A stretch of DNA of 50,891 nucleotides, taken from NCBI RefSeq assembly GCF_001194135.2, contig NC_069003.1, positions 27,886,991 to 27,937,881 of the forward strand. Reading direction: 5' to 3'. A program made the translations under genes and the position numbers. This document shows, in pieces, positions 1 through 50,891 of the stretch. This DNA is from Octopus bimaculoides. Lineage: Eukaryota. A model generated the notes under the pieces. That model searched no databases. It was not told where the DNA came from and worked only from the letters and a program-made list of their open reading frames with translations. How positions within the stretch are numbered: the stretch's first letter is position 1; every line of letters starts with the position of its first letter.

Positions 1-810
1 ATATATATATATATATATAAAGTGAAAATGAAAATGCATCTGTTTTGCATAAATCGTATTCGTAAACGATATGAATTATTATTTTAATTAATCCAACAGA
101 ATTATTATGATTGTCATGAATAACAGAACCAAGTGTTTCTAAGACATTATTATAACTAGTAAGTGATGTGTTAACACAACACCTTTAATTAATTGGGAGT
201 ATGTGCCTAACAAGATGTGGGGGTGGGGTGGATAACATCATTGAATACTATTGAATACTACTTAATCCACTCAAAGAATGATAAGAGAGACCATTCAAAA
301 TAAAGTTTTCCATTTTGGAATGGGTTTGCTGCACCAGAAACCCAGTTAAGTAACTTTGGATGAGAGAAAGAATAGTCTGACGTTTGGTAGATGTAGCAAT
401 AATATCACTCATGTTTCAGTGTTATTAGTCCTCATCAGGAAAGCAAAGTAACATAGTAGTTTGTTTCAGTTTTTGCTTCACATGTTGTTTATAACGTGCA
501 TGAATGATTTATTGTTGAGTGTTTCAACTCCACCTTGGACGTTTGGCCAAGTCACTTTCTATCGCATTTATTATACAGTCTTCTTTATTATTTTTACTTA
601 ATAAATTTCTTTGTTGTGATTATCTCAAATAGACAAAAGTATTAAACTCTAGTCAAGTCTGCACATGTCCTTGGATAAAATTCTTTTCTTTCTTATCAAA
701 GTAGGTTTCCATTCACTGCTGTACAGCTTTATACTTCAACTTGTCAACAAAGAGGTTAGCACCAAAGGCTCTTTCCTTAGTACCCAATGTACTACATTAA
801 TTCTCCAACT

Positions 811-1039
811 CTAATCCTTTAGCATCCAGATTGCTCAGGCAGATGTAATATTCATTTATTTACATTGCTTTGAATTGATCATGCATTATCTTATACCGTT
901 GAAATTTTGATGATGTGATTCCTATATCTTCAGAATGATACTGTAAGGTAGATGTGATAGGATAGATCTGGCCAATGTTAACATAAAGCAGGTAGAATAT
1001 TTGAGCTGGGTATGGCCAGTTGAAATGCTAAGGAACTAA
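811..1039 (+). mobile_element. TTAA-flanked piggyBac-type MITE, family A (degenerate copy)
   Basis: Same internal sequence as 16746-16965 and the inverted copies at 7403-7599 and 48565-48798. Termini resemble TTAACCC...GGGTTAA (piggyBac-type TTAA target site and CCC/GGG ends). Confidence 0.7.
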
Positions 1040-1717
1040 TCTGCAGTAATAATTATATCTTCTATGGAATTCATTTTTCTGTACTTTCTATGATCTCTCC
1101 AACTTGTTTTGTGGACCTTTTTGTTCAACGTTGTTCATACAGTTAAAAATTCAGATAAATCTGATATATTTAATTTCCTGAATATCTAGAGATCCCATTA
1201 AGTGTATTTATTGATCATTTAGCAAGAAATGGGCCATTATCATACGCAATTTGTTTTGGGAACCTGATTNNNNNNNNNNNNNNNNNNNNNNNNNNNNNNN
1301 NNNNNNNNNNNNNNNNNNNNNNNNNNNNNNNNNNNNNNNNNNNNNNNNNNNNNNNNNNNNNNNNNNNNNNNNNNNNNNNNNNNNNNNNNNNNNNNNNNNN
1401 NNNNNNNNNNNNNNNNNNNNNNNNNNNNNNNNNNNNNNNNNNNNNNNNNNNNNNNNNNNNNNNNNNNNNNNTTTCCATCTAACAAATCCCATCAAAGTTG
1501 TTCTGTTAGTTACCCCTGCAACCGTTATGCTGCAGCACATTGGTGTGCATGAGATGATGCTAGGAGTGCCACAGTGTAACCTTAATGTAAATTTTTCCCC
1601 TATACTTTCAGCTATATTTTTAGTTCAGGTGTGCCTCTGAATTTTGAAAAGAATAGAAGTGTACCACAAGCGAATAAAAGTTGTGGTGCACTGACCTAGA
1701 GCACTTTATTATGTTAG

Positions 1718-1759
1718 GTTGGATTGGATTGGATTGGATTGGATTGGATTGGATTGGAT
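1718..1759. repeat. (GGATT)n pentanucleotide microsatellite, possibly the tail of a minus-strand LINE 3' end
   Basis: About 8 tandem GGATT units, followed by gtccactgcaggacaaaagcctc, which resembles RTE-type 3' ends read in reverse. Confidence 0.85.
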
Positions 1760-1924
1760 AACCTATGTTCAGTCCACTGCAGGACAAAAGCCTCAGCATG
1801 TTCTCTTCACCAACCACAGACTGATGTGGAGGCTGTGAATTTGAGCTTGAGATCATACTGGTTTGATGAACCTACTCTACTAAACAGACTTGAGATGCCT
1901 TGACAGAGGGATGCAATTTTTTTT

Positions 1925-2120
1925 TTATACTCTTAGCCAAGGGTAGTAAAGTCAATTACATCAACCCCAGTTCTCAACTGGTACTTATTTTATTGTCTCC
2001 AAAAGGCTGAAAGACAAAGTCAACCTCATCAGAATTTGAACTCAGAACATGAAGATGTCTGAAAGACTGCTAAGCATTTTACTCAGTGTGCAAAGGATTC
2101 TGCCAGCTCACTGCCTAGAT
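1925..2120 (-). mobile_element. tRNA-derived SINE, family 2
   Basis: Reverse complement of the element at 4484-4702 and 18907-19135, including the B-box-like ctgagttcaaattc. Confidence 0.8.
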
Positions 2121-3919
2121 ATTAAGTTTATATTAAATTATAATACATATAGTCATCTTACACTGTAGAGCTCCCGCAAAAATGTCTACTTGATTGCTTC
2201 ATCAACATAATTCCAGATGCAGGTTTCATGTACATAGTTCTCTATTTCTCTTCAGGAGATTGTGGGGTAAAACATAGTGAAAAGGAGTGGGGAGGAGAGA
2301 AATAACCTATTTAGAAGACAATTCCATGACCTTGCGGATCCATGTAAGATAATTAAGACTTTAAAGTATTTTTTAACAATGCTAACCAAAACAATGGTCA
2401 TACCATTTCAACATTTATTTTTCATTTTTTTAAAACATCATTTGTTATATTCCCAAAGAGATTATACAGCTAATACAAGATTATTTGGTTCTTTTANNNN
2501 NNNNNNNNNNNNNNNNNNNNNNNNNNNNNNNNNNNNNNNNNNNNNNNNNNNNNNNNNNNNNNNNNNNNNNNNNNNNNNNNNNNNNNNNNNNNNNNNNNNN
2601 NNNNNNNNNNNNNNNNNNNNNNNNNNNNNNNNNNNNNNNNNNNNNNNNNNNNNNNNNNNNNNNNNNNNNNNNNNNNNNNNNNNNNNNNNNNNNNNNNNNN
2701 NNNNNNNNNNNNNNNATATATATATATATATATATATAATTTTCCCTTAGTTTTTTGTTTACGTTTAAAAACAATAGCAACAACAATAAGTATTCCAATT
2801 TATTCATATTTCAATGAAAAGTCAGTTGTCAAGAGATTAAGCAGGAAGTTAAGTTTTCAGATTTTTAGCAGATTCCAGAAAGAATATAATGATTTCCAAT
2901 GGAATTTTGATCTTTTGATCCATCTGGTTTTGTGAGGGATCATAGGAGGTTGTGATTAAAATAACAATATACTTCAATCAACAATTTCATTTTCTAATCT
3001 ACAGCAGAGTTAAGTCCTATTTAAGCTTGTGTGAAATTAAAAATTCCTAATTCTTCTTGAGCATAATGCAGCTCATCTACAGGTTCTCATTTCAGCCTTG
3101 ACTTCTCGTTCATGGACAAAAGTTTCAGTACCAATATGCTAGTTCATTATAATCCCAAATTATTGAGATAGTGTCATTTTTAAATTCCTACTGTTATAAT
3201 TTTTTATTATTATTATTATACAGTTCTACAAAACATATCGATAGTTTTATTTATTTATTCTCATTTTTTTGCTTTCACTCTATGTTATGATGAATGTAAA
3301 GTATGTGTCTGTATATATATAATATTTTCATGGACTGAAAAACAGAAAACATCTAAATACCATGTTTCAATTCTGTGTTGGGAGTTCATCAAATGTGCAT
3401 CCTCTTTAACTCTACATAAACATATTCCTTATAAAACCACTATTAGTAAAGACCGAAGTAAACTTGGTGGACCAATTTGCATAGATAACACTTTCTTGCC
3501 AACTAGTTTGACAGGAAGATGTAATTTGAGGGAAATTCTACTTCTGTTTCTAACTGTATTGTTTCTTTGCTACAGAATATATTCAGATTTTTCTAGCTAA
3601 CATCTGTGTATACAATATGTCAGTTTTGTTCTATTAGTCCTGTCATCATCATCTTTGTCACTTTCATTTTTTCACTCACTAACTTAATATCACAAATGTT
3701 TTGATGATCAGAAACTCCAACAACTTTTCGGTACAATCAAGTCCTTTGTGCTTTGTATCTTCAATTAATGACATTTCATTTCCATGCTATTTATTTGGTC
3801 ATAAATAATGTGGAGAATTTGATTTTAATTAAAAAGAAGAAACATCTCAATCATTCCGAAAATGTGATGCAACACTTGAATAACTTCGCATTTTTTAAAA
3901 ATAAAATTTAACATATAGT

Positions 3920-4275
3920 CGCAGACATTGCTGTGTGCTAAGAACTTAGATTCTCAACCTCATGGTCCTGGGTTCAGTCCCATAGTGTGGAACCTTGGAC
4001 AAGTGTCTCTGTTATAATCTTGGGGTGAGTGGCTTTGCAGACAGAAACTGAAAGAAGCCCATCAGGTATATGCCTGTGTGCATTTGTGCCTTGTGTTTGA
4101 CAACCGGTGTTGGTGCTTGTATTTCCCCATAACTTAGCAGTTCAGCAAAACGGTCCAATAGAATAAGTACCAGGCTTTAAAAAATAAAGGATTGGGGTTG
4201 ATTCATTTGACTAAAATTCCTCAGGGTGATGTTCCAGCATGGCCACTGTCTAATGATTGAAACAACTAGATGGTA
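3920..4275 (+). mobile_element. Major tRNA-derived SINE, family 1
   Basis: Head gctgtgtgctaagaac...gggttcagtccc (A/B-box-like). Body and tail (gaataagtaccaggc...ccagcatggccac...tgattgaaacaa) are shared with more than 10 copies in the window. Confidence 0.9.
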
Positions 4276-4483
4276 GAGAAAACATGTGCAAAACAAAAAG
4301 TCATTGCTTTGTATCACATCCCATGTTTCTTCATTTTTATCTTGAGTATTATGGGTGTGAACTCTTGTCATTTCCAATATGATCCAGTTTAGTGTCAGAG
4401 TAAATATCATTTAATGTACATGATATAGAATATTTGCTTGAGAGTTCAATGTATGTTGTCTACCAGCTTTCATATCAGATTGC

Positions 4484-4702
4484 TGTGTAAGGTGGAAAGC
4501 TGGCAGAATCATTAGCATGCCACACAAAATGCTCAGTGGCATTTCATGTCTTTATGTTCTGAGTTCAAATTCTGCTGAGGTCCACTTTGCTTTTTTTCTT
4601 ATGGGACCAATAAAATAAGTAACAGTTGAGCATGGAGATCGATGTTATCAACTTACTCCATCCCCCGAAATTGCAGGCCTTGTGCCATAATTTGAAACCA
4701 AT
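4484..4702 (+). mobile_element. tRNA-derived SINE, family 2
   Basis: gtaaggtggaaagctggcagaatcattagcatgcc...ctgagttcaaattc...aaattgcaggccttgtgccataatttgaaacc, repeated elsewhere in the window. Confidence 0.85.
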
Positions 4703-5499
4703 ATTAGGCTACCCTATCTTTTATTTTGTTGTTAGTCTATTTGGCAAGAAGAATTTTTCTATTGTAGACAATGAGTTTAGTGTATTAGAGGGATTACAGA
4801 AGAAAGTTTATCATATGGATTATCACGTAATTATGAGTTCTGAGTTCAGACCTGGCTACTGTAATATGTAATTCTGTAAATTTGTTTGCATCAGCAAGTT
4901 ACTACATACTAATCTCAGTTTCCTGAACCACTTAACTTCAGCATAGGAAAGTGGAACATTTAATGTTTCCTTTTACATAAAGATAATTATGAAATCAATC
5001 AATAAATATGAGACATCAAGATTAAAACCCAATAGTAGAGAATGTCCATAAAGATGACAATCATGAATGACTTAATAAAAAATATAGTTGTTGGTGTGAT
5101 GAAAATTTCAGCACATTTAGATTAGTTACCAAGACAATTTGATACATTTAGCTTGAGGAGTGGTGATGGTGGGAACACTAGATGAATTTTACAAGATCAA
5201 GAGGAAAATAAAGTAAAACAAGATAAGGATACCAATATTTTTTTTAAAGCTGTTCTGGTCTATGAGGACTAAAACTGTTCTGTGTAGCTTCTACAACAAC
5301 AAATGTTTTACAAGCCAATGGTGGGACCTCTAAGTGGTTGTTTCAGCCTATTAGAAATAGCAGTCAAATCTCCACAACCTCATACACACACTGAATTGAA
5401 TTTTAAAAAGTGGATCATGTGTATAAAATATTTGAAAAATGGATAACATACATGGTATATTCCATAAATTTTGCCGCTCTTTCAGATGAGACATTTATT

Positions 5500-5760
5500 A
5501 ATTTCAAAGTAGGATCCTCTGATTTCAATGCACTTGTAGTACTCCGTCCACTTCGTGGAGGTCCCATGGAAGTCCCCCAATGTGAAGACGTCTAGGACCC
5601 TTGTCACAGCCTCCTTAATCTTCTCAGTATCTTCAAAACTAATGCCCTTTAGTTTCTCCTTCAGCTTGGGGAAAAACCAAAAGTCACTAGGAGTAAGGTC
5701 TAGCCTGTTGCGAGGGTGAGGGACAACTTTAAATTCTCATTGTTGTCAAGTAGTTAGTCA
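5500..5760 (-). mobile_element. Mariner transposase C-terminal remnant
   Basis: The minus strand translates to KVVPHPRNRLDLTPSDFWFFPKLKEKLKGISFEDTEKIKEAVTRVLDVFTLGDFHGTSTKWTEYYKCIEIRGSYFE. This matches the mariner HPPYSPDLAPxDFWLFPKLK motif and the KCI...GxYFE C-terminus. Confidence 0.9.
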
Positions 5761-6707
5761 CCGGGATGGATTTGTAACAAGCTGTGTTTGGTAGGGTGCA
5801 TTCAAAATGCTGTTACAGTCATTTCCTTCAATCTGGAATAAAAAAAAATGTTGGCAAGTCAGCTTATAAAAGATATAATATAATGTATTAAAGATATAAT
5901 TTTAGTAATGACATACTAAAATGTCTGCCTCTGTGAGGCCCAAAGTTTGAAGGCTGCTTTTTAATTGAAGAATATTAATAGTGTCGAAAATACTTGGAAT
6001 ATAATTAGAATAAACAGGTTTGAAACCTTATTACAAGTGTTGCCACTCAAAAGAATGTTTAAAGCTACCATGAAATCACTCTTTATGGATAGATGAAGAT
6101 TATGTATAGATATAGATATAAATTAAGTGGAACGTTGATGCTGGAATATTTCAACAGATACCTACTGGCTTCATATTTCCCAGTTGTTGACGTAAACTCC
6201 AGAATAGATTTTACTTGAGCAAACAGCAAGTATTGTCATACATCTCACTATTCCATAATCATGACATGAAAGAGCTTACTTATTTCACAAACACATCTGT
6301 CTGTTTGGAGGTTAAGGTTTATCAACCTGAAATTTGTCAAGTCATGCAATCTTGTCCAAAATCCTGCATTTAATCTAATTTAAAACTTGACTCAAGACTT
6401 CTTTCTTGTCACACACTAGGCAATGTCAGTGATGCAAATTGACAAACATTTTGTCACAAACATAATCTTATTTTACTTAGATGCATTGAATTCTTATTCT
6501 TGTTATTATTTACATTTTGTTTTTACCTTTAAGTTCCTTTTTCTTTTTCTCTTTTTCATAATTTTCTTAACAATTTCACTTATTCACTTGATTAGCAGTA
6601 TCGCTCAATATCTGGAGTTTGTCACAAATCTATATGGCTATGTTTATGTATAAATATTTGTGATTATGCAGCAATACATGAGTGTATGTATGTGTGTGTG
6701 TGTGTGC

Positions 6708-6830
6708 AGACATGATTGTGTGGTTAAGATACTTGCTTCCCAATCACATGGCTCCTGATTCAGTTCCACTGCATGGCTCCTCAAGCTTTGGGGGTGGAAT
6801 TGATGGACAGAAACTGAAAGAGGTGTGTTG
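6708..6830 (+). mobile_element. SINE family 1, partial
   Basis: Head tgtgtggttaagatacttgcttcccaatcacatgg...cagttccactgcatggc...gacagaaactgaaaga. Confidence 0.8.
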
Positions 6831-7049
6831 TATATTTATCTGTCTACCTGTTAGTCAGCCTATCTGTCTATCTATCTGTCTGTCTGTCTGTCTGTCTTTT
6901 TTGTGTCTGGTAAATGAGTGGAAACTTTATTGGTGAGTGTGTTAAATAATAAGGCACTGAAAGAGAATGTCTCTCCCCAGACACAACAAAATATGCTTCA
7001 ACACACGAGCTCACATAAAGAATCTTGCAAACCAAATCCAAAAATGAAA

Positions 7050-7086
<37 letters not shown>

Positions 7087-7111
7087 CTATCCATCCATCT
7101 ATCTACACACA

Positions 7112-7410
7112 CACAGTGTAGATATACAATTGGTGTGGCCAACAGAGTTCAAGAAAAAAGGCATGAAATCTTTTAAGATTTATTGTAAATTCAAGTTATA
7201 CAAAGTTACTGCACCTATATATTACATAATTATTCAATACAAACCCTGCCAGTTTTAATAACTCCCTGAGATGACCACAGAATCTTACGATTTTTGCAAC
7301 TGCAGCTGAAAAATCTTGAAATGCATAGCACATGCACTGCTTCATCCTTAGTATTGCAGGTTGACACATTTCAGCCTGGACATCTGACCTCCTAACTCTC
7401 CAGACTTCAA
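7112..7410. mobile_element. Possible highly degenerate Tc1/mariner remnant(s)
   Basis: On the + strand, about 7380-7410 reads DI*PPNSPDFN, resembling the WPPNSPDLNP motif. On the - strand, about 7330-7240 ends ...GVIKTGRVCIE*, like Tc1/mariner C-termini. A TA-CAATTGGTGTGGCCAA terminus-like sequence lies at about 7113. The two signals are in opposite orientations, so the assignment is uncertain. Confidence 0.4.
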
Positions 7411-7599
7411 CTGGCCATATGCAGTCCACATATTCTACCTGTTTTATGTTTAAACTGACCAGATCCAGCCTCTTACACCCACCTACAATGTCATTTTAAA
7501 AATAAACAATCACATCACTAAAATCATGGAGCTCAAAGCTCAAGATAATGCATGATTCAAATGAATGGGAATAAATAAGCTTTACTTGTGGCAGGTTAA
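7403..7599 (-). mobile_element. piggyBac-type MITE family A
   Basis: Reverse complement of the 16746-16965 element (atattctacctgttttatgtttaaactgaccagatccagcctcttacacc...). Confidence 0.7.
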
Positions 7600-8172
7600 A
7601 GAAAATTTCTTGTTGAGAGAGAATAACCCTTAATTTCATTTAAGTTCTTTGTTATATACTGATACAAGCTGAATAGGGGACAGGATATAGCTGCACTCCC
7701 CGGTACATTTATACTGTAGAGAAGACCTCTTGCAGATTTTTATTCATGTAAGAAAGCATAATTCGTTTTAAGATTTACATGCCATTCACTTAGTTAATCA
7801 GAGTGGGTGCTTTTGGTGTTTTTATGACATGTATACAGTATGTGCTTGCATGTGTAAATGTGTGTACAGATATGCATGTATGAGTGTGTGTTTCTATATA
7901 TGTACAAATGCGTGTGTGCATATCTGCCTTTATGTGTGTGTGTATATGTATATATAGGAGTATATACAGTTGTGTGTGTGTGTGTATTATATATTACTAC
8001 TGCTAAGGTTTGGCCAGCATCATGTAATGAGTGAAGTGTGTGTGTGTGGGGGGGGGTGCATAATGTATTTTCTGGTAGAGAAGTTGCCATTGCATACAGT
8101 GTAAACATCAAGTGCAAACATTCAAACAACTTCATTATCTTTCCAAATTCGTTGGTGCATCAATTGACTTAC

Positions 8173-8219
8173 CTTTTTTTAAGGCTGCAAATTTTGGTCT
8201 GAGAAATTCAACTTGTATG
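8173..8219 (-). CDS. Candidate 47-nt internal coding exon (IQVEFLRPKFAALKK), product unknown
   Basis: Acceptor gctgtattttccag, donor AAG|gtaagt, an open frame (phase 2 to 1), in apparently unique sequence. I recognise no homolog. Confidence 0.4.
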
Positions 8220-8254
8220 CTGGAAAATACAGCCCATGTATATTTATATATACA

Positions 8255-8481
8255 TACAAGGGGCAGGGGAGGCTGAAATGTCCTTGACTTTAAGGGTGTC
8301 ATGAAAGGCCTAGCTGGAGGTACAACATTCCGTGTTCTTTTACAGGGCTTTGAAAAGCTGAAAGACTGCTACAATTAGTATGTGAATCTAAGAGGGGAAT
8401 ATGTTAGATAAAACCATAACTAACTGATCATCCTGTATTTTCTTTTACCCAAAGCCAGCAACTTTTCAGCACCCCCTTGTA
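8255..8481 (+). mobile_element. Mariner-derived MITE
   Basis: TA-flanked TIRs TACAAGGGG...CCCCTTGTA. The internal gtgaatctaagaggggaatatgttagataa resembles the end of a mariner transposase (CV.LRGEYVE*). An inverted sister copy lies at 10583-10797. Confidence 0.85.
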
Positions 8482-8504
8482 CATACACAAACGTGTGTAT
8501 GTGT

Positions 8505-8561
<57 letters not shown>

Positions 8562-8599
8562 TGTGTGTGTGTGTATATTTGTATAGAAGCTATTAGAAG

Positions 8600-9030
8600 T
8601 ATCAGTTGTTTGGAAATGGGGCTCCACTTTATATATTTCTTACTCCATTCAACAAAATACTTCTGGCTATTCCACAACCAATTACATTTTGTTTCCCTAG
8701 TGCTGGTATTGTGTCACTTGTTACAGAGCTCTGCAGCTAAATTTGTTGAATGTTTTATAAAACTCCCAGTAGGTATCGCAAACGTTTAGCAGGTCGATTT
8801 TATCCATTGATGTTGTAAATGTTGTGGAAACTAAGTGAGGTGGCTTGCACCTTCATGGATGAAATGTTTATCATCACAAAACAACTTGGTCTCTTGCAAC
8901 ATAATCACTTTCCTTCTATTCATTTTTTTTCTCACTTTAATCTTGCATCTTGCTTTACAAAGTCATGTAGTCATCTTCCTGTTGTTTCCCCTTCTGCCTT
9001 AGCATATTGCTTCATTATAATCGTCTTTCA
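8600..9030 (-). mobile_element. Possible very old LINE reverse-transcriptase remnant
   Basis: Interrupted minus-strand frames give ...IYNING*NRPAKRLRYLLGV and STNLAAELCNK, loosely like the RTE (INGxxLExVxxFxYLG / DAEVxxRI) region. The match is weak. Confidence 0.3.
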
Positions 9031-9521
9031 ATGTATTTCTGTAGAGTGCATCTAATTATCCACTCCTTCAAAAAAAAAAATAGAAACCTTTTGGAACACC
9101 AACTCCCAGGGGATTTGGCATACGCATATCTAATTTTGTAAATCATTAAATAGATTTAGGGAGGTTATCAGGGTGTTTTTGTTTTTTTGTATAACGCCTA
9201 TCACACACGTCTCATTCGGTATTTGCTACGTTTTTGTATGTGCAGAACAAAATTATTTGCAAGCTTAATGGTTTGTGGTTTATCCTGTTTTGTTTTTATA
9301 TATCTTGGACTACATTATCTAATGTACTAATGTACTATACTTCCCTTTTTTAATATGGCAGGATAGGATCTAAGAGGATTTGTCTGCTACTTCTAGCAGA
9401 TTGAGCAATGTGTAGAATCTCATTTGTTGTCTTTGAGATTTATTTATGTATTATCAGTTTTGCTTCCTCTAATGAAAAGCTTGCTTCTCTGCATTTACTA
9501 GAGATGTTTTCATGAAATTTT

Positions 9522-9535
9522 GTTTCCATAGCAAC
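9522..9535. promoter_or_regulatory. RFX X-box motif GTTTCCATAGCAAC
   Basis: 14-bp match to the imperfect palindromic RFX consensus GTTNCCATRGNAAC, in non-repeat sequence. Confidence 0.55.
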
Positions 9536-9854
9536 GTGTTGATTGTATACATTTATAAATTGTTGAATTAAACCAATCTAAATTTTTTTTTTCTCTCAAT
9601 ATCTGTTGCATGGTGAATTTAGTGCCAATTTAATTATAGTTGATTCTGGAATAAATGCAATGCCCCAGCATGACCATTATGTATGATGGCCAAAACAAAC
9701 TACAAAATAAGATTTCACTTGATTATATGAAATATCGAAGTCGGATAAAGTGAAGTGCATTTTGGCAGTCCTTAATCCATTTACCATTAGCCAGGGTCTG
9801 AGAAGATAACAGCTGTAGATAAATATGGTCTAGATTGCAACTAACTGAAGCTTA

Positions 9855-9990
9855 CAATATTTTATGAAGACGATATTATGTTTGTTGCTTCTTCTGAAAG
9901 AGAGGACAACTTGCTGAACAAATAGAAATGTAGGATGGTATTTGACATTATTAGCACTAACTTGAAACAGAAAAAGTGCTACAAGTTCTA
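9855..9990 (+). mobile_element. Degenerate LINE RT fragment (YADD region)
   Basis: Translates to FYEDDIMFVASSERE..., matching the RT motif YADD + hydrophobic residues + AESEEE, followed by stops. Confidence 0.55.
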
Positions 9991-10492
9991 TTGGTGGGAA
10001 CTGAATTTATGACTGCAAGGTCTTCAGTATGACTCCAAGCTTGTTTCCATTGCTTGGTGGGTGACATCATTGCCAATTGTGTCTTAGACCATCTATCATT
10101 CAATCTTTTCAAATTAGATATTATAAATGATTTTATTTACTTTTTTAATTGTATTTGTTTTCTGTCTCAAATTAGGTATTTATAATATCTAACTAATATC
10201 ATTTGCAATAATGTCTTGATTGATAAATTGCTTAGATATTTGGAGGGTTGAATTTTTTTTTTTTTTAAGAGCCTATTTGCCTTCAGTTATATTAAGAAAT
10301 GTTGAATGAATCTGGTCCAGCAACACACATATACAGACACAAGGCTGTTAAACTTTTATTTACATTCATCAATTATCCCAGAGTTAATATATTAACAAAT
10401 TTTAGCCTCTGTGTATGGATATAGGTGTATGTACACACACACACATGCACATATATATATACGCACACACATATGCATGTGTGTATGGATGT

Positions 10493-10540
<48 letters not shown>

Positions 10541-10582
10541 GTGTGCTGATTGACTCTGTATAGTGTTAATCAAAGTTATATG

Positions 10583-10797
10583 TACAAGGGGGTGCTTTAA
10601 AGTTCCTCGCTTTGGATAAAAGAAAATACAGGATGATCAGTTAATAATGATTTTATTCAATATATCCCTCTCTCAGATTCACACGCTTATTGCAGTGGTA
10701 CTTTTTCTAAATCCTGTAAAGAACTTGGAAGGTTAGGCCTTTAACCAGACCTTTCATGATACCCTTAAAGCCAAGAACATTTCCGCATCCCCTTGTA
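10583..10797 (-). mobile_element. Mariner-derived MITE (second copy)
   Basis: TACAAGGGGGTGCT...CATCCCCTTGTA TIRs. The internal sequence is the reverse complement of 8255-8481. Confidence 0.85.
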
Positions 10798-10836
10798 TAT
10801 ATATATATAGATATATATATATATATCTATATATAT

Positions 10837-11624
10837 ATAGGAAAATGAAAAATAAGGCAGAATGCTAAACTGGAAGCATATTTTAATAAAGATTTCTAAC
10901 CGGATTTCATTGCGAAGCAAATTTTCAAGAAGAAGGAGAATGAAAATGTTTTTTACAAAGAAGTACAAAATGAAGAAAATAATACATAAAAAAAAAATTA
11001 TATATATAAAAAAATTAATATACAAAATAAATATATAAAAAAATAAATATATCAATATATTATATTGTCTTTGAGCTTTTGAAGTCCAATGGTAATTCAT
11101 GTATATAATGGTTGGAAAAATAAGGATGCATGAGGATTGAGAGTTGTGTTAGGTTTAAAAAAAGGGTTAAAAGTTTGTGTTAAGCAGGAAGTGTGGTGTC
11201 AAAACAGGAAGTGCTTAANNNNNNNNNNNNNNNNNNNNNNNNNNNNNNNNNNNNNNNNNNNNNNNNNNNNNNNNNNNNNNNNNNNNNNNNNNNNNNNTTA
11301 TTTTTCCAACCATTACATACATGAATTACCATTGAACTTCAAAAGCTCAAAGACAATATACTGTATTGGTATATTTATTTTTTTATATATTTTTTAATAT
11401 ATTAATTTTTTTTTATATATAATTTTTTGTTATATATTATTTTCTTCATTTTGTACTTCTTTGTAAAAAACATTTTCATTCTCCTTTTTCTTGAAAATTT
11501 GCTTCGCAATGAAAGCCGGTTGGAAATCTTTATTAAAATATGCTTCCAGTTTAGCATTCTGCCTTATTTTTCATTTTCCTATTATTTCTCCACGTGTAGT
11601 TAACACAACCCCACGATTTACTGA

Positions 11625-11627
<3 letters not shown>
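10837..11627. mobile_element. Long palindromic (foldback) non-autonomous element, copy 1
   Basis: 10837-11130 is a near-perfect reverse complement of 11298-11582. The centre is an N gap, and both flanks are (TA)n. The same element occurs at 23313-23931. Confidence 0.85.
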
Positions 11628-11662
<35 letters not shown>

Positions 11663-12129
11663 CTTTGATTTACACTCTACAGTTACTAAGAACTTGATAT
11701 GTAATTCTCAATGTTATTGTGGGCTTGTAGTTAGATTTTCTAACAAAGCTTTTAGATGTCATAACTGCAACAAATTCATATATTTTTCTAGATAAATTCT
11801 TTTAGAATCTGCCTTATATGTAATCGTTAAAATATTTCAAACCATTTGACTTTTAGATTATTAGTATTCTCATTCTATAGACAAAGTATAATCTATATTT
11901 TGTCGGAAAATCAGTGTATTTAAATTTTTTTTTGTAACTTAGCCTTGAGTTAGTTCTGATTATTACACCTAATGATCAAAAGTATTCCAGTTGTAAATAT
12001 CCAGATTCTACAGTTAGAATACTTTTGTTTAAAATGTCCTTCTCCATTTAAGATGATCAAGTTTGATTTGCAGAAGATTTGGTTCCTGTTCCTAGCAGGT
12101 TGAGCAACATTTCTGTTTGGTGACAAATA

Positions 12130-12950
12130 TCTTCAATGATCATGCGAAACCATGACAAAGCATTTTTTACTCAGAAGGACACCAACTTCATCAGTGAAGC
12201 TTGAACTTACAATGAAAATTTAACATGACTTAGCCTTAAAATTAATACTAAGGTCAAGCTAGGTATTTTCAGTTGTACATTTTCTCAAGAAAGCCGATCA
12301 TGCATACTCTTGCGTTTATGCATGGGGTGGCACCAGAAAGTGTGCCAGTCAGTACTTCAGTCAATAATGTATTTTATATAGTATATTCAGGCACCAGGTT
12401 TTTATAAGTCCTTTTGACAAGGTACACAGTAATAAAAAGCTGAAAAAAATGCATCACTTGTAATTCTGTTTCTAAAGGCTGTCCAATACCACCTGAGATT
12501 CCTTTTGAATTTCATCTACTCACTCGGCGTTACTATTTCAACTTCTGTTTCATTCAACATGGCTCTTGGGCCCACATCAAGGTGCTGCTACTTGTCAAGA
12601 ACCAGAAAACAAATATAAGAGCAACAAGTTGTATGTCTAGGTTTACCATGAGATTCTCCTGTCAGACTCAACAACTGATTCCATTTATGTGAGAGGGCCA
12701 ACAGATTGTTACAGTGGATGAGTTCACAAAGATTTTTTTTTCACACTTTCAGGCATTTTACTTGTGATTACTTACCTGAACTCTCATCATCTTCAACCAA
12801 CATTCGACCAGCCATGAAACGTCACTCAAAAACTTGTGTTCAGCTTAAAGAATGCTTGGCAAAAGCTTTATAATGCATTTTAAGCACCAAAGTGGCAAAC
12901 TTGCTTCAAGCAATGTTTATCACATGTGTGTGGCTTGAATTTATCAGCCA
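12130..12950 (-). mobile_element. Degenerate mariner transposase remnant
   Basis: The minus strand reads KMHYKAFAKHSLS*TQVFE*RFMAGRMLVEDDESSG, matching the mariner N-terminal HTH region (LSRTQVFEWxxRFKEGRxxVEDDERSGRP). Weaker similarity continues toward about 12130. Confidence 0.7.
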
Positions 12951-12974
12951 TCATAAAAATCACAGAACTTTTCT

Positions 12975-13243
12975 AGAATAACTTTTTATCTTTTACTTAA
13001 TTCAGTCACTAGACTGAAGCCATACTGGGGTACCACTTTGAAGAATTTTTAGTCATATGAATCTATTCTACTGCTTTTTCTTTTTCTTTTTTTTTTCTTG
13101 AAGCCTGATACTCATTCTGTCAGTCTCTTGTCGAACTGCTAAGTTATAGGGATGTAAACACACCAACACCAGTTCTCAAGCAATGATGAACAAACACAAA
13201 CAGTTAGATGCACAGAGATACACACACACATACATGCATGCAT

Positions 13244-13308
<65 letters not shown>

Positions 13309-13460
13309 GAGCTTCTTTCAGTTTCGATCTACCAAATCCACTCACAATGCTTTAGTCAGCCCAAGGCTATAGTAGAAGACATTTGCCCAGGGTGCCATGC
13401 AGTGGAACTGAACCCAGGACCATGTGGTTGGGAAGCAAGCTTCTTACCACACGGCCATGC
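12975..13460 (-). mobile_element. SINE family 1, near full length, with internal (CA)n
   Basis: Reverse complement of the family 1 head (cttcttaccacacggccatgcc) and tail (cagtcactagactgaagccatactgggg). Confidence 0.9.
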
Positions 13461-14011
13461 CTTACAAAATCTCACAAAACATTTGAACAGGGGTTTGATA
13501 TCTTAAAAATGACCAATTATGACCATTTGTTGTATACACATTTCCATTGAACTATATAATCACAGCTGGTGAACTCCTCCAAAAACTTTGATCACATCTC
13601 ATGTGTATATAAATTACACTTGTTTGCACAGTCTAGTTAACTCTAAAGAAAACCAACTGGATGTATCAAGCAAAGTGTGTAATTTTATTGAAATTTAGTA
13701 CTAGGGTATTTATTTAATTACAGTCACTGTATTCTTTAAAACTACCAGAAATTGTAACAAATTAGTGGATGAAAGGAAAAAGAAAATATTTTAACTTAAG
13801 TAATTGGAAACAAGTGTTTTGAAGTATTGTAAGAACTGCTTTGTAAAGGTCATTTGTGTTGCTGGTAAATATTTTAGTTGTATATCTTCATGTTAAGTGA
13901 CATTATAAAATTTCAGATTTTCAATCAAATGATTAAAAACAAAATTTTTATTTGATACTGTTGTGTGTGAGATGTTATGTATGTATATATAAATATACCT
14001 ATATAAATAAA

Positions 14012-14292
14012 TGTAGGGACAAGCAAGTTAGACAGATCATTATATGAAGTTTTACTATATTAATATATGAAATACAAGAAATGTATTTATGTTTACATAC
14101 AAGAAGGTTCGACTTACGCAAAATACAAATGACATAGAAGGGTTAGAGGGGTTGAAGAAATCCTCTATATCATTTGTATTTTGTGTAAGTTGGACCTTTT
14201 TTATGTGTAAACATATATATATATTTTTGTATTTCATGCATTAATATAGTAAAACTTTATATATTGACCTGTCTAACTTGCTTATCCCTACA
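14012..14292. mobile_element. Palindromic MITE-like element with about 130-bp arms
   Basis: tgtagggacaagcaagttagacag... pairs with ...ctgtctaacttgcttatccctaca along nearly the whole length, leaving a loop of about 20 nt. Confidence 0.8.
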
Positions 14293-14634
14293 ATAAATTT
14301 TATGCCTGTTCAAGTTTAATTCTCTTGAGCGCTACTAAGTGTATTCTATACGGAGAACATCTGATTCTCATCTATGAACTATATATATCTATATATATAT
14401 GTGTGTGAATATTTATGTACATGCACAAAAGTGTGCATCTACATGCACTTATTTTTACAACAGATTCAGAAGCTTTCTAACTTAACACTATATACTGCTA
14501 GCTGTGTCTCCTCTGCTCTTGGCTCTCATCTGTTGCTTCAGCACCCTCTAACTTCTTGTAACAGTTAAGCCATTCTTAAGCTCTAGTTAGTTGCTGTCTC
14601 ATCTCTTCCTTTTTTCTATCATGTGACGTTTCAG

Positions 14635-14662
14635 GACTATTACCAGACGACTTAGATGATGT
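14635..14662 (+). CDS. Candidate 28-nt microexon (GLLPDDLDDV)
   Basis: Acceptor ...ttttttctatcatgtgacgtttcag and donor GT|gtaaga. Only one frame is open (phase 1 to 2). Confidence 0.25.
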
Positions 14663-14801
14663 GTAAGATGACCTAAAGGGGAAAAAGGAAGCATAATGCC
14701 AAGCGTAAGTGTCAACAGATGGTTTCTTTCTCATATGGCCTCTGTTTTAAACTAATGTGTATCTACACAAGACTGACCTGTTTCACTCAAATTACCAACA
14801 G

Positions 14802-14831
14802 CAACATGGCATGCAGGTTCCCGTTTTTGAA
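14802..14831 (+). CDS. Candidate 30-nt microexon (NMACRFPFL or QHGMQVPVFE)
   Basis: Branch-like actgac about 27 nt upstream, acceptor ...attaccaacag, donor GAA|gtgagt. Confidence 0.3.
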
Positions 14832-15610
14832 GTGAGTATTGTGAAGTAGGACTTTAATTGCTCATTATAGAAGTGATTATGTTGTTAATGTTGAAAAAAT
14901 TGATAATGTTGTGAAGGTGCTAACGGCCAACACGTGTGATGATGTGACAATATGTTGGACATATCATGAAAAACGGTAATAATGGTTTAATGGTGGTGTT
15001 TGCGATGATATAATATTGCAGTGTTATTGATAGATGGTCTCGATGTTGCTTAGAAATGCACAACTAGCTATAGGCTTGCTTCTTTTTAATATTATATGAA
15101 TATGGAAAATGTATTTCAGTATTGTTTTTTCTGTGCACCCAACAACTTTTAGATGTGACAGATATTTTTGTACACTTATACAGTTGCTTGTATGTGTGTA
15201 CCTAGTTGTGTTTATTGCTTTAATGATAGATGCACATTCTTTTATAAATTGCTTTTTGTAATTGTAAGTCCTTATAAGACATTAATATAGTACTGGGTAA
15301 AGTGAAAAGTTCATCCCTAAATCTTAGGAACCTCTCTTCTTCCTTTATATGGTTAAAAATGTGCATTTTAGTCTTACTTTTGTGTAAATAGCTTTACTAT
15401 TATTTCAATGTATTATTATTGTTCTGACAGTTGACTATTGTGCAAGATATCAGATTCAGTCCCTACATGTGCTTGAGACTTTCTTTTGCAGATTCTATTT
15501 CAAACATTTTAATTATAAAATCCACCCCTCCTTTTTTTTTTTTATCGATTTAAAAATAAAACAAAATTTAGTGTAAGCTAGATTCTGTTGTGTTGCAATT
15601 TTAAAGCCAT

Positions 15611-15855
15611 TTAATCATTGAATATCAGAACTTTTACAGCTGTTATTCATTGGATATCAGAGCTGTTATAACCCTTAATCATTGGATATCAGAGCTGTTA
15701 TAACCCTTAATCATTGGATATCAAACCCATTATAACCCATAACCATTTGATATCAGATCTTTATAGCCCTTACTCAATGGATATTAAAACTTTTACAGCC
15801 TTTGTTCATTGGATATTAGACCTATTATAGCCTTTAATCATTGGATATCAGGCTC
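15611..15855. repeat. 32-bp minisatellite, about 7-8 diverged copies
   Basis: Unit ttaatcattggatatcagagctgttataaccc, with two adjacent near-identical copies and diverged flanking copies. Confidence 0.9.
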
Positions 15856-15958
15856 GTTTCTTAGTGCGTCTGTTAATGAGAAAATACCATTTCCATTTTA
15901 GATTTTTTAATTTATTTATAAAGCTTTCTACATAGCTGTATATAGTTATATCTTATAG

Positions 15959-15982
15959 GTTCTTTGTTGTAAACAAAATCAG
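15959..15982 (+). CDS. Candidate 24-nt microexon (FFVVNKI or VLCCKQNQ)
   Basis: Acceptor ttatatcttatag and strong donor CAG|gtaagc. Length is a multiple of 3. Confidence 0.35.
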
Positions 15983-16074
15983 GTAAGCTTACAATCAGTT
16001 TTTCTAGCTATATGAAGTTATAGCTGTACATGTTCATGATGCTGAAAATACTTAATAATAATAATTATTATCAT

Positions 16075-16230
16075 TCTGATTAAGTTTTAGATTGACATCA
16101 GGAAGGACATCCAACCATAAAAACCATGCCAAAGCAGATAGTAGAGCCCGGTATAGTTCTCTGGCTTGCCAGCTCCTGTTAGACTGTCCAACCCATGCCA
16201 GCATGGAAAGTGGATGTTAAATGATGATGA
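16075..16230 (+). mobile_element. RTE LINE 3' UTR fragment ending in (TGA)n
   Basis: caggaaggacatccaaccataaaaaccatgcc...ccaacccatgccagcatggaaagtggatgttaaatgatgatga, homologous to the 3' end at 30677-30870 (reverse strand). Confidence 0.8.
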
Positions 16231-16745
16231 GGATTTAGAAAGTTGTTCATTAATTTATTACAACAGAAATTTTATAGAACTAGTATATTGGAGATTTCCC
16301 TATTTTACATAGAGAATGAATTAATATATCAATCAAATCAACAAGAAGCCTCTACACTGTTACTTGATTTGCTAGAAATAGTAGCCCAATCTCTTTCAGA
16401 TCATACCCTCCTGTCTTAAAACATTTAATACTACTTTGCCTTAGATTGCTGCTTGTTCTATGTTACAGAACCTTACATTTCAATATGTTCATATTTAAAT
16501 TTAAAAACCATCATAATTTAATATAAGAATCATTTAAGTTTTAAACACTGACTGAATTATAAATATGATTAATTTATTAAAACCATTACAATTCTTGATT
16601 ATTTTTTAAAGTTGTTTTTTATAATTAGAAATACAGTTACAAAAATTATTTTATATATAAAAAAAGAAACATTTAATAATATAGTTCTGAATTCTTTATG
16701 TCTGCAAAAAATGTAAAAGATTAAAATACACCGGCTTCAATACCT

Positions 16746-16965
16746 GTAACCTTTTAGCATTCAGTTTACTCTGTCAATCATAATGCTTATTTATTCAAAT
16801 TGTTTTGAATTAATTATTTTGTGGCTTTGAGATTTCAATGATGTAATTGTTTATTTTTAGAATGACATTTTAGGGTAGCTGTGAGAGGTCAGATCTGGTC
16901 AATTTGAACAGAAACAAGTAGAATATTTAGGCCAGATATTGCTGCTTTAAATGCTAAAGGGTTAA
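16746..16965 (+). mobile_element. piggyBac-type MITE family A
   Basis: (g)taaccttttagcattcag...aaatgctaaagggttaa, with TTAA-type ends. Confidence 0.8.
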
Positions 16966-17559
16966 ATATGTGTCTGCATAATAAGCGGTAACCTTGTATT
17001 GAATGACAGCAATGACTATTAACGAGTCCATAAATTGATCCATGATAAATCTATTTACACTAACATCAAACTGTGTGGCATTATTACTAGTCTTTATTAC
17101 TTCAATTATTTATATTAGCTACTCACCACTCATCAAGCATAATTATTTATATTATGTAGATACCAAGTCACAAAGCTCTAAATCTGACACAAAAATGACC
17201 AACTGATAGAAATCTTAACAACCACCACAGTCTGAATCAATGAATTATTGTAGATTATCCAAGAGTTAGCATACATATGGTCTTACTGGTCTATTCCATT
17301 AGCATAGTCAAAGTCTTTCATTTTCTTAGTCGGGGAGAAACATGTCTAACTCACCAGTCTGCAATCTTATGGTGTTTTATATGATGAAGATATGAAGATG
17401 TACAAAACTGCTGTTTCTGTATCATTAACTGGAATCATCTTCCTGGATTTCTGCAACTAAAGAAACGGTTTTTACATCTCAAGTCCTTACTTTCACTTCA
17501 ACGATCCTCACTTACACCTCGTCAGTCATTACATCTACATCTTCATTCCTTACCTCCAC

Positions 17560-18240
17560 TTCATCAGCTTTTACTTCCACTATTTTAAACTTTGCCTCCA
17601 CTCTGTCCATACCTCTCTCCTCCACTCTCTTCATACCTCTCTCCTCCACTCTTTCCCTGCCTCTCACCTCCACTCTCTCTGTACCTCTCACCTCCATTCT
17701 CTCCATGCTTCTCACCCACACTCTCTCCATGCTTCTCACCCACACTCTCTCCATGCTTCTCCCCTCCACCCTCTCCATGCCTCTCGTCTCCACTCTCCTC
17801 ATTCCTCTCACCTCCGCTTTCCTCATTCCTCTCGCTTCCACTCATTCTTCTTGCCTCCACTCCTCATTTTTATCACCACCTCTCCTCATACCCCTCACCT
17901 CCACCCCCCTCATTCCTCTCACCTCCACTCTCCTCATACCCCTCACCTCCACTCTCCTCATTCCTCTTGCTTCCACTCCTCATTCTTCTTGCCTCCACTC
18001 ATTTTTATCACCACCTCTCCTCATACCCCTTGCCTCCACTCTCCTCACACCCCTCACCTCCACTCTCCTCACACCCCTCGCCTTCACTCTCCTCACACCC
18101 CTCGCCTCCACTCTCCTCATACCCCTCGCCTCCATTCTCCTCTTACTCCTCGTCTCCACTCTCCTCATACCTCCACTCTCTTCCTCCATTGCCTCCACTT
18201 TAGACATGCCCTCCAATCTCTTCAGCCCTTCCCTTCACTA
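17560..18240. repeat. 24-bp C/T-rich minisatellite with a higher-order duplication
   Basis: Unit about cctccactctcctcacacccctcg (8-codon periodicity, RRVEARGV on the minus strand). The marker tttttatcaccacc recurs about 135 bp apart (about 17867 and 18002). Confidence 0.9.
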
Positions 18241-18689
18241 CCTTCAGATCAAATCTATGATTTCATTCTTTTGTTGTTGGCCAAGACTTCAATCATATAG
18301 GTCACTGATGCTTTTGTTTATATTCCATTACAAATATATTAATAAATTATAAGATGCAGAAGGAGATATTGCAATGCATTGTGGGAATTACTATCTAATG
18401 GTTGGTAGTTCTGCTAATATCACTAGTAAATACTTTAGTGAGATATCAATGATCTGAATTATCTCTTTTCTCATAATAGCTAGCAGTTTTAGTTCTTCTA
18501 GCAACACTGCCATTATACTCTACAATAGTGCAATATAACGCTCTTTGTTGCTTATTAGGAATTCAACCTAATTGGTTTTATCTTGAAGTTATTATTTTAT
18601 GGAAATTATTTCTTCTCTATCTATTTATTGTTGTTGAAATGGCATTTCACTGCATCTTAATAGGAATGATATTATTGTTGTTAATATTA

Positions 18690-19135
18690 CTTTCACTGCT
18701 GAGGGTTGTGAGCTTGGAGAAAAAGTGCTAAGTGGCATTTCGTTTGTCTTTACATTCTGAGTTCAAATTCTGCCAAAGTCCACTTTTCCTTTTGTTCTTT
18801 CAAGGTCAAGAAAATAGCAGTTAAACACTGGGGTTGGTGTAATAGACTTATCCCTCCTTCGAAATTGCTGGTCCTGTGCCAAAATTTGAAATCTGTTTTG
18901 TAATGCTGTAAGGCGACAAAGCTGGCAGAATCATTAGCATGCTAGGCAAAATGCTTAGAGGCATTTCACCAATTTTCATGTTCTGAGTTCAAATTCCACT
19001 GAGGGCGATTATGCCTTTCATCCTTTCAGGGTCGATAAGATTAGTACCAGTTGAACACTGGGGTTGATGTAATCAGTTTATACCCTCCTTTACTTTGAAA
19101 ATTGCTGGTCTTTTACCAAAATTTGAAACCAATAT
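18690..19135 (+). mobile_element. Two tandem copies of SINE family 2
   Basis: Copies at about 18690-18892 and 18907-19135, each with ctgagttcaaatt and an aaattgctggtc...aaaatttgaaa end. Confidence 0.85.
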
Positions 19136-19970
19136 TAGTTCATTACTAGAACATTTTTTAGCATTTCCTATTAAAATCTGTGATATTTACTGTTGTCAAG
19201 AACTATCAAATGTTGAGTATTTATGGTTTGATATTGTATAAATGGTATATAGTTGTTAGCTGATGTGGTTTCAAATACTGTTATAGTTTTATACATTGCA
19301 AACATGTAAAGTGTAAAGAAACAGGACTCTACTCCCATTCCTTCCAGGCATAGTGAACAGAGAAGGTGAATTGATGGAAATTTCATCTGTCATCAGGAGA
19401 AGGATTTCCTGGCATTTCAGACCAAATCCTGTTTTGGAGAAATTGGAAAGCCTTCTTCAGCTTTAATAGTCAAATGATTCAAAAAATACTTTTCTCTTTC
19501 TTAAACAAAATGTTCATTTTGAAGCCTCAAGGAATCATCCCCCAACATCATATAAACCTTTAAAAAAAAATATTATGCATTAAAAGTAGCTTAATGTGAT
19601 TTGTCATGAAGGTAATAAATAAATATTCTACATGTTTGCAATATTTAAACAACTGTTCCTGTATCAATTTAGTTGTACAATATATTTTCTGTGTTGAACG
19701 AGGACATGTCTGATATCATTGTGCATGGCTGACTAAAATCAAGTATGAATTAAATATTAGTTCAAACCATTATTAGTGAGTTAATGTATAGGAAAATAGT
19801 GCTCTTTTCTGAAGTAATATATCATGCTTACATTATGAATGTCCATTTAACAAAGACATTTGCATGATTTGTTTCATCTTTGAGAGTCCAATGCATGGAT
19901 TGAGCAAATGTTTGACTTTTGTAAATTATTGTATGGTTTCCATAGTGATTAGGAATGCTTTCTCTTGTAG

Positions 19971-19999
19971 TGCACTCGTCTTTGACTGGTCATTGTTGG
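19971..19999 (+). CDS. Candidate 29-nt microexon (ALVFDWSLL)
   Basis: Acceptor tgctttctcttgtag and donor TGG|gtaagg. Frame-compatible (phase 2 to 1) with the upstream candidates. Confidence 0.3.
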
Positions 20000-21632
20000 G
20001 TAAGGCCAGTTGAATCATTCAGCTATGAACTCTTTATTAAAAGTTGTCCTTTATATTGCAAACACAATTTATCTTTATAATTAGTTGAAGTTTCCACTAT
20101 AATGATTACTAGAATAGGTGTATTTATCTCGGAGGTGTACTTGACATGCAAGTGACTTGATTTGAAACTGTGTTGAAACTAAAAGGATAGCAGCATAGAA
20201 CATACATATTAGCCATTCATAAACACAAAGACTGTTAACATTAATTAAACATTATTTATTAGGCGTCAAAGTTTTCATTGCATGAACTGCAACCTGGTCA
20301 CAGAGCTGCAGTGTCATTTTGATGTCATATAACAAATAGTAAATGTTTATATGAAGTTAACAGTTTTTGAATGGCTAATGCATGTTTGAGCTGAAATACT
20401 TAAATACAGCAAGGAAGACAAGATTAAATCATATGACTGGTTCCCTACTAGTTTATTACAGTGGCCTATGCTTCTAAGATGTGGTTGGGCTTGTACTACC
20501 TCTTCTCAAATGCTCCCAAGTCACTCATGTTTCCTCTTCTAATCACTCACTGTTACTCCTCTGTTAGGTCTTGCATGAAGTAAATACTCTTCCTGGTGTT
20601 TCTTTCTCACTGGAATTCCTGTTCTACTCATGATTTCCTTGAATCTGTCTACTTGTGAAATATTAACCACATCGATTTCATTTGTCTTATTGGTCCTGCA
20701 AATGCCATGACAAAGATGTTTCTTTCAGACAAAATTAAGAGGAACTAAAATACCATTTCCTTACCATACCTAATTCTTCATCATTTTGACTGACACTGTA
20801 AGTTTTTAATTTCATAGATACAAACAGTATGAAAGCCACCGTAATGTAGTAAGGAAACTACTAATATGCAATATCTGCAAAAATGTTTCAGTATGTTTAT
20901 ATATGTGAACAATGTAATTTATATGAAGAGAGAGATAACAGTCAATAAACCCCACCCACATTCAAAAAAGAAAAAGTGGGGAAATATTATATATTTTAAA
21001 TAACGCAAGATATCTGGTAGATATTGTAAAATTAACTTATTTGATGAAACATTTTTATTTGAAATTTCAACTAATTACAGCAATAAGTTGTGGCTGCAAT
21101 AAAAAGTAGCAAGATAGCATTTTGTTTTGTTTAGAGTCTTGCTCAAAATTGGTTTTTGTATAGTGCCAAAGAATAAGGGTGAATGATATTAATGCTTAAT
21201 ATATTGATTTATGGGGTGTTGTTAGCGACTCTGAAAGAATGGAGAGGAAAAACTGAAGATTTAAAATTATTAGTTCAAATTACTATAAGCCCGATAAAAT
21301 ATGTACATATAATAAGCTGAGTAGATAATATGGAAAGTCTTTACTCTTTTGTCTTTAACCTAAGAAAATCAGTACAGTTGTGTTGTTTGACTTGATAAGT
21401 TTCCAAGTAATGTACTGTCAGGCAAATTTATTATTCCATCACTAGTGGAGGATTATGTAAGACTGGAAAGTTTTAGCAAGGAAGTAAAATAGAAGTCACA
21501 TAAATAATAGTGGAGAAAAGATTCTTCTTCCAATGTATCTTTAAACTATTTACGGAAAAATAAATTTTTGAGTTTCATTTAGGATAATTAAGATATAAAA
21601 CAAAAGTGACTTCATTTTGATTCTTCAGGAAT

Positions 21633-22020
21633 AGGCACAAGTGTGGATGTGTGGTAAGAAGTTTGCTTCCCAGCCACATAGTTCCTAGTTCAATCCTACC
21701 GTGTGGCTCCTTAGACAAGTGAGTTCTACTATAGCCTCGGACCAACCAAAGCCTTGTGAGGGGATTTGGTAGATGGAAACTGAAAGAAGTCCATTATGTG
21801 TGTGTTTGTGCTTCTGTTTGTCTCCCACCACCACTTGTCAACTGGTGTCAGTGAATTTATATTCCCATACCCTAGCAGTTTGGCAAAAGAGATCGATAGA
21901 ATAAGTACCAGGCTTTAAAAATGAAATAAGTGCTGGAATCGATTCATTCAACTAAAAACCCTTCAAGGTAGTGCTCCAGCATGGCCACAGTCTAATGACT
22001 GAAGCATGTAATGGATAAAA
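21633..22020 (+). mobile_element. SINE family 1, near full length
   Basis: Head gcacaagtgtggatgtgtggtaagaagtttgcttccc through tail ccagcatggccacagtctaatgactgaa. Confidence 0.9.
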
Positions 22021-22684
22021 GATAATAAAAAAAATAGTCTAACTGAATATTAATGGTTTAACAGATTATTAGGTTCAGACCAGGTGAGGCAGTTAGAATG
22101 TTCCTTCACTATCAGGATCAATATTCTTGACAGATTTTCTTCTATATTAACTCCAGGTTAAGCAATGACTCGGTAACATATAAGTGGAATATTTTACAAG
22201 GAAACTAAGGAGCCAGTCATCTGTACATACATGTGTGTGTGTGTGTGTGTGTGAATGTATGTGTAAATATGATTGGATGGTTATGTAGTGTGCATATATG
22301 TATGAATAAAGATGTGTATACATGTGTGTGCGTATATATATATATATATATATATGTGGCTATACTCACACACTTTTATATTTATGTAAGTTTATATGTA
22401 TATGCATGCATGAATCAAGGACACATGAATATATCTATCTATTTATCTATCTATATAAATATGTGTGTATGGGTATGTACATAAGCATGTGTATGCAGCT
22501 GTTTAGTTTTGTTTCTTGATTTCTAACCAATGGAAAAGGAGAGCCAGTTTCAAACCAAGATCCAAGGCTTCTTCATTAGAGTTTCAACAACATAGACATG
22601 TTAGATGTGCATGTTTGTGTGCATGTACAAGTATTTGGCATCAGTATATGTGCAGATCTGTATGTTTTGTTTTATGTACGTGTT

Positions 22685-22743
<59 letters not shown>

Positions 22744-23044
22744 GCAATTCTAAACATATCCATATGAACCTATATGCTAAACTTATGGCCAGTTTTACAC
22801 GTATAATATATATATGTATACTATGTGTCTATGTATGTATATATATATATATATGGGGTAGCTGATGAAGGAAAATGTTTTCTATGTGGCTTGCGTGTTT
22901 TCTGTACTCTGGTTATTATTATTTTCTTGTCTACGTTTTGTTTTCAATGTCCTGTACCCAGACATGCACCTATATATACAGGTAGACGTAGGTATGCACA
23001 TACCTGTACGTATATATATGCATATACTCATTTATTATTTGTTT

Positions 23045-23076
<32 letters not shown>

Positions 23077-23312
23077 CTTCTAATATAAGGATAAAATTTT
23101 TCAAAAATAATTTTCAGTGGCCAGCATATTAACTTACCTTTTAAGGTGAAAATTATACACAATTATAAATAAGGGCAAAAGAAAAAAAGTTTTCTATACC
23201 AATATGCTGAAAAATAAACTTTAGATCATCTAACCACATAGAATATTTCTCACTATAAATACACAGCATGTTGAAACAAGGAAAGCAAGCCAACAGAAAA
23301 TTTTAAAATTCT

Positions 23313-23931
23313 GTTGGAAAAATAAGGATGCATGAGAATTGGGAGTTGTGTTAGGTTTAAAAAAAGGGTTAAAAGTTTGTGTTAAGCAGGAAGTGTGGTG
23401 TCAAAACAGAAAGTGTGTGTAAGGGGAGACAAATGTTTTTAGTTCCTGTTGAAAAAGAGTTCATAACTCCAACTAAAAAGATTTGTCTCCCTTTACACAC
23501 ACTTCCTGTTTTGACACCACACTTCCTACTTAACACAAACTTTTAGCCCCTTTTCTCTTTTTTTAAACCTAACACAACTCTCAATCCTCATGCATCCTTA
23601 TTTCTCCAACCATTATATACATGGATTACCATTGAACTTTAAAAGCTCAAAGACAATATAATGNNNNNNNNNNACATGGATTACCATTGAACTTTAAAAG
23701 CTCAAAGACAATATAATGTATTGGTATATTTATTTTTTATATATTATTTTCTTCATTTTGTACTTCTTTGTAAAAAACATTTTCATTCTCCTTCTTGAAA
23801 ATTTGCTTTGCAATGAAAGCTGGTTAGAAATCTTTATTAAAATATGCTTCCAGTTTAGCATTCTGCCTTATTCTTCATTTTCCTATTATTTCTCCACTTG
23901 CGGTTAACACAACCTCACTATTTACTGACTT
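23313..23931. mobile_element. Long palindromic element, copy 2 (centre resolved, left arm truncated)
   Basis: 23313-23444 pairs with about 23471-23612, with a 26-nt loop at 23445-23470. The right arm matches 11298-11627 and ends in (TA)n. Confidence 0.85.
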
Positions 23932-23994
23932 ATATATATATATAAGTCTTGTAGCCATTTTTGGCTACAAGAGTTTTTTTTTTCTGCAGAGCGA

Positions 23995-24375
23995 AATGAA
24001 CAGATTGTACAATGCTTGTCTTTGAACTTCAATGCTGCATGGTAGTGAGACATGGGCCTTGAATGCATAGGTCTTGAGAAGACTGGAAGCAAATGAAGCT
24101 GGCATGCTCTGCTTAGGTGTGCAATGTAAGTGTGCATGACTGATAAGCTATAAAGTACAAGAAGAGTCAGGTGTAGTGTGCATGAAAGAAGACTGTGCTG
24201 GCATGGACATATGATGTATATGGATGAGGACAGGTGTGTAAAGAAGTTCTGTTTACTTAATGAAGATGGAGGTTGCAAAAGAGAGAAACTTAGGATGACA
24301 AGAAGTGAAATGGTAAAGATTGATCTCAGAGCCTTGAACTTCATGGTGAATAAAGGACATGCTCATCAGAGAAAT
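23995..24375 (+). mobile_element. Degenerate RTE LINE ORF2 C-terminal fragment
   Basis: Frames give LYNACL*TSMLHGSETWAL...RRLEANEAGML and ERRLCWHGHMMYMDEDRCVKK, homologous to the younger copy at 31114-31389. Confidence 0.85.
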
Positions 24376-24619
24376 TGAGATTCCGGAAACAGTGTGTGTT
24401 TGTGTATATATAGAACAATGAGAATCAGTGTTCAACGCTGCATTGGTGGATAGAATTTCTTTATTTGTGTATTAAGGCTACCATTGGTTTCATATTAAGA
24501 AAAATGCCTTAATACTTTAACAATTTTCTGAGCCAATAACTGGAGGAATGGTGTTCATCTCCATTTTGAAGATGATTTTATATATATATATATATATATA
24601 TACATATATATGCACAGCT

Positions 24620-24830
24620 GTCCCCTCACATTCCAGATTTCATCCTCAAGATATTCTCATCAACCATCATCTCTGTAACTGACTATTCTTTTGTAGTAAT
24701 TGAATGTGAACAGAAGTGCATATTTCAGTTGTCCTCTCTACTCACAATTTGCATTGATCAATTTCCTCTCCTATCTGTGTATCTCCCATTTCCTATTTAC
24801 TATGTCTCTCCCATGGTCTTACAACCTGCC
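24620..24830 (-). mobile_element. Possible old RTE ORF2 remnant (endonuclease-RT linker)
   Basis: The minus frame reads ...SVTEMMVDENILRMKSG, resembling the RTE ITxEMVxKAIxKMKSGKA motif. Otherwise heavily decayed. Confidence 0.35.
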
Positions 24831-25147
24831 CAACCATGTCTCTTCCTTCTTTCTTTCACCCATCCTCTCTCTTTTCTTCTCTTGCCTATTCTATCATCAT
24901 CATCATGAGCTAGCAGAGTCTTTAGTTGAACTGTGCTCCTTCTGGCTCTTTACATTCTTAGCTGAATTTTTGCTGAGGTCAATTTTGTCTTTTATCTTTC
25001 CAAGATGGTCTATTCCAATCCCTTCCTTCTCACTTTAATCTGTCACCAATTGGCATAAAGCCACCTCATTGCCTATTGTAGCCCCACTTACTCAAATTTG
25101 ATCTTGTGCTTGTGCAACATAAAAAAATAAAGAACACTGTATACTCT

Positions 25148-25454
25148 ACATTATTTACATTTGACGGATATTCGTCCTCATCTTGTTTGTTGTTAACACG
25201 TTTCGGCTGATATACCCTCCAGCCTTTGTCAGGTGTCTTGGGGAAATTTCGAACCTCAGTTCTCATTCCTATCGGACATATGGCGTAGTGGTTAAGAGCG
25301 CGGGCTACTAACCCCAAGGTTCCGAGTTCGATTCACTGCAGCGACCTGATTAATAATAGTAATAATAATACTAATAATAATATAATAATAATAATAATAA
25401 TAGTAACATCGATTGGAATGAGAACCCAGGTTCGAAATTTCGCCAAGACACCTG
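25148..25454. mobile_element. tRNA-headed SINE with (AAT)n linker, flanked by inverted arms carrying a hammerhead-like motif (Penelope-associated)
   Basis: The + strand has an A-box TGGCGTAGTGG (25281-25291), a B-box GAGTTCGATTC (25324-25334) and (AAT)n at about 25350-25405. Sequence 25415-25454 is a 37/40 reverse complement of 25230-25269 and runs into the N gap at 25455. Confidence 0.75.
25195..25237 (-). ncRNA. Degenerate minimal type I hammerhead ribozyme motif
   Basis: Minus strand: gacac-CUGACAA-a-GGCUG(gagggu-auau)CAGCC-GAAAC-gugu. It has a CUGANGA-like core (G8 replaced by A), a perfect 5-bp stem II, GAAAC, and acac/gugu as a potential stem I. Confidence 0.6.
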
Positions 25455-27116
25455 NNNNNNNNNNNNNNNNNNNNNNNNNNNNNNNNNNNNNNNNNNNNNN
25501 NNNNNNNNNNNNNNNNNNNNNNNNNNNNNNNNNNNNNNNNNNNNNNNNNNNNNNNNNNNNNNNNNNNNNNNNNNNNNNNNNNNNNNNNNNNNNNNNNNNN
25601 NNNNNNNNNNNNNNNNNNNNNNNNNNNNNNNNNNNNNNNNNNNNNNNNNNNNNNNNNNNNNNNNNNNNNNNNNNNNNNNNNNNNNNNNNNNNNNNNNNNN
25701 NNNNNNNNNNNNNNNNNNNNNNNNNNNNNNNNNNNNNNNNNNNNNNNNNNNNNNNNNNNNNNNNNNNNNNNNNNNNNNNNNNNNNNNNNNNNNNNNNNNN
25801 NNNNNNNNNNNNNNNNNNNNNNNNNNNNNNNNNNNNNNNNNNNNNNNNNNNNNNNNNNNNNNNNNNNNNNNNNNNNNNNNNNNNNNNNNNNNNNNNNNNN
25901 NNNNNNNNNNNNNNNNNNNNNNNNNNNNNNNNNNNNNNNNNNNNNNNNNNNNNNNNNNNNNNNNNNNNNNNNNNNNNNNNNNNNNNNNNNNNNNNNNNNN
26001 NNNNNNNNNNNNNNNNNNNNNNNNNNNNNNNNNNNNNNNNNNNNNNNNNNNNNNNNNNNNNNNNNNNNNNNNNNNNNNNNNNNNNNNNNNNNNNNNNNNN
26101 NNNNNNNNNNNNNNNNNNNNNNNNNNNNNNNNNNNNNNNNNNTTCCAAAGAGAATGGAAACAAAAATTATAGAAATATGTTGTCTATTGACTTTTATTAT
26201 GCATGCTAACCACCGGTATGAAAATATTTTCTAAATTTTCTACCCTTATAATTTTCACATTATATATATATATATATATATATATGGACATGTGTGTATG
26301 TATAAATGTGAATGTGTGTGTGTGTGTGTGTGTATACATTCATATGTGTAAGTATATGATAAGTCTGTAGTGTAAGTCTCACAACTATGAGTAAATAAAT
26401 TACTGCCAGATTTTGTTTCTGGTCAGCACATTTGTTTTGAAATTACGTTTTGGTTGGTGATTGCTTTCCTGTAAATAACTGTTTGTTGGCTATGAAAATA
26501 TCTCAACTCTACTTTGATCTTATATATTCCATCTTGTACTTTGAGAGTACACTTTGACGCTACTTTTGTATCCTTTCTCCCATTCCTGCTGGAATAGCTA
26601 TGTATCTCCTCTACAGCAAGACACCTATTCCTGTCCTTCGGTTGTACTTTAAACCTCTCAACACCTGGCACATAGCCACATTCCTTTGTACTGCATCTCC
26701 ACTCTGTCAAGCAGTTTTTTCTTGTAAGTTACTTGATGAATTCATTAGAGCTGGTGCCACGAAAAATGCACCTGGTACTCTTTGTAAAGTGGTGGGCATT
26801 AGAGAGGGCATCCAGTCATACAAACTTTGCCAAAGCAGATATTGGAGTCTAACATAGCCCTTTGAGTTGTTGAATATAGATGTTAAATGAGGATGATAGG
26901 ATATCATTATCATCAGTTTATTGTTTACTTTTCCAAGTTTTCAGGAGTCAGACAGAATTTGTTGAAGCAGATTTTCTATGGTCAGATGCCCTTCTTCTTG
27001 CCAAATCTCACTTGTTTACTAGCAAGGTAATTTCATGCTAGACCTGAAATGAATGCTGGTATGGCAGTATTGCTTGCTTTTGTTGCTCATGCAATGTCAA
27101 GAAATTGGTGTCTCTA

Positions 27117-27177
<61 letters not shown>

Positions 27178-27184
27178 CTATCTC

Positions 27185-27345
27185 ACTCACATGATAGGCT
27201 TCTTTCAGTTTCTTTCTACAAATCCATTTGCGAAGCTTTTGTCTGCCCAGAGCAATATATTAGAAGACACTTGCCCAAGGTGCTATACCATAAGATTAAA
27301 CTTAAAGTCACATGTTAAGGAAGCAAACTTCTTAATCTCACAGCA
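27185..27345 (-). mobile_element. SINE family 1, partial
   Basis: gataggcttctttcagtttc...agaagacacttgcccaaggtgc...aagcaaacttctt. Confidence 0.8.
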
Positions 27346-27894
27346 CAGCCATATAAATTATCAACCACACATGCTCAATGTATGTGCTTTTGTTTTGTTT
27401 TTTTGTTTGCAAGACTTTCAGGTGTTTTAACACCCAGCATTATGAGCAAGTCATCCTCAAAGCACTAAACCACAACAAACTGGCAAACATGCAAAACATA
27501 CATTCACCATGTGCAATTGAATACGTTTACAACACTAGTGCTGCTTTCAATTCATAATTGAATATATATATATTATTGTGTATATAATACAATCTGTGTA
27601 TATATAATATATCATTTACCAATTCTTACTTAGCATTAAGATTTTCTCTTACACATGTAATCACCTTTGGCTTATATACTCATAACTATGCAATACTAGC
27701 TCCTATTCTCTCTTGTCGTTAGTTTCCAATTGTTTACCTGCAACATTTTCCACCTTCTCTGCAATAAAAAAGAAAATGTTGGCATGTGCTTTTCATCTCT
27801 GTTTTAAACTATAACTTTCCTACAAATAGAAAACATTCTGTTTTTCCTTGTATATTATTTCTAAATTATTTAATGATAATAATAATAATAATCC

Positions 27895-28605
27895 TTTCTG
27901 CTAAAGGCACAAGGCCTGGATTTTATTTTGGCCTGGTTCTTATTTTCATCAACTCCAGCAGTATTTGAACACAGAATGTAGATAAATGAAATGTCGCTAA
28001 GTATCTTGTCAGGAGTGCTGATGATTCTGCCCGCCCACCATATCATCATTAATTAACGTCTGTTGTCCATGCTAGCATGGGTTGGACAGTTTGACTGGGC
28101 TGCCACGTTGTAAAGCTGTACCAGGCTCCTGTCTGATTTGGCATGGTTTTCTATGGCTGGTTGCCCTTCCTAATGCCAACCATTCTGAGAGTGTAATGGG
28201 TGCTTTTATGTGCCATTTGTGTGACACCAGTATCTGCCATGACTGTGATTTTGTTCAGCTTGATGGGTCTTCTTCTCAAGCACAACATAATGCCAAAGGT
28301 CTTGGTCATTAGCTCCATGAGGCCCAACACTCAAAAGGAATTCAGCCACTTTGCCTCCATGCCCCCCCCCCCTAATAATGATAATGATAATAATATTCCT
28401 TTTGACCATAAGCACAAAGCCTGAAATTTGGAGGCAGAGATAGTCAATTACATCAACCCCACAACACAACTGGTACTTATTTTATCAACCTCAAAAGGAT
28501 GAAAAGTAAAGTCAACCTCAGTGGAATTTGACCTCAGAACATAAAGACAGACGAAATATTACTAAGTATTTTGCCTAACGTGCTAATGATTCTGCCAGCT
28601 TGTTG
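27895..28605 (-). mobile_element. Cluster: SINE family 2 fragments (about 27895-28035 and 28396-28605) around an RTE 3' fragment (about 28040-28345)
   Basis: Reverse complements of the family 2 SINE, and of the RTE 3' UTR plus ORF2 end (gggtcttcttctcaagc...aaaggtcttggtcatt...gaggcccaac). Confidence 0.8.
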
Positions 28606-29059
28606 GAATAATGATGTTGATAATGAAAGATGGCTTTCATATTGGATATATTGAGATTTTTCTCTTCTATACCTGTTGTAGCATTGTGGTTGTGAAATCT
28701 TTCAAAATCTAAATTAACAAATCACTTATCTTGAAATAGTTATCTTAAATATCATTCGACGTTAATGTTATTGCCTAAGTTTCTTCATCCTTATGAGAAA
28801 GTTGATTTAAAACCCATTCAATGAAAATCAAAGAAAATATTACAGCTTTCAATAAAATATCAAGAATATTTTTTTTAATGGAGTGATAGTTTTACAGAGA
28901 ACTATTGGATATGTTTAAAGCCATTCTTTATACACTCAGAAAAGCACTTTATTATTTCTTGAGATTAAGTTTGTATTTTCATTCAACCAGAAATTATCGG
29001 AACATATTAAATGTTATGCTTCAGTGAAGTTTACGTCAAGTCTTTGTTTTTTTGATCAG

Positions 29060-29098
29060 AGGAAAATTTCTATTCTAAATCTAATAAAATCCAAGAAA
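29060..29098 (+). CDS. Candidate 39-nt exon (possibly extending from the acceptor at 28991)
   Basis: Acceptor tctttgtttttttgatcag and donor AAA|gtaagc. Two frames are open. The upstream acceptor at 28991 gives an open 108-nt phase-0 exon. Confidence 0.25.
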
Positions 29099-30445
29099 GT
29101 AAGCCATCATGTTTTCTTTATGAACTAAATGAATAAAAACAACAGCTTTCTGCCAACAGAATATATCATCTCTTCACTATTTTTTGTTTCCTCTGTGTCA
29201 AACGAAAATTTGGATTGATGGAAGCCTGCATAAATTTACTCACTTTCTTTTAGACATTTCTGTATGCATTTTGATATGATTAATAGTTCAGATGACAAAA
29301 AAATATATATATATATATATATATATATAACAGTTGTGAAATTAACGAATTTTATTGCATAAAGATATAACTGGACTGTTTCTATTAATAAATTGCAGTG
29401 GTTTGCATGTTCCCAGCTTCATTCTTGTATATCATGTTTACCTCATGTTTCCCCCATGTGATTACCTCATGTTTCACCCATTTCTCTGCTTCTCATCTTA
29501 GAGTGTAGGTAAATACTCTGGATTGCTTTTGGTCTTGCTATCAGTTGAAAAATGTTGTTCGTTATTGTTTTGGTAATTGAATTGTCTTAGTACAATATTG
29601 CTATTTGATATTAATATGCTTTGTGGTTCCATTTCTGTCAGTTAATAAAGTTGCTATATAATTCTGACTCTTTCTTTTTAGATTAGAAAATAATATATAT
29701 TGTACGCAGTTTACATTTTTGCTGAAACTAATTATAAAAATTTATCCTGCAAAATGATAATGATATTCAGTATTTCTTTTCATATTCATCATTTCTGATA
29801 TCTAATTAAATTAATTGACCTAATTATCTATTTTTCTGTCATTAATTGGTAGACATTATACAATGACTTAAGACTTGAGTGTTTCTTGCATTGGCACTCA
29901 TTAATCCTAAACCTAAGTATTCATTATTATTTACTGCTGTATAGTTTTTATCTTCAACGTTGAAACATATATGAATGGTATTTTATGAATATTTGACTCA
30001 GTTGTATCATCTTCTAGTATATTTCTTTAAGTATATTGCCATTTACTGGTTTCAACTTTGCTGATTACATTGTCATTTTTTTTCTTTTTTTTTTTTTNNN
30101 NNNNNNNTTTTTTTTTTTTTTTTTTTTTAGACATAATAAATGTGTCTTGTGCTTGATTTCAGCTGAATATCTTATATTCTGAAATATTTTTCCCTTGCAT
30201 GCGGAAAATGATACTGGCAATACTAGAATGAAACAAAGCCATTCTCAACTTGTATTTTCAATAATATTGAACTGGAATATAATCTGCAGCAGTAGTAATA
30301 TAACATATCTGATGATAATATTCACTTTGCAGGAAGGCACCACCAACCACCACCATCACCACTAGTATTTAATTTGATTTTCTTTTTCCTTTATTTGGGG
30401 GATATATTTCTATAAATAAAATAAACACAACAGTATCATACTTAC

Positions 30446-30453
30446 CTTCTGAG
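30446..30453 (-). other. Candidate 8-nt microexon CTCAGAAG
   Basis: tttttgctatgtattggcacttttacag|CTCAGAAG|gtaagtat: a strong acceptor and a consensus donor 8 nt apart in unique sequence. Confidence 0.35.
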
Positions 30454-30676
30454 CTGTAAAAGTGCCAATACATAGCAAAAATTGTAAATATTCTTCACAA
30501 ACTGTTTGGGATTATTTTATCTCTCTATCTATAAAGTTATGGGGCTTGAATCTATTTACATTGATTGTACAGAAAGCCAGACAAAGTTGATCATAACCTT
30601 TTGTCTCATGGGGTTATAGATGTCATATTTATAAATAATAAGGAAAATACTGAGTAATTAAGCTGCAATTAAGACT

Positions 30677-31389
30677 CATCATCATCATCATCATCATCGT
30701 TTAACGTCCGCTTTCCATGCTAGCATGGGTTGGACGATTTGACTGAGGACTGGTGAAACCGGATGGCAACACCAGGCTCCAGTCTGATTTGGCAGAGTTT
30801 CTACAGCTGGATGCCCTTCCTAACGCCAACCACTCAGAGAGTGTAGTGGGTGCTTTTACGTGTCACCCGCACNNNNNNNNNNNNNNNNNNNNNNNNNNNN
30901 NNNNNNNNNNNNNNNNNNNNNNNNNNNNNNNNNNNNNNNNNNNNNNNNNNNNNNNNNNNNNNNNNNNNNNNNNNNNNNNNNNNNNNNNNNNNNNNNNNNN
31001 NNNNNNNNNNNNNNNNNNNNNNNNNNNNNNNNNNNNNNNNNNNNNNNNNNNNNNNNNNNNNNNNNNNNNNNNNNNNNCCCGCACAAGCCAGTCCAGGGGC
31101 ACTGGCAACGATCTTACTTGGCTTGCCGGGTCTTCTCACGCACAGCCCATTTCCAAAGGTCTCGGTCCGTAGTCATCGCCTCGGTGAGGCCCAATGTACG
31201 AAGGTCTTGCCTCACCACCTCAGCCCAGGTCTTCCTGGGCCTACCTCTTCCACGGGTTCCCTCAACTGTTAGGGTGTGGCACTTTTTCACGCAGCTATCC
31301 TCCTCCATTCTCACCACATGTCCATACCAGCGCAATCGTCTCTCTTGCACGCCACAACTGATGCTTCTAATGTTCAGCTTTTCTCTCAT
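30677..31389 (-). mobile_element. Relatively young 5'-truncated RTE-clade LINE (ORF2 C-terminus, 3' UTR, (TGA)n tail)
   Basis: ORF 31114-31389 is uninterrupted: REKLNIRSISCGVQERRLRWYGHVVRMEEDSCVKKCHTLTVEGTRGRGRPRKTW... (RTE RLRWYGHV and RGRPRKTW motifs). The (ATC)n tail lies at about 30677-30698. Confidence 0.92.
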
Positions 31390-31990
31390 AGAAATATATT
31401 AGTATTTTTGATTACCATCTTTAGAATATTAGTATTACATTTTGACTATGATCTATGAACTGTTGCTTTCCTATGTTCTTTACATCAACCGTCACTATTC
31501 TGATCACATCTCATTACATTTTCAAATTTCTTAATTCAATATTTTAGAAATACTAGAAATCCGTTTCTAACATCTACTATTTCACCTAAATAAGAAACTT
31601 TATTCATGTAAACTATCATTGTTTTAGCTTCTGGCATTGATAAGTTAATAGCTTGCCTAACAAACATTTAGCTATAGATATCAGGTTATCGTGTGGCAGA
31701 GTATAATGCATAAATTGAACAGAAATTCTGTTTATGTATGTCAAATAAAAATTGAAGATCAAAATATGCAATATAAATTATAATAATTTTGAAATAATAA
31801 ACCAACTTTCAGATTCTATACATTTAAGTGCTATTACAGAAAAAAAAAAAAAACCTCCCTTCAAACTACATAACTCTGTTAGAACTAAATCGATTCCATT
31901 AGCATTTCATTTAATGGACTNNNNNNNNNNTAGCATTTCATTTAATGGACTGGAATTTGTCTATTCCCAAACATTTTGAGCTGTTTTTCA

Positions 31991-32038
<48 letters not shown>

Positions 32039-32994
32039 CAAATTAAAACCTATACTATACTATACTGTTAAGGCTTCTGTTGATGATACTATCCATACAG
32101 ATGTATATTTTTTTCTGTTATATTTTTGTTACTTCGTGATAGAGGGTGTCATAAACTAACACCATAACCATGAACAAATCTTTTTTTGCTACTTAGAATT
32201 TTATCTTTGAACATAGCATACATGCACACACATACACACACACTTTCACTATATAGAATACAAATCAGTTTCAATTATTAACATTTGGAACTTAGCAAGG
32301 TTATAACCAAATTTTGATATTAAGATTTTGAGAATTAAGATGAAAGTTGTAAAATATTAAACAATTATCTGAAATGAGTGTTTCTTTGAAGAGTGGTTTA
32401 ATCCTGGCTTTCTTCACTCACATAAATGTAGAGTATTTTATTGAACTATTTATAACTTAGTTCTTTAGCAGAATCACATCAAAGACATATTTTAGCTTTG
32501 CAGTTGATTCATATAATATCCAAGTATATTTCAAAATATTTTTCCTACCAGCATTTCACTGTATATTTTTGATCATATGCCATGATACAAACAACAAATG
32601 CACCTTGTTGTTATAGTGTGTACATGTATGTATGAACTCCCATACAATGGTTAATATAAGATGAAAGATCTTAGATAAAAGCCAAATGTTCATGTTTTAT
32701 TACTACTGCACAAATTCATTTTAATATGTTGGTTTATTGATTAAGCAGACCTATAATGAAAGGCATTGTTGCCATCACCATCCTGTCTTGTTGTTTAGAG
32801 GTACTATAGTGTTTAATGAGTCCTTCCTTTTGTAAGACATTAGAGTGTCATTCAAGAGAGATTCTGTTTCACTTTCTAGCACTTTAAGTGACCCAATAGA
32901 AGCTACTTTGTTAGCACAATATTATATAGCATGCTAATAAGAATGTATAATTACTATAAAGTGAGATATTGAAATAAATAAAGTGGCATTTGTA

Positions 32995-33260
32995 TAACTA
33001 AAGGTATGACTGTGTGATAAGAAATTTGCTTCCCAACCACATAGGTAAGGGTTCACTCCCCTGCATGGCACCTTTCACAAGTGTATTCTACCATAGCCTC
33101 AGGCAGACCAAAGCTCTGTGAGTGGATTTGGTTGACAGAAGGGAACTGAAGCTTATCGTGTGTGTATGTGTGTGTATTTGTGTGTAGTAAGGCGCTACAG
33201 GTATGGTTGTGAGATAAGAAGCTTGCATCCCATCCACATAGTTCTGGGTTTCATATTGAC
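32995..33260 (+). mobile_element. SINE family 1 fragments
   Basis: Head gactgtgtgataagaaatttgcttcccaaccac..., with a second head at about 33195. Confidence 0.8.
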
Positions 33261-33269
33261 ATAAGGGCA

Positions 33270-33724
33270 CCAGTTTCATCACCAGTGACAATGCAGTAAA
33301 AAAGCGCTGTTTATGGCCATGTGTTGATCAATGTTGAGCAAGTAAACTGGTGGCGATTGTGGAGCATTGATTTTTGTTGTTTTCGCTCAAAGTGTGTGGC
33401 ACCCAAGTGCCAAGTTTGTAAACCTTGCCCATTGAGTAAAGGTGGTTCATCACAGTTTTTTTTTTTATCACAATCCATCTGCTACACTAATTCTCTGGTC
33501 GTTTGATGTGGATTTTCGTGAAGAAGTTGATTCAATTGCTCTTCATCGAACTCAATTGGTCAACCAGTGTGTGATCCATCCTACAGCAGGCAGTACTTTG
33601 AGACATTGCTCCTTCTCCATACACAGCACAAATCTCATGAGCAGCTTCAGCGGCCTTAACACCATGTTTAAATGCAAAAAGCAAATGGTGTTGAAAATGC
33701 TGTTTTGTCTACTTGACATTCCAT
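33270..33724 (-). mobile_element. Mariner (Mos1-like) transposase N-terminal remnant
   Basis: With frameshifts it reads MECQVDK...FAFKHGVKAAEAAHEICAVYGEGAMSQSTA...FDEEQLNQLLHENPHQTTREL...LGTWVPHTLSENNKNQ...IVTGDE. This covers the HTH, the WVPHxL motif and the first catalytic Asp. Confidence 0.9.
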
Positions 33725-34831
33725 TTTAATGATCTGAAAATACACAAAAATCAATAAAATTAAAAAATCAAAACATCATCTTATAGAGCAAAAAATTCTC
33801 TTTTAAATAACAAAACATTTTATCAGTGTATTTTATTTCTGTATGCATTTTTAAGTTTGAAAAAAAAAAAAAAGCTCATGAATTATTCCTCAACCTAATA
33901 CTTCTACAATATACAAAATATTTTAACAACTTTTAAATACAATTCCTAATAATATTTAATTATAAAGGATATAATAGGATTTTTTAAACATGGAGTGGTT
34001 ATGAGAGTTCACTCAAGTGAAATAGGAATCACAGGGATCTAGAGGCAAAAAATGGTTGAGAACCACTATGTTAAAGCATAACTTTAGTTCTTAAATTGAC
34101 TAAAGTTGCCAAGTGTTTGATATCCTGTTCTAATTTACTGTGATTTTCAGTAAAATACACATAAAGTGTGTTAAAGTGAAATAGATTAGAAAAAAATTGT
34201 TTGTTTTTATTAGTGACTGAAGGTGCAGTTATCTTCAGGAGACATAATTTGAATACTTTTGATAGAGGATCCTGCTAAAGGTATCTAAGGGCCAAGTAGT
34301 GATGTCAAACCTGGCAATGGATTAAGTCCAAGAAAAAAATTAACTTTCTCAACAGATTTCAACAACTTCTATCAACCAAATTTCACTCACAAGGTTTTGG
34401 TAAACTTGAGGCTGTGTGTGAAGACAAATGCCCAAGTCACATGGTAGAACTGAACTTGAAACCATGTAGTTGAAAAGTTAACTTCTTATCGACACAGCCT
34501 TACTTACTTTCACCCAATATACACATACATACATACATACAGTGTGCTCCTATAACATACAAGACAAATGTCACATATTCTTTACTATATATACAACATA
34601 CACTTACTATTCATTCTACAGTACAACCCCATATATATATATATATATTGAAGATCTGAAAATTTTTATTAATCACAACACATGGTGTATGTATGTGTGT
34701 GAGCGTGTGTCTGTGTATATATATATATATATATATATTTCAAGGGTTGAATTGAAAAATTTGATGTAAACATAATGGAGAATTTCACAAAAACAAATGA
34801 AAACGTGTATATATACATATCTGTGTATGTA

Positions 34832-34918
<87 letters not shown>

Positions 34919-35961
34919 ACATTGTATAACAATTGACAATATGTCAGAAAATCTACATGTAATTTATGAGCAATTTTTTTTGTCTTCCAATAAAATTCCA
35001 AGGAATTAAAACTTAGTTAAAGGCTGTCTGTGTTGATGTTATGTATTAATAGTTACAATCTATTACAACTTGAACAATTTTTAGTTTCCTTTAGGCTGAG
35101 CTTTATTAAAATTCTTTTTTATATAAATAAACTTTCCTTTGTCTGTCAAAACAATAATTGACTCGTCTGAATATATCAACATGTCTTATGAATAGGGTTT
35201 ATTGATTCAGAAAATAGCCATAGTCGGACACTAAATCTGATTGACTCATGTCTGAATACCGCTATTCTTTCTCTATTTAAATTAAAAACATCACAAAGTT
35301 TTTCACAGCATTAATGTTTTCTCAGTGGAATATTATTAAAATATTTATTCATAGGTTTTCTTCCTTCGTAAAATTAGTTACAATCTGTACACAATGCAAT
35401 AGATCTTCAACAATTGAATATAGCCAGATTAATAATGTTTTTCTTGCTCTGTGAAAATGTTCTAGTTTGCAGCTGGACATTTTCATTTGTTGGTCTAAAG
35501 TATATAAGTGGATTTATGAACTGCAACAGAATTGCTATTATATAGAATTTCTTACAAATTAACAACTAGTATTTTAACAAAATCCATATTAAATACCTCT
35601 TTCGAAGTAACAATTTGAAATTGAAACAGGGTACACTGACTGGCAAATTGCAGACTTCTGTATATTGCTTGTCAGGCAGGTGACCATGATAGTAATTACA
35701 TTTTAGGCTCATAAGGCCTTTTAGCAGCTTAAGAATGAGGATTGAATTTATTAAATTTTTTTTTTTTTATTTAACAACTCATCAAACTTAATCTTTTGTC
35801 CCAAACTGCTAACACATATATTCACACTCATTTCATATTAATAATCAACAAAAGTTACAGAGTGACTCAAAGGTTGTGAGTTTCATCCATTGGTACTTAC
35901 TAATAAAGGAATGTCTATATGCTCATGTTTTAGTTCTAGTTTCCCTGTATACATCACCATA

Positions 35962-36036
<75 letters not shown>

Positions 36037-37133
36037 ACACACATTATATACGTTAATATCAAACAATGAGAATGAGTGCTCAACACTACATTGGTGGATA
36101 AATGGTCTTTATTTGCCGGTTAATGAGGCTACCAACAGTTTCATGTGAGACATTCTTTACAGTTGTTGAAGCATATCACATGAGAATGTACTCATCTCCA
36201 GTTTGGATGAGAATACATGCGTGCACACATACACACACATGCACTTACATATTTGTTGAGTTTCTCCATATTCATTACCCCTTTTTGTCATTTTCTTCCT
36301 TTTTTTTTTTTTTTGCTGCCAGACATTACTCTCCCATCCCCTTGTCCTTTATTGACATCCACCACTTTTACTATATGTCATCTTTATGGCTTTCCACCAC
36401 TCTCTTCATATCACACATCCATCCTTATTGCTGTCTCATCATATCACACATGCTACTTTCATTATTCAGTCTCCTTACCAGTACATATCTATCACTGTCT
36501 ACTTTAATATTACTTTCTCCTCTGCTTAATTATGAAGTAAAACTTGTTCTTATTTAGTCTTAGACACAGTTAGGTCAGTATACTCTTTACTGAATGCTAG
36601 ATGAAAAATATGGACAGCTAAGAAAAGTTTTGCTTGAACTACTGATATTTTGGGCCAGAATCTTTAATTCTTCAACAGTTGTGCAATGCATCATCTTCAT
36701 CTTAAGTCTGCTTTCCATACTAGCATGAGTGGGATGGGTCATCATGATTCAAGTCAGTTCCTATTTGGAGTTGCTGTCCTCTTAGAGTTGGTAGGGGGAC
36801 CATACTTTGTTGAATTTCTTTTATTCTTATAATTATAGATGGAGCAGTTATAAACATTCATTCATGAAATATATTTTTAATATGTGGTATTATTACCATT
36901 CCTATTTATTTTCATTATTTCTCATAAAATTCCTTTTCCATTGGCCAAAATGTTCTTTTCAGTTCATTAAATTTCACACAACTGTTTTCTTTTAGCATTT
37001 CTAAAGCATTTTCATCAGAAGTTATATGAATTGTTGAACTTTCTTTTCTAACAGAAAGTGCCTGTTAACTCACATTTCATTTCAAATTTGCTTTTGTGGT
37101 TATTAACTAAAAATAACATGTCTACTAAGCAGA

Positions 37134-37179
<46 letters not shown>

Positions 37180-37674
37180 ATTACAATTGCAGGTCTGTTA
37201 TAAAAGCACACTTCACTGACTCAAAATTTCAATGATTAAACCATTTATCATGATTATTTTGATTTCTATTCTTCCATCGGGCATATTGTTGACCATATTA
37301 CTTATGAGCGGCTATATTTCTATTTGAAAATAAATCTCTTTCTAATTATGGTGGCCAATTCTCATATATGTTTCTGCCACTTATATGAGTTCAATTGTAT
37401 ATTTACATTGCCATTGTGTTGTATTCTTTGTACTTAATATATTATTCGGGGAAATTACTTTTAGGTTTAAATCTCTGTTTAATATAATACTTTTCTGTAA
37501 TTAACCATCATTGATTAGTTGAACAGTTTCCTCTCTTTTTTTTTTTTTTGTTGCTTGCTTTGTTTTGCAGTACCAGTTTCTGCGGCTTATTTCAATATAC
37601 TGTGTTATAAGTTGGTTATCATACTTGGCAATTGGCCCTTATGAACTTCTTGTTTATAGAGAATTAGAGTTACA

Positions 37675-38135
37675 CAGGCATGGCTGTTTGATATGGTTCC
37701 AGGTTTGATATGGTTGACATGGTCCTGGGTTCAGTCCCTCTGCATGGCACTTTGGACAAGTGTCTTCTACTCTCAGGCCAACCAAAGCCCTCTGAGTGGA
37801 TTTGGTAGATGGAAACCTTCAAAATTCTAGTCATATGAATAGACCACAGTAATTATTTTTAAAGCCTGGTGCTTATTCTGTTAGTCTCTTTTGTCAAACG
37901 ACTAAGTTATAGGGATGTAAACAAACCAACACTTGTCAAGTGGTGGAGGACAAGCATAAACACTAAGACACACACACATGACAGGCTTCTTTCATTTTCC
38001 ATTTACCTATCAAATCCATTCACCAGGCTTTGGTTGGCCTGGAGCTATAGTAGAAGACATTTGCCCAAGGTGCCATGCAGTGGGACTGAACCCGGAACCA
38101 TGCAGTTAAATAGCAAACTTCTTACCATACCTACA
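37675..38135. mobile_element. Inverted pair of family 1 SINEs (+ about 37675-37820; - about 37860-38135)
   Basis: The + head ...ggttcagtccc...ggacaagtgtcttctact is complementary to the - head ...agtagaagacatttgccc...gggactgaacc. Confidence 0.8.
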
Positions 38136-38720
38136 CCTTGTGTAAGTTTGTTGTTAAATAACAAGGTCAGACTTGACTGAGATATAGCAGTCATGACTAC
38201 TCCATCCTTCTTTTAGCCATTTCTCATCCAAAATTACTTTATTCAGTGTCCCTTTGCCAGATGGTATATTGTAATTTGAACTAGGGAGCTATTTTTAGCA
38301 GGTTTAGTGACCAGCTAGAGGTTGTCTCTTTGTGTAAGGTGGAAGAGTTCTTAAAATAATTTCATTACCAAAGAGTTATTTCCGATAGAATTTGTTTGTC
38401 TTCTATCACAAATACACCTGAGGTACATAAGCATAACAACAACAAACTTTGTCATTGTTCATCTTCACATCTAAGAAGTTTCCTGCCAATCTAAGATATT
38501 ATTCAACTACAATATTCTGCTTTAGTTAAAGCAGTCTAGCATCAGCTGCAATTGGTTCTCTCTGTATTCTACTTTTTAGACATAGCGATGAGAGGCATAT
38601 TCAAATCTAGTTATATACTTAGATTTATATGAATATTTCAAATGATAAAATACTAATACTAAATGCTCAGTAAATCTTCCGAGAATTATATTTGCAATTC
38701 TTCAGAAATCAATGAGACTA

Positions 38721-38805
<85 letters not shown>

Positions 38806-39300
38806 TGTGTGTGTGTATCATTTCTGCTTCAAGACTTTAATTCACTAGTTCTGTTATAAATTCTTTGATCTTTCACTACTCTCTATTATTCTTTACACTT
38901 ATTGAACAATGATTCTCTTTTAAACACACAAGACATATATCACTCACTGCTAACAAAATAGAAAAAAAAAAATTAAAATAAAAAAGTAATTTTCTTCATT
39001 TCATGTACTGTGAATGTTTATTCCTGTTCGTATTTATATAAGTTCAGTATGGCCATGGAAATAAAATTAAAAGACTTCTCTTGTTGGTGCTTGTTTGTTA
39101 TAAAGAATGTTATCTGTGCCGTTTCTAATAGTAGCTATTTTGATGCAATTACCACTTTAAAAATAAATGTTGTTTATTAAATCTCTACATTGATATTACT
39201 GTAAAATATATATGCTGTATTCTCAATGGAGGTTTAAGAAATATACCTTGAATATAATTAAGAAAAAAAAAAAACCCTGATCGATTTAGTAAAAATAATT

Positions 39301-39361
39301 AATTTCTTCCTTTTTCTGTTCTTCTTTCAGGTAAGTACAAGATTTGTTAAATATCGTAAGT
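39301..39361 (+). other. Candidate recursive splice site (AG|GT at 39330/39331) with a 25-nt cryptic exon
   Basis: A roughly 27-nt polypyrimidine tract ends ttctttcag and is immediately followed by GTAAGT. A second GTAAGT lies at 39356-39361. Confidence 0.45.
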
Positions 39362-41262
39362 AATGTTTCCTATCAGATTCTTGTTTTTCTCAAATTACAA
39401 CATGGTCCACGCAACAGACTACTTCATATTGACTTACTATTAAAATATCAGTTACCATCCTCTACTACTATTACTACTACTATTATTATTATTATTATTA
39501 TTTACTACATAAATCAAGTTTTCTCACTCTTTTTTTTTTAACATTATTCTTATTTGTTCTCTATCACAATTTCACTTTGATAAATGTCACATGGGTATAA
39601 ATCAGAATCCTAAAACCAATTTCCATGTTTTTTTTTTGTTGTTGTTTTTGTTGTCTTTTTCTTGTTATCCCCCCCCCCCNNNNNNNNNNNNNNNNNNNNN
39701 NNNNNNNNNNNNNNNNNNNNNNNNNNNNNNNNNNNNNNNNNNNNNNNNNNNNNNNNNNNNNNNNNNNNNNNNNNNNNNNNNNNNNNNNNNNNNNNNNNNN
39801 NNNNNNNNNNNNNNNNNNNNNNNNNNNNNNNNNNNNNNNNNNNNNNNNNNNNNNNNNNNNNNNNNNNNNNNNNNNNNNNNNNNNNNNNNNNNNNNNNNNN
39901 NNNNNNNNNNNNNNNNNNNNNNNNNNNNNNNNNNNNNNNNNNNNNNNNNNNNNNNNNNNNNNNNNNNNNNNNNNNNNNNNNNNNNNNCTTTAAAACTCTT
40001 AGAAAGATGGTAAGGGAGAAATGGTAAAGTTTGAACTGTCTGATTAAATCCAATTCAGCACATAGAATATATTAGTTTAAACTGAAATAAAATCCAACAC
40101 AGTTACTTGAATGATAACATAAAACTCTCATTAACACCACTTTTCAATGAATTAGTTTCTGATTTTTAGAACCATAGTAAAGAATTATTCTTTGGGGCTT
40201 ATTTTTATAGTTATGTTGAGAAATATGTTTATCAAATAATATCTTATTACAAACAAAAAAAAAAAAATGTAATTCAGGGGGGGGGGGAAAACCCCATTAA
40301 TAAGTGCATTATTGTTTTCATGTTTGGAAATAAAATAATTTTCAGAAAGTTATGATATCAATATATTACTGATATTTATTCCTGTGACCCTCGAGGATTG
40401 ATGACTAGTAAAGTAAGCCCTCATATCTGTTTGTCTAATTAATAAAATATTATGATGTTATAATTGATCTATTGTCACTCTCTTTTGTCTTAGGAGTGAA
40501 TTATATTACATTGCAGAATATAACAATGTATAATTATACTGACTAATTTGTTTATAGTGGAGTTTATTTCTCACCGAGTACCATTGGAGAGAAAATCATT
40601 GTTATCAGATTGGCTATGAAAATTAATATTAGCTGTATGTCATTAACCTTTGACTGAATGTCACTCTTTTCTTTTCTTAATATTATCTCTTTCACATCCT
40701 AACCATAGTAATGAGAATGAAATATTATTAACATTGGCTTCAGTTATCTTGAATTTAGAATTAAACCTAAAATACTTACTATTGATTTTTACACCGTATT
40801 GATGCAATTACCTAAACTGTTTTACTTCATCTAGTCTTAGAGTCTCTGATAACAATGATTCTCTCTCCAATGTTGATATAGATGTGTGAAACTTAACATC
40901 TCGTTTCCTACCAATTATATTTTTACTTTCTATTAGTTTTGTCCTTATGAAACCTTTCCCACACCATCATAACAGGTGTCTTTCATCTGTGTTACTTGAT
41001 TCAGCTGTGTTTATTTATATTCTCTTTAAGCATTTTAAAGAATCTACAAAGTACCTATAGAAAACAGTAACAAGGTGATAAAGTAACAACTAACTGTTGC
41101 TGTCACCCTATAACATAATTTAACTGGTTTTTGTCTTAGATCAACACTTGATTGATACTGAAATAACTTAACACTTTCACTTGGCAACTATGGTCTTTCA
41201 GTAGAATCTCCACTGTTGCAGTCAGTTAGACAAGGTTTGTGGTTTGAAGATAATTCAATGGC

Positions 41263-41494
41263 TTAACTCTTTTGATACCAACCCGCCTGAAACCGCCTCT
41301 GGCTCTGTAGTACAAATGGCTTGTTTTCAAAAGTTCTGAATCAAAATCCCCCACCAAACCTTAATCACAATTTATGTTCCTAAAACACTAGCTTAATGAT
41401 AACTGAGTTGTTTTTCTAAATTCTTTGTTATATTTAGAATTAATTGAAAGACACATAGTGCGTCTCAACAGAAATATGGAAACAAAAGGGTTAA
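41263..41494 (+). mobile_element. piggyBac-type MITE family B
   Basis: TTAACTCTTTTGATACC...ACAAAAGGGTTAA termini with TTAA flanks. Confidence 0.75.
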
Positions 41495-42264
41495 TGGGTT
41501 GTTTTTTATTGTCGGTTCTTCCTTTTTATGCCACCAGTCTTGCAGATCATTCAAAAGATTAGGGACATTGCCATTATTCTCAGAACTAAATCTTTTTTTT
41601 TTAAATGATAAAACAATAATTATCAAAACTATATTCCTTGTTATATTTTTTTTTAAATGTTTTATCTTTTGTTCATTATAACAGAGGAATTCATATTTAT
41701 AATAGATTTTGAGAGATTTTCTTAGTAAGGGAGTCTTTTTATGAACATTACACAATAAACAGTAAATGGCATTTGGACAGCCAGTCTGATAAATCAGTTG
41801 ATGAAGTAATCAACCTCCTGTGGTAAGATTTATTTATTCATTTATATAAGCAGACTATCAAACTACAAGAGACAAGGGTTCATCAAAATTTACTGGCAAA
41901 ATATACCAAACATATTTCAGAGTTATCTGCCACTGACAAGTAACCTGTCATTTTGATTAAGCTTTGTTTACATTGTATCATAAAGATCAGCTATTTTATT
42001 TAATATTGTATAGGTGATGTTGTATCTTATTAAAACAAGACTCAATTTCTCAAATACTGTTATAACAACTAACAGTCATTTAATGGCAAATAACATGTTT
42101 GTCAAAACAAGCATAATGGAGCCTGTGTCTGCTCTCGTATATTTCGATTAAATTGCACACTTTCTAAGAAATTAATTACTTAGTAAATTCCCAAGTCCAA
42201 TCATTTGCCTGATTTTTCAAACTCTGTAATCATTATTTTATATATTTACCAAATGAAATTGTAT

Positions 42265-42604
42265 AGGCACAGAAGTGGCTGTGTGGTTAGAAGTTTGCTT
42301 CCCAACCACTTGGTTCTGGGTTCAGTCCCACCACATAGCACCTTAGGCAAATGTCTTCTACTATAGCCTCAGGATTTTGTAGAAGGAAACTAAAAGAAGC
42401 CCTTTTACTTGTTTCAATCATTTGACTGTGGCCATGCTGGAGCTCTGCCTTAAAAGGGTTTTTAGTCAAAGAAATCGACCCCAGGACTTATTCTTTGTAA
42501 GCCTAGTACTTATTATATTGGTCTCTTTTGCCAAACCGCTAAGTCAGGGGGATGTAAACACACCAACATCGGTTGCCAAGTAATGGTGAGAGGAAAAAAC
42601 CCAG

Positions 42605-42636
<32 letters not shown>

Positions 42637-42785
42637 TTATGACAGACTTCTTTCAGTTTCCACCTATCAAATTCACTCACAAAGCTTTTGTTGGCCTGAG
42701 ACTATAGTAGAAGGTACCATGCAGTGGGACTGAACCTGGAGCCATGTGGTTGGAAAGCAAGCTTCTTACCACACAGTCACACCTG
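42265..42785. mobile_element. Inverted pair of family 1 SINEs (+ about 42265-42375; - about 42400-42785)
   Basis: About 100-bp complementary SINE heads, about 320 bp apart. Confidence 0.8.
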
Positions 42786-43867
42786 AACCTATGAATTATG
42801 TGTTTTCATCATGCAAGTGTTGTCCTTGATTTCCAGTCTTCTGTGAAACATGTCTAGCTATAAGGAAATATCATTATGTTTGTTTAGAAATGAATGAGGG
42901 TTGGCAACAGGAAGATCATGTAACTATAGTACTGAGAGACAACAGGGTCATGCCATTAGCAGGATGGTGAAGAGGGGGTGTCAGAGAGAAATGGGACGCT
43001 GTGTTAAGCTAAGTTGGGAGGAATGAACAGGTAGAAAGAAGTGATAATTGGGGAAACCAAAAGCTGAGAATGAAAGATGACAGAATTGGAAAATGAAGAA
43101 AGAATGATGGGAAATATAGAAAAAGGACAAAAAAGATACAATGAAAATAATGATGAGAAACTGAGGTAGTGTGAAAGGTTTTAATAGACTACATGAATAG
43201 TGAACCCCAGAAATTTTTATTTCAAATTGCTTCAATGAATTTTGTCTAACCCATGCAAGCCTGGAAATGTAGGAAATAAATGATGATAAATGATAATGAT
43301 GAATGTTTACATTGTGGTTTTTTAAGTTAGTCGTTCACGAAAGATGATATCAGCATGGTTCTGTATTTTGTATATATTGATATAAATTTTATCTTTCTAT
43401 CAAATTAGTTATCAACATTCCTACCACACATTTTCTAAATTACAGACAACTACATTTAATGTTTATTACTTTAAATGGAAGTACTTTATGCTTTATCTTT
43501 GGAAATTTCTGTTGGCACAGATTTAACAGCGATTGTTGAACTTGCGCATGGAGAGTGGTTTTATCGCAGTCTAAAATGTTTCAATATTTTGGTAGTATTT
43601 TTATTTATAGGTTATTGTTAGCATAGGTGTAGTTGTGCGGGTAAGAATTTTCCTTCCCAACTACATAGTTTCATGTTCTGTCCCATTCATGAATCAGTGT
43701 TCTGATATTTGTAGAGCCCTATACAATGCTGTCTGTGATAAGATAAAGACAAAAGTAGCAGTAATTGGTTCAATATCATTAACGTATTCCATTAGTTGAT
43801 TTTAAGTATTAACTGTTGGAGTGCCTTTTAAAACTGGAATCAATTGAACATGTTTAGTGTTGATCAC

Positions 43868-44170
43868 CATCATCATCTTCATTTAATGTCTGTTGTCCAT
43901 GCTGGCATGAGTTGGACAATGTGACCAGAGCTGGCAAGCTAGGAAGCTGCACCAGACTGATTTGGCATGGATTCTACAGCTGGATGCCCTTCCTAGCATC
44001 AACCACTTTACAGAGTGTGCTGGATGCTTTTACATGTTGTCTCATGAACACTTTTATGTGGTGCTGCACTGGTGCTTTTATGTCACCACATGGGTGCTTT
44101 TATGTGGCACCACCATGAGTGCTTTACACAACCAGAAGGATTGGTCTTAACACTTTTGTTTTGGAGTATG
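43868..44170 (-). mobile_element. RTE LINE 3' UTR fragment
   Basis: catcatcatc...gttgtccatgctggcatg...ggatgcccttcc...gtgcttttatg tandem units, homologous to 30677-30870. Confidence 0.8.
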
Positions 44171-44987
44171 GGTCTTCTTGACATATGTATGATCTTAAAG
44201 CTGACCATTTTTGTAAGTTCCTACTAGCTAATGATGCTTATTACTCACAAAATACCTCATATACCCTAATATAAAATATGCTTTGAACAACAAATATACA
44301 GTCTACTTAATTTCATAATTTATGATTGTATTGTATATAAATATTGTAACAAAATAAATGGCAATATTTGTTTAATATTTTCTCTCATATAACTTCAAAC
44401 CTCATTTGGTTTTCCATTTCTGTGAGGAAATAAAGAATTATTTTTTCTTCTTAATCTAATCATTAATAACACGAGTAGCTCAATATTGAATAACAACATG
44501 TACTATTAGAGTTATTGATTAAAATATTCTCTAATGTTGCAATATTCAATGGGTATTAGGTTTTTATATTGAAGTTATTTTTTTAAATAAAACCTATAAG
44601 TTTAGTGATACTCAATCCATTAAATACACGAGTATATATGTGTATGTATTTATATACATATATGAGTGTGTTATATAAATGCTATGTTAAATGGTTAAAT
44701 GTTCGCATTTATTCTAAACCTTATCATTGTGTCTATTAAAGTACTTTAAGACTACAAATTCTCATTTGCCCTTCTCTTGAAATGAACAATTTATTGATGG
44801 TCTTTAATGGATAAATCTGACAAGAATTAAAACAAAGATATTCCTTGCAGTTAGATTTTTATTAATACTTTTCCCTGCATGCTTTCATTATATTTGGCAT
44901 GTTATTTAAGGATTACATTATACGTGTTAAGAGATAAACATATCTAGTAACTCTTATTTGAAATTCCAAATAATAATGGAATTCAAG

Positions 44988-45265
44988 TAGAAGTATGGGT
45001 GTGTGGTTAAGAAGAATGTTTTCCAACTGTATGGTCTTTGGTTCAGTACCACTGTGCAGGACCTTGGGCAAATGTCTTCTACTATAACTCTGGGCCAACC
45101 AAAACCTTGTGAGTGGATTTGGTAGATGAAAACTGAAAGAAGCCTATTGTATATTTATATATTTGTTTTTATATGTATCTTTGTGTTTGTATTGTATGTT
45201 TGTGTCCCCACCCTAGAACCATGTGACTGGGAAGCAAGCATCCTGCCACACAGCCACACCAGTGC
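44988..45265. mobile_element. SINE family 1 (+) with a short inverted head fragment (-)
   Basis: + head at about 44988-45150; - head accatgtgactgggaagcaagcatcctgccacacagccac at about 45218-45260. Confidence 0.75.
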
Positions 45266-47104
45266 CTGTGTTTATAAATTTATAACAAGTTTCATTTTTC
45301 TAACAAAAGTATGGCAATATGGTCAAATCTGCAAATTTCTCCAAAAGTCTTTGTTGCATACTGTTAAAGGTAAATCAATGTGTCTAAGGTATAAGTTTAG
45401 GAACCTTTGATATTATGTAGTGTAAAGCCTTTCCTAAAGAGAATTTTATTACAAATGTTTTTCTCAGATATGAAAAATCTTAAAATTCAGTGATTACAAA
45501 AAGCCAATATATTTACTTTATTTCTTGAAAGCTTTTAAGATTTATTCAGCATATGAATTATATGTCTATTCATAATTTGAAATAGAACAAAAAAAAAATT
45601 AATTAGATTTGAGAGCTATTTGAATCAGACCATCTGTTTGTTCTTTAAGAGAGGTTTAATTAAATCTGACTTAATCTAAGAACACAGAATATCATCTTTT
45701 ATTTAATTTTACTTTTCGGTTTTTGAATAATCTAAAAAAAATTGAAATAATTGTAGAGTAAATTCTACATGTTTGTCAAAGTTTCTGTAACTGTCAGAAT
45801 TTAGAAATTAAAATGAAATCAAATAAATTATTATAATTAGCAGATGATGGTTCATACAAATATACTTGTGTATTACAAATGAATTTTCCTATGAAGCAAT
45901 AAACAGTATTTTCAGCTAATCAATATTTAGTAGTTGTTTCTTTGTAAACTGAAAGCAAGTTGACCTTCAGATCAACATTTTTGATATTTACATTTTGATC
46001 TCACATTTACTACAACATATCTACTATTACTGAGTTGTGAATTACTTCTGACATATTGGTTGTTGAATGTCATTTTTATTTTATTTTATTTTATTTTTTG
46101 CTTGCTTCATTGCATGGTTAGTTCTTTATTCATCATCATCATCACTTTCTCTTTGGTTTTGATGCCAAGTTGTTTGAGAAGAACATCTATTAATTCAGAC
46201 TTGGTCATTCATTGATATTTCTACTCTTCTAAATACCACTTAATCTACTGCTAATATTGCTTTTTCCACACGTCAATAGTATAAACATAACCTTTCAAAT
46301 AGACAAGGAAATATGCTAACTTTATTGCAAATATGTTTTAATACTTGTCTATACTTTTATATCATTTTGTTCTAAAGTTCTAAAACAGAAATATTCTTTT
46401 CACCCTATAGCACCTAAATTATCATTATGGTGAACAAAATAATTCATAAATCTTAAAGCATGACTGTAAAAGTTACTGTGGCTCTTAACTATTATAAATA
46501 TTTATATAAAATATTTGTTGTTCAATGTAAATTTTCTTTCTGTTATAGTAGTCGAAGTATCAAGAATTAACATGAGGCATTATAGGGTTAGACGGGGCAC
46601 TGTGTTTTGTCATGGAGAAAATTTCTTGTAGACAAATGATGTAAATACATCAAAATCAGCTTGCAGACTGAGATGCAAGCATTTTAGAGTGGTTGTCTCC
46701 TCTTCAGTCACAGAAACTGGACAGGGTGCACTGCGAGCGGATAAGAGTGATTGTCTCTCTTACAATATTCCAGTCATTGTACAAAGACTGGTAGCACTAA
46801 CCGGTGGCTCACCATTAACAAATTACGAAGTGGTAGTGCTAAGCTTAGTGCTACCACCATGTAATATAGGGTTAAAATATCTAACTAAAGTATAACACAA
46901 TTTTTGTACATCTATTTGGGAAACATATTTTATCAATAATTACTGACATTCAGTGTTGCCTATTTTACATGTCAGTAGTGATTTGAATTGACAGGTTTTC
47001 TTATTGGAAATAGTTGTAAATCACTGAAGTCATTCTTTTCTTAGTGGGTGGTTTCTGAGGAATAAACATTTAACTAACTTTCAAATGTATTAGGAAATGA
47101 AGAG

Positions 47105-47485
47105 GGAGTATATTACTGTAACAGCGGGAAAGGACAGCTAGATTTTCCTGAGGTACTTTACTGGCACTCTGTCAGTTACGACAGCAAGTGTTTCAGTTTT
47201 TTCCATTCAATAGAACAGCTTGCTTGTGAAATTAACATGCATGTGGCTGTGCACTCCACAGGCACATGTATCCTTAACATAGTTCTCAAGGAGATTCCTC
47301 ATGACACAGAATGTGACAAGGCTAACCCTTTGAAATACAGGTACAACTCATTTTTGCTAGCTGAGTGGATGGGAACAATGTGAAATAAAGTGTCTTGTTC
47401 AAGGACATGACACAACACCAGGAATCAAACTCACAACCTTACAATCATGAGCTGAGTGCCCTAACCACTAAACCACATGCCCTCA
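47105..47485 (-). mobile_element. tRNA-derived SINE, family 3
   Basis: The minus strand begins gagggcatgtggtttagtggttagggcactcagctcatgattgtaaggttgtgagtttgattcc (A- and B-box-like), followed by a distinct body. Confidence 0.8.
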
Positions 47486-47672
47486 TTTAAGGTACGACCT
47501 GTTATAGATCACAAGTAGCTGAAGCAGGGTCCCCAGCCATGCAATAGGTAACATAATTGGACATCTCTTAGATTTAACAAGATGCATAAAAGAAAGTGGG
47601 TAGCAGTGTGTAATACAAGTAGCAAGGCACCAGATTTATTTAACCTGGTTAAGAAAGAGAGCTGACATTTAC

Positions 47673-47754
47673 TGATGGCTTATGTCTTGAGGATAAGAAG
47701 GAATGAAATGTCTAAGAAGTCTATTAGTTGGATCATCTTTGCAGAGTACTGCAT
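47673..47754 (-). CDS. Candidate 82-nt exon (AVLCKDDPTNRLLRHFIPSYPQDISH)
   Basis: Acceptor gagtcatttcag and donor TCA|gtaaat. One frame is open and bounded by stops just outside the splice sites. No homolog recognised. Confidence 0.2.
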
Positions 47755-48564
47755 CTGAAATGACTCAAGCACTTTTAATTCATCAATGAAGAGAAAAAAT
47801 AAAGAAGCATAAAAATGTCACGAAAGCCATTCATTGAGGAATATGAACGAGAGTACAAATCAAAATCAGAAAGGACCAGTTGTAGATAAAAGCATCGTTA
47901 GCAAAGTGATAACCCCTTTTACTGCAGAAAGCAGATATATCCATTCAAAATTTCATTTCCCTTAACTGCGGAAATCAGTTTATATATAAATCTATCTCTT
48001 GTTGAGGAAAGTCATGTTTGAAATTATTTCCTGTTGGGATATGTCAAGTTTACTGAGGCAAACATGACTTGCAGAAAAATTGCCAATTCTAATTTTTTGG
48101 TTTGATTTTTGGTAGATATTCAACATCATTACTGGAGTAACTATAAAAGTTTATTTTGCGGTTAAAGGGTTATAAAAGCAGGAAAAACTCTTTGCCAGGG
48201 TTAGTTTCTAAGACCAGGTAGGACTGGTATTACTTCAGTTATTTAATTAGATTCTGTTGCACCAGTGCCAATTGGTACAAAAGCAAAGCACAACAGGAAG
48301 AAAATTTTACTTTGATGAAACAACTTCTGGAAGTTGTAATGTATTATAACACATTGTTTAAATTGCATAGAAAACACAATTTTGATTTGTATTAAAAATA
48401 ATGAAATATAAGTGACATATTTCTACAAAATCAATTATTATACAGTTATGTAATTTTGCCAAACCAGATTCTTTTCTTAAAAATCTTAACAGACCAATAT
48501 CATATAGGCTGTTGGTCACTTAGAACACTAGGGAGTAGTGGAAACTACCAGATGTGAAGTTGCT

Positions 48565-48798
48565 CTAACTCTTTAGCATTTAAATCGGCCATATCCAGTC
48601 AAATATTCTACCTGTTTTTATGTTCAAAGCAGCCGAATCTGGCCTTTCACACCTAACCTACAATAGCAACATCATTCTAAAAAGAAACAATCACATCATT
48701 GAAATCTCACAACTATGAAATAATGCATGAATAATTCAAGACAATGTGAATAAATAAGCATTACATTTGACAGAGTAATCTAAATACGACAGGGTTAA
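48565..48798 (-). mobile_element. piggyBac-type MITE family A
   Basis: Reverse complement of the 16746-16965 element; ends acagggttaa. Confidence 0.75.
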
Positions 48799-49199
48799 AC
48801 AAGGTCAGTATTGACAGTTTATTCACAAAGGAATTTAATCTAGTGATGGTCACTCACCAAATCTTTTCATTTGAACATTTCCTCATCATAATAGTTATGG
48901 CTATATGTATTTCATGATGGATTTATAGCTATATATATATATATAATATCATCGTTTAACATCTTCCTATGTTGGCATAGGTTAGATGGTTAGACAGGAG
49001 CTGGCCAGGCAGAAGCTTGCACCATACTTCTGCATCTGTTTTCGCAGAGTTTTTAAGGTTGGATGCCCTTCCTAACACAGACCTTGTGTTTAAAGTAATT
49101 TAAATTAGAACCTTCTTTTGAAACTCCATGTTAATTTATACCTCAAGCACCAGTTTTAATAACGACAAAGTTATTTGGCATAATTATATCTTTTTTTTA

Positions 49200-49478
49200 A
49201 TATATCTTTTATTTGTTTCAATCATTTGATTGCAGCCATTCTGGGGTGCCATCTTCAAAGGTTTTAGTCAAACAAATCTACTCCAGGAGTTTTTTTTTTT
49301 AAAGCCTAGTACTTAATCTATCACCCCCTTTTGGTGAATCACTAAGTAATGGGGACATAAACACATCAACACCAGTTGTCAAGTGGTAGTTGGGAACACA
49401 CACACATAAAAATTTAATACAAAAAACCATGCGCAATGTGATACCATAAAGTAAAACTTATATGTGTGTGTGTGTGAG

Positions 49479-49536
<58 letters not shown>

Positions 49537-49537
49537 C

Positions 49538-49594
<57 letters not shown>

Positions 49595-49760
49595 CATACA
49601 CACACAGTAGGCTTCTTTTACTTTCTGTCTACCATATTCACTTACAAGGCTTTGGTTAGCCTGAGGCTGCAGTAGACACTTGCTTAAGGTACCATACAGT
49701 GAGATTGAACTTAGAACCATGTGGTTGGCAGACAGCATTCTTACCACACAGCCACACCTG
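49200..49760 (-). mobile_element. SINE family 1 with expanded internal (TA)n/(TG)n
   Basis: Tail at about 49210-49390 and head at about 49610-49760, in reverse orientation. Confidence 0.85.
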
Positions 49761-50161
49761 TTACTTTCAAAATTTATTGAAACAAAAGTAATGTACTTAA
49801 AGAGAAATATGGTAACAAAAGTGTTTAAGAGAAATTTGGTTTCTATTTCTAGGAGATCGAGTTATTGTGTAAAGGGTCTTTTGTTGAATTAAGTGAAAGG
49901 AATTTAAGTAAGGTGTTGGGGCAGTTTATAAACTGTTACCTCTGTTGGCAATAAAGTATCATTCTGTGTGTGAAAAGCAGACTGTATAAAGTGTGGTAGT
50001 AGTACACAGTGCATATTTGTCAAAACTAGAAAGGTAGGAGTTGAAATTTATTGATTGCGTAATAACTAATTGAAAGGGTGACTTTAATATAGATGAGTAA
50101 AGTAATTAAATATTAAGCACTTTATCTGACATGAGTGAGGCATGCTTACACACATGTATGC

Positions 50162-50222
<61 letters not shown>

Positions 50223-50353
50223 TATATATATAGATATATATGTATGTATTGTGTGTATGTGTGTATATACTTATATCTGAATATGTGTATGTGTGTGTAT
50301 ATATATATCTATGCATATATATGTGTACATATATATATGTATATATATGTGTG

Positions 50354-50402
<49 letters not shown>

Positions 50403-50838
50403 GTATGTATGAAAGGAAAATGGTTGATCCATGGTGCAGGTGACAGCAATACTTTAAGGTGATGTCAGATGAAGAAAGATATCAAATTGTTAACTTAGAT
50501 GGTAGAATGTTTGGCATTTCTGACAAGATGATATAATAACCAATACAGCACACTTCTCCCCTACCCCACCCTTTCCATGATAGCATGCAGTAATTGATTA
50601 TTTTAAAATGGGGATATTATTCATTGTTCCAGTGTGTGTGTATGTGTGTGTATAGGCATGTGCGATGACTATGTCCTAAGGTATTGACTCATTGAAGCTC
50701 TTTCAATTTTAAGTCAGGTTTTGGATAATTTTCTTACAATGAAATTCTTAATTATAGCAAGAACAAATTAGTGTACAACTACATCAGTATCTGTGTCAGC
50801 AGATGCATAGTTTAAAAAACACATACATACATATGTAC

Positions 50839-50891
<53 letters not shown>

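What the first reader, a model, noticed from the sequence alone, without database searches (positions are those of the whole stretch)
39290..39365. Textbook recursive-splicing (ratchet) point with a 25-nt cryptic exon
Seen: an AG-free run of about 40 nt ends in a strong pyrimidine tract (tttcttcctttttctgttcttctttcAG), immediately followed by a perfect donor GTAAGT (39331-39336). A second GTAAGT sits 25 nt later (39356). Established: juxtaposed 3'SS/5'SS plus a downstream cryptic donor defining a short RS-exon is the architecture of recursive splicing in long introns of Drosophila and vertebrate neural genes. Inference: a + strand host gene with a long intron may be spliced recursively here. 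I am not aware of recursive splicing being documented in cephalopods. The 25-nt exon would shift the frame if included.
Basis: partly seen in the sequence, partly recalled or inferred. Interest (0 to 1): 0.7.

Follow-up and report, generated by a model that had tools for sequence, protein, structure and literature searches.

The report
Unproven recursive-splice motif in octopus intron
The sequence is a letter-perfect "ratchet point" (an intron end fused to an intron start) in a stretch that is transcribed on the right strand and looks like a long intron, but no read shows the site in use, so it remains a credible, untested candidate for the first recursive splice site in a mollusc.

Summary
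A 26-nt pyrimidine tract (39303-39328, one purine) ends an AG-free run. It is followed by AG|GTAAGT (39329-39336) and a second GTAAGT 25 nt later (39356). This is the best of 280 AGGT sites in the window. About 0.006-0.017 such cores are expected by chance per window, and about 20-fold fewer with the second donor.

Template-switch (SMART/10x-type) cDNA runs show + strand RNA over at least 31.4-45.6 kb, with no exon detected. Position 39330 is not an ordinary exon end, because contigs read straight through it.

The decisive evidence is missing:
- No junction or lariat read at 39331 was found in any run.
- Three bulk RNA runs have essentially no reads here.
- A saw-tooth cannot be judged from 3'-primed cDNA contigs.
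- AG|GTAAGT is unchanged in four related species, but they differ at only about 3% of positions per species, so this says nothing.
- The host gene was not identified.

My estimates are about 0.45 that the site is used recursively at a real level, about 0.4 that it is an inert chance motif, and the rest for other readings. It would extend a known mechanism to a new phylum. Interest is moderate.

The parts
39299..39303 (+). Branch-point-like TTAAT, with the candidate branch A at 39302, 28 nt upstream of the AG
   Evidence: Fly recursive branch points lie at -21 to -36 with a peak at -30 (Duff et al. preprint). This rests on sequence only; no lariat read was seen.
39303..39328 (+). Polypyrimidine tract of 26 nt with one purine (G at 39318). 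It ends the AG-free run 39290-39328. T at both -5 and -6.
   Evidence: In relatives 39318 is C or T in two species and G in two, and 39328 is T in one, so the acceptor stays YAG.
39329..39330 (+). AG of the putative intronic 3' splice site
   Evidence: Unchanged in four related species, but that is not informative.
39331..39336 (+). GTAAGT, the donor that would be regenerated after an upstream exon is joined to 39331 (ratchet-point donor)
   Evidence: No junction read, loose end or lariat at 39331 was found. One X14 contig begins at 39331 with a single unmatched letter beyond it; this is unexplained.
39331..39355 (+). Putative 25-nt cryptic RS-exon. It would shift the reading frame and has stops in 2 of 3 frames.
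   Evidence: It is shorter than the ~50 nt typical of fly cryptic RS-exons (PMC8605326).
39356..39361 (+). Second donor GTAAGT, which would define the RS-exon
   Evidence: It reads GTGAGT in all four related species (39358 A>G), which is still a consensus donor.
39263..39274 (+). A12 run where cDNA contigs from the left stop (38828-39234, 38855-39249, 38956-39260). It acts as an internal oligo-dT priming site on + strand RNA.
   Evidence: A template-switch-oligo loose end lies at 38947 in + orientation.
31440..45598 (+). Minimum extent of the + strand, exon-free, intron-like transcribed region around the site
   Evidence: cDNA peaks lie to the left of A-runs at 31840, 33860, 40255 and 45589. 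There is no comparable peak to the right of T10 at 41593. Bulk RNA is about 0 on unique sequence. T exceeds A on the + strand in nearly every 2-kb step of the window.
39680..39987 (.). Assembly gap (308 N), 350 nt downstream of the site. Its true sequence and length are unknown.
   Evidence: cDNA contigs run 85-144 nt into the gap from the right.

Best explanation
The site is a splice-competent ratchet point: a strong intronic 3' splice site fused to a consensus 5' splice site. It lies on the sense strand of a long, exon-free, intron-like transcribed region.

Proposed working, all inferred:
1. U2AF and U2 recognise the 26-nt pyrimidine tract and the branch A near 39302.
2. U1 at the 39356 donor helps define a 25-nt cryptic exon.
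3. The upstream exon is ligated to G39331. This regenerates exon|GTAAGT.
4. That donor then removes the rest of the intron, including the 25 nt, so nothing remains in the mRNA.
5. Use of the 39356 donor instead would insert a frame-shifting 25-nt poison exon.

Shown here: the motif, its rarity, + strand transcription, the intron-like context, and the unspliced precursor across the site.

Not shown: any splicing event at 39330/39331, the host gene, or selection on the motif.
For: Every sequence feature of fly ratchet points is present.
- A prominent pyrimidine tract, TT at -5/-6, YAG|GTAAGT, a branch-point-like motif at -28, and a downstream donor (features taken).
- The site is top of 280 AGGT sites and the only one with a downstream GTRAGT.
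- Chance expectation is 0.006-0.012 on the + strand, and about 0.06 of that with the second donor.

The strand and context fit.
- cDNA peaks lie to the left of five + strand A-runs and not to the right of a T-run, and the template-switch oligo joins in + orientation.
- No exon was found. The RNA is absent from bulk runs but present in template-switch cDNA runs of this species. The orthologous sequence is partly held (14-27% of sampled words) by RNA-type runs of a second species. This fits nuclear precursor RNA of a long gene.

Weaker points.
- All four substitution events inside the 59-nt core in four relatives keep the signals: G39318 to C and to T, C39328 to T, A39358 to G.
- cDNA depth is lowest just upstream of the site (5-15) and 10-30 times higher 0.7-0.9 kb downstream (157-316), next to A-runs of similar length. 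This is the direction a saw-tooth predicts.
- In human, sites whose regenerated donor is strong are the ones that show saw-tooth behaviour, and 60% of strong-acceptor AGGT sites have at least some junction reads (PMC6110456).
Against: - No joint, loose end or lariat at 39331 was found in any of the 11 same-species runs and one organism-B RNA-type run laid on the site (X12-15, X24, X25, X34, X35, X42, X49-51).
- Contigs from X13 and X25 cross the site unspliced.
- Power was very low: 0 bulk reads on the site, and otherwise only assembled contigs of 3'-primed cDNA.
- Conservation is not above background. 25 of 448 aligned positions vary among the relatives, 3 of 59 in the core. Zero changes in 13 strictly constrained positions is expected 47% of the time.
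- The 25-nt RS-exon is about half the typical fly length, and very short exons are harder to define.
- The depth jump is confounded by priming efficiency and by the assembly gap.
- The host gene, its exons and the intron length were not established.
- Recursive splicing has not been reported in any mollusc.
- In human only 16 of 36,870 motif-bearing sites show a saw-tooth.
Confidence: 0.45

Rival explanations
1. An inert chance motif. In T-rich, AT-rich intronic DNA a low-complexity pyrimidine tract happens to abut a GTAAGT hexamer, and a second GTAAGT happens to lie nearby. The spliceosome ignores the site or uses it only as rare noise, and it has no function.
For: - No splicing evidence of any kind at the site.
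- Unspliced contigs cross it.
- No conservation above the flanks.
- Pyrimidine-tract acceptor-like sites are common on this strand: 20 in 49 kb.
- The tract itself attracts low-complexity matches from elsewhere in four genomes: depth is 2-4 times the flanks at 39294-39337.
- At 0.009-0.017 per 49 kb, a genome of about 2.7 Gb would hold roughly 500-900 such cores by chance.
- The site was picked after the fact by a reader scanning for striking patterns.
- In human the great majority of motif-bearing sites show no strong recursive splicing.
- A 25-nt exon is poorly suited to exon definition.
Against: - The full architecture (tract, TT at -5/-6, branch-point-like motif at -28, AG|GTAAGT, second donor at +25) is expected only about 5e-4 times per window.
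- It lies on the transcribed strand of a long intron-like region, which is where real sites lie.
- Both donors are perfect consensus, and every substitution seen in relatives is compatible with the signals.
Confidence: 0.4
2. An ordinary alternative or poison microexon. 39331-39355 would be a real 25-nt cassette exon, spliced in through the 39330 acceptor and the 39356 donor in some cells. Its first six bases would merely resemble a donor.
For: - A strong acceptor and a strong donor flank 25 nt.
- The template-switch cDNA libraries that hold this RNA may be neural. That is my guess and is not on record.
- Microexons of 27 nt or less are a known neuronal class (PMC8797185, by title and abstract).
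Against: - No spliced contig or joint at either 39330 or 39356.
- 25 nt shifts the frame, and two of three frames contain stops.
- Zero bulk RNA reads.
- There is no UGC-type motif next to the acceptor. The nearest is TGT at 39317-39319, and its G is replaced in two relatives. That such a motif is expected at neuronal microexons is from my own knowledge.
Confidence: 0.07
3. The site is not in a pre-mRNA intron. The + strand RNA would be a long unspliced non-coding or read-through transcript. Alternatively, a separate transcript starts in or near the assembly gap, which would explain the 10-30-fold depth jump. In either case there is no upstream exon to ratchet from.
For: - No exon was found anywhere in the 50.9-kb window, and the host gene was not identified.
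- Depth rises sharply between 39.26 kb and 39.99 kb, across the gap.
- The X49 run holds all of 39988-40267 but has no contig on the unique sequence of 38810-39455, only short low-complexity matches at the A-rich stretches.
Against: - + strand cDNA peaks of comparable depth (25-120) exist upstream at 33.4-33.7 kb, and the stretch 31440-31839 is fully held by X14 and X50. Transcription therefore does not begin at the gap.
- The same stretches appear in RNA runs of a second species, as expected of a conserved long gene.
- The T-over-A skew runs through the whole window.
Confidence: 0.08

Closest known systems
Drosophila zero-nucleotide ratchet points (Ubx, kuz, Bx and others; Burnette 2005, Duff 2015, Joseph 2018, Pai 2018)
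   Same: - Juxtaposed acceptor and donor, (Y)nNCAG|GTAAGT.
- TT at -5/-6.
- Branch-point-like motif near -30.
- A short, out-of-frame cryptic exon closed by a second donor.
- Position in a long intron-like region on the sense strand (features).
   Different: - Fly sites are defined by junction reads, a saw-tooth in total RNA, lariats, and conservation about twice that of control AGGT sites. None of these is shown here.
- The cryptic exon is 25 nt against about 50 nt in flies.
- The organism is a mollusc, where the mechanism is unreported.
Vertebrate recursive splice sites with RS-exons in long neural genes (Sibley 2015; Zhang 2018, PMC6110456)
   Same: - AGGT with a very strong acceptor.
- A regenerated donor at least as strong as the RS-exon donor. 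The second donor is GTGAGT in the four relatives.
- An RS-exon carrying premature stops.
- A large, repeat-rich genome with long introns.
   Different: [quoted passage not shown]
- Here conservation is uninformative and reads are lacking.
- In human most motif-bearing sites show no saw-tooth (16 of 36,870).
Intronic pseudoexons and poison exons
   Same: Good splice-site consensus on both sides of a short non-coding segment deep in an intron, with no trace in steady-state mRNA.
   Different: A generic pseudoexon does not begin with a consensus donor. That feature is specific to ratchet points.

Membership tests
Recursive splice site (ratchet point) | [quoted passage not shown] | tested here: met
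   cttcctttttctgttcttctttcag|GTAAGT. 21 of 22 positions from -25 to -4 are pyrimidines. It is the best of 280 AGGT sites.
Recursive splice site (ratchet point) | TT at -5/-6 of the acceptor (99.5% of fly ratchet points) | tested here: met
   Positions 39325-39326 are TT. This is kept in all four relatives.
Recursive splice site (ratchet point) | Branch point 20-50 nt upstream, confirmed by lariat reads | tested here: inconclusive
   TTAAT with its A at -28 is present. No lariat read was seen, and the data in hand could hardly have shown one.
Recursive splice site (ratchet point) | Lies on the sense strand inside a long intron of an expressed gene | tested here: inconclusive
   + strand RNA over at least 14 kb without an exon and no exon in 50.9 kb. 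The host gene, the flanking exons and the intron length were not identified.
Recursive splice site (ratchet point) | Short cryptic RS-exon closed by a downstream donor that is no stronger than the regenerated donor | tested here: met
   The second donor lies at +25. It is GTAAGT here and GTGAGT in four relatives. At 25 nt the exon is shorter than the ~50 nt typical of flies.
Recursive splice site (ratchet point) | Junction reads joining the upstream exon to the first base after the AG | tested here: inconclusive
   None in the 12 runs laid on the site. The bulk runs gave 0 reads on the site, and the rest are assembled contigs of 3'-primed cDNA.
Recursive splice site (ratchet point) | Saw-tooth of nascent or total RNA density that resets at the site | tested here: inconclusive
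   Depth is 5-15 just upstream and 157-316 at 0.7-0.9 kb downstream. This fits in direction. It rests on a few internal-priming peaks and spans an assembly gap, and no total or nascent RNA run was available.
Recursive splice site (ratchet point) | Conservation of the AG|GT core above that of the flanking intron | tested here: inconclusive
   The core is identical in four related species. They differ from the window at only 2.5-3.6% of positions, and 3 of 59 core positions vary against 25 of 448 overall. More distant genomes cannot be reached with these tools.

The most novel reading that the evidence does not exclude
This is a genuine, regularly used recursive splice site in a long neural gene of an octopus. 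It would be the first documented in a mollusc or any lophotrochozoan. It would have a Drosophila-type consensus and an unusually short 25-nt cryptic RS-exon. That would imply ratchet-point splicing is either ancestral to bilaterians or re-evolves wherever introns grow very long.
Probability: 0.3. Interest if true: 0.55.

Novelty: new member of a known kind. Interest (0 to 1): 0.4.

Why it matters
Recursive splicing is documented in flies and vertebrates. Both use it in very long introns, often in neural genes. Cephalopods evolved large genomes, long introns and complex nervous systems independently.

A verified ratchet point with the fly-type consensus in an octopus would show that the mechanism extends to a third major animal lineage. 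It would also give a concrete locus for asking whether the mechanism is ancestral or convergent. In addition, it would flag a class of cryptic out-of-frame exons that gene annotation and RNA-editing studies in cephalopods should account for.

If the site is inert, it is a useful caution: in a 2-3 Gb AT-rich genome, textbook-looking motifs arise by chance in the hundreds.

Tried and rejected
I then used stretches free of long microsatellites (map).
- Bulk paired-end RNA runs X24, X34 and X35 gave 0 reads on 39010-39440 and at most 0.6x on unique sequence of 39988-45980. They look unstranded, so they gave neither junctions nor direction.
- X12 at first looked like RNA that crosses the site. Its uniform 8-16x over all unique sequence shows it is DNA-like, so I dropped it as evidence of transcription.
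- More cDNA runs (X49, X50, X51, X42) added no coverage at the site.
- Exon hunt: stop-to-stop ORFs in six frames and Pfam scans of the 20 most protein-like ORFs. These found only a Mos1 transposase HTH fragment and no host-gene exon.
- Rfam and tRNA scans of the window found nothing.
- A self-BLAST showed the site is not part of a repeat within the window.
- The idea that 39330 ends an ordinary exon is rejected. There is no ORF, contigs run colinearly through it, and there is no bulk RNA.
- The idea that the two GTAAGT arose by a local 25-nt duplication is rejected. Beyond the shared GTAAGTA, only 5 of 18 positions match (my own comparison of the sequence), and the second donor is GTGAGT in the relatives.
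- The four - strand AGGTAAGT sites, considered as exon ends of a - strand gene, are rejected. None has supporting context, and transcription is on the + strand.
- Sibley et al. 2015 could not be fetched. Its numbers are taken from PMC6110456.

Full report
**1. The observation**

Reading 38900-39800 confirms every coordinate.
- The last AG before the site is at 39288-39289.
- 39290-39328 is AG-free.
- 39303-39328 is a 26-nt pyrimidine tract with a single purine (G39318).
- AG is at 39329-39330, GTAAGT at 39331-39336, and a second GTAAGT at 39356-39361.

Three further features belong to the same picture. T occupies both -5 and -6. A branch-point-like TTAAT has its A at 39302, 28 nt before the AG. 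The 25 nt between the two donors shift the frame and carry stops in two of three frames.

**2. Is it more than chance?**

- AGGTAAGT alone is not unusual: 5 observed against 1.98 expected, with the other four on the - strand.
- With six pyrimidines in front, the pattern occurs once against 0.01 expected from dinucleotide shuffles.
- Shuffles destroy the T-rich low-complexity tracts of real introns, so I also used the window's own counts. There are 20 acceptor-like sites on the + strand and 9 on the - strand. An acceptor-like site has at least 16 of 20 pyrimidines, no AG, and YAG. GTAAGT occurs 30 times in 98,320 positions.
- This predicts 0.006 cores on the + strand (0.012 for GTRAGT) and 0.009-0.017 on both strands.
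- A second GTRAGT within 100 nt multiplies this by about 0.06.
- The site is first of 280 AGGT sites on a simple score (33 against 26). It is the only one followed by another GTRAGT.
- It is not a repeat copy within the window.

For one window the motif is clearly non-random. For a genome of about 2.7 Gb (size from my own knowledge) the core alone would occur some 500-900 times by chance, and a few tens of times with the second donor. The motif is therefore a lead and not proof.

**3. Context: strand and kind of region**

No protein-coding exon could be found.
- Six-frame ORFs are SINE, LINE and mariner debris.
- Pfam recognises only a Mos1 HTH fragment at 33535-33708 on the - strand.
- Rfam and tRNA scans are empty.

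Three deep bulk RNA runs of the same organism were each sampled at about 6%. They put 0 reads on 39010-39440 and at most 0.6x on unique sequence of 39988-45980.

A group of runs of unknown type (X13, X14, X15, X49, X50) does hold this DNA.
- One X15 contig carries GGTATCAACGCAGAGTACATGGG joined to 38947. This is the 3' end of the SMART/10x template-switch oligo (identification from my own knowledge), so I read X15 and the runs grouped with it as oligo-dT-primed cDNA.
- Their contigs stop at genomic A-runs of the + strand and lie to the left of them:
  - 38828/38855/38956 to 39234/39249/39260, before A12 at 39263 (depth 10-15; 5 in X50).
  - About 39844 to 40256/40267, before A13 at 40255 (depth 316 and 157).
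  - 45223/45238 to 45598, before A10 at 45589 (depth 271 and 113).
  - 33372-33740, before A14 at 33860 (depth 23-121), against 4-9 on its right.
  - 31440-31839, before A14 at 31840, is held 100% by X14 and X50.
- The one clean T-run (T10 at 41593, T9 at 41646) has only 6-7x on its right.

Internal priming on A-runs marks the RNA strand, and the template-switch oligo is joined in + orientation. The RNA is therefore on the + strand and spans at least 31.4-45.6 kb.

- T exceeds A on the + strand in nearly every 2-kb step of the window, in keeping with this.
- The same stretches are partly held (14-27% of sampled words) by RNA-type runs of a second species.
- X12, which also crosses the site, covers all unique sequence evenly at 8-16x. 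It is DNA-like and does not count as transcription evidence.

The region behaves as a long intron of a + strand gene seen through nuclear precursor RNA. The gene itself was not identified.

**4. Direct tests of recursion**

- X13 (39279-39433) and X25 (39266-39416) read through 39330/39331 colinearly. The unspliced precursor exists and 39330 is not an ordinary exon end.
- No joint, loose end or lariat at 39331 appears in any of the twelve runs laid on the site.
- One X14 contig begins at 39331 with a single unmatched letter beyond it. Other runs do not repeat this, so I leave it unexplained and give it no weight.
- cDNA depth is lowest just upstream of the site and 10-30 times higher at the next A-run of similar length downstream. 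Upstream at 33.5 kb it is intermediate.
- That is the direction a saw-tooth predicts. It rests on five internal-priming peaks of unknown efficiency and spans a 308-N assembly gap, so I treat it only as a hint.

These data have almost no power to see short-lived intermediates. Duff et al. found 46 recursive lariat reads in about 10 billion reads.

**5. Conservation**

Four related species have orthologous contigs over about 38976-39455. They show 13-18 substitutions each, or 2.5-3.6%.
- AG|GTAAGT is unchanged in all four.
- 25 of 448 aligned positions vary overall and 3 of 59 in the core.
- Zero changes in the 13 strictly constrained positions is expected 47% of the time.
- The changes that do occur all preserve the signals: G39318 to C in one species and to T in another, C39328 to T, and A39358 to G at +3 of the second donor in all four.
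- Four compatible events out of four is only weak support.

**6. Comparison with known systems**

The site matches the sequence definition of Drosophila ratchet points point by point. It also matches vertebrate RS sites that carry RS-exons.

It differs in two ways. The cryptic exon is very short, 25 nt against about 50 nt. More importantly, none of the functional criteria has been shown: junction reads, saw-tooth, lariats, or conservation above background.

The human data frame the prior. 60% of strong-acceptor AGGT sites in long introns have at least some junction reads, but only 342 are candidates and 16 show a saw-tooth. Those sixteen are the ones with the strongest regenerated donors. Here the regenerated donor is a perfect GTAAGT.

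**7. Verdict**

The third (no conservation and no intermediate reads) is formally half met, but with data too weak to count.

Weighing the rarity of the full architecture on the right strand of an intron-like region against the absence of any usage evidence, the short exon, and the lack of precedent in molluscs, I estimate:
- 0.45 that the site is used recursively at a real level. Within this, about 0.3 that it is a regular, selected ratchet point.
- 0.40 that it is an inert chance motif.
- 0.07 that it is a cassette or poison microexon.
- 0.08 that the RNA is not a pre-mRNA intron.

No paper in the searched library reports recursive splicing in octopus, cephalopods or molluscs. If true, this would be a new member of a known kind in a new phylum. 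That is interesting but not astonishing to a splicing specialist.

Noticed in passing
window 17594-18200: CT-rich minisatellite with 24/48-nt units and about 12-17 copies. It gives the strongest GC skew in the window (-0.44) and produces long, proline/serine-rich pseudo-ORFs.
   Followed up: no
window 15599-15851: Tandem array of a 32-nt unit (about 8 copies, 79% matches; also scored as a 95-nt period).
   Followed up: no
window 33535-33708 (-) and 5485-5736 (-): Mariner/Mos1 remnants. The first has an HTH_48 domain (E = 1.4e-13). The second is an ORF that looks like a transposase C-terminus but has no Pfam hit.
   Followed up: partly
window 31117-31398 (-) and 24154-24375 (+): Two ORF remnants that are 46% identical over 61 aa (E = 1e-16). 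Their motif RLRWYGHV..MEED suggests tails of a LINE-type retroelement. They lie in opposite orientations.
   Followed up: partly
window 42188-42787, 43788-44187, 44988-45187: Copies of a very abundant SINE-like repeat. Word depth is 1e4-1e6 in both DNA-like and cDNA runs. In raw RNA reads laid there, A>G is the commonest class of difference (8-9 places against 2-4 T>C). This could be A-to-I editing or simply divergence between copies.
   Followed up: no
window 8167, 12770, 23132, 30440 (- strand): Four AGGTAAGT on the - strand against about one expected. None has a pyrimidine tract or a downstream donor. I treated them as chance.
   Followed up: partly
window 39331-39467: An X14 cDNA contig of 138 nt begins exactly at 39331 with one unmatched letter beyond it. 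Nothing comparable is seen in X13, X15, X49, X50 or X51. It is probably a read-start artefact but remains unexplained.
   Followed up: partly
window 39670-40288: The 308-N gap (39680-39987) is bordered by C10 on its left, and a G10 run lies at 40279-40288. The strongest cDNA peak of the region (depth 157-316) runs from inside the gap to the A13 run at 40255. The true sequence and length of the gap matter for any saw-tooth analysis.
   Followed up: no
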